DNA from: Planctomycetota bacterium
Lineage (GTDB): Bacteria > Planctomycetota > PLA2 > JAEUHO01
Length of the DNA: 64,000 bases
Direction of reading: 5' to 3'
NCBI GenBank assembly: GCA_965222115.1
Contig: CBDCTJ010000007.1
Coordinates: 1,344,001-1,408,000 of the forward strand
In this document: piece after piece, positions 1-64,000 of the stretch
Layout of the letters: each line of letters begins with the position of its first letter
Position numbering within the stretch: position 1 is the stretch's first letter
Program-made: the position numbers and the translations under genes
Notes under the pieces: model-generated
Database searches by the model: none
Seen by the model: the letters and a program-made list of their open reading frames with translations, nothing else
What the model was told of the DNA's origin: nothing

Positions 1-1
1 G

Positions 2-1150
2 AATCACGAGGCAGATTCGGAAAACGAGGCCGGCCGTGTTGCAAGTTTGTTACCGCGCATTCAAGCCACATGGGCCTGGAAGGAATGGAGCGCATTACTG
101 GGTACGCCCAATGACGCATCGCCTTTGGTCCTCCAGCGAGCGATTGTGGCGACGACCAGTCGGTCGAACGATACTGGATTCCTTCGGTTTCTCGTTGAGC
201 GTGTATACGACCGCAAGTTGCCGCTCACCCATCGCGCGTTTCTTTTGGAAGCGCTGGGCACCCACGCCAGCGCACTCGCGCTTGCCGAACTTTCGCGCCA
301 TCGACCCAAGGCGCATTGGCTCATTCAGGCAAGTTGTTCTCGCGGACTTGGCTACCGCCGCGACTTCCGACGTGTACCGCCGCTGTTACGCATGTTGAAA
401 TCGTCCCATCGGGCCGTACAAGTTCAGGCCTGGGAATCACTCGTGCGTGTGACGAGACAACCACTGAAGTTTGATGTGAAGATATGGGACTCTTGGTGGG
501 AAACGTATCAAGCGAGCATGCGCAAGACGCCGAGTGGGCGCAAGGGTGCAGGTGAGCGTTCACGCTACGCCATCGACGCGCCGCCCCACATTCCGCATTA
601 CTACGGAATTCCCATTCCTCGACGCAAGAGCGGTGTTGTGTTCTGTCTCGATGTAAGCCAAAGCATGTACGGCTTTGGGATCGCCGCGGCGCGTCGTGAA
701 TTGCGTAAGTCCCTCCTCGATTTTCCCAGCACGCATCGATTTCAAATCATTGGGTTCCATCAACGTGTGCTGCCATGGCGAGACACCTTGTCGCCTGCGC
801 ATCCCGTGCAGAAATACCTCGCTCTCAAGTGGGCCGACGCCCTTGAGACCATCGCCTACACCAATATCTATGACGCGGTCGAACTCGCATTCGGCTACGC
901 GGGGCGCGGACGGAAGGCCGTGGCGCGTCCCGTTCGAGTCGATGAGATTTTCCTGCTTTCCGATGGCGCACCCAATCGCGGCGCCTACCGCGCCAGCCGC
1001 TTGATCGTGAAGCACTTGAAGGCACTCGCACAGCCTGAAGACAAACGGGCTATTCCGATCCACACCGTCGCCGCGGGCGAGTCCGTGTATGAACTTCTTG
1101 ATGATCTTGCCACCGCGACGGGCGGAACTTTTGTGGATGCCTACGAGTGA
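2..1150 (+). CDS. HEAT-repeat/VWA domain protein (5'-partial)
   Basis: Frame is open from the window edge. C-terminal VWA MIDAS motifs DVSQSM, TNIYDA and LSDG follow helical HEAT-like repeats. Confidence 0.8.
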   Translation, partial: NHEADSENEAGRVASLLPRIQATWAWKEWSALLGTPNDASPLVLQRAIVATTSRSNDTGFLRFLVERVYDRKLPLTHRAFLLEALGTHASALALAELSRHRPKAHWLIQASCSRGLGYRRDFRRVPPLLRMLKSSHRAVQVQAWESLVRVTRQPLKFDVKIWDSWWETYQASMRKTPSGRKGAGERSRYAIDAPPHIPHYYGIPIPRRKSGVVFCLDVSQSMYGFGIAAARRELRKSLLDFPSTHRFQIIGFHQRVLPWRDTLSPAHPVQKYLALKWADALETIAYTNIYDAVELAFGYAGRGRKAVARPVRVDEIFLLSDGAPNRGAYRASRLIVKHLKALAQPEDKRAIPIHTVAAGESVYELLDDLATATGGTFVDAYE

Positions 1151-1167
1151 TCTGCGACAGTGCGCGC

Positions 1168-2275
1168 ATGACGCTCTCCACCGGCGAAGTCCGAGCCCTT
1201 CTGAAGTCCCTGCGGGAACGCTTTGACGCGGTCCGGGGGCGGCTTTGACCTCGTAGGCAAGCAGGCCGAGTTCGCCGAACTCGAAGGCGCCATGGCCGAG
1301 AGTGACTTCTGGGACAATCAAGACAGCGCTCAGAAGACGGTTGAGCGACTCAAGGCCGTCAAAGCCATCATCGAGCCCTGGCTGGCATTCGAATCGCAAC
1401 TCGAAGACGCCGATGTGCTGCTGACCATGGCCGAAGAGGAGAACGACAGCGACACCGTGGCGGAAACGGCGGAGCAAGCGCGGGGACTCGAACGTGAACT
1501 CGAGTCGTTGGAGTTTCGCGCGCTATTGTCGGGCCCTCTCGATGACAAAGGCGCGTTCGTGCAGATTCAAGCCGGCGCGGGTGGCACCGAATCGTGTGAC
1601 TGGGCCGAAATGCTCACTCGCATGTATTCCCGCTGGGGCGAGCGCATGAACTTCGCGGTAAAAGAACTCGATCGTCAGCCCAACGACGAGGCCGGGATTC
1701 GATCGAGTTTGCTTGAGATTCGCGGTGCGTATGTGTTTGGCTACCTAAAGAGCGAAGCCGGTGTGCATCGCCTGGTACGCATTAGCCCTTTTGATTCCCA
1801 GAATCGACGACAGACCACATTTGCATCGGTTGACGTCACGCCGCTTGTGGACGACACCGTCGAGATCGACATCAAAGAATCCGATCTCGACATCACGACC
1901 TATCGCGCTGGCGGCGCCGGTGGGCAGCACGTCAACAAGACGGAGAGCGCGGTTCGTATTCGACACGTGCCCACAGGTGTTGTCGCGGCCTGTCAAAACG
2001 AGCGCAGCCAGCATCGAAATCGAAAAGTCGCGCTGCAAATGCTCAAAGCCAAGTTGCTGCGCCTGGAAGAAGATAAGCGTATGGCCGATCAGACCGTGCG
2101 CTATGACGAGAAGGGCGAAATCGCGTGGGGGAGCCAGATTCGTTCCTACGTCATGCATCCTTATCAAATGGTCAAGGACCACCGCACGTCGCATGAGACG
2201 GGCAATGTGGCTGCGGTGATGGATGGCGACCTAACGAAGTTCATGGAAGCGTGGCTGCGCGATCGACTTCAATAA
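1168..2275 (+). CDS. prfB: Peptide chain release factor 2, programmed +1 frameshift
   Basis: ATG 1168 runs in frame to CTT-TGA-C (1243-1249). The +1 frame carries [11 protein letters not shown] and GGQ motifs. Confidence 0.97.
1235..1249 (+). promoter_or_regulatory. prfB frameshift signal
   Basis: GGGGG (internal SD) + 3-nt spacer + CTT TGA C, the canonical RF2 autoregulatory cassette. Confidence 0.95.
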
Positions 2276-2590
2276 GCGCGCTCCAAAAATGAGCGTGCCC
2301 TCCGCGCAAGGCGAAGGGCGAGCTCAGCTCCAACCGACACAGGCCATTTCAGTATGGGTTGTTGATAGTGGCTGTCGTTGCGAGCGTGCATTCCTTATCG
2401 ACACGTACTTGAGTTTGCTGAGCGCGAATCGAGAATTCGAGCGCCGCAAAACCGCCACATCGCCCAGACAATGCGCGTCTCAGTGCCATGTGTGCATCGA
2501 TGGTGTGTGTCGCTAGGTGTGTGCGCTGCGCGCAAAGCGCCATTCGTTGCGAGTTCAAAATTCGTCGTATGGTCGCGCTACACATTCGGC

Positions 2591-4219
2591 ATGAAACCAG
2601 GCCAAACCAGCACAACCACTTCAGCACCTAACGTCACCATTCGACGCGCGCTTTTGTCCGTGTTTGACAAGTCTGGGCTCGCTGAACTTGGCAAAGCCCT
2701 AGTGAGTCGAGGCGTCGAGTTGATTTCGACGGGTGGAACTGCACGTGTACTTCGCGACGCAGGATTGGACGTCAAGGATGTATCCGACGTCACGGCGTTT
2801 CCGGAAATGATGGATGGCCGTGTCAAGACGCTACACCCAATGATTCACGGCGGCCTGCTAGCTCTGCGCGACAATGACGCACATGTGGCGTCGATGAAGG
2901 AACACGACATCGGCGCGATTGACTTGGTGGTGTGTAATCTCTATCCCTTCGCAGAAACCGTAAAGCGCGAAGGCGCAACATTCCCTGAGATCATTGAACA
3001 AATTGACATTGGCGGTCCGTCGATGGTGCGCAGTGCTGCTAAGAATCATCGATTTGTGTCCATCGTCACCCGCGCCGATCAATACGAGGCGTTGCTCAAT
3101 CAGTTGGAGGCACACGACGGCGCAACCACGGGCGAGTTCCGATGCGCGCTGGCGTTGCAAGCGTTCGCCGAAACCGCTGCCTATGACGGTGCGATCGCGC
3201 GTTGGTTTGCCTCGCAAGACGAAGTCGATGGCTTGCCGCGTTCGATGGGCCCGTCCTACAGAACCTCGGTGCTTCGCTACGGCGAGAATCCTCATCAGAA
3301 GGGTGCGGTCTATGTAGATCCGCTGGCGCCAACGGGAAGTCTTGCGAAGGCGGAAGTGTTGGGCGGGAAAGCGCTCTCGTTCAACAACCTCGGGGACGTC
3401 GATTCTGCCTGGGCGCTGGTACGTGAGTTTGATGGTCCTGCCTGCGCGGTCATTAAACACGGCAATCCATGTGGCGCCGCGGTGAGCGACTCGATCGACG
3501 AAGCCTACGACGCAGCCATGGCATGTGACCCTCGAAGTGCATTCGGTGGCATCGTTGCGCTTAACCGTCCTTTGTCGCCGGCTTTGGCAAAGACCATGGC
3601 CGTTCCCGAGCGCTTTCTCGAAGTGTTGATTGCGCCCGGCATCGATGCCGGTGCCGCCGACGTGTTTCTCGCGAAGGGCGCGCCCAAATGGGGCAAGAAC
3701 TTGCGCATACTCGATGCTAAGACCGCAGGTAGCGATCCGCATGGACTTGATGTGCGCAGCATCGACGGTGGATTCCTAGTTCAAGAACGCGACGACACGG
3801 TTTACGTGGGCGGCAAACCTGAAACCGCAACCAAGCGAGCACCAACCGCGGACGAAACGCGCGATCTCGACCTAGCCTTCCGTGTGTGCAAACACGTGCG
3901 CAGCAACGCCATCGTCTTGGCGCTGGGCGGACGAGCAATAGGCGTGGGCGCGGGCCAAATGTCACGCGTAGAAGCCACCGAAATCGCCGTACTTCGCGCC
4001 GAACGTTACGCAGCCGAAGCCGGCATAACGCTCGACGGCATGGTCGTGGCAAGCGACGCCTTCTATCCCTTCAACGACGCCATCGAGTTGGCCCTCGACG
4101 CCGGCGCCAAAGCCGTCATCCAACCCGGCGGCAGCCGCAACGACAAACGCGCGATTGAACTATGCGACAAGCGCGGCATCGCGATGCAGTTCACAAAGAC
4201 GAGGCATTTTAGGCACTAG
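2591..4219 (+). CDS. purH: Bifunctional AICAR transformylase/IMP cyclohydrolase
   Basis: RRALLSVFDK, GRVKTLHP, IDIGGPSM, RYGENPHQ, ASDAFYPF, IQPGGS and C-terminal RHFRH motifs. Confidence 0.97.
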   Translation: MKPGQTSTTTSAPNVTIRRALLSVFDKSGLAELGKALVSRGVELISTGGTARVLRDAGLDVKDVSDVTAFPEMMDGRVKTLHPMIHGGLLALRDNDAHVASMKEHDIGAIDLVVCNLYPFAETVKREGATFPEIIEQIDIGGPSMVRSAAKNHRFVSIVTRADQYEALLNQLEAHDGATTGEFRCALALQAFAETAAYDGAIARWFASQDEVDGLPRSMGPSYRTSVLRYGENPHQKGAVYVDPLAPTGSLAKAEVLGGKALSFNNLGDVDSAWALVREFDGPACAVIKHGNPCGAAVSDSIDEAYDAAMACDPRSAFGGIVALNRPLSPALAKTMAVPERFLEVLIAPGIDAGAADVFLAKGAPKWGKNLRILDAKTAGSDPHGLDVRSIDGGFLVQERDDTVYVGGKPETATKRAPTADETRDLDLAFRVCKHVRSNAIVLALGGRAIGVGAGQMSRVEATEIAVLRAERYAAEAGITLDGMVVASDAFYPFNDAIELALDAGAKAVIQPGGSRNDKRAIELCDKRGIAMQFTKTRHFRH

Positions 4220-4273
4220 TACTTGAGCAAATCTCCCGTTTCGCGCGCGGAGTCGTCGGCCTTTGCCGAATCG

Positions 4274-6841
4274 CTACTTCTTTCTGTCAATCACGAACTC
4301 TACGTCCGTCAACGTGCCTTCGGTGACAGCGACGTGTCTTGCGGGGGCTCGATCGGGGACGCCTTGCCAGCCGCTTGGAAGCGATACGCGCCACCTGCCT
4401 GGCATGAGCAGGAACTCCGCAGTCCCGTCCAAGTCGGTTTCACCATGGGTTTCGTCAAACACAGTGGAATCGGTTCGTTGCTTGGGGCTATTGCGGTCGG
4501 GGCGCCTTAGAGAAACGCCAACGTTCTCTTGCAATAGGCCCTCTGCGTCTCGAGCCGTTACGCGGAGGGTCCCGCCTCGACTTAGGACAATGCGGCTTGG
4601 ATCGACGTCCTGTGGAGCGTCGTCGCGATAGGTTGCGTCATACAACGGCAAGTATCCATCGACCGTCACTTTATAGGTAAACGGCGCATTCAGAAAGCCG
4701 CCGACTTCAAAACGGCCATCGGCATCCGATATTGCATCCGAGGTAATGGCATGATGGTCGTTGTCGCCGCTATCAGTTACCGATACATGGGCACCAAAGA
4801 TTGGTTCGCCGCGGTCGTTGACGATGCGTCCATCAATAACGATTCCTCGGTTCAGCTCAAGATCAACATCAAATGTACTCGCGTCTGCAGGCACATCGAC
4901 CTGATGGCGAATCAATCGATACCCCGGTGTTCGAACTGCGATATGCCATGTGCCGGGCAAGAGGTTGCGCTCCACGAAGGCTTCGTTCGTGGTTCGGGAA
5001 GACCACGGGACAAGAATCACTTTGTGTCGCCAGCGTATCCAACTTCGCCGTTCGCCACTTGAAGTGCGCACGAACGTCATCACGGATGGTGCGTGGGGTT
5101 GTGATCCCTTTGAGCATCGCAACCGAAACTGAACGGAAACGCGTTGCGCACGTCGAGCAACGATTCGAATCGGAATGCCATCCACGGATACAACGCTCTG
5201 ATCGGAAACGTACGTTCCTTGAGGCCCGAGACCAATCACAGCGCCTTTGGCAACTGATGCGACGAATCGCCCTTCCTTGTTGGTTTCGGCGAGGGGTTCG
5301 CCGATAAGAGAGCGAACCACGACATGAGGCAACGGGGCGTCGCTCTGATCAACCACGACACCTGAGATGGTGAGCTGCTTGGTCGTGTCCCTCGCTCGAA
5401 GCACGTGGTTCTCGTTGCCGTGCGAACCATGAGGAAGTACAAGAGTCACCCTCGTCGTTTCGCCTCGGCGCACTTTGAGCCCCCAACCCTTTTGATTGTC
5501 GTACTTGGCTTGGCCGAACTCATTCGTCGGTGTGTTGGGTCCTGGCCGCGGTTGGAGACCTACGTTGAAGGTTCCTGTGTCGAGCCCCTCGAAGCGCATT
5601 GTCCCATCGGCATCGCTCAATTGTCCGCCTAGCGATCTCCAAGAAGGCGAGCGGCGACTCGCCGAGCCGTACACGTAGGGAATGGGCTTTCCATCTGGAT
5701 CTATGACGCGGACGACGAGCCGCCCTTCTTTCGTCACGACAGGATTCCAATTCGCTTGCGGTATGTCTCGCCCCAAGCGAATGCCCTCACGGTCTGCCGG
5801 TGCGTAGCCAGACTTCCGGGCCGAGACTATGTACGCTACGCCTCGTGCAAGTCCTTCAATCCGATATCGCCCGTGTGCATCGGACGTCGCTACCAACTGA
5901 ACACTCAGACACTTGGTGGCATTCAGATGTGCGAGTGGCGTGTACCAACTTGGCTCTTGCATGGGCCATGCCTTGCTGGCGTCATGGTCGTCGAGTCCAC
6001 CCCATGATCCCGGAAACGCACAGATAGACACGCCTGATACCGGCTTTCCGTTCTCGTTTCGAATCTCTCCGACGACAGAGCCGCCCGTTGGAATGCGAAA
6101 TACGCGTTTTGCGTTGCTAGCAATCGGCTCGTCTTCAAGCGGCCACCACGTGGTGCGTCGTCCTGGCGCATGGATTGCCAACACGTAGCCTCCGCAGGAG
6201 GTCGCCTTCTTGCGAAGCAAGATCGTTGCGTTTCCCTTCTCATCTGTCGTGCCGGCCGGGACGCTGCCTTCAAGTCGGTAGGGTGAGCGATTCATTCGAA
6301 CGAAGCTGCAAGGATGCATCAGCAATTTCGCACCGGTGACGGGACGGTCTGTGCCCAGTTCGACGACTCGAATTTCCATGCGCTGTGCAGGGTGAAGCTC
6401 GACCAACGCGCGTCGAAACGGCGCTCCGCGGACGCTCGAGTTCAGAGCAACGTCCGTCGCGAATCCCTCATGGGACGCCATGACCTGTTTGACTGGGCAC
6501 GGAAGTCGTTGAAAGCGTACGAGGCCGCGTCGATTGGCAGTCTCGCGAACAACGGACTTGCCTTCAAGCGTCGCGTCAACGATGGCACCACCTATGCGAT
6601 GACCCTCCAATGCATCGACGACGAGCACAAGGCATTCGTGGACTTCGCGAGGCGGATCGTTCGTAGCGGGCGATCGTGCAGTCCCCACGAGTTTGACCGA
6701 CTCGTCCGGGCACTGCTCGTTGCGCTCAAGTGTGTCATCCGGCACGATCGAATGTGTGCGGAGACACTTCACGAACATGACAGCTGACGTCACGGCCAAT
6801 GCGACGCCCGCGATGCATAGAACGATCTGCTTGGCAGGCAA
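4274..6841 (-). CDS. Membrane-anchored carboxypeptidase regulatory-like repeat protein
   Basis: N-terminal hydrophobic anchor and repeated 'G.V.D..G.P..GA.V ... TD..GRF' beta-sandwich units. Confidence 0.75.
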   Translation of the reverse strand: MPAKQIVLCIAGVALAVTSAVMFVKCLRTHSIVPDDTLERNEQCPDESVKLVGTARSPATNDPPREVHECLVLVVDALEGHRIGGAIVDATLEGKSVVRETANRRGLVRFQRLPCPVKQVMASHEGFATDVALNSSVRGAPFRRALVELHPAQRMEIRVVELGTDRPVTGAKLLMHPCSFVRMNRSPYRLEGSVPAGTTDEKGNATILLRKKATSCGGYVLAIHAPGRRTTWWPLEDEPIASNAKRVFRIPTGGSVVGEIRNENGKPVSGVSICAFPGSWGGLDDHDASKAWPMQEPSWYTPLAHLNATKCLSVQLVATSDAHGRYRIEGLARGVAYIVSARKSGYAPADREGIRLGRDIPQANWNPVVTKEGRLVVRVIDPDGKPIPYVYGSASRRSPSWRSLGGQLSDADGTMRFEGLDTGTFNVGLQPRPGPNTPTNEFGQAKYDNQKGWGLKVRRGETTRVTLVLPHGSHGNENHVLRARDTTKQLTISGVVVDQSDAPLPHVVVRSLIGEPLAETNKEGRFVASVAKGAVIGLGPQGTYVSDQSVVSVDGIPIRIVARRAQRVSVQFRLRCSKGSQPHAPSVMTFVRTSSGERRSWIRWRHKVILVPWSSRTTNEAFVERNLLPGTWHIAVRTPGYRLIRHQVDVPADASTFDVDLELNRGIVIDGRIVNDRGEPIFGAHVSVTDSGDNDHHAITSDAISDADGRFEVGGFLNAPFTYKVTVDGYLPLYDATYRDDAPQDVDPSRIVLSRGGTLRVTARDAEGLLQENVGVSLRRPDRNSPKQRTDSTVFDETHGETDLDGTAEFLLMPGRWRVSLPSGWQGVPDRAPARHVAVTEGTLTDVEFVIDRKK

Positions 6842-7109
6842 CGTGCGTCCTCAACGAGTGGGCGAGATATATCTTGCGGCGCATAAGAGAACGAAACGGG
6901 TCGGTTGTGGTTCATGGGCGTCCGTTCGTTCGGGGTGGCGTGCCCCCAATCTCGCTAGCAAGCGTTGTGAGAGTCCCAACTTTCTTGCTTCGTGCCTCCG
7001 TGCCAGGCACCCGCCATAGTCGGCTGTTTTCCGCAGTGCGCCCTCCATCCTTTTTCAGCTCTCTGCGCCGCCGCCCAACGGCAATTCTTGGCTGCGAACG
7101 ACAGTTGTG

Positions 7110-7147
7110 TGGCATAAATTGCCATTCAGATGACATAGGGCTATACT
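7110..7147 (+). promoter_or_regulatory. Sigma70-like promoter of parDE with overlapping palindrome
   Basis: TTGCCA (7119-7124) - 17 nt - TATACT (7142-7147), ATG 6 nt downstream. The palindrome TGGCA-TAAAT-TGCCA (7110-7124) overlaps the -35. Confidence 0.7.
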
Positions 7148-7153
7148 GATCGC

Positions 7154-7435
7154 ATGTCAGCCGAAGCCGACGACATGACCACAATGAACGTCTCATTGCC
7201 CAAGCAACTTCGTTCGTTCGTCTCCGAGCGCGCACGGGGGCGGTTTGGTTCCGCGAGTGAGTACATTCGGGAACTCATCCGCAAAGACGAACGGCGCGCT
7301 GCTGAAGAGCAACTCGAAGCCAAGCTGCTGGCCGGACTGGAAAGCGGCGACCCGATTGACGTCACTCCGGAGTTCTGGGAACGCAAGCGAAAGGAGTTAC
7401 TGAAGCGCCATCGTCGCCGAAACGGGTCTTCGTGA
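7154..7435 (+). CDS. parD: ParD-family antitoxin (ribbon-helix-helix)
   Basis: MNVSLP..L..FV...G.F.SASEYIRELIR motif; overlaps the toxin start (GTGA). Confidence 0.9.
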   Translation: MSAEADDMTTMNVSLPKQLRSFVSERARGRFGSASEYIRELIRKDERRAAEEQLEAKLLAGLESGDPIDVTPEFWERKRKELLKRHRRRNGSS

Positions 7436-7743
7436 AAGTCCGCATTTGGCCCGCGGCAGAAGCGGACATCGCCAATGCGGCGGACTACTACGCCGAGAAG
7501 GAAAGCGTAGAGCTTGGCTTGAAGTTCATTGACTCGGTGAATCAAACTATAGAGTCACTCCGAACTCACCCACATCTCGGAGTTCATCTGGAATGGCTAC
7601 GTGGCCCTCTACTCGGATGCCGCCGTTTACCCGTTGCTGCGCCGTTCTCTGCATATCAGATCTTTCACCGGCCCCATCGAAATACGCTTGACGTCATTCG
7701 TGTGCTCCACGCGGCTCGCGACGTTCCCTCGATACTGAGATAG
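7432..7743 (+). CDS. parE: ParE/RelE-family toxin
   Basis: A.ADI...DY..., P.LG and 'Y.IF.R....L.VIRVLHAARD' pattern, directly downstream of the antitoxin. Confidence 0.88.
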   Translation: MKVRIWPAAEADIANAADYYAEKESVELGLKFIDSVNQTIESLRTHPHLGVHLEWLRGPLLGCRRLPVAAPFSAYQIFHRPHRNTLDVIRVLHAARDVPSILR

Positions 7744-8303
7744 CCGCGATTACGAAAATTGATTCCGCACCCGAGGTCAGTGCGAAGCCGGCAAACGCTT
7801 GGGACTCCGGTTGCTCTTGGTCTCCTTGGTGAGAGTCTTCCTATTCAAGGTTTGCCCCGTTTTCAGCGAATAAGCGACTCCGTCAATTGCATTCCCCAAC
7901 GCTTGCGCTTTGTTTCTTAGCGCCCCTTGTGTGAGCCTTTTCTTCTTTTCTTTTGAATTACCGTCCCGCTACAGGCGGTTTGCTTCCGCAATGCGTCGTC
8001 CATAAACATGCCGCTCTCTGCGTCTCCGCATCTCCGCGTCTCTGCGCCTCTGCGCGAATCGAGCTGCGAACGATTTCTCGATTCGTGATCACAGTCCAAA
8101 AAAGGTGTGAATATTGTCCTGGCACCGTGTCGCTTTCGGGCCGCTTCCTTCCGCAAGGCACCTTCCACCAAAATGCCGCCCACTGCGCCTCCGCCACTTA
8201 GCGCCCCTGTGTGAGCTGAACCGCCCACGTCTGGATCAATCCCGGCATTTGCACTGATTCTCCTCTATTCGCGATGCCCGCCGCACCCGGGTACGATACG
8301 CCG

Positions 8304-9944
8304 ATGCACGGGGACTCCTCTCAACAAGCAGCACACTCTTCACTTGTTCCACGCACAGCGTTGCGCGTGATCGTGGGCGCGCTGCTCATGTGCGCATTCG
8401 TATTCGCGTCGGATACAAGCGTATCCGCGAAGGGTGGAGACGATACCGAAGGTGCGATGGGGCTCACGCGCAAGGAATATCGGAAACGTCGCTCTTCACT
8501 TCGCTCGGCGGCGGGACGTTGGATCACAAGTCGCAAGGCGTTTCCATCCAAGTGTCCGTTGTGCAAGGGGTCGGGCTTTCGGTTGAAGAAACGCGGTCGG
8601 CGCATCTTGCGAGTGAAGTGCCATCAGTGCGAAGGCAAAGGGAAGTGGATTTCCCGCAAGCACTACCGCGCTGTGTACTTCGACATGCGCACGCCCAAGT
8701 TTCGATCGATTCCCGACATTCAAGATCAACTCACGACGCAATACAACCAAGTGCGACGCGGAAGTCCCTGGCCGCAACAGTTCTCACGATATCGCTTTCG
8801 ATCCTGGGAACTTGTGGACGCGACGCATGGCATTGTGTGGGTGCTATTTGATGCCGCGCGCGTTCCCCAAGCCACGCGTTGGATTTGGGCGCAGCGCGAA
8901 GGCAGTAAGAAGTCCGCATGGTTTCTTTGGTCGGCGCGCGTGGATGGGGCATGGCCCACGCCCGGCTCCGCGGCCGAAGACGAGAATGACGGGTGGACAC
9001 CGCTGTCGGCGTCCGAGTGGTCCCGACTTCGCAAGACGGTGGTCGAAGCGCAGTTGACGTCGCGCGTGGTGCAGTCGTGGAAACAGGGTGCTGCATTGCG
9101 TGTGCGTTTGGAGCCACGTGGGTTTAACGACGCGCCGCCGTATCCCTATCGTGTTGAACGTGACGCGGGGCGTCTTATTCATGCGCTCTTCATGGTGCAT
9201 CCGGATTGCAAAGCAATTCAAACCGAGTGGAACGTGCCGTGTGTCGATAGCGTTGAGCGCGAGGAGAGTCGCGTGCGCTGGATTGCGACCCTCGATCGCT
9301 CCGCGTTTAAGCCGGACACGTGGAAGGCAACCAAGCGACGCTACTGGGCGAGTTTTCTTACCTGGAGTAACGTCGAGCACGAGGGCTGGAAGCCCAAGCT
9401 GCAGGGAACCGCGCTTGATACGCCCATGCCCGGTTCGGTAGCGCCCCCCGCCAATCCCGCCCCTGAGAAGCCGCCGCCAATACAGCCCACGCCCACACAA
9501 CCAACGCCCACGCAGCCAACGCCGGAGCCCAAAAAGCCGCCGCCCGCCAAGCCCACGCCAAGCCAACCCACGCCGACTCAGCCCACGCCGATGGACGACG
9601 AAGACGAACTCGCCGAACTCCCGGCGCTCACGTCAAAGGCGAAAAAGGCTGCCGCTGAAGTGCTGAAGAAGATCGAGGCCGAGTATCAAGCTGCGGTGAA
9701 GGAAACCAATGAAGGGCGCGAAGCGCGGCGCGCCGGTGCTCACGACGTGTGGCAGGAGAAGATCGACAAGGCGCTCATGCACATCGCGTCCATCGATGAT
9801 CTTTGGTCGGAAGCCCTTGTCCCCGCGATGCCCGGAACGTCCGACCTCGTCCGCGAGGCCGTTGCGGAAGAGCACTTCAGCGACTTCTGGGACAAGGTCT
9901 ACGAGCTCAAAGGTATGTTGCGCAAGATGTCGTCGGTCCGCTGA
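8304..9944 (+). CDS. Exported hypothetical protein with CxxCxGxG zinc-finger pair and Pro/Thr-rich linker
   Basis: Signal-like segment, CPLCKGSG and CHQCEGKG, PTPTQ repeats (about 9480-9590), helical C-terminus. Confidence 0.7.
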   Translation: MHGDSSQQAAHSSLVPRTALRVIVGALLMCAFVFASDTSVSAKGGDDTEGAMGLTRKEYRKRRSSLRSAAGRWITSRKAFPSKCPLCKGSGFRLKKRGRRILRVKCHQCEGKGKWISRKHYRAVYFDMRTPKFRSIPDIQDQLTTQYNQVRRGSPWPQQFSRYRFRSWELVDATHGIVWVLFDAARVPQATRWIWAQREGSKKSAWFLWSARVDGAWPTPGSAAEDENDGWTPLSASEWSRLRKTVVEAQLTSRVVQSWKQGAALRVRLEPRGFNDAPPYPYRVERDAGRLIHALFMVHPDCKAIQTEWNVPCVDSVEREESRVRWIATLDRSAFKPDTWKATKRRYWASFLTWSNVEHEGWKPKLQGTALDTPMPGSVAPPANPAPEKPPPIQPTPTQPTPTQPTPEPKKPPPAKPTPSQPTPTQPTPMDDEDELAELPALTSKAKKAAAEVLKKIEAEYQAAVKETNEGREARRAGAHDVWQEKIDKALMHIASIDDLWSEALVPAMPGTSDLVREAVAEEHFSDFWDKVYELKGMLRKMSSVR

Positions 9945-10327
9945 TTCGATGAGGCCGCGGTAGCGTCTACGCGAGTCGATTGTGGTCGCTTGTGATAGGT
10001 TTTCGGGGTCGCTTGCGAGTGGGTGCAGCCGAGGCTGCGTCGGCTCGCGGGCGAAATCTACTGGATCGCACGTCGTAGTTCGCGGGTAGGTTCGGGCACT
10101 GGACCGGACCGCCACGCGACAGGCTGCAACCGACACGCAACGCGTGGGCATGAACCTGGATCATGGAAGCGAACCGAGCTTCGATGGTGCCATCAGTCGT
10201 AGTCATGAACTAGCGATCGAGTACGACCCAACTTCCGCCCCTTCGCCGCCACGACGGCGAACAACATTCATAGAAGGCCCGCGCTTGCACGAACCGGTTG
10301 TGGCGTGTGCCCTTCGCCTTGGACACT

Positions 10328-11800
10328 ATGACGAAACCCACGCTCCGCGAGCGGCGCCTCGGCCAATGCCAGCGCGCCATTCATTATTACTTCAAAGATC
10401 CCTCGTTGCTCGACACTGCGCTCACGCACTCGTCCCTGCGTGCTCCAGATAGAGAATGCAACGAGCGCCTCGAGTTTCTCGGCGATTCGGTATTGGGCAT
10501 GGTCATCACCGAGGAGCTTTATCGTCGCCTACCTCAAGAAAGCGAGGGTGACCTCACTCGGATTAAGTCGGCCACGGTGTCACGCGCGTCGCTTCATGAT
10601 GCAGCCGAGCGCTTGAAGCTTGCCGATGTGATGGAGATTGCTCGCGGTGTTGGCCGTCGCGACGCCTTGCCCGCCAGTGTGCTTGCCAATGTGTTTGAGA
10701 GCGTGATTGGCGCCATTTACCTGGATGGCGGCTACTACCCGGCGCGCGAGTTTGTGCTCAAGCACCTCGGCCCGGAACTTGAGAACGAAATCGTCGATCG
10801 CGGTGCGAGCAACTACAAGAGTCACTTGCAGCAGATGGTGCAGCAGCTGAGCGGGTTTGCCCCGTCGTATCGAACATTGGAAGAAGACGGTCCCGATCAC
10901 GACAAGACCTTTGTCGTTGCCGCGCGCTTTGAAGGTCGCGAGTGGGGACGCGCCTCCGGCACAACTAAGAAGGAAGCGCAACAGGAGGCCGCGCGTCTTG
11001 CGCTTGATGCCTATCGTGCTGAACACATCGAAGACGATGACGAGCAGGATACGCGCAAGCCCCGTAGGCGCCGGTCACGCCGTCGCAGGCGCAGTGACGA
11101 TGACGAGACGCCTCATAGGACCGAGCCGCACGAGGCCGAGGCACCGGTTGAGGAAGTCGAGTCGGTACAAGCGACTGACGAAATCGAAGTTCGTTCGCCG
11201 CGTAGACGAACCCGCAAGCCGCGGGACGTGGAGGCCGCGCCCATCCCCTATTCCGATGCGCCACGAACGCCTCGCAAACGTCGTAAGCGAATGACCGCAG
11301 CAGAACGCGCCAAAGCCGAAAAGCATCCCCCTGTAGAGCCGCTCGTTACGCCTGATGACGACGTGCCAGATGCCATAGAGAAAAAGCCCGCGCGTCGGAC
11401 GCAAACCTCGCGTGAATCGACGCCGCCCCCATCGAGTTCTCATCGTGCGGACGCCACCACGACAGCCCGAGACGAAACAGAGCCGATGATCGACGCCACG
11501 GATGGGAACGCGCCCGAGTCCACGCGCAACGAACCGGTTGACGACTTTGGCGCCGGCATCGATCTCGATGACGTGCCCGCCAAAACGAGGCCGGCAAAGA
11601 AGAAGCGCGCCAAACGAGCGAAGAAGGCCAAGAAGCGCAAAGCGAAGGCGGCGAAGAAGCGCGCGCGCAGGACGGCGACGTCACGCAAGAAACAGGCCTC
11701 GACCTCTTCGTCGAGCAAGGCGGTACCTGCCAAGAAAGCAAAGGCCGATCCGGCTCCCAAACCGGCGGACGACGACGGGTTTGGTGCAGGCATTTTGTAG
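10328..11800 (+). CDS. rnc: Ribonuclease III with long low-complexity C-terminal extension
   Basis: ALTHSS, NERLEFLGD, FESVIGAIYLD and a dsRBD (NYKS.LQ..GPDH.K.F..KKEAQQ.AA), followed by a charged tail. Confidence 0.93.
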   Translation: MTKPTLRERRLGQCQRAIHYYFKDPSLLDTALTHSSLRAPDRECNERLEFLGDSVLGMVITEELYRRLPQESEGDLTRIKSATVSRASLHDAAERLKLADVMEIARGVGRRDALPASVLANVFESVIGAIYLDGGYYPAREFVLKHLGPELENEIVDRGASNYKSHLQQMVQQLSGFAPSYRTLEEDGPDHDKTFVVAARFEGREWGRASGTTKKEAQQEAARLALDAYRAEHIEDDDEQDTRKPRRRRSRRRRRSDDDETPHRTEPHEAEAPVEEVESVQATDEIEVRSPRRRTRKPRDVEAAPIPYSDAPRTPRKRRKRMTAAERAKAEKHPPVEPLVTPDDDVPDAIEKKPARRTQTSRESTPPPSSSHRADATTTARDETEPMIDATDGNAPESTRNEPVDDFGAGIDLDDVPAKTRPAKKKRAKRAKKAKKRKAKAAKKRARRTATSRKKQASTSSSSKAVPAKKAKADPAPKPADDDGFGAGIL

Positions 11801-11854
11801 AGCGAACGCTCGTTTACGATCTGACAAGCCGTTGTCGCTATCGAGTGGGTTGCC

Positions 11855-14800
11855 ATGGATCGCTTGCTCACTCAGGAACGAGATGCACTCGCTCGCGCGT
11901 GGAAGGAGCGCGGTGCAACACTTGAGACGCCACTCCATGTAGCGGGGCTCTATGGCGCCAGCATGGGGCTGGCTGTCGCAGCACTTGCCGAAGTGCATCG
12001 TACGGTTGTGGTTATCACCGCCGACTACCGCGTTTCGGATGCGTTGCGCGTTGACCTCGGTGTGTTTTCGAATCGCGAGCCGCAGCTTTTGCGCGCATGG
12101 CCGCGCACGGAAGGCCGAAGTCCCGATGCCGATGTCGTGGTCTCGCGTGCGCGTGTACTGCATTCGCTCCACGCGAAAGATCACGAAGACCGCGGCCCCG
12201 CGCTTGTCATTGCACCCTTGGCGGCACTCGTGCAACCCGTGCCCACCGCACGTGTGTTTCGCGCCGGGCTCTTGACGCTATCCACCGGTCAAGAAGTCGC
12301 CATGCAAGTGCTTCAAGAGCATTTGGCCACTGCAGGTTTTGCCCGTGTCGGCGCCGTGAGTGCGCCGGGCGAGTTTGCATCGCGTGGTGGCATTTTGGAT
12401 GTTTGGCCGTGGGAAACCCCAGATCCTATGCGGTTGGAGTTCTTCGGGGACGAGATCGAGTCTATTCGCCATCTCGACGCCTCGTCGCAACGCAGCGGCG
12501 AGACCGTCGAACAAACAATATGGAGTGTCTTGCCGCCCGAGCAGTTGCGGCATCCCGTGGGCCAAGCCCGGGCGTCGTTGTTGGATCATTTTACCGATCA
12601 CGGCATGACGTTGATGGTCGAGCCCGACGCGATTGTGGGCGCCGCCACGTCCTATCGCACCAGCGAAGGGCTCGGTGCCGAGGCACGGATTTCGGAACTC
12701 GAGCGCAAGCTAGCCGAACGCCCGGTGACCATGCTCGCGCAGACGCCCGATCTCGCCGAGAACGTTTGCGCTGTAGACATTGGAACGGTGGATACGCTTC
12801 GGGGAATTGCGCTACGTGCTGCGTTGCGCGCTGAGGATCGCGACGCCGATGCCCGCGCGATTCGAATTGTCCGCGCGTTTGGCGAGGTTGCCGACGCGTG
12901 CGACAGGCTCGTGATTTATCGACGTGCGGTTGGTGAAGAAGAACGCTTGCGTGAGCTTCTAGCGCCGCTTGGACTCGAGCAGCGCATGACGTTTGTCGCT
13001 GGTGCAATCTCGCGTTCGTTTGTGCACCGAGCTACGAGCACGGCTCACATTGCTTACGATGACCTTGCCGACATCGCACTGCGAGAGCGACTTGGCGCGG
13101 CGCCCCAAACACCCGCGCGACCCATTCGCGATTTTCTTGAGTTGGAAGTGGGGGGCTTGGTGGTGCACTTGCACCACGGCATCGGCATCTTTCGCGGGCT
13201 CGACACGATTGAAGGGCCCGATGGCACCGGCCAGTACTTCAAGGTGGAATTCGCTGAAGGCACAACGGTATACGTTCCGGTGGCGCGCGTGGATTTGGTG
13301 CAGCGCTATGTCGGTACGGGTCGAAGACCCAAGCTCAGCAAGTTGGGCGGGCAGGAATGGACCCGGCGTAAGAAGAAGGTCACCGAGGCCGTTGAGGATT
13401 TGGCCGACGACTTGCTCGAAACGCAAGCTGCGCGCGCTTGCCGTCGTGGGCATGCCTATCCACCGGATGGCGAATGGCAAGAAGAGTTCGACGCCGCCTT
13501 TCCCCATGACGACACACCGGATCAAACGGTGGCCATTCAGGCGATCAAACAAGATCTTCAAGGCGAACGGCCCATGGACCGTTTGCTTTGTGGTGATGTG
13601 GGCTATGGCAAGACCGAAGTTGCCTTGCGTGCAATTTTCAAAGTGATTGCGTCGGGCAAGCAGGCCGCGGTGTTGGTGCCCACCAAGGTGCTGGCCCAGC
13701 AGCACGCCCGCGTGTTTCAACAGCGACTCGCGCCCTACCCACTCACCATTCGCGTCTTGTCGGGTCTGCGCACCCATCGCGAGAACCGTGAGACGGTTGC
13801 GGGACTCATCGATGGCTCGGTGGATGTTGTCATTGGCACACACCGGCTTCTCAGCAAAGACGTGGCCTTCAAAAATCTTGGGCTCGTGGTCGTGGACGAA
13901 GAGCAGCGGTTTGGCGTGAAGCACAAAGAGCGCATCAAGTCGTTTCGACCCGACGTGGATTTGCTCACGCTTTCCGCAACACCGATTCCACGCACCTTGC
14001 ACATGGCACTTTTGGGGATTCGCGACATTAGCAATCTCACCACACCGCCTCTCGGTCGCCACGCCATCGATACCGTGGTCACGCGTGAAAGCGATGAAGT
14101 CGTTCAGGCGGCCATCCAGCGTGAACTGGATCGTGGGGGTCAGATCTTTCTGGTGAACAGTCGCATCAAAGAACTTCCGTCGGTGGGTTCATGGCTATTG
14201 CGACTCGTCCCCGAACTACGCTTGACCAACATTCACGGCCAAATGGACAAGAAACTCGTCGAGGATCGGCTCATGCGTTTCGTGCGCGGCGATGTGGATC
14301 TCTTGCTCGCGACCACCATCATCGAATCCGGCCTCGACATCCCCAACGCCAACACCATTATTGTTCGCGACGCCGATCGTTACGGTTTGGCCGAACTGCA
14401 CCAGCTTCGTGGTCGCGTCGGGCGCGAGCGACGGCGCGCGCACGCATTGTTGTTGCTGCCACGTGGTCGCACGGTTCGCGGCGAGGCGCAAGAACGCCTT
14501 CGCGCCATTGAGGAGTACAGCGAACTTGGGGCGGGTTTCCGTATCGCCATGCGCGACTTGGAGATACGCGGCGCGGGCAATATTCTTGGTGCCAAACAGT
14601 CCGGGCACATCGCCTCGGTGGGCTACGAGTTGTATTGCAAGTTGCTTGCCGATGCCGTTGCGAACGCAAAGGGCAAGGGCGACCGTACGCCTTCACTCGC
14701 CTATCTCGCGGTAGACGTTCCGGCGGGCATACCGCTTGACTACGTAGCCGATCGCCGCGAACAGTTTCATCTCTTTCGTCGCATCTCGACGGTGGCCGCG

Positions 14801-15154
14801 CTTGATGACCTTCAAGAGTTGCGGCGTGAGTTTGAAGATCGTTTCGGCAAACTGCCCGATGATGTCGAGCGGCTGCTGGTCGGCCAGCGCGCTCGTTGCG
14901 AGTTTGGGGCGCTCGGCGTGGAGCGAATTGCGCCGGGGCCCGACGACGTGAGCGGCCTCATTCTTCACGGCGCGGTCCACGTGATGGATCGCATGCGAGG
15001 GATCTTTCGTGCCGCACGACGACTTTCGCCCACCAGTACGTTTATTCCGCTCGACGAGCCGCGCGATTCCGGACTGCCCCCTGCCGATCAACTCCTGCGC
15101 CGTCTCGTGACGCGACTGAACCGCGCGCGCGATCGCACCTCACGCCAACAATAG
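11855..15154 (+). CDS. mfd: Transcription-repair coupling factor
   Basis: RGGILD, VVH..HGIG, GDVGYGKTEVA, DEEQRFGV, TATPIPRT-like motif, QLRGRVGR and DLEIRGAGN motifs. Confidence 0.97.
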   Translation: MDRLLTQERDALARAWKERGATLETPLHVAGLYGASMGLAVAALAEVHRTVVVITADYRVSDALRVDLGVFSNREPQLLRAWPRTEGRSPDADVVVSRARVLHSLHAKDHEDRGPALVIAPLAALVQPVPTARVFRAGLLTLSTGQEVAMQVLQEHLATAGFARVGAVSAPGEFASRGGILDVWPWETPDPMRLEFFGDEIESIRHLDASSQRSGETVEQTIWSVLPPEQLRHPVGQARASLLDHFTDHGMTLMVEPDAIVGAATSYRTSEGLGAEARISELERKLAERPVTMLAQTPDLAENVCAVDIGTVDTLRGIALRAALRAEDRDADARAIRIVRAFGEVADACDRLVIYRRAVGEEERLRELLAPLGLEQRMTFVAGAISRSFVHRATSTAHIAYDDLADIALRERLGAAPQTPARPIRDFLELEVGGLVVHLHHGIGIFRGLDTIEGPDGTGQYFKVEFAEGTTVYVPVARVDLVQRYVGTGRRPKLSKLGGQEWTRRKKKVTEAVEDLADDLLETQAARACRRGHAYPPDGEWQEEFDAAFPHDDTPDQTVAIQAIKQDLQGERPMDRLLCGDVGYGKTEVALRAIFKVIASGKQAAVLVPTKVLAQQHARVFQQRLAPYPLTIRVLSGLRTHRENRETVAGLIDGSVDVVIGTHRLLSKDVAFKNLGLVVVDEEQRFGVKHKERIKSFRPDVDLLTLSATPIPRTLHMALLGIRDISNLTTPPLGRHAIDTVVTRESDEVVQAAIQRELDRGGQIFLVNSRIKELPSVGSWLLRLVPELRLTNIHGQMDKKLVEDRLMRFVRGDVDLLLATTIIESGLDIPNANTIIVRDADRYGLAELHQLRGRVGRERRRAHALLLLPRGRTVRGEAQERLRAIEEYSELGAGFRIAMRDLEIRGAGNILGAKQSGHIASVGYELYCKLLADAVANAKGKGDRTPSLAYLAVDVPAGIPLDYVADRREQFHLFRRISTVAALDDLQELRREFEDRFGKLPDDVERLLVGQRARCEFGALGVERIAPGPDDVSGLILHGAVHVMDRMRGIFRAARRLSPTSTFIPLDEPRDSGLPPADQLLRRLVTRLNRARDRTSRQQ

Positions 15155-15241
15155 CTACCGAGCACGGTTTTCGTCTCCCTCCGGTCATTCACACGAAAAG
15201 GAACGCGCAGGATCCGTCGGGGTGGCGCGTATTGTGGTGCC

Positions 15242-16492
15242 ATGACCACTTGCCACTTCCGCTGCGTGATCATGGGGGCCGCGCTTGCGTGTGCCTTCAC
15301 CGCGTGTTCCAACCGCCTCGGCAGCGAAAACGCCCCGTCGCCCATTCCCGCCGAGTACCTCGACGCGGTGCAACGCGGTGAACGCGTGGATATCGACGAA
15401 CAGGGGTCGTTGGTGCCGCGCGTGCGCCGCAATGCGGGCGAGGCCACGGTCGATGAGTTCCTTGCACGTGTGGGCGACAATGTGCTTACCCGGCGCGCCG
15501 TCATGCGTCGCCTTCGTGTCGATCCCGCGGAAATGGGGTCGGAAGAGATCGAAGAAGAAGTTCAGAACGAGCGACTCAAGTGGGCGTCCTTGCAACTGTT
15601 TATCAATGGATTTAAGCAGGCAGGGCTCACCATCTCACCCAGCAAGCTCGATGGATTCGTCGATTCCCACATGAAACGCACGCTGGAGCGCGAGTCGGAG
15701 CGTGTCGGCGAGCCCATCACGCGCGAACGCTACCTTCGCGAAAAAGAAATGACCTGGGATGACTTTCGTCGCGATGCGCGTGAGCAGTTTCAAAAGGAAC
15801 TGTATGTCCGCTACAAACTCAATGGCCTCGGTGGACCGATTCGCGCCGAAGTCGATGCCCACGTTACGCCAGCGGAAGTGCGCAGCGTCTACTTCAACAA
15901 TCCCGAAGCCTGGAATGAACCCAGCCAGATTCGCATTGTGATCTTCCAGATCTTCGTGAAAGGACTCGCCGACGAAGAACACACGATTGTCGAGTGGGAA
16001 GCGTTGGCAGAACGACGGGCCGAAGGGCTCGCGCGACTCTTTCGTCAGGGCGTGGATCCCGAACGCTTGGAAGCGCACTACCAACTCGACCAAGAAGACA
16101 TGGGAACCATGTCACTCATGCCCAAGCTGGCGCCAACCGAGGCCATCGTCAGAAATCTACCCAGCAAGCAATTTCGCGATTGGGTCATGGCACCCGGTCG
16201 GCAGCCGCGCGACGTCACAATCATGAAGGACGGGCGCGGGCCGGTCATCATCGGCATTCTCGAGATGAACACCGGTCGCGTGGTTCCCTTTGATGAGGCC
16301 TACCCCAAGATTGAGCAATTGATCAAGAATGGTCAACGTGCCAACTTGGAAGCCCGCATGTTGATCGACATGATTCGTGAGGGCGTGGCCATTGACCCGC
16401 CGGAATTGGCCGACGAACTGCTCGACGAGGCTTATCGACTTCGCTCCGTAATTCGTTCGCATAAGGTTTTGAAGAAGTCACGTCTCCGATGA
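15242..16492 (+). CDS. SurA/parvulin-like lipoprotein chaperone
   Basis: Lipobox-like FTAC, SurA N-domain-like helices (VT.AEV..Y..N...), and position after mfd. Confidence 0.6.
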   Translation: MTTCHFRCVIMGAALACAFTACSNRLGSENAPSPIPAEYLDAVQRGERVDIDEQGSLVPRVRRNAGEATVDEFLARVGDNVLTRRAVMRRLRVDPAEMGSEEIEEEVQNERLKWASLQLFINGFKQAGLTISPSKLDGFVDSHMKRTLERESERVGEPITRERYLREKEMTWDDFRRDAREQFQKELYVRYKLNGLGGPIRAEVDAHVTPAEVRSVYFNNPEAWNEPSQIRIVIFQIFVKGLADEEHTIVEWEALAERRAEGLARLFRQGVDPERLEAHYQLDQEDMGTMSLMPKLAPTEAIVRNLPSKQFRDWVMAPGRQPRDVTIMKDGRGPVIIGILEMNTGRVVPFDEAYPKIEQLIKNGQRANLEARMLIDMIREGVAIDPPELADELLDEAYRLRSVIRSHKVLKKSRLR

Positions 16493-17616
16493 GCGATGAT
16501 GCGCGCATGAATGCGCCTCACGAGTCGCCTCTCGAGGCATCGGTACATGATGAGTCATCCCAGCGAGGTGCGAAACGCATTGCCATTTCGCTAGCCGTGC
16601 TCCTCGCGTTGGTTGCGGTGGGGGCGGCGGTACGTGCGGTCATGATGGGTGCCGGCGAAGGGCGACTGTCGTTGACCGAACTGTCGAAGACTTCTCACTA
16701 TCCGGCCGCGCGCATCGAGCCTGCACGTGTGCTCGTGGAGCAACTCGCGGGCGGACTCCTTGCGTGTCAAACAACGGACGGTGGATTTCGCCCCGAAGCA
16801 AAACTCAGTTCCACGTTTGGTCATTCACTGGATCGTTTGGCGGCCACAGCATTGGCCGCCGTGTCCTTGGAAGCGGCCAAGGCCTACTGCCACGCCGATC
16901 GACAGGCGGAGATCGATCGATCGGTCGCGTCGGCGATTGCATTTCTAAAGAAGCATCAACAGGATCACGGTGCCATCGGTCGTTACGTGGAAACGCGCCG
17001 CTGGTCGCAAGTTGAGGCGACGGTCGGCGGTGTACTTGCGTTGGCGTTGGCGGACGGCAACGAACATCACGATGCATTGAAGCGTGCGGCAAAGGCGTTG
17101 GTGCCCATGGCACGGCAGGGACTTCGAAATGGATGGCCACGTGGTCTCAACGCGATGGCGATCGAGTGGATCGTGCGCCGAGAACTGGGGGACATCTTTG
17201 GCGTTCCGGCACGCGAGTTGGTCGAAGCGCGGCGAGTCACCAAGATGCCCAAGGACGCGGGGACGTCGTATCGCGATCAGAATATGGCCGAGGCGATTTC
17301 GCGTACGGTGCTCGGTGTAGACCGAGGCGTCGGCGCATTTCCTAGGCAGATGGCCGACGTGTTGATCGAGGAGAAGCCGTCGTGGAACGGCCAAGCAACG
17401 AGCCTTCCCACGTGGTGGATGGAGGCGTGGCTCGTCGCGCGACTCGGGCGAGAGGGGGCGAGCGCGTGGTTTGATGCCATGGCCGACGCGCTGATCGAGT
17501 GGGTAGACAAAGATGATCTCATCCCCGGGGGATGGGACGCACCGCCGCTCATGCAGACCGCGACCGCAATACTTGCGCTTCGCGAAGGATTCGCGCGCGG
17601 CGATGCCGCTCGATAG
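16489..17616 (+). CDS. Membrane-anchored prenyltransferase/squalene oxidase repeat-like (alpha/alpha barrel) protein
   Basis: TM helix, 'L...Q..DGGF' and 'FL..HQ..HG' repeats, C-terminal TATAILAL. Confidence 0.6.
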   Translation: MSDDARMNAPHESPLEASVHDESSQRGAKRIAISLAVLLALVAVGAAVRAVMMGAGEGRLSLTELSKTSHYPAARIEPARVLVEQLAGGLLACQTTDGGFRPEAKLSSTFGHSLDRLAATALAAVSLEAAKAYCHADRQAEIDRSVASAIAFLKKHQQDHGAIGRYVETRRWSQVEATVGGVLALALADGNEHHDALKRAAKALVPMARQGLRNGWPRGLNAMAIEWIVRRELGDIFGVPARELVEARRVTKMPKDAGTSYRDQNMAEAISRTVLGVDRGVGAFPRQMADVLIEEKPSWNGQATSLPTWWMEAWLVARLGREGASAWFDAMADALIEWVDKDDLIPGGWDAPPLMQTATAILALREGFARGDAAR

Positions 17617-17969
17617 TTAATGCGTAGTAAGTATTTAGTCTGTCCGTGTTGGCGAGCCGTCGAATATTTGCGGCGCGGATGAACCGCTCCCGTCTGGGCG
17701 CGTTGGATTGATTGTCGGCATCGGCCTACAATCTGGTCCTACCCGTTTCGTGCTCGCGTCTTGCGTCATTCGATTTCAAGTCGGCTGATTCTTGTGCGTG
17801 AGTTCCGTTCACCAGATGGACGCATGCGTTGGCAGGCGCGGGCGTTTTGGTCATGCTGACGAAACGAATGATCTACAGAATTAGGTGATGCTGTGAACTG
17901 TTTCGTGCGGCGCCGGAAACGGCTTCGCCGACGGTGTATGGCACAGACCTTTCGGGAGAACCATTTCCC

Positions 17970-19571
17970 ATGCCACGACATGAACGCGTTCATCACCGCG
18001 ATGCATTCGCCCCCCAAGGCGACTTCAATGAGCAGCTCTACCTTGCGCTCAAGCAGAGTCCCTGGTGGATGATCAGCATATTGCTCCACGTCGCCGTGTT
18101 CCTCATCGCCTCGATGTTTGCCAACGTCAAGGCCGATCCACCGCCCAAGAAGTTGATCCAGGCCTCTCACGTTGAAGAGTTCGAAGAAGAACCGCCCGAG
18201 ACGGAAGAGGACACCGAAGAAGTCCACGAGCAAGAGACCGTGGCCGAAGAGCCGGTGATCAAAGACGAAGAGATCGCCGACCACCCTGAGACCGACAACG
18301 ACCTTCCGTACGAAGAGTCTTTCGGTGAGTCAGAAGGCAACTCCGACGCCCCATTTGAAGGCCCGGCCAACAACGGCACCATCGGTATTGGCGGTGGCGG
18401 TGGCGGTGCGTTCAGGGGGCGCGGCGGTAGCAAAGACACTGGAACTGGCGGCGGTGGAAAGAAGAAGTTCGACGACGCTGTGGATGACGCCCTCAAGTGG
18501 CTCGCGGCGCACCAGAGCCCCAACGGTGGTTGGGAAGCGGCGGCGTTCCGCAACTGGTGTGACGGCAAGCTCGTCGATGACGAATCCAAGAAGCCCGACG
18601 GTGTTGGCAAAGCCCACTACGACCCGGGTGTTTCCGGTCTTTCGCTGTGTGCATTCCTGGGCGCGGGTTACACCAACCGCGGAAAGCACCCCTTCGCCCG
18701 CGTTGTGGGTAAGGGCTTGCGCTACTTGAAGAAGAAGCAGGACGCCGAAGGATGCTTTGGTCCTCGCTCCACGCAGCAATACACCTATAACCACGCGACG
18801 TGTTCCTTGGCCATGGTGGAAGCCTTCGGTATGACGGGCAGCGCGATCTACAAGAGTTCCGCGCAGAAGTGTCTCGACTTCATCGCGCTTTGCCGCAACC
18901 CCTACTTCGCTTGGCGTTACGGCATCCGCACGGGTGAGAATGACACGTCGGTTACGGGCTGGATGATGATGGCACTCAAGAGCGCTAGCCTAATCAACAA
19001 GTATGCGATCAAGCGCGGCAAGCCCGCTCCTCTCGTCTATGACGAGTCGGCGTTTGAGGGCATTCGGGCTTGGCTCGATAAGGTGACCGATCCCGACTAC
19101 GGTCGTGTGGGCTACGTCACCCGCGGCACGCCGCCGGCGCGACCGCCCGAGCTTCAGGACCGATTCCCGCCTGAAAAGTCCGAGTCAATGACGGGCGTGG
19201 GCATGTTGGCACGCATCTTCATGGGCGAGGACCCCCGCAAGAGCAAGATCATCAAGCTTGGTGCAGAACTCTGCCTCAAGACGGCGCCCACGTGGAACCC
19301 AAGCGATGGTTCCATCGACATGTACTACTGGTACTACGCCACGTTGGCCATGTTCCAGGCTGGCGGCAAGTACTGGAAGGGCTGGGAGTCGGCCATGACG
19401 AAAGCATTCCTCCCGTCTCAGCACAAGAAGACCACCTACTGCGAGCTCAAGGGCTCGTGGGATCCCATCGGCCCCTGGGGTCCCGATGGCGGTCGTGTCT
19501 ACAGCACGGCGGTGATGGCCATGTGCTTGCAGGTGCTCTATCGCTACGACAAGGTGATTGGTACGAAGTAG
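17970..19571 (+). CDS. Prenyltransferase/squalene oxidase repeat protein (Planctomycete type)
   Basis: 'PWW.ISILLH' anchor, acidic and Gly-rich linker, LKWLAAHQSPNGGW, DTSVTGW, YYWYY and GGRVYSTA. Confidence 0.85.
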   Translation: MPRHERVHHRDAFAPQGDFNEQLYLALKQSPWWMISILLHVAVFLIASMFANVKADPPPKKLIQASHVEEFEEEPPETEEDTEEVHEQETVAEEPVIKDEEIADHPETDNDLPYEESFGESEGNSDAPFEGPANNGTIGIGGGGGGAFRGRGGSKDTGTGGGGKKKFDDAVDDALKWLAAHQSPNGGWEAAAFRNWCDGKLVDDESKKPDGVGKAHYDPGVSGLSLCAFLGAGYTNRGKHPFARVVGKGLRYLKKKQDAEGCFGPRSTQQYTYNHATCSLAMVEAFGMTGSAIYKSSAQKCLDFIALCRNPYFAWRYGIRTGENDTSVTGWMMMALKSASLINKYAIKRGKPAPLVYDESAFEGIRAWLDKVTDPDYGRVGYVTRGTPPARPPELQDRFPPEKSESMTGVGMLARIFMGEDPRKSKIIKLGAELCLKTAPTWNPSDGSIDMYYWYYATLAMFQAGGKYWKGWESAMTKAFLPSQHKKTTYCELKGSWDPIGPWGPDGGRVYSTAVMAMCLQVLYRYDKVIGTK

Positions 19572-19608
19572 AAGAATCGAACAACAGGTCGATTCAAGCA
19601 TACGCGTT

Positions 19609-19645
19609 CGACGCGGGGTGATTCGCCCCGCGTCGTTTGCGTTTT
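19609..19645 (+). terminator. Putative intrinsic terminator
   Basis: CGACGCGGGG/CCCCGCGTCG stem followed by TTTGCGTTTT, just after the stop codon. Confidence 0.65.
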
Positions 19646-19712
19646 GGGGAGTCGCGAGCACGCACCCTCGGCCACCGGTTGCGGCTGTAGAGGTTCGCGG
19701 TACACAGGACGC

Positions 19713-20903
19713 ATGCCAATCAGTCGCGCCATTGCCGATGCCATGAAGGGATCTTCGTGGATCCGAAAGATGTTTGAAGAGGGGATACGGCTCAAGGCGA
19801 AGTTGGGTGTGGACAAGGTGGCCGACCTGAGTCTTGGCAATCCCGTCATGGAGCCACCGCCAGCATTCAAGGCACGGCTCACAGAACTCGCTACGAGCAA
19901 CGACGCGGGCATGCACCGCTACATGCCAAATGCTGGCTTCCCCGCCGCACGCGAAGCCCTCGCGGCTTATCTCAGGCAGCGCACGGGCGTAGGGTACGAC
20001 GCAAGCGCCATCGTCATGACGGTGGGCGCCGGTGGCGGGCTCAACGTCATCATGAAAGGGTTGCTCGATCCTGGTGACGAAGTCATTTGCCTCACACCGT
20101 TCTTTGTGGAGTACCGCTTCTACATTACGAATCACGGCGGTGAGATGGTTCTGGTCCCTACGACCGACCAGTTCCTTCCCGACATCGACGCGATTCGCGC
20201 TGCGATCACGCCCCGCACGCGCGCCGTACTCGTCAACTCACCCAACAATCCAACGGGCGTGGTTTATGGAACAAGGGACTACGACGGGCTTGCTTCACTT
20301 CTGACGGAAGTGTCCAAAGAACACGGTCGCCCGATCTATCTCATTTCGGATGAACCCTACCGCGCCATTTCCTACGATGGCGTAGACGTCCCGTGGCCCG
20401 TGAAGCACTACGCCAATACGATTCACGTCACGTCGTTTTCCAAAGACTTGGCCATTCCCGGCGAACGCATTGGGTACATTGCCGTGAATCCAGCCACGGA
20501 ACACGGCGAAGAACTCGCGGGCGCATTCACGTTCGCCAATCGCATTTTGGGATTCGTCAACGCACCCGCGCTCCAGCAGCGGCTTGTGGCCGGTCTCCTC
20601 GAAACGCAGATTGACCTCTCCGGTTACGTCGCGAAGCGCAGACGACTACTCGACGCACTTACCGATTCCGGCTACGACTTCGTTCGACCCGATGGCGCGT
20701 TCTACCTCTTTCCACGCGTGCCCACCGCAGACGCAGACGACGTTGCCTTCGTAAAACTCTGCCTCGAAGAACGCCTCCTCGTTGTCCCCGGTTCCGGTTT
20801 CGGTTGCTCCGGCCACTTCCGCATGTCCTATGCGGTCCGCGATCTCGACATCGACTTAGCCGTTGAAGCCCTCAAACGCGTCATGAACCGCATTCGTAGC
20901 TAG
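19713..20903 (+). CDS. PLP-dependent class I/II (aspartate) aminotransferase
   Basis: SWIRKMFE, LGNP, NSPNNPTG, SDEPY, SFSK..PGERIG motifs. Confidence 0.93.
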   Translation: MPISRAIADAMKGSSWIRKMFEEGIRLKAKLGVDKVADLSLGNPVMEPPPAFKARLTELATSNDAGMHRYMPNAGFPAAREALAAYLRQRTGVGYDASAIVMTVGAGGGLNVIMKGLLDPGDEVICLTPFFVEYRFYITNHGGEMVLVPTTDQFLPDIDAIRAAITPRTRAVLVNSPNNPTGVVYGTRDYDGLASLLTEVSKEHGRPIYLISDEPYRAISYDGVDVPWPVKHYANTIHVTSFSKDLAIPGERIGYIAVNPATEHGEELAGAFTFANRILGFVNAPALQQRLVAGLLETQIDLSGYVAKRRRLLDALTDSGYDFVRPDGAFYLFPRVPTADADDVAFVKLCLEERLLVVPGSGFGCSGHFRMSYAVRDLDIDLAVEALKRVMNRIRS

Positions 20904-21006
20904 TCGTTTAGCATCTGTGCGTTCGTTCTTCGCGTTTGGCGTGTATACTGTCACTTCACACCGAGCCCGTTTCCGATCCGACCCGAATTCAGAGCGGAGC
21001 GCCGAT

Positions 21007-23307
21007 ATGGCAAGGGCGAGTATTCTATTTTGTGTGACGTTGATACTGAGTGCGTGTGGATCGAGCGATACGGCACTCGATGAAGGGCGTATTGCGGAAA
21101 ATGAAGCCCGGGCTTCTTCTGATTTGGCGTATCCAAATTTTCGAAGTTTGGAGCCATTGCCAACCGCGGCGCAGTCGATCGACGTAGTCATCGATCGAGA
21201 TGGCTACCTACGAATAGACGGCGAACCGGTTTCGCTTGATGCTTTCAACGATCAGCTCGTAAGACGTGTAAAGAACGTCGAACGCGAACACGATGGCGCA
21301 AGTCCCTTGTACGTCGTGCTTCATTTGGATCATGGAACATGCTGGCGAGTCGTTCAGTGGATCATGCAAGTGTGCGTGCGTCGGCCTCAGTCGCTCTACC
21401 GCATGGTGTTCGCAGGCCGCCAAGACGAGACGCAGCGAATTGGCGGCATCAGACTCGATCTCCCCAAAGACGGCAGGGTCCATCCACACTTCCCCGAAGA
21501 GTATCCATCGACGCAGCTTAAGTTCTTTGCACGCGCTGGCGAGATGGCTGACGCGAGTCATGCGGCTGCGTACTTGAGATTCCGGCGCGCGGTGTACGCC
21601 CTTGCGATTCGGAAACGGAAAGCCTATGAGGCCACAGGCAAGTCATGGTCGAGCGGGTTGACCGAGTTGATCTCGCCGCCTCTCGATGAGGGGCTTGTAC
21701 GAACGGGATACGTCTTGCAGGCGCTCGATGCCTTGCGATGGGCGGGGTACGGTGGAATCGTGTTTGAAGGACGAGCGTTCCCAGTCCCAGCAAAGCCAAA
21801 CGACGATGACGAAAAGGCGTCCAATTACTTAGGCAATCCGCGTACAGATGCACACGCATTCGCGCGTTATGCGCGCTCCCACGAAGACAATCACGTGTTG
21901 CTTAAGTTTGACGGCGAATACGCACTGCACTCGAAGGATGCGAATGGGCCGTCGCTTTCGAAGCGTTCGCTGATGGTGGATCCTCATGCGTTGAACGATG
22001 AAGAGCACGGCCCGAATCCTGTCGATGAACCAGAAGTCGAGCTGGACGATCCCGAAGAGAGTGTAGCGGTTACGCTCGATGGTGATTCTGTCGTTGATAG
22101 TTCAGTCGGACAAGCTCACAGTTATCGCCCGTTGGGCAGGTGGGTGTATCCATACGGCGCATTTCCCATGGGCGCGTTTCACTCACGTGAGGAGGCATCC
22201 TCAAGTCGATACTGCAAGCAAATCGACAACGCGCTTCGTTGGTTGGCGGCGCATCAGAGTGCAAATGGTGGCTGGGAGGCAGCAAATTTTGGAAAGTGGT
22301 GTGACGGCAAGTTGGTCGAAAGCGTAGACGAGAAAGCGGTTGGCGCCGGCAAACCCGCGTACGACGTCGGCGTTTCGGGACTTGCGCTGTGTGCGTTTTT
22401 GGGCGCTGGGTACACGAATCGCGGGAAACACCCGTATGCCCGCGTGATCGGCAGGGGACTGCGCAGCCTAAAGAAGATGCAAGATGCCGAAGGCTGTTTC
22501 GGCCCTCGAAGACCGGAACGATATCGCTACAACCACGCAGCATGTTCCCTCGCCATGGTCGAGGCGTACGGCATGACGCGAAGCGCGATCTATAGGTCAA
22601 GCGCTCAGAAGTCGCTCGACTATATCAAGCAGTGTCGTAACCCTCATGCTGCATGGTCGTATGGCATGCCGCCGTTTCGTAGCGATACGTCAACCACGGC
22701 GTGGATGGTCGCGGTTCTTCATAGTGCCGGCCGCCTGAATGGATACATGAAACGACGTGGACGTTCGGAGCCGTTAGAGATTGATGACGGCGCGCTCAAG
22801 GGAGTGCGGAAGTGGCTTGATAAAGTGACGGACGCCGAAACCGGTCGGGTCAAGTATCGTGTTGGTCTCTCAAGTGACGTACGGCCGCAAGAAAAGGCGT
22901 TTTCGCCGGACAAGACGGAGGCGACAACCGCCATCGGTATTCTCGCTCGCATCTACTCGGGTGAAGATCCGCGCAAGAGTGCAGTTATCAAGCATGGCAC
23001 GGCACTATGCCTCAAGAAGCTCCCGCGCTGGGACGCAAAGGGCAGTTCGGTGGAGGTCTACTATTGGTATTTCGCAACGCTTGCCATGTATCAGTTGGGC
23101 GGTGACAACTGGGGGACATGGAGCGTTGCGCTGGAGAAAGCACTGCTCCCCAATCAGCGAAATGACACCACCCATTGTGAGTTCAAAGGCTCCTGGAATC
23201 CCATCGGACCGTGGGGTGCCGATGGCGGGCGGGTGTATAGCACCGCGATGTTGGCGATGTGTCTTCAGGCGGCGTATCGGTACAGGCGGGTGTTTGCGAG
23301 GAAGTAG
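21007..23307 (+). CDS. Lipoprotein fusing an ExbD-like domain to a prenyltransferase/squalene oxidase repeat domain
   Basis: Lipobox LSAC. ExbD-like 'V.IDRDG.L.IDGEPV...V.L..D....W..V..IM..C'. The C-terminal half is closely similar to 17970..19571. Confidence 0.75.
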   Translation: MARASILFCVTLILSACGSSDTALDEGRIAENEARASSDLAYPNFRSLEPLPTAAQSIDVVIDRDGYLRIDGEPVSLDAFNDQLVRRVKNVEREHDGASPLYVVLHLDHGTCWRVVQWIMQVCVRRPQSLYRMVFAGRQDETQRIGGIRLDLPKDGRVHPHFPEEYPSTQLKFFARAGEMADASHAAAYLRFRRAVYALAIRKRKAYEATGKSWSSGLTELISPPLDEGLVRTGYVLQALDALRWAGYGGIVFEGRAFPVPAKPNDDDEKASNYLGNPRTDAHAFARYARSHEDNHVLLKFDGEYALHSKDANGPSLSKRSLMVDPHALNDEEHGPNPVDEPEVELDDPEESVAVTLDGDSVVDSSVGQAHSYRPLGRWVYPYGAFPMGAFHSREEASSSRYCKQIDNALRWLAAHQSANGGWEAANFGKWCDGKLVESVDEKAVGAGKPAYDVGVSGLALCAFLGAGYTNRGKHPYARVIGRGLRSLKKMQDAEGCFGPRRPERYRYNHAACSLAMVEAYGMTRSAIYRSSAQKSLDYIKQCRNPHAAWSYGMPPFRSDTSTTAWMVAVLHSAGRLNGYMKRRGRSEPLEIDDGALKGVRKWLDKVTDAETGRVKYRVGLSSDVRPQEKAFSPDKTEATTAIGILARIYSGEDPRKSAVIKHGTALCLKKLPRWDAKGSSVEVYYWYFATLAMYQLGGDNWGTWSVALEKALLPNQRNDTTHCEFKGSWNPIGPWGADGGRVYSTAMLAMCLQAAYRYRRVFARK

Positions 23308-23334
23308 CCCGCCGCTACCTCTATCATTCCCTGC

Positions 23335-23763
23335 GTGAATAACGAATCCAGTGACTGGCGGGCGGGCGATCATCGAGCGGCCTGGCAACGAGTGTTTCGG
23401 CGACTTCATGGCATGGATCCGCAGCGACGAGGTGACCTTGATCGATTTCGATTCGACATCGTTGATGTAGGTGACGACGGCGCGGATCTAGTCGTGCACG
23501 CCCGCTTTCGTAATGGTAAGCGTTACTGTTGCTATGACCCCGTCTGCAACTTTCGATCACTGTGGCGTGAGTGGGAGTCGTTTCGGGTTGCAATGGCGGA
23601 AGAATGTCTGGATCACTTGGCGCCCGTTAGAATTCTTGAGTGGCGGGTGACCGTGGAAGAAGGGGCTATGTTTGACCTCGGTGTTAGGGAATCAAAGCCC
23701 AGAATTATCGATGCACCATTTTGCTATAGGGCAGGGCCGTACCTAGAACCGGAACATGAGTGA
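23335..23763 (+). CDS. Hypothetical protein
   Basis: 142-aa ORF with TATCAT 7 nt before the GTG; co-oriented with its neighbours. Confidence 0.55.
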   Translation: MNNESSDWRAGDHRAAWQRVFRRLHGMDPQRRGDLDRFRFDIVDVGDDGADLVVHARFRNGKRYCCYDPVCNFRSLWREWESFRVAMAEECLDHLAPVRILEWRVTVEEGAMFDLGVRESKPRIIDAPFCYRAGPYLEPEHE

Positions 23764-23783
23764 TTTGGCTGCGCCAGCGCGTT

Positions 23784-24059
23784 CTACCGCTGCCGTATGC
23801 GCCGTTCGATGACTTGGATGACCTTTCGAGTGGCCGGGTATTTGTGGCCGCGATGCGCGAGTACTTGTGCCTCTTTTTCGCTTGAGAGTTGGATCCATCT
23901 AAGGCCATCGGACGCTTCCTTGGTTATGGCAGCATCCTCGTGGTCCAAGAACGAGATGAGCTTTGTTCGAACACCTTCCAGATCGCCTCGATAGCAAAGC
24001 GCGGCACATGCTCGGCAGCGAAGAAGATCGTCGGGATCGTCTAGTGCGGCTTCAAGCAC
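23784..24059 (-). CDS. Possible HEAT-repeat fragment
   Basis: 'LEAALDDPD..LRCRA..AL' and 'L..FLDHED..I..EA..GL' HEAT-like units; probably truncated. Confidence 0.35.
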   Translation of the reverse strand: MLEAALDDPDDLLRCRACAALCYRGDLEGVRTKLISFLDHEDAAITKEASDGLRWIQLSSEKEAQVLAHRGHKYPATRKVIQVIERRIRQR

Positions 24060-24118
24060 GGCGACACAGTCACCCGCGAGCTCTGCATGATCGCCGCGGT
24101 TGGTCTAGACTGGCGACA

Positions 24119-24469
24119 GTGAGTCCCGCGAATAATCAAACCACCCATGATCGATCGAAGAGGCGCGCGCCGATTCGTAGGCGCAAATCGGTGCGAGAGT
24201 TGGTGGACGAGGAGAGCCAGAGAGAGGGCTCAGACCTCGGGCTGTTGGACGACTGGATCGCTTGGATGCCAGAGCTTTGCACTGTTCTCCTGGCACTCCT
24301 TGGCGTAGTCGCCTGGGGACCTCGCTTATGGGAGAACGTGTGGTACTTGTCGATTTACTTCACGATCGCGCTTGGCGTGCTTTGGTACCAGTGGGCTACA
24401 CGCAAGCGGCTACGAGAACGACTACACGCACGCCGTCAGGCGATGAGGAAACGACGGGCGAAACAATAG
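24119..24469 (+). CDS. Small two-TM membrane protein
   Basis: Two hydrophobic helices and a basic tail; TAGACT 7 nt before GTG 24119. Confidence 0.55.
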   Translation: MSPANNQTTHDRSKRRAPIRRRKSVRELVDEESQREGSDLGLLDDWIAWMPELCTVLLALLGVVAWGPRLWENVWYLSIYFTIALGVLWYQWATRKRLRERLHARRQAMRKRRAKQ

Positions 24470-24558
24470 TGCTCGCGTGATTTCGCGCTAGGAGGTACAT
24501 CGGCGTGCCTGGCACCGATGCGTATGTGTTGCTCGTTTGCGTTGTCGTTTTTCGTGCG

Positions 24559-24819
24559 TTACATGCTTGCGATTTGGCGGGCGAGGCGGGCCTTTTTGTT
24601 GGCGGCGTTGTTGGCGTGGATCACGTTGTGGCCGGCGGCTTTGTCGATGCTGCTGAAGGCGACGGGAAGCAATGATTCGGCGCGCTTCTTGTCGCCGGCC
24701 TCAATGGCCTCTCGGACTTGACGCATGGTGCCGCGCATGCGGGAGCGGCGTTCCTTGTTGCGGAAAGCACGGCCGACATCCTGGCGGAGGCGTTTTTTGG
24801 AGGAAGCGTTGTTGGGCAT
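24559..24819 (-). CDS. rpsT: 30S ribosomal protein S20
   Basis: MPN..SSKKRLRQ...N..RRSRMR..., IDKAA...VIH.N.AA.KKARL. Confidence 0.97.
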   Translation of the reverse strand: MPNNASSKKRLRQDVGRAFRNKERRSRMRGTMRQVREAIEAGDKKRAESLLPVAFSSIDKAAGHNVIHANNAANKKARLARQIASM

Positions 24820-24962
24820 GGGGCAGTCCTACGAATCGTGAGCGCAGGCGGAGCCTGCGGCAGCGGGGAACCGTAGCCGGGATCGCGGTCTTGGGCGCCT
24901 TTTTTTGGCGGTCTGAAGCATGCCAGACCGTCCTTCGGGTCCGGGATGCCAGGGGCTGCGGG

Positions 24963-26300
24963 TTATGAAAGAGCGCTCAGACGCTCCAATACGTCGCGAT
25001 AGCTGGCGTCTTCTTCGACGATGCTCTCGAAGATCTTACGGGCCTGGTCGTTGTCACCCTTGCGCTGGAGCAGGTCGGCGTAGTCGTAGTTGACTTCCTT
25101 GGCCTTGGGGCTGGTGAGCGTGGGGAAGCTTTCGGCGGCCTCCTCCAGCTTCTTCACAGCGAGCGTGAGGATGTTCTTACTTTCGAAGCATCGCGCTTGG
25201 TACTGGAGGCTCTGGACCTTGATATTCGGATCACGGACCGTCTGCTGGAACTCGGCCAGCGCTTCATCGACACGCCCGGCCTGAAGCAGCCACTGCCCGA
25301 GGCGATAGCGTTCGGCAAGATCCAACGGATGCTCGGCCACGCGACGCGCGTACTCTTTGATTGAGGCCTCGGTGAGCGTGTTCATCGCCGTTTCATAGGC
25401 CGATCTCAACGACGCGTCTTCGGGACTCGCGGTCATGGCCTTGCGAGCGGTACTTGCTGCTGTCTTCAATGGACGCAACTTAAGATCACCCAGGCGAACA
25501 CCCAAGTCGTAATTGTTGGGTTCAATCTCGAGCGCTTTCTCAAGACTTGCTACCGCCTCGTCTTCTTGACCACGCTGCAACTGCAACTCATGCAATCTCA
25601 CATACAGGCGAGGATTGGTCGCATCCTCTGCAATTTGCGCCTGCATCTTTGTAATTTCATCGGCTGCGTGTTCCGGCGTGAGTTGCATGCGCGATTCGGA
25701 TTCGAGGTCCTTGGCGGCTTGCTTGTCCTTAATCAACTCGCGGCTCGAACCCGCAGTCTCGTACCCAGAAATCTTTAGCGCACCCTCTGCAGCCAAGTTC
25801 TTGCGCAACTTCAATGCTTCTTGATCGCGGGGCTCAATGCGCACGGCTTCACTGAGCGCATCAAGAGCTTCTTTAATATCGCCCTTGCGACCCAAGGCCT
25901 CGCCCAGGCGCTTCCATGGTTCGTTGTCTTCCGGGTCGGCATCGGCGGCCTGCTTGAACGCGACAACACCCATCTGATAGGCAGCGGCGTCCATCGCGGC
26001 ATTGCCGAGCGCCATCAACGTGGCTTTGTCATCGGGCTTTTTGGCAAGCACGCGCAGGCACGACGCAATGCGTTTCTTGGGATCCCGCGTGGTGCCCGCG
26101 GAGAGCTTGGACAACGCGCCACCGAACAAACTTTTACCGCGCGTCTCGCGATACTTTTTGGCGGCCGTAAAGAAGACCGAAACCGTCTCCTCGTCATTGG
26201 GCGACAAAGAGAGGTACTCCTGGGCGATTTCAATCGCCAGGGGATATTGCTTGCGCCGGAGCGCGTCGCGAGCCTTGGTCTTGAGGTCTTGGATGCCCAT
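24963..26300 (-). CDS. Tetratricopeptide repeat protein
   Basis: Multiple TPR units ending 'Y.DV.ERL'. Confidence 0.85.
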   Translation of the reverse strand: MGIQDLKTKARDALRRKQYPLAIEIAQEYLSLSPNDEETVSVFFTAAKKYRETRGKSLFGGALSKLSAGTTRDPKKRIASCLRVLAKKPDDKATLMALGNAAMDAAAYQMGVVAFKQAADADPEDNEPWKRLGEALGRKGDIKEALDALSEAVRIEPRDQEALKLRKNLAAEGALKISGYETAGSSRELIKDKQAAKDLESESRMQLTPEHAADEITKMQAQIAEDATNPRLYVRLHELQLQRGQEDEAVASLEKALEIEPNNYDLGVRLGDLKLRPLKTAASTARKAMTASPEDASLRSAYETAMNTLTEASIKEYARRVAEHPLDLAERYRLGQWLLQAGRVDEALAEFQQTVRDPNIKVQSLQYQARCFESKNILTLAVKKLEEAAESFPTLTSPKAKEVNYDYADLLQRKGDNDQARKIFESIVEEDASYRDVLERLSALS

Positions 26301-26480
26301 GGGCGCTCCCTTGTTGTCATATAGAACGTCGGATCTTACAGACCCGCAGCCGGGCGGTCTATGCGGCGTCGCCTTCTCATTCGAACTGGATACTCAGCTT
26401 CCACAAATTGCGTCCACGGTTTGCGGGTGGCGGTCCGAAACCCGACGCGAGCCGTTTCCCGGGCCAGTACCATTTCAGCG

Positions 26481-27032
26481 ATGCAACTCGACCTCGTCCT
26501 ATGGCCCGATCCGATTCTCGCCGAACCCACCGCGCCCGTAGGCGAGGTCGGTGAGGACACACGCAAAATCGTGGCCGAAATGCGACGCATTATGTTTGAG
26601 CATCGTGGCGTGGGATTGGCGGGCCCACAAGTCGGCATCGGCCGCCAGATCATGTTGGTGTGTCCCACTGGAGAGATGGGCGACGAGACCGTGGTATTGG
26701 ATCCCGAGATTTTGTCCGCCAAAGGAAACGAGTCGGGCGACGAAGGCTGTTTGAGTCTGCCAGGCATTTACGTCCCCGTGGAGCGCGCCACGTCGATTCA
26801 GGTGCGCTATCGCGACATCAACGGTCGTACCCGCGAAACCAATCTTGAAGGCTTCCCGGCGCGCGTGTTTCAGCATGAGTACGACCATCTGCAGGGAACG
26901 ATGATCCTTGATCGTATGCCGAAGGATCCACCCAAGGACGTTGCGCGACAGATTCAAGCGCTCAAGGATGCCTACGCCGACGTGCAAGACAGTGCACCCA
27001 ACAGCAATCCGCCCAACGGTAGTACGGACTAA
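26481..27032 (+). CDS. def: Peptide deformylase
   Basis: GVGLAGPQVG, EGCLS and QHEYDHL motifs. Confidence 0.97.
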   Translation: MQLDLVLWPDPILAEPTAPVGEVGEDTRKIVAEMRRIMFEHRGVGLAGPQVGIGRQIMLVCPTGEMGDETVVLDPEILSAKGNESGDEGCLSLPGIYVPVERATSIQVRYRDINGRTRETNLEGFPARVFQHEYDHLQGTMILDRMPKDPPKDVARQIQALKDAYADVQDSAPNSNPPNGSTD

Positions 27033-27035
27033 CGC

Positions 27036-27980
27036 GTGCGCATCTATGACGGGCTCGACGGCCTAGCGCCCAACGACTTTCGAAATGCCGTTGTCACCAT
27101 TGGCATGTTCGACGGACTGCATCGCGGCCATCAACACGTGCTCGCGTGTCTGACTGCGCAGGCGCAACAAGTGAAGGGCGAGTCGGTGGTCGTGTCGTTC
27201 GACACGCATCCAATGGCTGTTATTACCGGAGCGCCGCCACGACCGATTCTCTCTCGGCCCCTTCGATTGCGACTCTTGGATGCGCACGGCGTAGACGCCA
27301 CGCTCTTGTTGGCGTTTGACGAGACCATGCGCGCGATGAGCCATGAATCATTTGTGCGCGACATCTTGGTGAATCGCATTGGACTTCGTGGACTCGTGTT
27401 TGGCTACAACAGCAATTTCGGATTCGGCGGCCAGGGTACGCCGATCACCGTACGACCATTGGCCGAGAAACACGGATTTACGATATACGAGGCGCCCGCG
27501 GTCGATGTAGAGGATCGGCCCATTTCGAGCACACGCATTCGCGAAGCGATCGTGCTGGGTGAACTGGATGGAGCCGCGGATATGCTCGGTCGGCCCGTGT
27601 CTGTGATGGGTGCAGTCGTTCGTGGGGATGGTCGCGGGCGCACGCTTGGATTTCCTACGGCGAATATCGACGTGGGTTCAGTGGTCTTGCCGCCGAAGGG
27701 CGTATACCGCGTCGATGTAGAGATTGATGGTGCCGAGCACGATTCTGTTGCCAAGTATCAGGCGGTGGCCAACCTCGGAGAGCGGCCCACGTTCAAAGAG
27801 ACAACAACCGGTGGGCGTCCCGTGTTAGAAGTTCACATTCCCGGAGCGAGTCTTGATCTCTACGACAGGCTCGCGCTCGTCACCTTTCATTCAAAGATCC
27901 GTGACGAACAGAAGTTTGCGTCGGTCGATGAACTGCGCGCGCAGATCGAGCGCGATATTCGATCGCTATCCGTATGCTAG
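27036..27980 (+). CDS. ribF: Bifunctional riboflavin kinase/FAD synthetase
   Basis: IG.FDGLHRGH, ISSTRIR, GRTLGFPTAN, RPTF, EVH and R.EQKF motifs. Confidence 0.97.
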   Translation: MRIYDGLDGLAPNDFRNAVVTIGMFDGLHRGHQHVLACLTAQAQQVKGESVVVSFDTHPMAVITGAPPRPILSRPLRLRLLDAHGVDATLLLAFDETMRAMSHESFVRDILVNRIGLRGLVFGYNSNFGFGGQGTPITVRPLAEKHGFTIYEAPAVDVEDRPISSTRIREAIVLGELDGAADMLGRPVSVMGAVVRGDGRGRTLGFPTANIDVGSVVLPPKGVYRVDVEIDGAEHDSVAKYQAVANLGERPTFKETTTGGRPVLEVHIPGASLDLYDRLALVTFHSKIRDEQKFASVDELRAQIERDIRSLSVC

Positions 27981-28073
27981 AGATACGAGGCGAGTCGACG
28001 CGTACGATTCACTTTCCTAGTCCGGACTAGCGAAATGGCAGTTGGCGCACGCCCCATTAATGGACATAAGAGA

Positions 28074-28149
28074 TGGTGGCTAGGCCCGGATTTGAACCGG
28101 GGACCCCTTGATTTTCAGTCAAGTGCTCTACCAACTGAGCTACCTAGCC
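28074..28149 (-). tRNA. tRNA-Phe (GAA)
   Basis: Reverse complement GGCTAGGTAGCTCAGTTGGTAGAGCACTTGACTGAAAATCAAGGGGTCCCCGGTTCAAATCCGGGCCTAGCCACCA: 76 nt cloverleaf, GAA anticodon, encoded CCA. Confidence 0.98.
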
Positions 28150-28560
28150 TTGATGTCCGAACTTCGCAAAAGCGAACACGCAGATGGGCACAATCGCAAG
28201 GAGATTCCGGAGCGCCACAAGATCCCAAGTAGGCGCCCGATGCCACGGGCGAGCTTGGCGAAATTGGTGGTGTATACTGGACCGCGTTGTGAGTCGATTG
28301 CCCCGGTATGCGCCCGGGCCGGTATCGGCATCACAGTGACGCGATTCATTTCAACCTTGTTTCCCCTGTTTCGAATTTCAGAATCGACGATTCAATCTGC
28401 CAACCCGTAGTTTGCGGTGCCCTGCTGAGATAGGACGGTACCGCAAACTCAACCCATATGGACTCAATCCAATTGGCCGCAGCCGTTTGTGAGGCGTCGG
28501 GCCGTGATCGTCGAATACTGAAATTGCGAGTTCCCACATCATCATTAGGAGTGCCAAAGC

Positions 28561-29166
28561 ATGTCTGACACTGGTGACGAATCGCCTGCACCACAGCAAC
28601 GGGCCGACCAGCAACGAGCATTGATTTCCTTGTCCATCGGCGACGCAAAGTTGCGCGTGGAAGGCCCCGAGGATCTCGTGGAGCGGACCATCGCGTCGTA
28701 CCTGCCCACACTCCAGCGGCTCATCAATGAACACGGTGGCGATGAGCAAGCCGGTGACGACGCCAAGCCCGAGCGTATGCCATTGGGCATGGCCATCACC
28801 GCGGACGCAGCGACTGATAGCAACGGTGCCGCGTCCAAGTTCGACACGCCCATGGAACGGCTCAAGCACTGGTATACCGAGCAGATCGTTCATCCCGAGG
28901 GCAAACGCGGGTTCGTACAAGATCACGTATTGCTATTCACCTACTTTACGACCGACGTCTTACGCCGTGCGTCCGCAGCCACCGCCGATATTCGCCGCTG
29001 CTTTGAAACGCTCGACTTACGCGTGCCCAACATTCCCGTAATGGTCTACAACCTAAAGGCCAAAGGACAGCTTCGGCCCGCGGAGCAATATGCCTCCTAC
29101 CACTTGACCGACGCGGGCCGTGGCTACATCGAGGATCGCTTCAGCCTCGTTCGAAAGATCCACTAG
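28561..29166 (+). CDS. Hypothetical protein with probable C-terminal winged helix
   Basis: AGGAG RBS; C-terminus 'Y.LT..G..Y' is typical of a wHTH wing. Confidence 0.65.
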   Translation: MSDTGDESPAPQQRADQQRALISLSIGDAKLRVEGPEDLVERTIASYLPTLQRLINEHGGDEQAGDDAKPERMPLGMAITADAATDSNGAASKFDTPMERLKHWYTEQIVHPEGKRGFVQDHVLLFTYFTTDVLRRASAATADIRRCFETLDLRVPNIPVMVYNLKAKGQLRPAEQYASYHLTDAGRGYIEDRFSLVRKIH

Positions 29167-29194
29167 CGCCCCACGCGTCACACGGATCACGCAC

Positions 29195-29476
29195 TCAAAC
29201 GATGTCCAACTCGTGCTCAATGAGTAGGGCTTCGGGATGCATGCGAAGCCCATCGAGAATCGTCGTGACGATGTCGCGTGCGTGCGAATAGTCACCACTC
29301 ACCGACGAAAAGCCGAGTTCGGCGATCTTGTGAACGTCATTCTCACCAACTTCGGCAGCGGCCACCCGGTACCGGCTGCGCGCGCGATCAAGAATCGAAC
29401 GCACGACTTGGCGCTTGTCCTTGAGCGAGCGCGCGTTGGGAATATGAAGGCGGACGAATAGGCAACCGACGTGCAT
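29195..29476 (-). CDS. DUF503 (YlxP-like) protein
   Basis: 'L.IP.ARSLKDKRQVV.SI..R.R..Y.VA.AEV...D' signature. Confidence 0.9.
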   Translation of the reverse strand: MHVGCLFVRLHIPNARSLKDKRQVVRSILDRARSRYRVAAAEVGENDVHKIAELGFSSVSGDYSHARDIVTTILDGLRMHPEALLIEHELDIV

Positions 29477-29536
29477 GGAAGCGATCGTAGCGCAGTACGT
29501 TGCCATTCTGCGAATCCTCTCGCTACACTTCCACCC

Positions 29537-30436
29537 ATGTCGTATTCACTCGACGACAAACTTGTCGTGGGCGTTTCCACGCGCGCGCTCTTCAACCTGG
29601 ATGCAGCGCATCGGGTCTTTGAGGAACAGGGCGTGGAGGCCTACACCGACTACCAGGTCAAGCACGCGCGCGTGCCGTTGGAGCCCGGGACCGGATTTTC
29701 ACTGGTCAAAGGCCTGCTGCGAATCAACGAGTTGGTGGGGGAGCCCATCGTCGAGGTTGTGGTGATCTCGCGCAATAGCGCCGATACGGGCCTGCGCACG
29801 CGCCACAGCATCAAGGCGTTGGAGCTTCCTATTACACGCGCGGCATTCACCCGTGGACGACCGGTTGCCGACTACCTCGAAGCGTTTTCGTGCGATCTGT
29901 TTCTCTCCGCCAATGACGACGACGTGCGCCTCGCACTCCAAGCCGGGTTCGCTGCCGGCAAGATTCTGCCCGTGTCATCCGATGCACCCCTGGCACCGGA
30001 AGAAGAAGTGCGTATCGCGTTCGATGGCGATGCCGTACTGTTTTCGGCGGCCAGTGAGGAGATCTTTCAGCGCGAGGGACTTGACGCATTCCAGGCCCAT
30101 GAGGAAGCCAAGAGCGACGTGCCGATGGAAGCCGGGCCGTTCATGGGGTTCCTGGTTGCCTTGTGTGCGATCCAAGCGCGTTTCGATCCCGAGGCCTGCC
30201 CCATTCGTACATGCCTCATCACGGCGCGCGATGCCGTCAGTCATGAACGCGTGGTCAATACATTGCGCGCTCTTGGCGTTCGAATTGATGAGTACTTCTT
30301 CTTAGGCGGCGTGAAAAAGGCGCCCATCGTCAAAGCCTTTCGCCCGCACATCTTTTTCGACGACCAACTGGTCCACGCCAAGCCCGCCTCCGAAGTCGCC
30401 CCGTCGGCGCAAGTGCCGAGAAGTGGCGAAGCGTAG
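29537..30436 (+). CDS. 5'-nucleotidase (HAD-like)
   Basis: LVVG.S.RALF, ISRNS.DTGLR, RIAFDGDAVLF, ITAR and PHIFFDDQ motifs. Confidence 0.93.
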   Translation: MSYSLDDKLVVGVSTRALFNLDAAHRVFEEQGVEAYTDYQVKHARVPLEPGTGFSLVKGLLRINELVGEPIVEVVVISRNSADTGLRTRHSIKALELPITRAAFTRGRPVADYLEAFSCDLFLSANDDDVRLALQAGFAAGKILPVSSDAPLAPEEEVRIAFDGDAVLFSAASEEIFQREGLDAFQAHEEAKSDVPMEAGPFMGFLVALCAIQARFDPEACPIRTCLITARDAVSHERVVNTLRALGVRIDEYFFLGGVKKAPIVKAFRPHIFFDDQLVHAKPASEVAPSAQVPRSGEA

Positions 30437-30502
30437 GGTCGTGCCACTTGGCGGGTGCGTTTGTGGTTGGTTGTTGTGCGCTCTTTGGAGTTAAGAGGCT
30501 CT

Positions 30503-30556
30503 CACCAAGGGCACCAAGGGCACCAAGGGCACCAAGGGCACCAAGTTCACCAAGAG
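30503..30556 (+). repeat. 9-bp tandem repeat (CACCAAGGG) x6
   Basis: Four perfect and two variant units in intergenic DNA. Confidence 0.9.
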
Positions 30557-30888
30557 CGGCTGGAGGATGTGAGATTTCCGGCATTGCGTTGGTGCCTGTG
30601 GCGGGACGAGAAGAAGAGCGCGCGCAGAGGCGCAGAGCGCAAGCGTCGATGAACGCGAATCGTGTGAATGAGGAACGATTCGCAAGCACGTCGTTTAAAA
30701 AATGGGCACACGAAGACACTAAGACTCTAAGGCGCAAGCGTTGGGGAACGCGTCTTGGCGGGGCGCGTACCTTCCGTGGCGGGACGTGGAATGACGAATG
30801 GGCTCTCACCAAGCGCTGCTCGTGAGTTGGGAGTTGCGTTCAATGGAGCGGTAAATTGCGCATGGCTCCGAGGGAGACACAGTTGATA

Positions 30889-30975
30889 GCGAAGGGTGAG
30901 CGAAGCGAACCCTGTGATAGCGGCGCTACACCCTGGGTTCATTCCCCCTCATAAGATCTCGCCCTGAATGGGCGG
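30889..30975. repeat. REP-like palindromic element
   Basis: AGGGTGAGCGAAGCGAACCCT and CGCCCTGAATGGGCG hairpins. Confidence 0.5.
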
Positions 30976-31037
30976 CAGAATGTTGCCTCGCCCACAACGT
31001 TCCCAGTTGTACCTCATCTCGCATGTAGCCTATTCTC

Positions 31038-31430
31038 ATGACCCTGTGGATGCCCATTCTGGCGGTCTTTGCATATGCGATACCCACACTCGTGGCGTTC
31101 GCCGTGGTTGCCTTTGTGTGGATCAGCGCGCGACACGATCTCCACCCCAAGCGATTCAAGATCAGCGTCCGGCCGCATAAGCCCAAAAGGGCACCCAAGC
31201 GTGAGGAGGTTGTTTCATATGGCGCAAACACGAATAAGGGTTCGGAGGGAATCCGTCTCACACGCCGACGCTTTACCTTCACGCGGCCTGACAACCCGAA
31301 ATGGAGCTATGTCTTTGCGTTCGTCGTTGCGGTCATTTGGTTTGGCATGTTCGGGTGGCCAGGCGCACTTTACGCGTCGATTGCACTTTTCGGAGGTATC
31401 TACCTAGTCACAAAGATCCCCTCGAGATAA
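31038..31430 (+). CDS. Small membrane protein
   Basis: Three hydrophobic segments; TAGCCT 6 nt before the ATG. Confidence 0.6.
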   Translation: MTLWMPILAVFAYAIPTLVAFAVVAFVWISARHDLHPKRFKISVRPHKPKRAPKREEVVSYGANTNKGSEGIRLTRRRFTFTRPDNPKWSYVFAFVVAVIWFGMFGWPGALYASIALFGGIYLVTKIPSR

Positions 31431-31438
31431 GACGCCTC

Positions 31439-33190
31439 CTACCCCAACGCCTCCTTGATTCTTTCCGCCACGCGCAACGCGTTTGCATAAATCGTAAATG
31501 TGAATGGCCCGCGACCACCCGATGGCATGAAGCTGCCGTCGGTCACGTAGAGATTCTCAACGTCATGGGCGCGGCAGTCGCGGTTGAGTACCGAAGTCTT
31601 CGGGTCGTCGCCGAATCGACAGGTTCCGCCGACGAGGTTGCTGCTGGGTCCGCCGGGATTGGCGGTGTAGCGGATGTGCTTGGCACCGAGGGCTTCGAGA
31701 ATGCGTTTGCCGCGAGCTACGAGGAGCTTTGCGGTGGTGATGCCTTGCGGGTGATTGAATGATGTGACGTGTGCCACGGGGATTTTGAATCGATCCCTGA
31801 GGTACGTGCCCTTGGGGGACTTGGCGATCTTGACGTGGCAGTTGGGCGATGGGATCCACTCGCCGAAGACCTCGAAACGAATCGTGTCAATCTCATTGAA
31901 GTAGTGGTTGAGCTTGTCCTTGAGCGCTTGACCCCAGATGGGAAAACGCGTGCGATCCCATAGCGCTTGACGAACGGCCGCGGTAATGGGATTGGGATGC
32001 ATCAACAAGAAATTCAACGTGCCGCCACCAACCATGTGCTTGCCGGGCGCCGTATTGGTGCCCGCGTTCTTGGTATCGGGGTTCTTGGGATCGTAGTGAT
32101 ACCAATCCTGAACGATGCGATTCACGAACGGCTCGGATGTCCGCGGCGTGCGCTTGGGAAGTTCGCCCCACCCCGCGCCAAACGTAGAAAACAGGAGGTT
32201 CTTACCGACTTGCCCACTTGAGTTGGCCAAGCCGTTTGGGTGATTCTTTTCATCGACCGAGTTGAGCAAAAGGCGCGCGGTTTCTATCGCGTGGCAGGCG
32301 ACGACGAACACCCGCGCCGTGACCTTGTGAACCTTGCCCTTCTGATCAATGTACTCAGCCGACTCGATACTCCCATCGGGCTTGCAGTTTAGTGCACGAA
32401 CCATGGCACGACTGCGCACGTCGCATCGACCGGTGGCTTCCGCGCGTGGAATAAACGCCGCAAGAGAACTGCCTTTGGCATTGGTATTGCAGCCGTAACT
32501 TCCGCAGTAGCCGCTGTAACTGCACTGCTGACGATCCTTGTAGAACGTGCTTAGCACCGCGCGCGGTAGCGGAATCGAGTGGAGCCCCAGCTTTTTGCAC
32601 GTGGTGTCCATTTCGGCGGCCAAGGGATGCTCGCGCGTGGGCGGCAAGGGAAAGTCCTTGGACGATCGCTTATCGGTGAGTTGCTCGGGAAGCTTGACGA
32701 CACGTCCCGATACGCCGACCTCTTTCTCAGCACGGTCATACCAGGGTTCCAGCTCGTTGTAGTCAATGGGCCAGTCGGCCAGCGACGCGCCCTCAAGCGG
32801 TCCATATACCGAGTTCGTTTTGAACTCATCGGGCTTCATGCGCATGAAGAAGCCACTCATCAAGACACTTGCACCGCCAACTAAGGAGCCATTGTGGTAC
32901 TTGTCAGTGACTTTGGTTGTTGCCGATGTAGAGCCGCCTTCTGTACCCGCTCCCGCGACACCGGTTGAAACACCTGCCTTAGCCGTGTCGAGCACGGGTT
33001 CGTCGCGCGGCGTGGGCCAAAGCGTTGGCCGGCGACACATTACGATTTCGTCTTTTAGAAACTCGCTGGGCGCGTAGCGCGGGCCCTTCTCCAGCACGAT
33101 GACGGTGTGTCCCGCTTCGGCCAGCACCGCTGCAACGGGGCCGCCGCCCGCACCACTACCAACCACCACAACATCGGCGTCAAAACTCAT
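31439..33190 (-). CDS. GMC family flavoprotein oxidoreductase
   Basis: DVVVVGSGAGG FAD motif, C..SG.C..YGC cluster, GTCRFG.DP.TSVL and NLYV.DGSF.P. Confidence 0.92.
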   Translation of the reverse strand: MSFDADVVVVGSGAGGGPVAAVLAEAGHTVIVLEKGPRYAPSEFLKDEIVMCRRPTLWPTPRDEPVLDTAKAGVSTGVAGAGTEGGSTSATTKVTDKYHNGSLVGGASVLMSGFFMRMKPDEFKTNSVYGPLEGASLADWPIDYNELEPWYDRAEKEVGVSGRVVKLPEQLTDKRSSKDFPLPPTREHPLAAEMDTTCKKLGLHSIPLPRAVLSTFYKDRQQCSYSGYCGSYGCNTNAKGSSLAAFIPRAEATGRCDVRSRAMVRALNCKPDGSIESAEYIDQKGKVHKVTARVFVVACHAIETARLLLNSVDEKNHPNGLANSSGQVGKNLLFSTFGAGWGELPKRTPRTSEPFVNRIVQDWYHYDPKNPDTKNAGTNTAPGKHMVGGGTLNFLLMHPNPITAAVRQALWDRTRFPIWGQALKDKLNHYFNEIDTIRFEVFGEWIPSPNCHVKIAKSPKGTYLRDRFKIPVAHVTSFNHPQGITTAKLLVARGKRILEALGAKHIRYTANPGGPSSNLVGGTCRFGDDPKTSVLNRDCRAHDVENLYVTDGSFMPSGGRGPFTFTIYANALRVAERIKEALG

Positions 33191-33858
33191 GACTCTGACG
33201 GCCTCCAGTGTTCCTTCGCGGGCCGAGGAAAGCCGGAGCGGTGGTTCGCCCATTTCCACGCCACTTCACCGATGTTTCCGCCGTGGACGGGATCGCCGAA
33301 AAACGCCTCCAAGGTGTAGGACACTGCGCGCTTGAAGAAGTCGCGACCCACACTGAAGCGCATGCCGCGTTGCTCTACAGTTTCGCCTTCAAAGTCCTTT
33401 AGCACCTTGACTTGATCCGCGTCGGACAGGGACGCGAAGTCTGAGGCGCCGCGCTTCGTTGCGTGGTCGTCAAGTCGCTTGGCGCAGTCGATGAAAATTG
33501 CCAAGTCGTTCGGATTCACGCCTGGATCCTTGAGTACGGCATCGAGGTAGCCAATGGCATTGACGTCGGCAGCACCGGGATCTTTCGGGCCACCGGAGGG
33601 AAGAATCTGGTTGAGGGCGGCGTTCAGCGTTCGCGCTTGTTCTTGTTTGAACGATTTCCAACCACCGCCGGGCGGCGTGGGCGTGATGCCTTTCGCGCGC
33701 GCCGGATCGCCGCAGCCTTGGAACCAAAAGAAGCTGGTCGTTGCGAGGCTCGCGGCGGCGCCGCCCGTTGTCAGCAAATGACGGCGCGAAACGCCCTCTT
33801 CCATTAGCTCGTCGAGCGCTCCGCCGGAAGATGTTGCGTCAGAAGAAGGATCGCTCAT
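33187..33858 (-). CDS. Gluconate 2-dehydrogenase subunit 3-like Tat substrate
   Basis: SRRHLL twin-arginine motif, PGA, 'F.DP.HGGN....W' motif; overlaps the GMC start. Confidence 0.88.
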   Translation of the reverse strand: MSDPSSDATSSGGALDELMEEGVSRRHLLTTGGAAASLATTSFFWFQGCGDPARAKGITPTPPGGGWKSFKQEQARTLNAALNQILPSGGPKDPGAADVNAIGYLDAVLKDPGVNPNDLAIFIDCAKRLDDHATKRGASDFASLSDADQVKVLKDFEGETVEQRGMRFSVGRDFFKRAVSYTLEAFFGDPVHGGNIGEVAWKWANHRSGFPRPAKEHWRPSES

Positions 33859-33917
33859 GGATGGACTCGCAAGATCGTGCGTTGCGAGTCAACGATACAC
33901 CGGGAGTGAAGCTAAGA

Positions 33918-35087
33918 CTAACGACGTGTGGGCGCGGCGAGATCCCGGTCACGCGCAGACTTGCTGCGAACATGACCCCACACGTGGAAGTTGTTGCGTC
34001 CGTTTTGCTTGACCTGGTAGAGCGCGCGGTCGGCCTGTGACAGCAAGTCATCGAGGGTGCGTTCTGGATCCGTGCTCGCGCTCCCGGCATCGAGCACGCT
34101 CACGCCCACTGAACACGTCACCTCAAGACCCGGCTTGATGCGCGACCAGTTATGTGCGGCCATGCGCTTCACCACGCGTGCGGCGAGATCCATGCCGTGA
34201 CCGGGATCTGCAGCCACAGCGGCGATGGCAAACTCTTCACCGCCTACGCGTGCCATGTGATCCATGGGACCCGCGGTGTCACGCAATACGGCCGCTGCTT
34301 CACGTAGCACGGAATCGCCCACACTATGGCCGTGGACATCATTGATGCGCTTGAAGAAGTCAAGATCCATCATGAGGACCGAGAGCGGCCACGAGTAGCG
34401 TTCGGCGCGCGCGATTTCGCCCGCCATAGTCTCTACAAACGCTCGGCGATTAGGCAGGTTGGTCAAGGGGTCACGTGTTGCCCGGTGCGTTAGACCCGTG
34501 ACTTCAACGTTAAAGCGGCGCAACGCCCGTGTGGCTACGTATACGCCGAGGAATAGAAATGCTGTACGCAAGCCAAGTGAAATGAGCTCGCTGTTGGGCA
34601 TGATACGCCCACGCCTAAGCGCAAGTTCAATCTCGGCGAGGCCGCTCGCTGTGATGCCGGATGGGAATAGCCAAGCACACAGTGCGTAGAAGAGGGCAAG
34701 AACGCATGTGATCACTGTGGCGCGATGGCGCGTGAGCACCGTACCTGCGAAGACGCACGTCATGAGTAGCAGAATAAAGAAGGGACTTGCTAGTCCACCC
34801 GACTCAAAGGTGACGAGCACGATGAATATGCCTGCCAAGAGAAAGAGCATTGTGCTGCGCTTGCTCTTATGCGCGTTGGGTCCGGTGCCCCGAGAGTACT
34901 CAATGGCGGCGAGTCCAAAACCCATGAGGACGCCGTCGAGGAGCAGCATCAGTGAGCCGCGGGATCCCTGCGTGCCCATGGCTTCGAACACACCATGAAG
35001 CAGAAGCGCGGCGCCGCCGGTCCACAGCAAAATTTGCCCGTACAGGCGCATGAGATCTTGCGGCCGCGTACGTCGAACGGCGGACAT
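33918..35087 (-). CDS. Membrane-bound diguanylate cyclase (GGDEF)
   Basis: Multi-TM N-terminus, DPLT.LPNRR, DLDFFK.IND.HGH..GD, RVGGEEF, S.GVS and AD.ALY..K..GRN. Confidence 0.92.
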   Translation of the reverse strand: MSAVRRTRPQDLMRLYGQILLWTGGAALLLHGVFEAMGTQGSRGSLMLLLDGVLMGFGLAAIEYSRGTGPNAHKSKRSTMLFLLAGIFIVLVTFESGGLASPFFILLLMTCVFAGTVLTRHRATVITCVLALFYALCAWLFPSGITASGLAEIELALRRGRIMPNSELISLGLRTAFLFLGVYVATRALRRFNVEVTGLTHRATRDPLTNLPNRRAFVETMAGEIARAERYSWPLSVLMMDLDFFKRINDVHGHSVGDSVLREAAAVLRDTAGPMDHMARVGGEEFAIAAVAADPGHGMDLAARVVKRMAAHNWSRIKPGLEVTCSVGVSVLDAGSASTDPERTLDDLLSQADRALYQVKQNGRNNFHVWGHVRSKSARDRDLAAPTRR

Positions 35088-35259
35088 AGGGGTAGAACCA
35101 GGGGCGATCACGAATCTCCTGTCGGCCCACCACGGACCGATGTTCGTATCGACCGGCCCGAAGTAGGAATTCATGAGTTCCTTGGATCCGGGTGGCGTTC
35201 TGGCCTGCGTAGAGCGTGACTGGATTGCCACCACGCGCGGTGTTCGTAGTCTGTCAGCA

Positions 35260-35661
35260 CTACGCTGAATCGTCGGATGTGTCTTCGAGTTCCTCAGTCG
35301 CCGTCGATTCAAGTAGCCATGTCAAGTAGCGCGTGGAGGCCTGCTTGGGCGCAATCGCTACGAGTTCGGGCACGTCGTAGGCATGGAGGTCCAATACGCG
35401 GGCGCGCAACGCATCAAGTCGCTCGACAGTTGTCTTGATCAGCAAGAGCGACTCGGGGTCGTTGGAGACGGCATCCTTCCAGCGGTAAACGCTTCGGAGG
35501 CCAGGGATAACGTTCACGCATGCGGCCAAGCGTTCTTCCACAAGCGTAGTAGCGATCGATTCGCTTTGTTTGGGCGGAATGGTACACAGCACAATGCGCA
35601 TGTCGGCAGCGGGTGTCCACGTTGCGGCGTTGGCATTCTCAGGAGATTGGGTGTCGCTCAT
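35260..35661 (-). CDS. cutA: Divalent-cation tolerance protein CutA
   Basis: LVEERLAACVN, S.YRW and H.YDVPE motifs. Confidence 0.93.
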   Translation of the reverse strand: MSDTQSPENANAATWTPAADMRIVLCTIPPKQSESIATTLVEERLAACVNVIPGLRSVYRWKDAVSNDPESLLLIKTTVERLDALRARVLDLHAYDVPELVAIAPKQASTRYLTWLLESTATEELEDTSDDSA

Positions 35662-35813
35662 GGCCCGCCATCGTGCCACAGCGGGTGCCACTTCGAAGAA
35701 TGCTGCGCCCCCTTGGCACTGATTGCCGATAAATTCACTGTTTGCCTAGACGCCGAACCATCTAACTGCGCTCGCGTGTGCGCGATCGTTTCCCAAGACC
35801 GGAGGCTCGTTTC

Positions 35814-37646
35814 ATGTGCGGGATCGTCGGTCTGATTGGTGAATGCGAAAGCACCATTGCCGATCCGATTGGGCGTGCCCTAAGCACGCTGCGCTTGCGT
35901 GGACCCGACGGAGGGCGACGGTCCAACCTACAGTTGGGCATCCTCCATGCCACGTTCGCTGCGCGCCATCTCGCGCTGGTAGACCCCCGCCACGCGCGAC
36001 AACCTATCGTTCGCCCCAGCGGCGCTACGCTTGTTTGGAATGGCGAGGTTTATAACCATCGTCAACTGCGTGCTGAACTTCGCGATCGCGGGGAGTCGTT
36101 TGAAACCGAAAACGACGGTGAGGTACTCGCCGCACTGCTTGACTGCGACGGAATCGACGCGCTGCGCCGTGTGGAAGGTAGCTACGCGTTCGCGTTCTTA
36201 GGTGGCCCCCGTGGACCACTCTATCTGGGTCGCGATGCGATGGGTGTGCGCCCGCTCGTCTATGCGCGCCTTCCTCACGGACTCGTGTTTGCCAGTACAG
36301 TCGATGCGTTGGTATCGATGGGTGTATTTGATCCCGTTCCCGATCTCAACGCCATCTCCGATGTGTTGCGCGACGGGGTTGTGCCTTCGCATCGCACAGC
36401 ACTTCGCGGCGTACACCGCGTTCCGCAAAACTCCGTCATTGCATTCGATGTCAATCTTCACAGTTGGACGCAGCGAATCGAATCGGATGAAGACGACGAT
36501 GCCGAGTCGCACGAGTCTCTGTCTGTACTTGATCAACTGCGCGAGGCCGTTCGGGATCGATTGGCGGTCGATCGTCCTGCCGGTGTCTTGTTGTCTGGCG
36601 GTGTAGACAGTGCGTTGATCGCCGCATTGGCGAGCGAAGACCATCGCGTGCCGCTCTACACCATGGGATTTCCAGGTCATGTCAATCTCGATGAGTCGGC
36701 ACGCGCAAAGCGCACCGCGGCACGTCTGCGACAAGAACACATCGTTGTGCCCTGCCCGGATGATCCTACGGCGTGGGTATTGGGGATGGTGAACGCCTTT
36801 GATGAGCCCTTTGCGGACAGCAGCGCGGTGCCGGCGTGGGGTATTGCGCGCGCGATGCGTACGCGTGTGCGCGTTGCACTCACCGGTACCGGTGGCGACG
36901 AGGTGTTTGGTGGCTATCGACGCTATTGGTTGGTGGGGGCGGGGCCTTGGTTGCGTCACGTTCCAGAATTTGTGCGCGCGCCGGTTCGCAAGGTCTTGGA
37001 ACGTCGCGCCCCTGGCAGTGCCCGTGTGCTCGGTGCGGTTGACGATCCCGAGGGGTTCTATCGCGGGTTGCTGCGACTCCGTCCGCTTGGTGAAGTGCGA
37101 CGCGTTATGGGTCCACTTCTCAGTCGCACGGCAGAACCGGAGCACCGTCAAGGCCCCTTGTCTGCACGCGACGCCATGAACGAAGACGTCTTGCGTTACT
37201 TACCCGACGATCTACTTGTCAAAGAAGACCGGGCCTTTATGGCGCACGCCATCGAAGGGCGCCATCCCTTTCTTGATCGCCGCGTCATCCGTGCGGCAAG
37301 AGACTTGGAAGTGCGCGTGGGCCCCGGCCGTGGCCAACAAAAACAAGTCTTGCGCGCCTACGTTCGCGACGTGATCGACGAAGACTTGGCCCGCGTCGCC
37401 AAACGCGGTTTCGCGTTCCCCGTGGACGCGCTCTACCGCGGTCCCCTGCGACCCATGGCCGAAGACGCCCTACTTGGCCAACGTGCACGTGAACGCGGCT
37501 TCGTATCCCCCGTCGGCGCTCGCCGCCTCTTCCGCTCCCACCTCTCCGGCAAAATCAACGCTGGCCAAATGATCCACGCCCTCGTCGTCCTCGAACTCTG
37601 GGCCCGCCGCATGCTCGATCGACGTACGTTTCGATCGTCGGTGTAG
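35814..37646 (+). CDS. asnB: Asparagine synthase (glutamine-hydrolysing)-like amidotransferase
   Basis: N-terminal MCGI, RGPD, NGEVYNH, LSGGVDS, GGDEVFGGY, E.R.PFLD and K.GF..P. Confidence 0.88.
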   Translation: MCGIVGLIGECESTIADPIGRALSTLRLRGPDGGRRSNLQLGILHATFAARHLALVDPRHARQPIVRPSGATLVWNGEVYNHRQLRAELRDRGESFETENDGEVLAALLDCDGIDALRRVEGSYAFAFLGGPRGPLYLGRDAMGVRPLVYARLPHGLVFASTVDALVSMGVFDPVPDLNAISDVLRDGVVPSHRTALRGVHRVPQNSVIAFDVNLHSWTQRIESDEDDDAESHESLSVLDQLREAVRDRLAVDRPAGVLLSGGVDSALIAALASEDHRVPLYTMGFPGHVNLDESARAKRTAARLRQEHIVVPCPDDPTAWVLGMVNAFDEPFADSSAVPAWGIARAMRTRVRVALTGTGGDEVFGGYRRYWLVGAGPWLRHVPEFVRAPVRKVLERRAPGSARVLGAVDDPEGFYRGLLRLRPLGEVRRVMGPLLSRTAEPEHRQGPLSARDAMNEDVLRYLPDDLLVKEDRAFMAHAIEGRHPFLDRRVIRAARDLEVRVGPGRGQQKQVLRAYVRDVIDEDLARVAKRGFAFPVDALYRGPLRPMAEDALLGQRARERGFVSPVGARRLFRSHLSGKINAGQMIHALVVLELWARRMLDRRTFRSSV

Positions 37647-38683
37647 GAGGCCATGCGGATGCGCGAACGGTGTGGGAGGGCGAGCTTTGAAATCAGCTCT
37701 TCGCTCACTTTCTCTACCGCAAGAAGGCGGCAAATGGATAGGTGCCGCCATTCAGCACCAATGTCAGGCGGTCAGCCGGACAGAATCTTGTTGGGTCTAC
37801 AGACACGCAGACCAGACGCCGCGGTTCATTGGCTTGAGCCAGATCGCTGGAGGCGCTTGCGCGAAGCGTATTATCGGCCGACAAAAACACATCTGGCTAC
37901 TCGCTCGGTTAGTCATTCTTACACAACAAACGCATCTCGATCAATTGCAGTCAATGAGAGCATCATCGTAGCTACAAGACTAGATCATTGCATCTTGACG
38001 CTGCACATTTCCATAATGTCTTTCAGACTCAGGCGTGTTGGACTGTCCGAGTAATGATCCGAATTCAGGTTTCCGATGGATTGGAGCTCTTTCGAAAGCG
38101 TATAGCCCGTAGCGGTACGCTCTAAGACGGTTGCCTTTGAAGCTGGAGTCAGTAGGCGACTTCCATCGAGATAGATAAATTTCCAACTCAAAATGACCTC
38201 GCCGTGAAAACGTGCGACCACATCGGTTGGCGATGCTTGTCTGTCGGCAAGGGTCCCGTCCTTTAGTCACGCCGCATAGCGCAAATCTATCTCATGTGAG
38301 AGTCTTGAATCGGCTCCCTACGCAAGCGTGACATTTATGGCTCCTCGGTGAGCGTGCGCATTGCCGTAGTAGATAGATGTGAGTTCCGAGGCGTTAGCCT
38401 GATCGGAATGATAGTCCCATCGCGAAAACGAAGGCACAGGGATCCGGGCCTAATCCTGGCTCTCTGAATCGAGAACTAGCTCTGCAAAACATGGAGTTTC
38501 ACAGACGTCCTAGCCTTTCAGTCGAACGAGTGACTGACTCAAATCCTGACTTGCCCTTTTAGGGGATGATTGAATCGCAAAGCATGGTGATCAAAATAGT
38601 CGTACGCCGCCGTGGTGTCGGATACCATTGCAAAGTAAATCCACTGAGTTCAAGGATCGCAATTCAACGGGGGAGGAGTACGA

Positions 38684-40516
38684 GTGCTTCCTAGAATTTG
38701 CATAGCTCTCGTTCACGGAGTCGGTGTTCCGGAACGTGCGAGCATGATTCGGTCTGTGTGCAACGCGCTACGTTCCGAGAGCGATGCAGAGGACTTTATC
38801 GACATATCTGAGGCGAATGCAGATGACCTAGAACGTGGCGTCCTGCACACAACGAGTGCAGATGGCTCCATTTTGGTTGCTTCAAGCTACTGGGGAGACC
38901 TGTCGCTTGTGCAACCAGGGGTTCTGAACCTCGGACGCTCCATTTGGCGAGTAATTTCGGGATTACCAGATCTCGCACAGCGTGCCGCATCCGGATCCGG
39001 ACAGCTATCTGCTGTGATGTGCTGGTCAAATCGAGCTATCGCGGCGCTAATCGCTGGTCCATTGACCGCCTTGTACATTGCGTCTGTGCTCGTTGCGACT
39101 GTCCTGACTTTGGCTCCCATTGAATCAGCCGCACCTCACGGCGAGGACTCTGCTGTTCGTGTTTCGATTGGAGGAAGTTACTTGGTCACGCTGTTGGGTG
39201 GTTTGTACATTCTAGCGCGTGCCAGAAAATTGCTCCGGCCAAGGACCGCACTGAGATGGTTCGGGCTGTCGGTGTTCCTCGTTGGACTGTTAGGCCTACT
39301 AGCGCTTCTAGTACAAAATTCAATTCTAAGACGGATATTCGAGAATCATGACTATGATGCGGCTATGGTGGGAAGCGGTGGCATTGGTGATAACGTAACG
39401 ATGTCGACTGCAGGATTGCACCTGTGCTTGAACTGGTTTGTTCAGGACTTGGTGATGCTCTGTTGCTTTTTCTTCGTTATTGTTTCTGTGACAATTGTGT
39501 TGATCAAAATTGTCCGTGAACGGAGTTACGAGAAGTGTGCTCCATTGAGAGCTTCTTGTGTTTCCACTTTCTTGCTCTGGGCGATCTTTGCTATTTGTGC
39601 TGAGCCGTTCGACTTTTTCGTATACAAATCAATTGCGACAGCCACTGGATCTAGTGGCTACATGCTTTACTGGTACGAAATCGCTCTTGTTGCATGGTTG
39701 GTGGGGACGGTGATCATCGGCGGCGTTGTGTATATGGTACGAGGAATCGAAGCGAAGAGACACTTTGAGGATCCCGAAGAACAGCCGCCCCCCAGTCGCC
39801 TCCTTTTGTCGCTGCCGAATGAGATTTGGATCATGGCCTTCACGTTTGGAATGGCAGTCTTTGTCTGGGTGAACTCCTTGCACATCGTGAAAGGTAGATC
39901 AAGCCAGCTAGATCCGAATGTGATCCCGGTGTGGTATGTCAACCTAATCATTTTTGCAGTCATTCTTGTGGCGCTCGTCTTCTCGAGGCCCTTGCAAAGA
40001 GGCTTGCATGTAGTGAGTGATCTTGTCGCGCACTTCTCCTATCCGAAAGACGGCTTTCCCATTCGTAGGCAGATTCAAGAACGGTTCGACAGGCTCTTGG
40101 AGTTTGTGAAGGAGCACTCGGCTGCCGATGCCGATCTTGTAGTAATCTCACATAGCCAAGGCACTGTAGTTGCCGCGAATCAACTATCGAGGGCTTCATC
40201 TCTGCGCTACATTCAGGGTTTTAAGTCGGTGACGATGTTTACGTTCGGCTCTCCATTGTCGCACTTGTATGGCTACTATTTTCCGGATGGGGCGTCTGGG
40301 GCATCAAGACAACAACTAGATAGGCTTGCGCGAACCGTCCATTGGCACAATGTGTATCGAGTTGATGACTTTGTCGGTACGTCAATCGAGCTATTGCCTG
40401 CCACGTCTCAATCTAGGTGCGCAGTTGGAGGCCACAACAACTACTGGAGACCAGACGTCATGGAGAGAGTTAGGTTCGCGCTTAGGCTGCTTCACGGAGG
40501 GCGTGTGTCGATTTGA
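38684..40516 (+). CDS. Multi-TM alpha/beta-hydrolase-fold protein
   Basis: GGAGGAG RBS, N-terminal VHGVG, many TM helices, SHSQG nucleophile elbow, TFGSPL, W.N.YR.DDFVG and GH..YW. Confidence 0.8.
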   Translation: MLPRICIALVHGVGVPERASMIRSVCNALRSESDAEDFIDISEANADDLERGVLHTTSADGSILVASSYWGDLSLVQPGVLNLGRSIWRVISGLPDLAQRAASGSGQLSAVMCWSNRAIAALIAGPLTALYIASVLVATVLTLAPIESAAPHGEDSAVRVSIGGSYLVTLLGGLYILARARKLLRPRTALRWFGLSVFLVGLLGLLALLVQNSILRRIFENHDYDAAMVGSGGIGDNVTMSTAGLHLCLNWFVQDLVMLCCFFFVIVSVTIVLIKIVRERSYEKCAPLRASCVSTFLLWAIFAICAEPFDFFVYKSIATATGSSGYMLYWYEIALVAWLVGTVIIGGVVYMVRGIEAKRHFEDPEEQPPPSRLLLSLPNEIWIMAFTFGMAVFVWVNSLHIVKGRSSQLDPNVIPVWYVNLIIFAVILVALVFSRPLQRGLHVVSDLVAHFSYPKDGFPIRRQIQERFDRLLEFVKEHSAADADLVVISHSQGTVVAANQLSRASSLRYIQGFKSVTMFTFGSPLSHLYGYYFPDGASGASRQQLDRLARTVHWHNVYRVDDFVGTSIELLPATSQSRCAVGGHNNYWRPDVMERVRFALRLLHGGRVSI

Positions 40517-40641
40517 TGATGACCTGCCCTTCTTGATCGAAGACATAGTCGATCGTGAAGTCGCTACTGGAGAACTTTCGCGCAATGGATAATGCGCTGC
40601 GGTATCCAAGATCGTCGAAGTTAGATCGTAAGCACCCCGCC

Positions 40642-40853
40642 AACAGCCTTGAGAATCTAAATCGATAAGTCAAACGGCGGACCGCGGCGGACCGCGGTGG
40701 CCCGCCTCTTTCCAAACGAAGCTTCCTTGTTGAGACTCGTCAGCGCAGTGCTTATGGAGGTCAGTGAGGAATGGGAAGCCGGTCGGAGGTACCTGCACAG
40801 AGACGACGCTTGATTCGACATTCAAGAATTTACAGAAAAAACGTTGCACTTTC
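40642..40853 (+). mobile_element. IS256-family transposase C-terminal remnant with terminal repeat
   Basis: Translates as NSLENLNR*VKRRT / FPNEASLLRLVSAVLMEVSEEWEAGRRYL, with an internal stop and a 10-bp duplication. IS256-like end GAATTTACAGAAAAAACGTTGCACTTTC at 40826-40853. Confidence 0.85.
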
Positions 40854-41019
40854 GATCCTGCGATCTGGATCATCCGTATTTGCTTTAGTGATTTCGATGA
40901 AGTCATTCGAACCGTCCGAAGCTCGGAGCGCTTCGCACACAGATCGAATCATGCTAGTGCGTTCTGGTACTCCTAACTCCATGGACAAGGGCAATACAGA
41001 CTTTCGCGTCATTGTTCAC
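40854..41019 (-). pseudogene. Truncated, frameshifted paralog of the 38684 hydrolase N-terminus
   Basis: VCIALVHGV/GVPERTSMIRSVCEALR..DFIEI..AN.DD versus ICIALVHGVGVPERASMIRSVCNALR..DFIDI..AN.DD; ends at the IS end; GGAGG RBS. Confidence 0.8.
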
Positions 41020-41195
41020 CAATTCACCTCCTGCCCGATCCGCACACGAGGTGAGCCGTGATCGGATCAACCACTACTTGAACAGCCCTCAATTTAGATG
41101 ACAGCGCACAGATTCTCTATATCGTAGCCTGTAACGGGTAGCACACCTGCGTTATCCACCTTCGATGAGGCCTTGTTTGGGAACCGGGAGAGAGT

Positions 41196-41501
41196 ATGGC
41201 CGAGCGAGTATTTAGAATCGAGAAAGAGACATCTCAAGTGATATGGGGATCTATTGACGGTCCAGGGCCCGTCGGTGTCGACTTGATTGTCCTCGTTTCT
41301 CTTGACGAACTGTCCCAGGAGCGAAAAATCGCCACACTGGAAGCGGTTGGCGAGGACGCAAAACGAACCAGGTTTTCTGCATTGTTGGGGTGGAATGACT
41401 GGATCCCAATAAACGTCAAAGACGTGCGGGCACTTGTTGTGAAAGCGAAAGACACGGACGTAAAGGTGCGAGTGACCGTTCTAGATTCGCGTCAATCTTA
41501 A
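41196..41501 (+). CDS. Hypothetical protein
   Basis: GGGAGAG RBS; 101-aa beta-rich ORF. Confidence 0.6.
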   Translation: MAERVFRIEKETSQVIWGSIDGPGPVGVDLIVLVSLDELSQERKIATLEAVGEDAKRTRFSALLGWNDWIPINVKDVRALVVKAKDTDVKVRVTVLDSRQS

Positions 41502-41519
41502 TTGGAAGGAGGGGTTGCG

Positions 41520-42608
41520 ATGCGCGAATCTCTTGCTGATGATATCAGCGAAGTGCGCGAATCTTCTCGCGAAAGCGCGATTGAATCTACAGTCGACTCA
41601 AAATCAAACGATACTGACGTCGACATCTTGGATCGTCCGCAGCAGCGAGATCGGTTCGAACTTTCGAACTACGAGGATGTTGATGAGTCGCCGTACTCTG
41701 GCAGCTCCATGCAACGATCCGGGGATCATTCGTCTAGATCTCAATGGTCCCCTAAAGATCTTAAAGAGGTCGATATTCTCGAGCATCAACAACTATCTAC
41801 CCAAAGGCTGTTGAGATATGGACGTTCCTCAGACGAGAACAGAGAGCGCATGTTGACTGACCTATGCCGCGCGGAGATGGGCAGTCGAACTTCCTATTCT
41901 TTGGGGCGTACTGCCCGATCTAGAGTGAAAGAAGAGTTCGATAGTTTCCGGGTTTCGAGCCGAACGCGCAGCAATAGCAACGCTGTGTGCGATGTGGTGG
42001 CAATTGCAGGCAGCGCACGCTTTTATGCTCGTGTAGAGAGTTCGCGTCTAAATGACGGGACCCGAGCAGAACTCGGGTGCTTCGCCGTTGAAGATTTCGG
42101 AAATCGGACTCCTGAAGTCAGCCCGAGGGATAAGTTCTCAGGAGGAATTGGATGCAATGCCCCGACGAATGACAAGCATTCAAGCAGGTTGGTGCCCTCG
42201 GCCTCCACGACTATCCGAAGCACGCCAATGTCGCATGGCAAAAAAATCGCAGCGGCCGGAGCGAAGGCCACCACTAAGGAGATATCTGCTCTTACGCTCG
42301 ATGAGTTAGTATCCAGGACTCCTAAGAGCGCTCGTAGCTTTCGGCGTATCGGCGGTCCGATCAACACCGTACTTGACTCGCATGAGATAGTATCTGATGT
42401 CGTTGACGCAGTAAATCTATGGGAGACTGATCACCGTCAAGCCGAGCGTAAGCTGGGTCGCGCAGCCTATAGAACGACTGCTCTGTCAATAACACTTGGG
42501 CTTGGATGGGCGCTCTCTGGAGTTAGTTTCGGAGCGTCACTCTTAGTTGCGGGTGGGGTAGCGGCACTTCTTGGAGTAGGTGAGGAAGCCGTTTTTGGTA
42601 GCGATTGA
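41520..42608 (+). CDS. Hypothetical protein with Gly-rich hydrophobic C-terminal hairpin
   Basis: GGAGG RBS; hydrophilic N-terminus and C-terminal LGLGWALSGVSFGASLLVAGGVAALLG. Confidence 0.55.
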   Translation: MRESLADDISEVRESSRESAIESTVDSKSNDTDVDILDRPQQRDRFELSNYEDVDESPYSGSSMQRSGDHSSRSQWSPKDLKEVDILEHQQLSTQRLLRYGRSSDENRERMLTDLCRAEMGSRTSYSLGRTARSRVKEEFDSFRVSSRTRSNSNAVCDVVAIAGSARFYARVESSRLNDGTRAELGCFAVEDFGNRTPEVSPRDKFSGGIGCNAPTNDKHSSRLVPSASTTIRSTPMSHGKKIAAAGAKATTKEISALTLDELVSRTPKSARSFRRIGGPINTVLDSHEIVSDVVDAVNLWETDHRQAERKLGRAAYRTTALSITLGLGWALSGVSFGASLLVAGGVAALLGVGEEAVFGSD

Positions 42609-42757
42609 TGCATGATCCAGGCCTTCCAGCGTTCCTAGGTCAACTCCAATTGATCGAATTTCTATCCGTACGATCTGATCTGCGCTTGAGCTACGCTTGC
42701 AATCTTAATATGCTCATCTAGAAATAAATCTCTAAGAGGTCTAATCGGGAGCGGAAT

Positions 42758-44059
42758 ATGACCAGAAAGTCGGTAGGTATCGTCCGAGAGCTTAGAGTTG
42801 ATCCGTGGCGATCATCAGACGTTGCGTTCATTCGCTCCGGTCTCTTGGCATCAGCTTCAAAACAATTGGGAGATGACGTTCCTGCTGTAGTGCCGTGGGT
42901 TATGCCCGATACGTGGAGACACGACGATGGATTAGATTCTTCCAAGATTGCTTCCGTTTTGGGATCCATGGCGCTAGCTCAGTTAGTGAACCATCGTGAA
43001 TCTGCAGCTGTAGATCGAGCCCGAGCGGCGTGCTACTCACATTGGCTACGGATGGGCAGTATCGCAGGGCAGATACAGAACGCCGAGATTGAAGCATATG
43101 TGTCCGAAAAGTCTTTAGAGCCACTCGTAGAGAACAGGACCAAGAAACGCACACGAGCATCGTGGATATCTCGGTTGGCTGAGTACGCAATAGAACGCGC
43201 TAGGTGGGTTGTGAAAGCGAATGAAGACAGAGCTCGCGCGGACCACGCACTGCACGGTAAGAACAAGCCAGCCAAGCACGGCTACCTGAACGTTCAGGGC
43301 GTGCATGGGTATAGTCACGGCCAGTCATCGGGACTTGGGGAAGTATTCGCGGCAGTAAAGTCAACCGTGAGTGAGTCTCAGGACAAAACGCGAAATGGCG
43401 AGGTAGTTACTACTCATCCAGTGCGATGGGAGACTCCGGGCGGATGGAAAGATTGCGATGGTCGACGGCCACGATCCGAAAGCTCTGATCGACGATCTGT
43501 GCTGCCGACTTATCCCAAACTTGACGCTTCAATTGACGGTCTGGAGACGGCCCTGCGCGCTGCGCTGGAAGCGAAGGAGGCTACCATTGCCGCCGCCCGA
43601 GCGCCCAATACTCAGGCATTGATTGACAACGCGGAACGGATTCTGAGCCTGGAGCTGAAGGGTCATATAGCGACACTGATGGATTGTTTCGCGTTTCCTC
43701 CATTCCGAGGACGAGTGACAGCCGTATACAAGGAAGTCGGGGAGTTTGTGCGCGCTGGTGAGCCTGTTTACAGAATTGACTCTGTTGAGCATCCGTCAGA
43801 TGATCGTAAAGAAAAGTTCTTCGCCGTAGGTTCGATTGTCCAACGAAACATGATCCAAGTCGGTCGTGCGTTTAACCTTCACGTAAAGGACTTATACGGG
43901 ACCGACACCTGGGAGTTCCCAGGCGTAGTCCGTGGGATTCGCGGCGCTTCTGCTGAAGATGACATTTGGGACGTCGTGCTTGAATTGGAGGCGCCTAAGG
44001 GAAAGATGTCTGCGGGAACGGTGCTCGTAGGTCCTGATGCGCACATAAAATTCGCGTAG
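42758..44059 (+). CDS. HlyD/membrane-fusion-protein-like adaptor
   Basis: Coiled-coil-like middle, 'PF.G.V..V....GE.V..GEPV.RI' lipoyl half-motif and a beta-barrel C-terminus; no signal peptide evident. Confidence 0.65.
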   Translation: MTRKSVGIVRELRVDPWRSSDVAFIRSGLLASASKQLGDDVPAVVPWVMPDTWRHDDGLDSSKIASVLGSMALAQLVNHRESAAVDRARAACYSHWLRMGSIAGQIQNAEIEAYVSEKSLEPLVENRTKKRTRASWISRLAEYAIERARWVVKANEDRARADHALHGKNKPAKHGYLNVQGVHGYSHGQSSGLGEVFAAVKSTVSESQDKTRNGEVVTTHPVRWETPGGWKDCDGRRPRSESSDRRSVLPTYPKLDASIDGLETALRAALEAKEATIAAARAPNTQALIDNAERILSLELKGHIATLMDCFAFPPFRGRVTAVYKEVGEFVRAGEPVYRIDSVEHPSDDRKEKFFAVGSIVQRNMIQVGRAFNLHVKDLYGTDTWEFPGVVRGIRGASAEDDIWDVVLELEAPKGKMSAGTVLVGPDAHIKFA

Positions 44060-44230
44060 CGCACTGATCCGCGGAATTCGGATATGCCCATGAGACCCAA
44101 GTCGATAGGTTGAGACTCCGGCATGACCACCTGAAGTACTTGGCAGCGAACAAGCTTAGACGTATACCTGAGTCGGCCGTTGGTTAGTGCCGCTGCCATT
44201 CTTTCTAAAACCATTGGCGAGCCCCATCTG

Positions 44231-44924
44231 ATGAGAACGAGACTGATCTTCTGCTGGACCGTGATTGCCACGATCGTATTGATTGGTGTGGGAATGATTA
44301 TCTATGGTTGTCAATATGCTAAGAGCGAAGTCAGTCAAGTACGCCAAGAGGTGTTTAAGGCTGGTCTCCAGTTGATAACCGTCTTTTGTCTAGGCGGTGG
44401 TGCTGCGGCCGCATTCCCGGCTTATCGAATCGAATCGCTCCGAGAGGAATCGGATTGCTGTGCGCCGACTGGGGGCGCATCAATCCATAGTAAATTCTTA
44501 TAACCGATTGAAATCGGTGCGACGCACGCTACGGGCATGCGGTTTGGTAGGCATCGCGGCGGGCCCGACAACGCTTGGTGCGTCACAGGCATTAAGAATC
44601 ATTCAACAGATGAGTGAACTTAATGACGTACAACTAGACCTAGAGGAGTCGGTCCAGAGCATAAACGCACAGAGTAAGTTGTTTCCTGACTGCGGAAGAC
44701 TGCTAAGAGAGTTGATCGAGATGGAAGGCTACGTAAATGACTCGCTAGAAGAGTGGGAAGCTCACGGATCAAGCGCAATGGCGGACAAGCCGAGTTTTCC
44801 TACGGAGAAAATGCCGAAATTGCTAGCGTTTCTTGGTTCATGCGATGAGGGTTTTAGAGAGGGTGCATCAGTTCCGATGCAGCGAATATCGGCCTATTTT
44901 CGCGAAGTCATCGGGACTACATGA
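44231..44924 (+). pseudogene. Frameshifted two-TM hypothetical protein
   Basis: A TM-bearing 5' ORF and a helical 3' ORF join if one C is removed from GCATTCCCGG (44411-44420). Confidence 0.6.
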
Positions 44925-45409
44925 GAATGTGCCCATTACCCTGACAAGAGTAAGACTAGAGCTACGTCCTGCTGGTACATGCGAGTAGCCAGATGTGCCT
45001 TTGTCGGGCGGTAACTCGCTCCGAGTAAGTGCCTCTTGGCGCTTCGTCCTCTAAGAAACCCCGCGAGACGGGTCGTCTCTAAGTCAGCTCTCGCTTGAAT
45101 TTCGAGCCGTTGGACACAACGCGTATTAATTCGCACATGCTGCAACCGCGGGAGGCTCTCCCTGGGAGCCGTGGCTCGCTGTAGCGCTCCTCCTGTTGGA
45201 TCTTGGCGAAAAGGTCTCAGGTCCTATTGAACTGGCAGAGTCGGTGTAGCCCTCAACGACTTCTTGTCCAGTCGGCACTAGAAAATGGGTATTGAAGGCC
45301 TGCCTCTCCAAACGAGCAAGTAGTTCTGATCCTAAAGTGCTTGTGAATTCGCCTCTTCATGAACGCGGCCCTCCCTGAGTATTCGCTACAGGCCTTTGGT
45401 CAACGGCCT

Positions 45410-47275
45410 CTAACTCCGCTTCGGCACCAACGTAACAAAGTGGGCGACAGCGCCTGGGCGCACACCTTCAATCGTCTGCGAACGATAGCCCTCTTTGCTG
45501 AGGCGGATCGTCATGGGCCTGTCGGCGAGGTCGCGGGAGACGAACCAGCCCATGGTGTCGGTGGAGCTGCGGGGTTCGTCGCCGAAGAGGGAGTCGCCGG
45601 TGCTTGCGGGCTTGAGGAGTACGGGGCGACCGCCTTCGGAACGTGAGACGTCGATGTTTACGCCAGCAAGCGGAACGCCGTAAGGATCGTTCACGGCCAC
45701 GTGCAAGGGATAGCCGCGCAACAACGTGACGGACATTGGCGTCTTCGAGGATCGATCGGCGGCTTCGAGGGCCATGGCGTAACCGGGAGCGCGAATTTCA
45801 ACTTCGGCAGGGCCGGTTGGGAGCGACGTCCATGATGCTTGACCGCGATCGTTGGTGAGTGAACGGACGGTAATGCGTTCACCTCGATGGGAGATGTGGA
45901 CGGTGACATGTGCGCGCGCAACGGGCTGGCCCATGCGAGAGGCGACGTGTACGGCGAAGGGCTTGTCTCGCTTGAGTGTTATGCGCTGCGCGTCTTCAAA
46001 CGAGTCGACATTCACACGCATGGGTGAGTGGTCGCCGGATTGAACGAACACGGAATTGCGACCATTGCCCGAGATCGGCACGACCGCTTCGCCCTTGGCA
46101 TTGCTCTTCGCAGTGTTTCGCAACGGCCTAAGGCCAGCTTCTGCCGCTTGGCTGTGAATGTTCACCGTGACTGTGGCGCCGGCAATCGGTTTCCCATCTG
46201 CGTCTGAGACAACGACATGCGCGTCTCGTGGTTTGGGGACCACGACCTTGGCAGGCAACGTCTCGATAGACTGCTCAAACGTATAGGACGAGCCATCTTT
46301 GCGAGTCATCCGCGCGCGAAGCATGGTGTTGACGTTGCCGCTTGGGAGGTCACCAAGAACGCGATCTACTTTGTCGCCCGACCCGCGCACAACCACGCGC
46401 CATGGTCCCTTCCGTTCTTGGGTGGCGATTTCCCAGGTGAGCGTTCCCGTATCAGCGCTCGTGTCAAAGATGACGGGTGCCACGTCGGACCGTGGCAGTC
46501 GTACGACAAGTGTTTCGGGAACGCGCAGCGTCATCATGCGCGTAATGACGCGCGCGGCATCGGCGGCGGCTTCCGTAGGTGGTCCAACTCGTATACGAAC
46601 CAAGTCGTTTCGGGCCGGAACCACCAATGTGCCGTCCTCACCCGTCTTTCCCGCGAGTTTGAATGTACGATTCGCAGTGAGCGCAGCGTCAATCGCAATC
46701 GGCACGCCGGCAATTGTGTCGCCCGATGCGGCATCGACAACGCGTACGGTGCGGGCCTGTGGACGACGGGTCATTCCCGCCGGTGTTGGAGGTAAGCGAA
46801 ACGACAAACGATGCACAGGAATCTGACCGACCTGTCCGTGGCGTAGAAACTGTCCCTTCTTACGAATGCCCAGTCCGCCAATCAGTGACTTCAATCGCGC
46901 GCGGCCCTTTGTGTCGGGCGTGTGCGAAGGCGTGCTATGACTGCCGGGGCTCACCTGCCAGTCCGTACCCATGTCGCCCTTTGCTGTAAGCACTTCTACT
47001 TCTACACCTTCAGGTGGCGGCATGGTGGACGGGGGATCCTTGGGTGTGTCGGCCTCGGTGGGATCACGTTCCGGCGGCGTGTTGCGCTCGGGCGCATCGG
47101 TATGGGGGGTGTTGGTTTGCTCCTGCTTGGTTTTCAGGAACCCACTGCCGCCGCCCCCGGACCACACGCCGGGCAACCACTGGTTGAGCTGAAGGAGAAA
47201 GAACAACAGCACCAATGCCATGAGGAAGAACAGCGTGCGGCGTACACGCATCCGCGGACGTTTCGTATTACCCAT
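45410..47275 (-). CDS. Membrane-anchored carboxypeptidase regulatory-like repeat protein
   Basis: N-terminal TM helix and repeated 'V.D..G.PI.GA.V...T...G' units. Confidence 0.75.
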   Translation of the reverse strand: MGNTKRPRMRVRRTLFFLMALVLLFFLLQLNQWLPGVWSGGGGSGFLKTKQEQTNTPHTDAPERNTPPERDPTEADTPKDPPSTMPPPEGVEVEVLTAKGDMGTDWQVSPGSHSTPSHTPDTKGRARLKSLIGGLGIRKKGQFLRHGQVGQIPVHRLSFRLPPTPAGMTRRPQARTVRVVDAASGDTIAGVPIAIDAALTANRTFKLAGKTGEDGTLVVPARNDLVRIRVGPPTEAAADAARVITRMMTLRVPETLVVRLPRSDVAPVIFDTSADTGTLTWEIATQERKGPWRVVVRGSGDKVDRVLGDLPSGNVNTMLRARMTRKDGSSYTFEQSIETLPAKVVVPKPRDAHVVVSDADGKPIAGATVTVNIHSQAAEAGLRPLRNTAKSNAKGEAVVPISGNGRNSVFVQSGDHSPMRVNVDSFEDAQRITLKRDKPFAVHVASRMGQPVARAHVTVHISHRGERITVRSLTNDRGQASWTSLPTGPAEVEIRAPGYAMALEAADRSSKTPMSVTLLRGYPLHVAVNDPYGVPLAGVNIDVSRSEGGRPVLLKPASTGDSLFGDEPRSSTDTMGWFVSRDLADRPMTIRLSKEGYRSQTIEGVRPGAVAHFVTLVPKRS

Positions 47276-47384
47276 TTCCCCAAGGTAGCAGGTGTCAAGC
47301 TGCCGCGGCTCTCAGTACGCGGACTCGCCGCAACTGACAGGCGAAGTCGACGATCTCTGCGCGGGCGAGCGGTCCGAGGGCTTG

Positions 47385-49055
47385 TTACGCACCTGCCATG
47401 AAGAGGTTTGCCCAGCGTGTGTCGGCGAATTCTTCGCGCGAGGTGCGCAGGACGGCGCGATACACCGGGCTGCCGGAGTTGAGGAACGAGAGTTCCTGAA
47501 TCATCTCAATGGCGTGGAGTCCGCGAGTGGCCTCGATGGCTTGCGGCTGGCCACGCATGGCCTTGCGAACCTCGGCGAGCTTACTGCGTGCGTCTTCAAG
47601 TCGGCCCCGGCGCATCAGGGTGTAGGCGCCGCGAAGTCCGTCTTCCGCCCAGTTGTGGGCGCGACGGGCAACCGACTGCACGCGCACATTACCTGGTTGC
47701 TCGCGACCAATGGAGGCCACTTCCCCCCAGTCGCCGCGACGCGCGGCTTGCTTTGCACGTGCATGGGGCGTGGTACCGCGAGCAGTTGCAACGACCGACG
47801 TGCGAGAACGCTTATCGCGCGCACCGACAGTTGGGCGCGCCGCGCGATTTGCGCGGACAAACACGGGCGTGGGAATGGCCGAGTCGTTCAACTGGCCATC
47901 GGGATCGCCTCGAAGCGACGAACGCAAGGGCCGATTCGTCGAAGCCATAGAACCGTTGGGCAGGAATGACTCAACACGACGAACGGTGGGCGGCGGCAAT
48001 GTGCCGGCGCGCCTCACGCGGTCGACCGAGCGCGACGCGACGCGTCGGTTTGAGGAGGTTCGACGAGCCTCTCTGCGGGGTACCGTTGGGAGTGTGCGAG
48101 CCACGCGGTTGCTTGTCCATCCTGCCGGCGGTGCAGCGTCGTCATTGGATGGCGGTGCAATAGACACAACCGCGCGCGGGCGATAGGGAACGGCCGTCTT
48201 CCCAAACCCATGGGATTCCGTTCGCGGCGCGACGGGGATCGTGCGACCGGAGAGCATATTGCTTGGCAGATCACTCAACGGCGCTGTGGCTGTATTGTCT
48301 CTAATCGACTGGTTGATGAGCGACTCGTTTGAATGCGTGGTGGACGCCCCCGAACCGGGGACTGCACAAGCGCCGCCTACTCAGCCAAATTCAATGGTGG
48401 ACGGCGCAACGAAATCGCGGCGCGACCGTCCCCAAGTTCCCACGGTAGGCATGCCCGCACTGGACGACCCCGAAAAGCGCTGTCGTTGGGTATTCGGCGT
48501 GTGCGCGCGCGACGTCTTAAGGTGTAATTGTTCAGCAGCGTTCAAGTGCCTACGGAATTGATCGAGCGATGTCTTTCCGCTCCAGCCCTGAATCCAACGA
48601 CCGTCGGCGGTAAGAAATGCGCACCACGGATAGAACTTTCGGTTGGAAAGATTCGCATCGAAGAGTGCGCGCAACGATTCATCCATGGACTTTGGATCGA
48701 CGGCCAAGCCAATCGACACCTGGGACACGCGATGTTTCACGCTCGGATGTGGCAATACCTTCTTGCAGAGCAACTTGCAGTACGTGCAGCGCTTGCTGCC
48801 GACTTCGACAAAGATCAGGCGATTGCTGCGCGTAGCTTGCGCAATAGCGGAAGCGAACTGTGTTTCCCAGTGGAGCGTGCCACCGTCATTGAAGTAGGGG
48901 TGACGTGCGGCTTCTGCGTTGTTGCCGAAGGTGCTCATTAGCGTCAATGTGCCCAAGAGCAGTGTCCACAGTCGAATGCTCCTTAGCGCATGACGCGTAG
49001 ACGCACGATGTTCTCGCGCCGCGTGTGGCCTATTGCTGTGTGATCGCTGGCCCAT
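47385..49055 (-). CDS. Putative exported thioredoxin-fold selenoprotein (in-frame UGA at codon 225)
   Basis: GGAGGG RBS, signal peptide and CTYC thioredoxin domain. A single in-frame TGA (48381-48383) lies in G-U-V-G-G-A-C-A-V-P, the frame stays open, and the C-terminal domain is shared with paralog 49402..51504. Confidence 0.7.
48346..48362 (-). promoter_or_regulatory. Candidate bacterial SECIS hairpin
   Basis: GUCCCC-GGUUC-GGGGGC stem-loop; the G-starting loop begins 24 nt after the UGA. Confidence 0.6.
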
Positions 49056-49401
49056 CAACCCTCCGATTCCCAGTCTCGCGCGCGCCCTGCGAGTTCGCTG
49101 GACACCTGCGCGAGACAACAAGTACGCGTGGCGGCGGTTCTTGCGTCCACCACGTCGTTGGACGACGACGAAGCGCACACCCTGACGGACATGGCCCGAG
49201 CTGGACCTTGCCCGACATCGGAGATCGCGCTTCGCCTCCTATTCGTCGCACTCGGACGGGATAAATCGGTTCTTGATAGTTCGTACGTAAAAAATCCTAA
49301 ATATGTACAATTCCGGTACATACGACCGCTATGGGCGACGGATCGAGCCCTCCAAAATCGAAGTGTGAAGGGCTTTGTCGGTTCCTTGATTTTCTACGCT
49401 G

Positions 49402-51504
49402 CTAGCGCTGGAAGAGCGAACTCCAGTAGGAGTTGCCCAGGTCGCGGCGGGCGCGGCTCAGGTAGAGACGCTGCTCACTCGTGGTGCGGGCGGCCTCGAT
49501 GCGCTCGGCGTTGTGGATCGCGATGGCGCCCTTTGCCGCCTCTCGCGCGGCAGCCGTGTGGGGCATGCGGCGGCGCACGCGCTGGAGGTCGTCCCTGGCC
49601 CGGTCGTAGCGACCCTTGCGAATGTCCTCGAGCGCGCCCTGCAACATTTCGTGTGCCCAGGCATCGGCGCGGGAGGACGTGCGTCGCACGGTACCCGGCT
49701 CCGCGTCGGGAGCAGGCGCGTTGGGAGGCAATACTTCCGGAGAGAGTTCCACGGGCGCTTCAACCGGGACGGCGTTGCCATAAGGATGTGTCACACCCGG
49801 CACCTCGGGAAGCGGTGGGGGCGCAATGCCCCCAGAGTATTGGTCGCCCGAATTCTGAGATGCGATCGGCGCCGGCGTTGTTGCGTGAGGCGTCTGGCCC
49901 TCTGATGTTGAATGGCTCTGTGAAGACGATGCAAACACACCGCGCGGCTCGACTTTACGTTCTGGTGTTGCCTCGGGTGCTCGAGCAACGTGACGCGGAT
50001 CTTGCCCCGGCCAAACGTCCTTCGGGTTGTTCCATTCGGTCTCACCGAACTCATTGACGACCGCCTCCGCACCTTCTCGGAACGCAGCTTCCGCTTCGGC
50101 GGCACGCGCGGCTGCATTGGATGCGACGGCTTCACGCTGTTCGCGTTCGGAATCCCTGCGTTCGGAATTAACGTCGGCATACGTTGCGGGGGGCGGAAGC
50201 ATGGGATCACCGGCGGTTGCGGTTGCCGTGTCACCCGGTTGCGCAGGTGTGCCGGCGTACGAACGCGTAGTGGGCACGCGCTGGATGTCACTGCGGAACT
50301 GATCCGGCGTGCGCTTGCCTGAGAAGCCGTGTACCCACTGCATGTCGGCGGTTAGGAAGCCAACAAGTGGCATGAACTTCGCCGTGGGCAAGTTGTCGCG
50401 AAGGATGTTGTCTACGGCGACAACTTCCGGCGAAAGAATCTCGTTGATGTAACCCACCGCAACGAAACGAAGTTCATTCTCGGTCTGTGGCACGGTGGTT
50501 TCTTTGAAGTAATCGCAAATCTTGCAATCGGGCTTGGTGGACAACACAAGAATGTGGCGCCCGCTTTGACGTGCGGCCGCTTGTGCTTCACTCCAACGGT
50601 AATACCAGCGGAATGGTTCGGGGGTGGGTTGCGCTTGGGGAGTAGGCGCTGGCGTATTTACAGCTACAGGTGGTGTGTAGGCTGGCGGTTGCGCTTGTGC
50701 AGAGAGAGTAGGCGGAGCAACAGGTGCAGCATTCGGTGTGGGTGTTGCTGTCATGGCAGGAGGTGCTGGGGGCATGGGCGCTACGGGATTTGGCGTTGCG
50801 GCACGTGGTGCCGGCGTTGTGTAACCCGGAGGCGGTTGCGCGGGGTACGTGTGGGGTGCAGCCGCTGAAGTAGGACCTGCTCCGTAATAGGGTGACGATG
50901 CAGATGGATACGTCGTTGTGGGTTGCGCAGGAGCGGGCGTGTACGAAGGTGCCGGAGCCGATGCCACGGGCGCCGGTGTTGTGCCTGCATACGTTGTTAC
51001 GGCACCTGCATGGGGCGTTGGCGTGGAAACCGTTGCGCCTTGGTACGTTCCGTTTGGATATACATAGGTAGGTGCGGATGCTTGCGGATAGGTGTACGTC
51101 GTATGCGGTGCAACGGTTCCTTGCGGATAGGCATAGGTGGTTACAGGACGTGCAGCGTGTGTGTAGGTTGCAGGTGGCGCCGCATACGTGGTGTGAGGAA
51201 CGGCTGCTTGGGGATACGTATACGTCGGATACGTATACGTGGGTGCTTGCACTTGTGCGGCATATCGTTGTGGCGTCTGAGGCGTTGCCTGCGCAACGGT
51301 TCGGCGTACGGCTTTGCGGCCCGCCTTGGCCGACGTCCCGGCGCTGGGTCCGTAGTTCGGGACAGCGACCGGATCGGGCTCGTCCTTGGACGAACTACAC
51401 GCTACCAACCCCAGTGAGAGCGTCGCAATGAGCGCGAGCATGCTGGGGGCCCTCTTGCAGGCGGAACTGCGCAGGGCAGCGGTCAAAACGCGAGACAGTC
51501 GCAT
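49402..51504 (-). CDS. Lipoprotein with Pro/Thr/Tyr-rich region, thioredoxin-like domain and helical C-terminal domain
   Basis: GGAGGA RBS, lipobox LVAC, TYTYP repeats, CKIC and 'P.VGFLT.D.QW..G.SG'. Confidence 0.8.
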   Translation of the reverse strand: MRLSRVLTAALRSSACKRAPSMLALIATLSLGLVACSSSKDEPDPVAVPNYGPSAGTSAKAGRKAVRRTVAQATPQTPQRYAAQVQAPTYTYPTYTYPQAAVPHTTYAAPPATYTHAARPVTTYAYPQGTVAPHTTYTYPQASAPTYVYPNGTYQGATVSTPTPHAGAVTTYAGTTPAPVASAPAPSYTPAPAQPTTTYPSASSPYYGAGPTSAAAPHTYPAQPPPGYTTPAPRAATPNPVAPMPPAPPAMTATPTPNAAPVAPPTLSAQAQPPAYTPPVAVNTPAPTPQAQPTPEPFRWYYRWSEAQAAARQSGRHILVLSTKPDCKICDYFKETTVPQTENELRFVAVGYINEILSPEVVAVDNILRDNLPTAKFMPLVGFLTADMQWVHGFSGKRTPDQFRSDIQRVPTTRSYAGTPAQPGDTATATAGDPMLPPPATYADVNSERRDSEREQREAVASNAAARAAEAEAAFREGAEAVVNEFGETEWNNPKDVWPGQDPRHVARAPEATPERKVEPRGVFASSSQSHSTSEGQTPHATTPAPIASQNSGDQYSGGIAPPPLPEVPGVTHPYGNAVPVEAPVELSPEVLPPNAPAPDAEPGTVRRTSSRADAWAHEMLQGALEDIRKGRYDRARDDLQRVRRRMPHTAAAREAAKGAIAIHNAERIEAARTTSEQRLYLSRARRDLGNSYWSSLFQR

Positions 51505-51628
51505 CGGAAATCCTCCCGGAGCTATTAGCGAACCTGTGTTAGGCGCCTACTCCCTTTGATCGCCGAGCGTAAGGCTCAACTTTCGCTTATCAAAGAGCCA
51601 CGTTTGCATGAAAGTGGTGCCATTTTTG

Positions 51629-51783
51629 TGCCATTTTGTCAGGTGCGATTCCGGCCATGTCGGAAGTTGTGACATCTTGTCACCAAATCTATCCCATTGC
51701 AGGCGATTTACCGATCATAAGTCGTTTATTCATAGACCTTTATGACTTACGTGCGTGTCGGATTTCTACGGCACAGCCTTGGC
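51629..51783 (+). promoter_or_regulatory. Putative sigma54-type promoter with upstream palindromes for the chaperone operon
   Basis: TGCCATTTTGTCA (51629) and TGACATCTTGTCA (51670); TAAGTCGT...ATGACTTA (51718-51749); GG-N10-GC (CGGCACAGCCTTGGCG) at 51770-51783. Confidence 0.55.
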
Positions 51784-51964
51784 GTAAGGGGAGTTCGATC
51801 TGCGACCGTAGCTGGGGTGCGCCAATTGCGTCTCCACGACGTTTGTTCGCAATCGCTTCGCGGCGTCACGCAGCGGTCATTGACCACGGCGACAGGCCCG
51901 CGAGCCGCGTGAAAAGAATTCGAACGGGTTGATTTCAACTCGTCTGCTGAAGGAGAGCCATCCC

Positions 51965-53590
51965 ATGGGGGCCAAGCAACTCAGCTTTGATCAAGATGCC
52001 CGCGAACTGATCCGTTCGGGCGTTGAGAAACTCGCCAAGGCCGTCAAGGCCACCTACGGACCCCGTGGTCGCAATGCGGTCATCGACAAGGGGTGGGGCA
52101 GTCCCAACATCACCAAAGATGGTGTGACGGTTGCCGAAGAAGTCGAGCTCAGCAATCCCTACGAGGACATGGGCGCGCAACTTGTCAAAGAGGCCGCCAC
52201 AAAAACCTCCGACGTCGCGGGCGACGGCACCACCACCGCCACCGTACTTGCCGAGGCGCTCTTCCTTGCGGCACATAAGTTCGTATCCGCGGGTGCAAGT
52301 GCGTCGGCAATTGCACGCGGTGTGCGTGAAGCCACCGCCGAGGTTGTCAAGTCGCTTGAAAAGATGTCTCGCAAAGTGTCGGCCGACAAAGCCCACGTGA
52401 AACACGTCGCCACCATCGCGGCCAATGGCGACACCGAAATCGGCAGCATGATCGCCGAAGCGATGGACAAGGTTGGCAAGGACGGCGTCATTACCATTGA
52501 AGAGGGCAAGACGCTCGACACCGTTGTGAATGTCATTCAGGGTATGCAGTTTGATCGTGGCTTCTTGTCGCCGCATTTTGTGACCGACACCGAACGCATG
52601 GAAGTGGTGCTTGAACGCCCCTACGTGTTGATCTGGGAAGATAAGATTTCGGCGGCCACCAAGCTCGTGCCGTTGCTTGAGGCCGTGTCCAAGACCGGTC
52701 GTCCGTTGTTGTTGATTTCGGAAGATGTCGATGGCGATGCACTCGCCACGCTCGTGCTCAACAAGTTGCGCGGCGTTGTTCAGACGGCTGCGGTCAAGGC
52801 ACCGGGGTACGGCGATCGTCGCAAGGCCATGCTTCAAGACATTGCTGTGCTGACCGGTGCAAAGGCACAGTTCAAAGACCTCGCACCCGACCTTGAGAAT
52901 GTCACGATCAAGGATCTCGGCACCTGCCGACGCATTACGATCACCGGTGACAACACAACGATTGTGGATGGTGCGGGTTCTGCCGCCTCGATCAAGACGC
53001 GCATTGCGACCATCCGCCGCGACATGGAAACCACCGACTCCGACTACGACCGCGAGAAGTTGCAAGAGCGCCTTGCCAAGCTCGCGGGTGGCGTAGCGCA
53101 GATCGAAGTTGGCGCCGCAACCGAAACCGAAATGAAAGAGAAGAAGGCGCGCGTCGAAGACGCGCTTCATGCCACCCGCGCAGCGGTGGAAGAAGGCATC
53201 CTTCCCGGTGGCGGTACCGCGCTCGTTCGTGCAGAAAAGGCCGTTGAAGCGCTTCTGAAGAAGTTTAAGGGCGACGAGGCAATGGGTGTGCAGGCCGTGT
53301 TTGACGCACTTTCGGTGCCGCTTCGCACTGTGGCCGACAACGCGGGCTTTGAGGGTCACGTGGTGCTTCGCATGGTGCGCAAGGCCGCGTCGGCGATGGG
53401 CTTCGATGCCACCGTGGGCGAACTCAAGAACATGTTCGACGCGGGCATTGTAGATCCCACCAAGGTGGTGCGCGCGGCGCTTCAAAACGCCGCTAGCGTT
53501 GCCAACTTGCTCGTGTCCACCGACACGTTGATCGCCAATCTTCCCGAGAAGGAAGAGCACGAAGATCACCACCACGATCACGACTTCTAA
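51965..53590 (+). CDS. groEL: Chaperonin GroEL (His-rich C-terminus)
   Basis: [28 protein letters not shown] and GIVDP; ends [10 protein letters not shown]. Confidence 0.97.
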
Positions 53591-53709
53591 GTCGGGATCA
53601 CTTTAAAACGGCAGCGCGGCTCGCCCGGGCCGCTCCCCTCGTTCAATTTATTTACAGTTTGACCTTGAAGGACGCAGCGCGTCTTTGCCTTCCTGGAGAT
53701 TCACCAACC

Positions 53710-54000
53710 ATGGCTATTCATCCCCTTGACGATCGCATCGTTGTAAAGCCGGTCGACGCCGAAACCAAGTCCGCGGGTGGCATCTTGCTTCCCGATAGCG
53801 CCAAAGAGAAGCCTCAGCGTGCCAAGGTTGTAGCTGTTGGCGAAGGTCGATTGACCGACAGCGGCAAGCGCGTGGCCCTTTCGGTTAAGAAAGGCGACGA
53901 GATCCTTTTCGGCAAGTACGCTGGCACGGAAATCAAGTGGCAGGGAACGGAATACAAGATCCTGCGTGAGAACGAAGTTCTCGCCATCATCGAAAAGTAG
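53710..54000 (+). CDS. groES: Co-chaperonin GroES
   Basis: [21 protein letters not shown] and KYAGTE motifs. Confidence 0.97.
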
Positions 54001-54065
54001 GAACGACAAGAAGTCGTTGCCTCCCTCGTACCGTTAATCGATTTCAAGAAACAGGACCCCTCCTC

Positions 54066-55673
54066 ATGGCTAAGCAATACCTCTACGACATTGAAGCGCG
54101 CCAGCGCATTGCCAGCGGTGTGAAGCAACTCGCCGACGCGGTGCGCGTCACGTTGGGACCCGCGGGACGCAATGTGATTGCTCAAAAGTCCTTCGGCAAC
54201 CCCACCATCACGCGTGACGGGGTAACCGTGGCCAAAGAAGTCGAGTTGGTAGACCCATTCGAGAACATGGGCGCCAAGCTCGTGACCGAAGCGGCTCAGA
54301 AGACCAACGATGTCGCAGGCGACGGCACTACGTCGTCCACGGTGTTGACCGACGCGATTCTTCGCGAAGGTCTCAAGGCCGTGGCTGCCGGCGCGCAGCC
54401 CATCGCACTGAAGCGCGGAATCGACAAAGCGGTTGAGGCCGTTGTGGCGCGCATCGAATCGATGGCGAAGAAGGTCACGACACTTGCCCAGAAGGCTGCT
54501 GTTGCCACCATTTCCGCCAATCACGACACCGAGATCGGCGATCTCTTGGCCGAGGCGGTGGACAAGGTGGGGCGCGATGGCGTCATTACGGTTGAAGAGG
54601 GCAAGACCACCGAAACTGTGCTCGACTTTGTTGACGGTATGCAGATCGACAAGGGATTCCTGTCGCCCTACTTCATCACCGACACCAAGGACCTCACGTG
54701 CGTGCTCGAAGACGCCTATGTATTGCTCTACGAGAAGAAGCTCAGCAATCTGCGCGACTTGATTCCCGTCCTTGAAGCTGTCGCCCACGCCGGTCGTCCG
54801 CTCTTGGTGATTGCCGAAGACGTTGAAGGCGAATGCTTGGCCGCGCTCGTGGTCAACCGTTTGCGTGGTGCGCTCAAGGTTTGTGCCGTGAAGGCGCCCG
54901 GCTTTGGTGATCGTCGCAAGGCCATGATGGAAGACCTTGCCGTGCTTACTGGCGGCACGTTCATTAGCGAAGACCTCGGTCTCCAGCTCGACAACGTAAC
55001 GGTCAAGGAACTTGGCACGGTCAAGAAGGCCATTATCAGCAAAGACGACTGCACGCTCAGCGAGGGTGCTGGCAAGAAGAAAGCCATTCAGGCTCGTATT
55101 GCGCAGATTCGCAATCAAATCGAAGCATCCACGTCGGATTACGATAAGGAAAAGCTGCAAGAGCGCTTGGCCAAGCTTCAGGGTGGCGTAGCGGTCGTCA
55201 AGGTCGGCGCGGCAACCGAACTTGAACTCAAGGAACGCAAGTACCGCGTGGAAGACGCTCTCAATGCCACACGCGCTGCCGTGGAAGAGGGCATTGTGCC
55301 TGGCGGCGGAGCCACGTTGATTCGTTGCATTGAGGCGCTCAGCAAGCTCCGCGTGCGTGGTACCGATGAGAAGATGGGCGTAGACATCATTCGCAAGGCG
55401 CTTGAGGCCCCGCTTCGTCAGATCGCAAAGAATGCCGGCGAAGTGGGTGCCGTCATTGTGGACGAGGTGCTAAACGGAAAGTCCACCCACGGGTGGGACG
55501 CGAAGGACCGCAAGTTCGTCGATATGTACAAGGCAGGCATTATTGACCCCGCGAAGGTCGTGCGCGCCGCACTTCAGAACGCCGCGTCGATCGCAGGCAT
55601 GATTCTCACCACCGAAACGCTGATCACCGACCTCAAGGACGAGGACAAGTCGGCGGTTGGCGCCGAGTTGTAG
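54066..55673 (+). CDS. groEL: Chaperonin GroEL (second paralog)
   Basis: [20 protein letters not shown] and [10 protein letters not shown]; no GGM tail. Confidence 0.97.
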
Positions 55674-55674
55674 C

Positions 55675-55740
55675 GTCGCAGCAATCGGGTCGCGGCAGTC
55701 GGGTCGCAGCAATCGGGTCGCAGCAATCGGGTCGCAGCAA
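55675..55740 (+). repeat. 14-bp tandem repeat (GTCGCAGCAATCGG) x4.7
   Basis: Head-to-tail units immediately after the groEL stop. Confidence 0.9.
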
Positions 55741-55814
55741 ACAATGCGTACGGTTCGCAAGCATTGATTGTTCAGCAGAATAACAATCCTCAAACTCCAC
55801 GGTAGGATCGCGTC

Positions 55815-56969
55815 GTGCCGAACAACGGAAAACGTGATTACTACGACGTACTTGGCGTGTCGCGAGACGCGTCCGATCAGGACGTAAAAAAGGCCTATCG
55901 GCGTCTCGCGCTCAAGTACCACCCCGACAAGAATCCGGGTGATGACGAAGCGGCCGCACGTTTCAAAGAAGCGGCGGAAGCCTATGACGTGCTTTCCGAT
56001 TCCGAAAAGCGCGCGCGCTATGACCAATACGGTCACGCGGGTGTCGATGGCCAAGTCGGGTTCTCCGACGCATCCGACATCTTCGGTGCGTTTAGCGAGA
56101 TCTTTGGCGACTTCTTTGGTGGCGGACGACGGTCGCGCGTGGCGCGTGGAGCCAGTCTGCGCGTAGAAGTCGTCGTCCCGTTTGAAGAAATGGCCGAGGG
56201 CATCACCAAAACGCTCTCGCTCAAACGTCGCGTTCGATGCGATACGTGTGAGGGCGCCGGTTCCGAAGACGGTCGCCCACCGGTGTCTTGTCCCACATGT
56301 GGGGGCGGTGGTTACGTAGCAACCAACCAAGGCTTCTTTTCCATGCGCCGCACCTGCCCGCGCTGCCACGGCGGTGGGGGCGTGATTGAACGGCCCTGTA
56401 AACGTTGTTCCGGCGAGGGACTCGTTGCGGGCAAACGTGAAATCGAATTGCAAATTCCCGAGGGCATTCACGACGGCGTTGTGTTGCGCATGACCGGCGA
56501 AGGCGAGCCCGCGCCGCGCGGTGGTCATCCCGGCGACCTCAACGTGATTGTGCGCGTGCGTGATCACGACCTCTTTGTGCGTTCCCCGGAAGATCCTGCC
56601 GACTTGTTGATGGCCGTGCCGGTACCGGTAACAACGGCGATTCTCGGTGGTCACGTCGAGATTCCGTCGTTGCTTGGAACGGTTACGCTCGATGTGCCGT
56701 CGGGAACCAAGCCCGGTGCGCTGTTGCGCGTGCGCGGCGCAGGTCTGCCACGCTTTCAACGTAGTGGCCGCGGTCACTTGTATGCCCGTATCACCTACGA
56801 CGTTCCGTCCCGTCCGAGTCGCAAGATGAAGAAGGCGCTTGAGGCCCTTCGCGAATTGGAACAACACGAGTCGGGCCCGGCTCGACGTGCGTTTGCCGAC
56901 GATGTTCGTCGCTATGAACAGCAGCGCGAACGCCGCGCTCGTAAGAACGCCAAACACGCCTCCGACTAG
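55815..56969 (+). CDS. dnaJ: Chaperone DnaJ
   Basis: J-domain HPD, G/F region and four CxxCxGxG repeats. Confidence 0.97.
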
Positions 56970-56984
56970 GCGCGAGAATGAACC

Positions 56985-57686
56985 ATGAGTGACGCAGAAA
57001 CACCTGTATCCGGTAAAGACAAGAGGGCCGACGCCGAGTCGCCGATTGGCCGTGCCGATGAATCAACGGATGCGGCGGGCGCCAACGATGCGCCCGCACC
57101 GAACGAAGACACAGGCGCAGTTGACGCCAGCAAAGACACCCCTCCGCTTACGACCGAGCAAGAGCTCGAGCAGGCCAGGGAAGAAATTGAGGAGCTTGGC
57201 AACAAGTTGCGCCGCGTTGAGGCATCGTTCCTCAACGAAACCAAGCGCATGCGCAAGAACGCGGAGAACCAACAAAAGTTCGCCATCGAGCGTGTGATTG
57301 TGGATCTCTTGCCGGTTCTGGATGCACTCCACAGCGCGCGCGCGGGCTTTGAGCGTGTGGGCGAAGACGAAGGCTCCGCCATTCGTGGGCAGATGATCGA
57401 GGGTATGGACCTAATCGAAAGGCAGTTCTCCACCGTTTTGTCGCGCCACGGTGTGGAGCCCATCGACGCGATGGGTACTGCATTTGATCCCTCTGTTCAC
57501 GAGGCCATGATGGTGCTTGAGCAAGAGGGCGTGGACGTGCAGACGGTGACCGAAGTATTTCGTCCCGGATACACACTTCACGGTCGCGTGGTGCGGCCCG
57601 CGCAAGTGGTGGTGGCTAAGCCGGCCACGCCGTCGGGGCCATCCGATTCATCTGATGCGGCGGAAGTGGGTGAGGTGAACGAGTAG
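56985..57686 (+). CDS. grpE: Nucleotide exchange factor GrpE
   Basis: LLPVLD, FDP..HEA and GY.L.GRV.RPA.V.V motifs. Confidence 0.95.
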   Translation: MSDAETPVSGKDKRADAESPIGRADESTDAAGANDAPAPNEDTGAVDASKDTPPLTTEQELEQAREEIEELGNKLRRVEASFLNETKRMRKNAENQQKFAIERVIVDLLPVLDALHSARAGFERVGEDEGSAIRGQMIEGMDLIERQFSTVLSRHGVEPIDAMGTAFDPSVHEAMMVLEQEGVDVQTVTEVFRPGYTLHGRVVRPAQVVVAKPATPSGPSDSSDAAEVGEVNE

Positions 57687-58067
57687 ATGCCTACCTACGA
57701 CTATGCATGCGATGCCTGTGGTCATCGCTTTGAACACTTCCAGAGCATGTCGAGCCGAAAGCTCCGCACGTGTCCCAAGTGCAAGGCCAAGAAGCTGCGG
57801 CGTTTGGTTGGCTCAGGCGCGGGCGTGATTTTCAAAGGCAGTGGCTTCTACGAAACCGACTACAAGCGTGCGGGTTCATCGTCGAACGACGCATCGTCCA
57901 AGGAGGCAGCGTCCACTAGCGACGCATCAGGCGGTTCCTCTTCAGAAACGAAGTCTTCGGAATCCACGTCAACGTCCGACACCAGTTCATCGTCGAGTTC
58001 CAAGTCCTCGGACGACAATTCCTCGGGAAAAAAGTCCTCGGATAGCGCGTCTTCGTCCAGTGAATGA
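57687..58067 (+). CDS. FmdB-family zinc ribbon protein
   Basis: MPTYDY.C..CGH.FE..., CP.C, FKGSGFY.TDY and a Ser-rich tail. Confidence 0.92.
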
Positions 58068-58476
58068 TCCGTTGCCTCGTTCCGATGCGTCCAACGCCGG
58101 CCAACTCACGTCGTGGCCGTGCCCAACGTGTGGAACGAGCGTGACCCTGACCGGCGAACCGTCGCAAACGTCGTCACCCTCCAATGCATCCACATCGCGC
58201 CCAGCCGATGAAGCGGGCGAACACGACGGCAACAAGAACCCGTTCCGCCCCTTTTGTTCGTCCAAATGCAAGTGGATCGACCTCGGTCGGTGGCTCGATG
58301 GCAGCTACACTGTGCCCGGCGCCCCCGGGATGTTCCTCACAGGCCAGGCCGCGGATGGCCCGGCCGTGGATGCCTTCTATCATCAACCCACATTTCCCGG
58401 ATCCGAGCCGGAATCGGATCCACTGCATGAAGGTGGTGATGACAGTGAAAACGCGTCGCGAGATCGAGATCGCTGA
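58060..58476 (+). CDS. yacG: DNA gyrase inhibitor YacG-like protein
   Basis: CPTCG...RPFCS.KCK.IDLGRWL...Y.VPG, with an insertion between the Cys pairs. Confidence 0.85.
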
Positions 58477-59626
58477 GCGCGTTTCCGTTGATCGCCAACG
58501 CGCCGTGGATCGAATGTTGTGGCGCGCCACCGGTCGTGCCGCCAACGACGGTCGCAAGCGACTTCTCGCGGTACTTGGCGTTTTGTTGACGGGCCCCGTG
58601 TGGTGGGCGGGTGCGTTTGCGTCGCGGTTGATAGCCAATGGCTGGGGCGACGCGACGACAGGCATCACGCGTCCCTTCGAGTATGTGCTTACGCCACTCA
58701 AACGCGCGTACTACGCCGACCACGACATTGGCATGTTTGGCTACCTCATGTGGTTGTGGGTGTTGACGGTTTTGTTGTGGGGCTATTTCGGCGGCGCCAT
58801 CAATCGCATGGCAGCGACCGACATTGCGCGTCCCGACGGCGATCGTGAGGATGCGAGCGATGTACGGGCCTTTGCGAGCAAACACTGGCGCACGTTTGTT
58901 GGTGCGCGGTTGGCACCTTGGTTCGGGGTCGCGGCACTGTTGGGTGTCATTGTGTTGCTTTCGTTTGCGGGGCGCTTGCCGGGTGGGTGGGGGCAAACAG
59001 GCAAGATCATTGCCGTACTTGCATCGATTCCCCTTGCGTCGTTGGCAGTCGTTCTCGCATCGCTGCACACGCTTACCGGTTTCTTGCAGGCACCGACGAT
59101 TGCTTGTGAAGATGCAGATCTCTTTGATGCGCTCAGTCGGCCAAACGTATATGCCGGAGCCGGCCGCTCACGACTTGTCGGAACGCGCGTGCGTTATGCG
59201 TGGGGCGCCTTTGCGGGCATTCTTTGGCAGCTGGCGCGCATGGTGGGAGCGCTTTTGCTCGCTTGGGCCTGCATTCGCGTGGGTGCCGGCACCGACGGTT
59301 GGGATCGCGCCATGGCCGTCATTAAGGCCTGGGGCGTGCCGCCCGATGCGGAGCGACTTGGCATCACCATGTGGGACTATGTCGTTGCCGGCACCGTCAT
59401 GTTGGGCATCACCGCGTTGGTCGTGTTCTTCGTTGGTAGCGTGATTGTGCGCGTGATCTGCGGACGTACGGCGTCCTATCTTTCACTCCGGCATGCCGTG
59501 GATGGCACACCTACCGATGTCATTCACACGCCGGTTCGCGCGACGTATGCCATGAGCGTCGAATCCGCGGGCAACGAAGCGAGCACGCGCTTTTCTTCCG
59601 AGCCGCTGACAAAGCGGAGGGTGTAG
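58445..59626 (+). CDS. Multi-TM hypothetical membrane protein (start uncertain)
   Basis: Several TM helices; 'W..FGGAI.R.A' and 'Y..LR..VDG' motifs. Confidence 0.7.
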
Positions 59627-59630
59627 CGCT

Positions 59631-60410
59631 ATGTCGAGTGTCGTCGCGACGAGTGTGCCCGTACTTGAGATCTTTAGCACGGTGCAGGGAGAGGGTCCAA
59701 ACGTCGGCATGCGGCAGATTTTTGTTCGCTTGGCGGGGTGTGACTTGCGTTGCGCCTTCTGTGATACGCCCGAGTCCTATCCCACGCCGAAGCGCGCTCA
59801 CGTTTGGTCTCCCACCGTGCATGCCAATCCCACGTATCTGATAAACCCGGTGACTATCAATGACGTGCTTGATTCAGTTGCTGCGCTTCACGCCGACGTG
59901 CCGAGTCATCGCGCCGTCTCCATTACGGGTGGCGAACCCTTGTTGCGTCCTGGAGCAGTGATTGCCATCGCGAAGGGCGTTCGTGCATTGGGTCTACGGG
60001 TTCATTTGGAAACGGGTGGGCACCGTCCGGACGCATTGGACCAAGTCCTGCCACACGTCGATGGCGTGAGTCCGGACATCAAGATCGAGAGTGCCTGTGG
60101 CGTGCCTACGCCGTGGGACGCGCACCACGCGAGCCTGCGTGTGCTTGCCAAGGACCCGCAGAAAGTCATCGCCGTGAAAGCCGTAGTTTGTGCGACGACG
60201 ACCGCCGAAGAAGTCACACACGCCGCGCGCGTTGTTGCGACCCATCTGCCCCATGCGCCATTCGTGATTCAACCGGTCACGCGACTCGCGCCCGATCGAC
60301 CTGCCGAACCGTCGGGCGACCATCTGCTCGCGCTTCAAGCCGCCGCGTCGCGATTTCACCGAGACGTGCGCGTGATTCCCCAGCTTCATCGCGTCTTGAA
60401 GCTTCCCTAG
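59631..60410 (+). CDS. queE: 7-carboxy-7-deazaguanine synthase (radical SAM)
   Basis: EIF.TVQGEG, F.RL.GC.LRC.FCDT, ITGGEPL, LET.G and PQLH motifs. Confidence 0.9.
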   Translation: MSSVVATSVPVLEIFSTVQGEGPNVGMRQIFVRLAGCDLRCAFCDTPESYPTPKRAHVWSPTVHANPTYLINPVTINDVLDSVAALHADVPSHRAVSITGGEPLLRPGAVIAIAKGVRALGLRVHLETGGHRPDALDQVLPHVDGVSPDIKIESACGVPTPWDAHHASLRVLAKDPQKVIAVKAVVCATTTAEEVTHAARVVATHLPHAPFVIQPVTRLAPDRPAEPSGDHLLALQAAASRFHRDVRVIPQLHRVLKLP

Positions 60411-60464
60411 CCCGTATTGGCCGATAGGTTTTCGTCTGTCCATGCGCAATCCACGAGGTATCTG

Positions 60465-61733
60465 ATGAACAACGGTCTGCTCTGGAGTCTCTTGTGGATC
60501 GTTACACTTGGCGCCGCATTTTTTGTTGGGCAGTCGCTCGCCGGTGACGGCGGAGCCACCGACGATTTGCCAAGTGATGAATTGGCTGTGCTGCGCCAAG
60601 AGAACGAACGACTTCGTGGTGAGCTTTCGAACCGAAACGCGCCTTTACTTGGCGGTCGTGATGATGGCGAGCGCCGAAACGGTGGCGCATCAACCACTAC
60701 ACGTGACGGTGGTGATTCAACGAATCGGAGCGGCTCAAGCGGTGCCGGTACCCTGTCGAGTTTTCGCCTCGCCGGTCATGCCGACCCCGATATTGCGGTG
60801 GCGGAGTTTCTGGATTACGCCCGCACCATGTTGGCGCGGGGCGAAGAGGGGCATCTTCAGTTGCTGCGAACGTTTGATGCGATTCAGCGCGGCAGCAAGG
60901 GGCAAGCGTTTCGCCGCTTGTTCGGCGATGATTTCCAATCGTCGCGCTTTCTCTATGAAGTCATGCGCTTTGGCGTAGAGCATGAACGCCAAGTGGCCGC
61001 CATGACCGAGACGATTTTTCGTGCCATGGCAAATGACCCCGACTCGTTGAGTGAGTTTGATGACGATTCGTTTGAGGTTTTCACCGAAGGTATCGCGTTG
61101 CCCATGCCCGCCATCGTCGATCGCGCCACGATGGATCGGCTACGAGGCTATGCGCGCACGGTGATGGAGAAGGACCGCAGCCAATTGCCCAAGTCGCTTC
61201 GGAACATGCATCGGCACATGCGAAACGTGTTGCGTGCGTGGGCGCCCCTGACATCGCTCGATGACGCGTCCACACGCCTCAGTGCGGGCAACTTGCCGCT
61301 CGACGAAGCCACGGCGTTGTTGCGTCGCATGTCGAAGGAGCAGTTGAAGTCGGTGGACGTCGTATCAACATCGGCGAAGCTGCTTGAGAGCGGTGATTCC
61401 GACATCCTCAACTACTTTGAGAACGACCGCATTGTGAAGGTGCGCGAACAATTGGACCCGTACGTATTGAAAGGCATGGCGCAGAAGAAGTATGCCGATC
61501 ATCAGTTTCGTGCCTACCTCGTGCGCACCGGCCGTGGATCGTGGGATAAGGCGCGCCCGCTGATTGACGAGGCGCTGAAGTTAGGCGGCGGCGCGCCCAA
61601 TCGTGTCTTGGCAGCCGCCGTTCGCCTTCGACCGCCGCCCGACAGCGATTGGATTCGTTGGGCCCTCGATCACTACGCGCTTACACCCGCGGTCGAGAAG
61701 TCGATTCGTGATCGCTACAAGCTCGGTAAGTGA
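60465..61733 (+). CDS. Membrane-anchored hypothetical protein
   Basis: GAGG RBS, N-terminal TM, short coiled coil and helical remainder. Confidence 0.7.
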   Translation: MNNGLLWSLLWIVTLGAAFFVGQSLAGDGGATDDLPSDELAVLRQENERLRGELSNRNAPLLGGRDDGERRNGGASTTTRDGGDSTNRSGSSGAGTLSSFRLAGHADPDIAVAEFLDYARTMLARGEEGHLQLLRTFDAIQRGSKGQAFRRLFGDDFQSSRFLYEVMRFGVEHERQVAAMTETIFRAMANDPDSLSEFDDDSFEVFTEGIALPMPAIVDRATMDRLRGYARTVMEKDRSQLPKSLRNMHRHMRNVLRAWAPLTSLDDASTRLSAGNLPLDEATALLRRMSKEQLKSVDVVSTSAKLLESGDSDILNYFENDRIVKVREQLDPYVLKGMAQKKYADHQFRAYLVRTGRGSWDKARPLIDEALKLGGGAPNRVLAAAVRLRPPPDSDWIRWALDHYALTPAVEKSIRDRYKLGK

Positions 61734-61764
61734 CGCGTTGCCCGATGGCGGTATCGTAGTTTCC

Positions 61765-62247
61765 ATGCGCATTCAGATCCTGCGACTCATTCCCTGCCTA
61801 TTGCTCGTCACGCTCGTGTCCGTCGGGTGCGGGACCAGCGAAACAGACCAAGGCAAGTATCACGACATCGCCGGCGAGTGGGTCGTTGACATGAGCAAGG
61901 TCAAGTCGTCGTTGCGCGAACACCTGATTCCCAAAGACGTGATGACGCAAATGGGGAAGGATCGCAAGCAAGGCATTTTGTCATTGTTGGGTAGCTTCTT
62001 GGTCACCATCAAATCCGACGGATCCTATGAAATGCTGGGCCTATGGCGCCTCCCACACTCGCTCGACGTGTCAGCGATCTTGGGGCACTTCGAGAAGAGC
62101 GAGCGGCACTATCGCGTCTATGACACTCGTGGGAGATACACACCCACGCGTACGCTTCGTCAGATCGACGACGGTCTTGTGCTGCAGTTTCACGATCAAC
62201 AGGCGTGGCTGAAAGCACTTTACCTTGTGCGCAAGCCGACCAAGTAG
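61765..62247 (+). CDS. Hypothetical lipoprotein
   Basis: Lipobox SVGC; lipocalin-like 'G.W' near the N-terminus. Confidence 0.65.
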   Translation: MRIQILRLIPCLLLVTLVSVGCGTSETDQGKYHDIAGEWVVDMSKVKSSLREHLIPKDVMTQMGKDRKQGILSLLGSFLVTIKSDGSYEMLGLWRLPHSLDVSAILGHFEKSERHYRVYDTRGRYTPTRTLRQIDDGLVLQFHDQQAWLKALYLVRKPTK

Positions 62248-62271
62248 GCACGCGACGTGTAGAGTAGGCGC

Positions 62272-63759
62272 ATGAGCCCTGCTCCCACCCCACCTCCACC
62301 TGACGACGACAACAATCGGGAAGTCGATCAGGAAGCCGGGCACGATGTAACCATCGCGACGACGGGTGATGGTTCGGGTGAAGTGAGCGCCGAGGAACAA
62401 GCATCGCCATCTGCTGTCATTGCCCCGCCCGTCATCGCCATCGTGGGGCGACCCAATGTGGGCAAATCCACATTGCTAAATGCCATGGCGCGCACGCGCG
62501 TGGCCATTGTTGAACCCACACCGGGCGTTACGCGCGATCGCATCGGCGTGCTCTGTACGTATGCCGAACGAACGGTAGAAGTGGTGGACACGGGCGGTGT
62601 TGGCATTGTGGACATGCAGGGACTCGAAGAGGACGTCGAAGGACAGATCGCCTCGGCCGTTGAGAATGCCGACGTGATTCTCTTCGTGGTGGATGCACGC
62701 GACGGATTGATGCAACTCGATTCGCGCGTGGGCGAGTTGTTGCGTCGCACAAAAACGCCCGTGCTTTTGCTGGCCAACAAAGTTGAGGGCGAGCGGCCTA
62801 CGTGGAATCTGCACGAGTTTTTGCCGCTTAGCTACGGCGAGCCTCTCCCCATTTCAGCGAAAGAGAAGATCGGCCTCGACGCCTTGGAATCTCTCGTCGA
62901 ACGCTACTTACCCAAGGGCAAGACCACGCCCGTGCGCATGGCACCGCCCGATCTGCGCCTTGCGATCGTGGGACGTATGAACGCCGGCAAGAGTTCGCTC
63001 GTCAACGCGCTCATTCATCAGGATCGCATGATCGTGAGTGAGGTGCCCGGCACCACCCGTGACAGTGTGGACATTCGTTTTGAGCTTGATGGTCGCTCGT
63101 TTGTCGCGATTGACACGGCGGGAATTCGCAAAGAGAAGACGGTTCATGGTTCCGTGGACTTTTATGCTCAGCGTCGGGCAGAAAAAGCCATGCGACGCGC
63201 CAACGTGACCGCGCTTGTACTCGATGCCACGCGCGATGTTGGACGGTTGGATCGAAAGATTGCCGACTATGCGGTGCGCTTTTATCAGCCCGTCGTCATC
63301 GTCGCCAACAAATGGGACCTCTGTGACGACATGACGCCCAAGGCGTTTACCGCGTACTTGGATAAAGCCCTTCCCGGAAATCGCTACGCACCGATTGTGT
63401 ACGCGAGCGCGCTCACCGGCTGGAATGTGCATCGCGTCATGGACGTGGCGTGGGGGCTGTTCCAGCAGGCCACCACACGTGTGGGGACTTCAGAAGTGAA
63501 CAGCGTGTTAGAGTCGGCCTACGCACTTCGTAAGCCTCGTCCCAAGAAAGGGAAGATCGGTCGCATCTATTACGGAAGTCAGGTTGAGATTGAGCCGCCA
63601 ACGTTCGTTGTCTTTGTGAACGAAACGTGGCTCTTCCCCAAGAATTACATTCGCTACCTTGAGAACCGCATCCGCGAAGCGTTCCCGATGGACGAGGTGC
63701 CGGTCAAAATCGTCCTTAAGGCGCGGGATCGTTCGCCGTCCAAGAATATGTACGGATAG
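62272..63759 (+). CDS. der: Ribosome biogenesis GTPase Der (EngA)
   Basis: Two G domains (GRPNVGKS/DTGG/NK and GR.NAGKSS/DTAG/NKWD) and a KH-like 'PPTF..F.N' region. Confidence 0.97.
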   Translation: MSPAPTPPPPDDDNNREVDQEAGHDVTIATTGDGSGEVSAEEQASPSAVIAPPVIAIVGRPNVGKSTLLNAMARTRVAIVEPTPGVTRDRIGVLCTYAERTVEVVDTGGVGIVDMQGLEEDVEGQIASAVENADVILFVVDARDGLMQLDSRVGELLRRTKTPVLLLANKVEGERPTWNLHEFLPLSYGEPLPISAKEKIGLDALESLVERYLPKGKTTPVRMAPPDLRLAIVGRMNAGKSSLVNALIHQDRMIVSEVPGTTRDSVDIRFELDGRSFVAIDTAGIRKEKTVHGSVDFYAQRRAEKAMRRANVTALVLDATRDVGRLDRKIADYAVRFYQPVVIVANKWDLCDDMTPKAFTAYLDKALPGNRYAPIVYASALTGWNVHRVMDVAWGLFQQATTRVGTSEVNSVLESAYALRKPRPKKGKIGRIYYGSQVEIEPPTFVVFVNETWLFPKNYIRYLENRIREAFPMDEVPVKIVLKARDRSPSKNMYG

Positions 63760-64000
63760 CACGTCGTTCCTCGATGCACGTCATGCCTGTAGGGCTGCTA
63801 CGATTCGCTGCATGAACGGACGACCCGCCCTTGCATTGTTGATCTTCGTGAGCCTTTTGATGTTGGCTCCGCATACCTCCGCTAAGGACGAACCCCTGCA
63901 TCTCGAGGGAAGTAGCGCAACGATTCAGGCGCCGCCATCTAGTTGGGCGCACACCAAGCACGACGAGCAAGCGGGGCAAATCGGTTGCACTTGGACCTAC

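Follow-up and report, generated by a model that had tools for sequence, protein, structure and literature searches.

The window analysed here is a 64,000-nucleotide stretch of a Planctomycetota genome. On its minus strand lies a thioredoxin-like coding frame that is interrupted by one in-frame TGA, together with a tandem paralog. The features of the locus are as follows.

47385..49055, minus strand: whole read-through CDS, 556 aa and a TAA stop codon (47385-47387); single-ORF orthologs have the same architecture
49055, start of the same frame: ATG taken as the start codon; an in-frame GTG upstream, at 49178, is also possible
48909..49055, minus strand: putative N-terminal signal peptide, about aa 1-49, predicted from the sequence
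48501..48902, minus strand: thioredoxin-fold domain of DsbH / DsbD-gamma type, aa 52-185 (PF13899; pLDDT > 93)
48777..48788, minus strand: C90-T-Y-C93, the thioredoxin CxxC redox motif, both Cys codons being TGC
47781..48488, minus strand: linker of low complexity with abundant Pro, Arg, Ser and Thr, about aa 190-425, bearing the U/C motif
48381..48383, minus strand: in-frame TGA, codon 225, candidate selenocysteine (Sec) codon, opposite Cys in orthologs; the relative P0003 ends exactly here
48357..48383, minus strand: U-V-G-G-A-C-A-V-P, the family linker motif C-x-G-G-x-C-x-x-P, its first Cys replaced by U
48346..48362, minus strand: SECIS-like hairpin GUCCCCG-GUU-CGGGGGC, 7 bp, GUU apical loop, -10.9 kcal/mol
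47400..47768, minus strand: C-terminal all-helical domain, aa 430-552, seven helices (pLDDT about 97)
49402..51504, minus strand: upstream tandem paralog, 700 aa, free of internal stops; it has a CKIC motif and lacks the Cys motif of the linker

The minus-strand frame 49055..47385 comprises 1671 nt, or 557 codons, and its sole internal stop is the TGA at codon 225, with 285 open codons upstream and 331 downstream. Standard decoding of the region yields two ORFs, and both halves are homologous to single-ORF orthologs. The preliminary description of this DNA, made from the letters alone, had placed the two ORFs in one frame parted by a single TGA, as a codon scan of 47385..49055 confirmed. It had also given the read-through product as ...STIEFG-U-VGGACAVPGSG..., which was reproduced by translation.

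The putative signal peptide has a basic start, a hydrophobic LWTLLLGTLTLMSTF and, at the likely cleavage site, AEA followed by AR. In the AlphaFold2 model a helix spans residues 20-40 within it, and the N-termini of orthologs are equivalent. The following domain matched Pfam Thioredoxin_7 (PF13899) with 31.8 bits against a cut-off of 27, over residues 63-149; the CTYC site, around which a thioredoxin domain had been proposed, falls inside the match. In an alignment of 57 sequences C90 was invariant and C93 was conserved at 90 % or more. The linker is variable among orthologs and is predicted to be disordered, with pLDDT < 50 over most of residues 207-421 (AlphaFold2). The UGA motif, thought from the outset to sit on a flexible arm, lies in a segment of predicted disorder (pLDDT about 41) between two confident domains. 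The C-terminal domain ends in a conserved R-W-x-x-L-F, and is 30-46 % identical to the C-terminal parts of orthologs and 92 % identical to the fragment P0029. A Foldseek search against the PDB, with a query wider than the C-terminal domain alone, returned matches to the thioredoxin domain only. The neighbour at 49402..51504, described earlier as intact and of the same domain order, is indeed an unbroken paralog: residues 62-185 and 453-553 of the query both find their match inside its single 714-aa open frame.

Single-ORF orthologs carry linker motifs such as CIGGACAPGS, CVGGNCAPPS and CPGGTCGRHP. A strict C.GG.C occurred in the linker of 14/52 full-length representatives, against 0.04 expected from shuffles, and of 24 instances of the motif, 16 had Pro at +8. 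It is the first Cys of this recurrent C-x-G-G-x-C-x-x-P that the UGA replaces, and beyond the TGA the reading frame continues with the other residues of the motif. Because the linkers are too variable for column-by-column alignment, the Sec/Cys pairing was judged at motif level. On this basis the comparison with orthologs, which the preliminary description had proposed as a check, gave single fused genes, with Cys at the position aligned to the UGA and a recurrent CxGGxC(xxP).

The linker-TGA form is rare, since a genome search found no TGA in the linker in any of 28 further genomes from this family. Best identities in the genomes of the family (29) and of the order (40), sets that do not include the source genomes of P0003 and P0049, were 44 % and 53 %. 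A word-based protein search with the whole window protein (P0001) gave no match, and with its C-terminal half recovered only the window's own protein. With the N-terminal half, the search identified P0003, a protein of 212 aa that is 69-70 % identical and whose gene sits on a 170-kb ENA contig. Among metagenome contigs and genome contigs, close DNA relatives of P0001 and P0003 were not found.

P0003 bears directly on the main alternative, which is that the TGA is a true stop. The locus would then encode a functional N-terminal thioredoxin protein, with a C-terminal ORF that is silent or initiated on its own, or it would be a pseudogene in the making. We regard this as unlikely, though several observations fit it. 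Standard decoding does give two ORFs, and one substitution is enough to turn a Cys codon into TGA. Some database members of the family are N-terminal-only or C-terminal-only, though many of the partial members are contig-edge fragments or halves downstream of a UxxC TGA. The last residue of P0003 aligns with G224, directly before U225, so that the shortened form could be a conserved product; this comparison is between proteins, and the stop codon of P0003 may be TGA, TAA or TAG. Since P0003 ends at the aligned codon, the stop looks old. Despite this, the next nine codons in the window spell xGGxCxxP, and the 331 codons 3′ of the TGA are still open, coding for what remains of the motif and for a conserved domain. 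The first in-frame start 3′ of the TGA, moreover, is a TTG 35 codons downstream. A product initiated there would have no signal peptide and therefore would not be exported alone. In all fused orthologs, the helical C-terminal domain would be exported within one protein.

The RNA downstream of the TGA is also difficult to reconcile with a true stop. A GC-rich hairpin with a G-starting loop had been described about 24 nt downstream of the UGA, and was located at 48346..48362; the loop begins at a distance of 25 nt from the UGA, which becomes 24 nt when the closing G-C pair is assigned to the loop. Bacterial SECIS (bSECIS) elements are defined by a loop of 3-9 nt, an upper stem of 4-16 bp and a distance of 16-37 nt from the UGA (PMC13188914, Fig. 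2 legend), with G in the first two loop positions and MFE <= -7.5 kcal/mol (PMC13188914). Judged against the constraints given in that source, the hairpin lies within all of them (3-nt loop, 7-bp stem, G first, 25 nt, -10.9 kcal/mol). The fold z-score of the whole 76-nt stretch around the UGA was unremarkable (z = 0.23); this score was deemed uninformative on a local hairpin, and genome-wide background counts were used instead. A perfect SECIS-type hairpin of at least this stability followed 245 of 19,999 random TGA trinucleotides (1.2 %), and a stem of at least 7 bp with a GUU/GUG triloop at 16-37 nt followed 168 of the 134,942 TGA trinucleotides genome-wide (0.12 %). Behind the Cys-codon motif instances of orthologs, a hairpin of -7.5 kcal/mol or lower was present in 1/11, and one of -10.9 kcal/mol or lower in 0/11. 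Thus the gene has, at the right distance from its TGA, a structure that is infrequent after TGA trinucleotides and is not equalled in stability behind the Cys codons of orthologs, which argues against a true stop. So does the absence of a T-run after the hairpin; no terminator-like site was found there. No sigma-70-like promoter was detected in 47200-49400, and Rfam models, scanned over 47300-49300 with E values up to 10, yielded only two chance-level matches, neither of them SECIS-related.

Similar hairpins were found in other selenoprotein genes of the lineage. In the Trx7/PDZ selenoprotein gene of the same genome (NF041199, 352 bits against a cut-off of 300), the UGA is followed at 26 nt by an 8-bp hairpin with a GUU loop, and the UGA of a UPGC redoxin-like gene, also in this genome, is followed by such a hairpin as well. 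Orthologs with a UxxC motif in a sister family have an 8-bp hairpin with a GUU or GUG loop after the UGA. The type common to several of these genes has a 7-8 bp stem, in most cases rich in G+C, and a GUU/GUG triloop 18-35 nt after the UGA. These comparisons support the view that the hairpin in the window behaves like the other SECIS hairpins of the lineage.

A selenocysteine machinery in the same genome had been named beforehand as a further check. Three components were found intact and above their cut-offs, namely selA (416 bits), selB (346.6 bits) and tRNA-Sec (71.6 bits), whereas selD is present but disrupted. The gene falls in C1:653,900-655,637, no more than 1.7 kb from the contig end, in an indel-ridden region, with HSPs in three frames; the frame of the HMM match contains five TGA and one TAA, and a TGA stands at the active-site position. 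Elsewhere in the family selD was found in 26/28 other genomes, and 24 of these 26 have one in-frame TGA. The apparent damage to selD would favour a true stop: if it were genuine, and not due to the poor quality of the contig end, the cell would be unable to make Sec. Other selenoprotein genes of this genome are the Trx7/PDZ and UPGC redoxin-like genes. A Sec-containing formate dehydrogenase was not seen with the query used, which gave four molybdopterin enzyme matches, none with an internal TGA.

A UGA may also be read through without Sec, by a near-cognate tRNA for Trp, Cys or Arg or through leakiness, to give both full-length and truncated protein. Downstream structures can in general stimulate stop-codon read-through, and an intact downstream frame would then need no selD. 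The site, however, belongs to a conserved redox Cys, a residue for which Sec usually substitutes; the hairpin matches the SECIS type of selenoprotein genes of the lineage with UxxC contexts; and selA, selB and tRNA-Sec are intact. This makes such read-through very improbable.

An error of sequencing or assembly, or a nonsense allele that arose very recently in the sampled population, could also have put TGA where the real gene has TGC or TGT, but there is little chance of this. In its favour, the Logan contig depth is only about 4 (a fourth run, X4, did not cover the TGA), the runs may be the assembly's own source reads, and indels abound in at least one part of the assembly, at the end of contig C1. 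Against it, the TGA is crossed with 0 differences by Logan contigs of three runs (X1, X2 and X3, from 2 samples of 1 study), the independent relative P0003 ends at the same codon, and an error would leave unexplained a SECIS-type hairpin that is missing from Cys-codon orthologs.

We conclude that the TGA at codon 225 most likely encodes selenocysteine. The selenoprotein interpretation, already put forward in the preliminary description, is supported by the presence of TGA in three runs, the fused Cys orthologs, the SECIS-type hairpin and the genes for selA, selB and tRNA-Sec. Comparison of sequences likewise suggests that the two annotated ORFs are probably one gene. It would encode an exported selenoprotein, about 556 aa long, made up in order of a signal peptide, a CTYC thioredoxin-fold domain, a long disordered linker and a conserved helical C-terminal domain.

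From these features we infer how the protein may be made and may function. SelB and tRNA-Sec would decode UGA-225 as selenocysteine, guided by the GUU-looped hairpin 25 nt downstream. In the exported protein, U-V-G-G-A-C could close into a six-residue selenylsulfide ring, and the two glycines would make this a flexible dithiol-type loop on a mobile arm. The loop may act like a shuttle, as a redox centre additional to the thioredoxin CxxC, passing electrons to or from that site or extracytoplasmic substrates. Selenium would make the linker loop faster both as a nucleophile and as a leaving group.

Thioredoxin-fold bacterial selenoproteins with UxxC or CxxU motifs include Trx, DsbA-like, DsbG-like and Trx7/PDZ (NF041199) proteins (PMC13188914, Table 1). 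The window protein resembles these in being a probable oxidoreductase of a Sec-using bacterium, with a Sec/Cys pair in homologs and a hairpin after the UGA, and it has the same GUU triloop as the Trx7/PDZ gene of its own genome. It differs in that its own thioredoxin motif keeps both Cys (CTYC), and the predicted Sec lies about 130 residues further on, in the UxGGxC of a disordered linker. UxxC forms in the sister family f2, from the same order, have homologous domains and the same architecture. In these, however, Sec stands first in the thioredoxin motif (GRKL-U-GNC, GREK-U-GNC), and the linker is short and has no CxGGxC.

DsbH and the gamma domain of DsbD are periplasmic disulfide reductases. 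Together with the DsbH-domain protein 7tkv, they (2ju5, 2fwe) were the top Foldseek matches of the N-terminal domain, with E values from 3.6e-5 to 1e-3; Pfam Thioredox_DsbH gave a weak match of 25 bits, below the cut-off of 27. Identity is 15-20 %, and these proteins have no long linker, helical C-terminal domain or Sec. Mobile redox tails are known from mammalian thioredoxin reductase, with its Gly-Cys-Sec-Gly C-terminus, and from class I/II ribonucleotide reductases, cytoplasmic enzymes with a C-terminal CX4C pair. The linker motif may be likened to both in placing a redox pair on a flexible segment, and to the ribonucleotide reductases in its CX4C spacing. The analogy is one of mechanism only: there is no homology, and the pairs in those enzymes are cytoplasmic and at the extreme C-terminus.

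A four-residue gap between two chalcogen residues is also seen in TsoB, a rhodanese/DsbD fusion-like selenoprotein with the motif UxxxxU (NF045694; PMC13188914, Table 1), which shares with the window protein a DsbD-like thioredoxin part. TsoB, however, has two Sec and another architecture, and P0001 did not match NF045694. More widely, 0 NCBIfam families matched P0001 at E up to 0.1; NF041199, the two VPGUxxT models NF041382 and NF041383, and NF045694 are among those that did not match. Such a family was not found in the 2026 review (PMC13188914) when this was searched by term, and may be listed in the tables of BSepDB (PMC13326102) or deep-Sep (PMC12013277). Among the papers listed in a literature search for the motif, none contained the term CxGGxC.

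Together with the f2 forms, the window protein suggests that the family appears to use Sec at two alternative sites, the thioredoxin UxxC and the linker UxGGxC; P0049, a 233-aa protein that ends in ...CEGGT, may represent a third form, CxGGxU. It is possible, and proposed here tentatively, that Sec was recruited independently at two redox centres in an uncatalogued family, and that the linker loop is a mobile extracytoplasmic selenylsulfide shuttle arm. In that case the arm would correspond, in bacteria and outside the cytoplasm, to the Sec-bearing tail of thioredoxin reductase. Confirmation of the selenoprotein would add a family that standard annotation splits in two, and would mean that selection for Sec is not confined to the catalytic motifs of folded domains but can act on a motif of a disordered linker. 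Because in sister lineages it is the thioredoxin site of this protein that has Sec, the family would offer a natural experiment on the advantage of selenium in a two-centre thiol relay. The shared hairpin type with its GUU/GUG triloop provides a practical handle in the search for more selenoprotein genes in these uncultured bacteria.

The minus-strand frame 49055..47385, on translation, gave 557 codons with a single internal stop, the TGA at 48381-48383 (codon 225). ORF finding with table 11 returned two ORFs in this frame, 48381..49178 and 47385..48278 (both minus strand). When the TGA was read as selenocysteine (Sec, U), the peptide across the junction was ...STIEFG-U-VGGACAVPGSG.... The preliminary description, which had reported a same-frame ORF pair parted by one TGA and this read-through peptide, was thus confirmed. 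Its selenoprotein reading is also favoured: a single gene has a UGA where a redox-type Cys is conserved, the hairpin behind it is of the SECIS type (the Sec-insertion signal) and the decoding machinery is present, so the candidate is probably a selenoprotein gene with Sec at codon 225.

The read-through product, P0001, was modelled with AlphaFold2 using 57 homologs as input.

Predicted regions of P0001
Residues 50-185: thioredoxin domain, pLDDT above 93
Residues about 190-425: disordered linker, pLDDT mostly below 50 and ~41 at the U225 motif
Residues 430-551: helical C-terminal domain of seven helices, pLDDT about 97

Residues 63-149 match Pfam Thioredoxin_7 (31.8 bits; cut-off 27) and include a C-T-Y-C site, and the N-terminal sequence resembles a signal peptide. 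Foldseek placed the N-terminal domain nearest to the DsbH-domain protein 7tkv, DsbH (2ju5) and DsbD-gamma (2fwe and others). The upstream neighbour, 49402..51504 (minus strand), is a paralog with the same domain order and no break in frame, as had been claimed for it. At its N-terminus the paralog has a signal of lipoprotein type (LSLGLVA-C), and a long Tyr/Thr/Pro-rich low-complexity stretch (e.g. TYTYPTYTYPQ) precedes its thioredoxin domain. Tandem sets of two to four paralogs occur in relatives (e.g. G010:C264, G006:C4).

Homologs were found in 37 of 61 genomes including G000, the source genome: all 28 other genomes of its taxonomic family (f1) and 6 of 11 in the sister family of the same order (f2). 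In f1 homologs the thioredoxin and C-terminal parts usually share one stop-free frame of about 360-920 aa. Among 19 translated non-self loci, six have a strict C-x-G-G-x-C in the linker (e.g. CIGGACAPGS, CIGGRCGSG, CVGGNCAPP, CPGGNC) and two more a relaxed form (CADGGC, and CANGQC, where N replaces the first Gly); the number of such Cys pairs per ortholog ranges from one to several. Searching the full set of 1.84 billion representatives with HMMER returned 236 matches at E up to 1e-3. Motifs were counted in the 149 matches listed after P0003 (P0005-P0153), of which 52 appeared full-length as judged by regular expressions. Among these 52, C.GG.C was present in 14, against 0.04 expected from shuffles, and the relaxed motif in 21. 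Pro occupied position +8 in 16 of the 24 strict-motif instances among the matches listed. These counts define the family motif as C-x-G-G-x-C-x-x-P, which U-V-G-G-A-C-A-V-P of the candidate fits with U at the first Cys. Such Sec/Cys pairing is given as a recognition strategy for selenoprotein genes in the available text of a 2026 review (PMC13188914). The proposed check for Cys opposite the UGA therefore had a positive outcome, the match to the recurrent linker CxGGxC of single-frame orthologs being at the level of the motif.

According to that text, a bSECIS has a 3-9 nt loop with G among its first two nucleotides and an upper stem of 4-16 bp, stands 16-37 nt from the UGA and has an MFE at or below -7.5 kcal/mol (PMC13188914). 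The GC-rich hairpin noted earlier was found at 48346..48362 (minus strand; GUCCCCG-GUU-CGGGGGC); with a 7-bp stem, GUU as its loop, a spacing of 25 nt behind the UGA and an energy of -10.9 kcal/mol, it satisfies all five points. Hairpins at other sites served as positive controls.

Control hairpins
Trx7/PDZ gene, G000, T-U-Q-P-U-K-D-C: 8 bp, GUU loop, 26 nt after the second UGA
Thioredoxin_7-like gene, G000, SPGULGC: loop CGUGAC, 23 nt, -8.0 kcal/mol
Thioredoxin_7-like gene, G000, KPGUPPC: loop CGUGU, 24 nt, -5.1 kcal/mol
selD active-site TGA, G000, AAAGG-U-AAKV: 12 bp, 21 nt, -16.2 kcal/mol
f2 ortholog L036, UxxC: 8 bp, GUU loop, 18 nt
f2 ortholog L033, UxxC: 8 bp, GUG loop, 18 nt

Of 19,999 random TGA trinucleotides, 1,104 passed at -7.5 kcal/mol and 245 (1.2 %) at -10.9; for 687 TGA stops of long ORFs the numbers were 43 and 9. 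Genome-wide, a stem of at least 7 bp whose triloop, GUU or GUG, lies at 16-37 nt followed 168 of 134,942 TGA (0.12 %, a somewhat post hoc figure since the triloop criterion was picked after viewing the controls, which does not apply to the 1.2 %). For 22 of the 168 the frame stays open over 40 codons or more before the TGA and 25 or more after it, and only two of these appeared gene-like by eye: the candidate itself and a gene with FEMWGH-U-PGC that is redoxin-like (weak AhpC-TSA match, 19.6 bits). Eleven Cys-codon motif instances in orthologous loci yielded one qualifying hairpin at -7.5 kcal/mol or below and none at -10.9 or below; CIGGACAPGS, the closest motif, gave only -3.8 kcal/mol. This indicates that the peptide motif does not by itself give rise to the candidate hairpin. 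The hairpin behaves like a SECIS of this lineage.

Of the Sec machinery sought in G000, selA (416 bits), selB (346.6 bits) and tRNA-Sec (71.6 bits) scored above cut-off, while selD was found but is frame-broken in the assembly. The selD copy is located within the final 1.7 kb of contig C1 (C1:653900-655637, L061) and retains its active-site TGA (AAAGG-U-AAKV), with many frame changes and HSPs in three frames. This is the main objection to the Sec reading. A poor contig end seems likelier than a dead gene, since several selenoprotein genes of G000 retain intact read-through frames. The clade does use Sec, as selD is present in 26 of the 28 other f1 genomes, with one in-frame TGA in 24 of them; the broken copy of G000 contrasts with the intact, single-TGA selD of those 24.

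A true stop at codon 225, splitting or truncating the gene, is unlikely. P0003, a 212-aa protein from a 170,822-bp ENA contig, is 69-70 % identical to the N-terminal half of the candidate, and its last residue lies opposite G224, just before U225 (global alignment, free end gaps). In both, the stop falls 11 codons after a common D-[FY]-V; the linker tails have diverged considerably and the stop position is unchanged, so that the stop looks old. Nonetheless, nine codons starting with the TGA retain the family motif and the 331 codons past it are open, encoding a conserved C-terminal domain (30-46 % identical to orthologs, 92 % to the fragment P0029), which a decaying pseudogene or drifting spacer would hardly retain. 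The first in-frame start after the TGA is a TTG 35 codons downstream, and its product would be without the signal peptide with which this domain is made in all fused orthologs. P0049, an N-terminal-only relative of 233 aa, ends ...GPGLICEGGT, one residue short of the second Cys of CxGGxC; it may represent a selenoprotein of CxGGxU form, or simply the end of a contig. UGA read-through with an amino acid other than Sec is very improbable. Equally so is a sequencing error or a nonsense allele of very recent origin: Logan contigs from three runs (X1-X3; two samples of one study) span the TGA and show 0 differences, bearing out the TGA at a depth of ~4 and possibly from the assembly's own source data; X4 offers no coverage of it.

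If Sec is inserted, the U-x-G-G-x-C loop would sit on a disordered arm joining a DsbH/DsbD-gamma-like thioredoxin domain to the helical domain. The loop could close as a six-residue selenylsulfide ring and might form a mobile second redox centre, in exchange with the CTYC site or cell-envelope substrates. The GCUG tail of thioredoxin reductase and the CX4C tail of ribonucleotide reductase are functional analogies; TsoB (UxxxxU) has only the spacing in common. A metal-binding role for the linker Cys motif is also possible.

In all six f2 genomes with a match (including G030, G031, G032, G036, G037 and G039), the thioredoxin part contains a single TGA. In the two loci inspected this codon opens the thioredoxin motif (GRKL-U-GNC, GREK-U-GNC).

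f2 orthologs with UxxC
L036: G030:C31:274832-278329
L033: G032:C149:2494-5997

Several representative-library proteins of ~230-250 aa begin just past this site and resemble post-TGA halves. In selenoproteins with a thioredoxin fold, Sec normally belongs to the UxxC or CxxU site of the fold itself, according to the available text of PMC13188914. The f2 orthologs follow this pattern, whereas the candidate retains CxxC and would have Sec in the linker rather than in the thioredoxin-fold site. A linker-UxGGxC family was not found in that text, and may already be listed in BSepDB or deep-Sep. No NCBIfam model matched P0001 or P0036, a relative with CxxC at the thioredoxin motif.

Other genes of G000 were also recorded. 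Its Trx7/PDZ (seleno)protein gene (C7:1860520-1861863, L058:221-1564; NF041199, 352 bits, cut-off 300) has two in-frame TGA; the family is tabulated as CxxU with one Sec in the part of PMC13188914 available. Likely selenoprotein genes are L059 (C7:1777834-1778430; UxxC site SPG-U-LGC, 198 aa), L060 (C1:30806-32170; KPG-U-PPC, 454 aa, thioredoxin domain and TPR-like tail) and L062 (C7:2165205-2166332; WGH-U-PGC, 375 aa, weak AhpC-TSA match), and in each of them the UGA precedes a hairpin that has G among the first two nucleotides of its loop. Contig C6 (48,116 bp) has a G+C of 39.7 % against 55-59 % in the other six, and may be a foreign element, plasmid or binning contaminant. Within the window, the next same-strand gene downstream of the candidate, 45410..47275 (minus strand), encodes CarboxypepD_reg and Big_1 repeats, and 51929..53590 (plus strand) is a GroEL-like chaperonin gene with a His-rich tail at its end.
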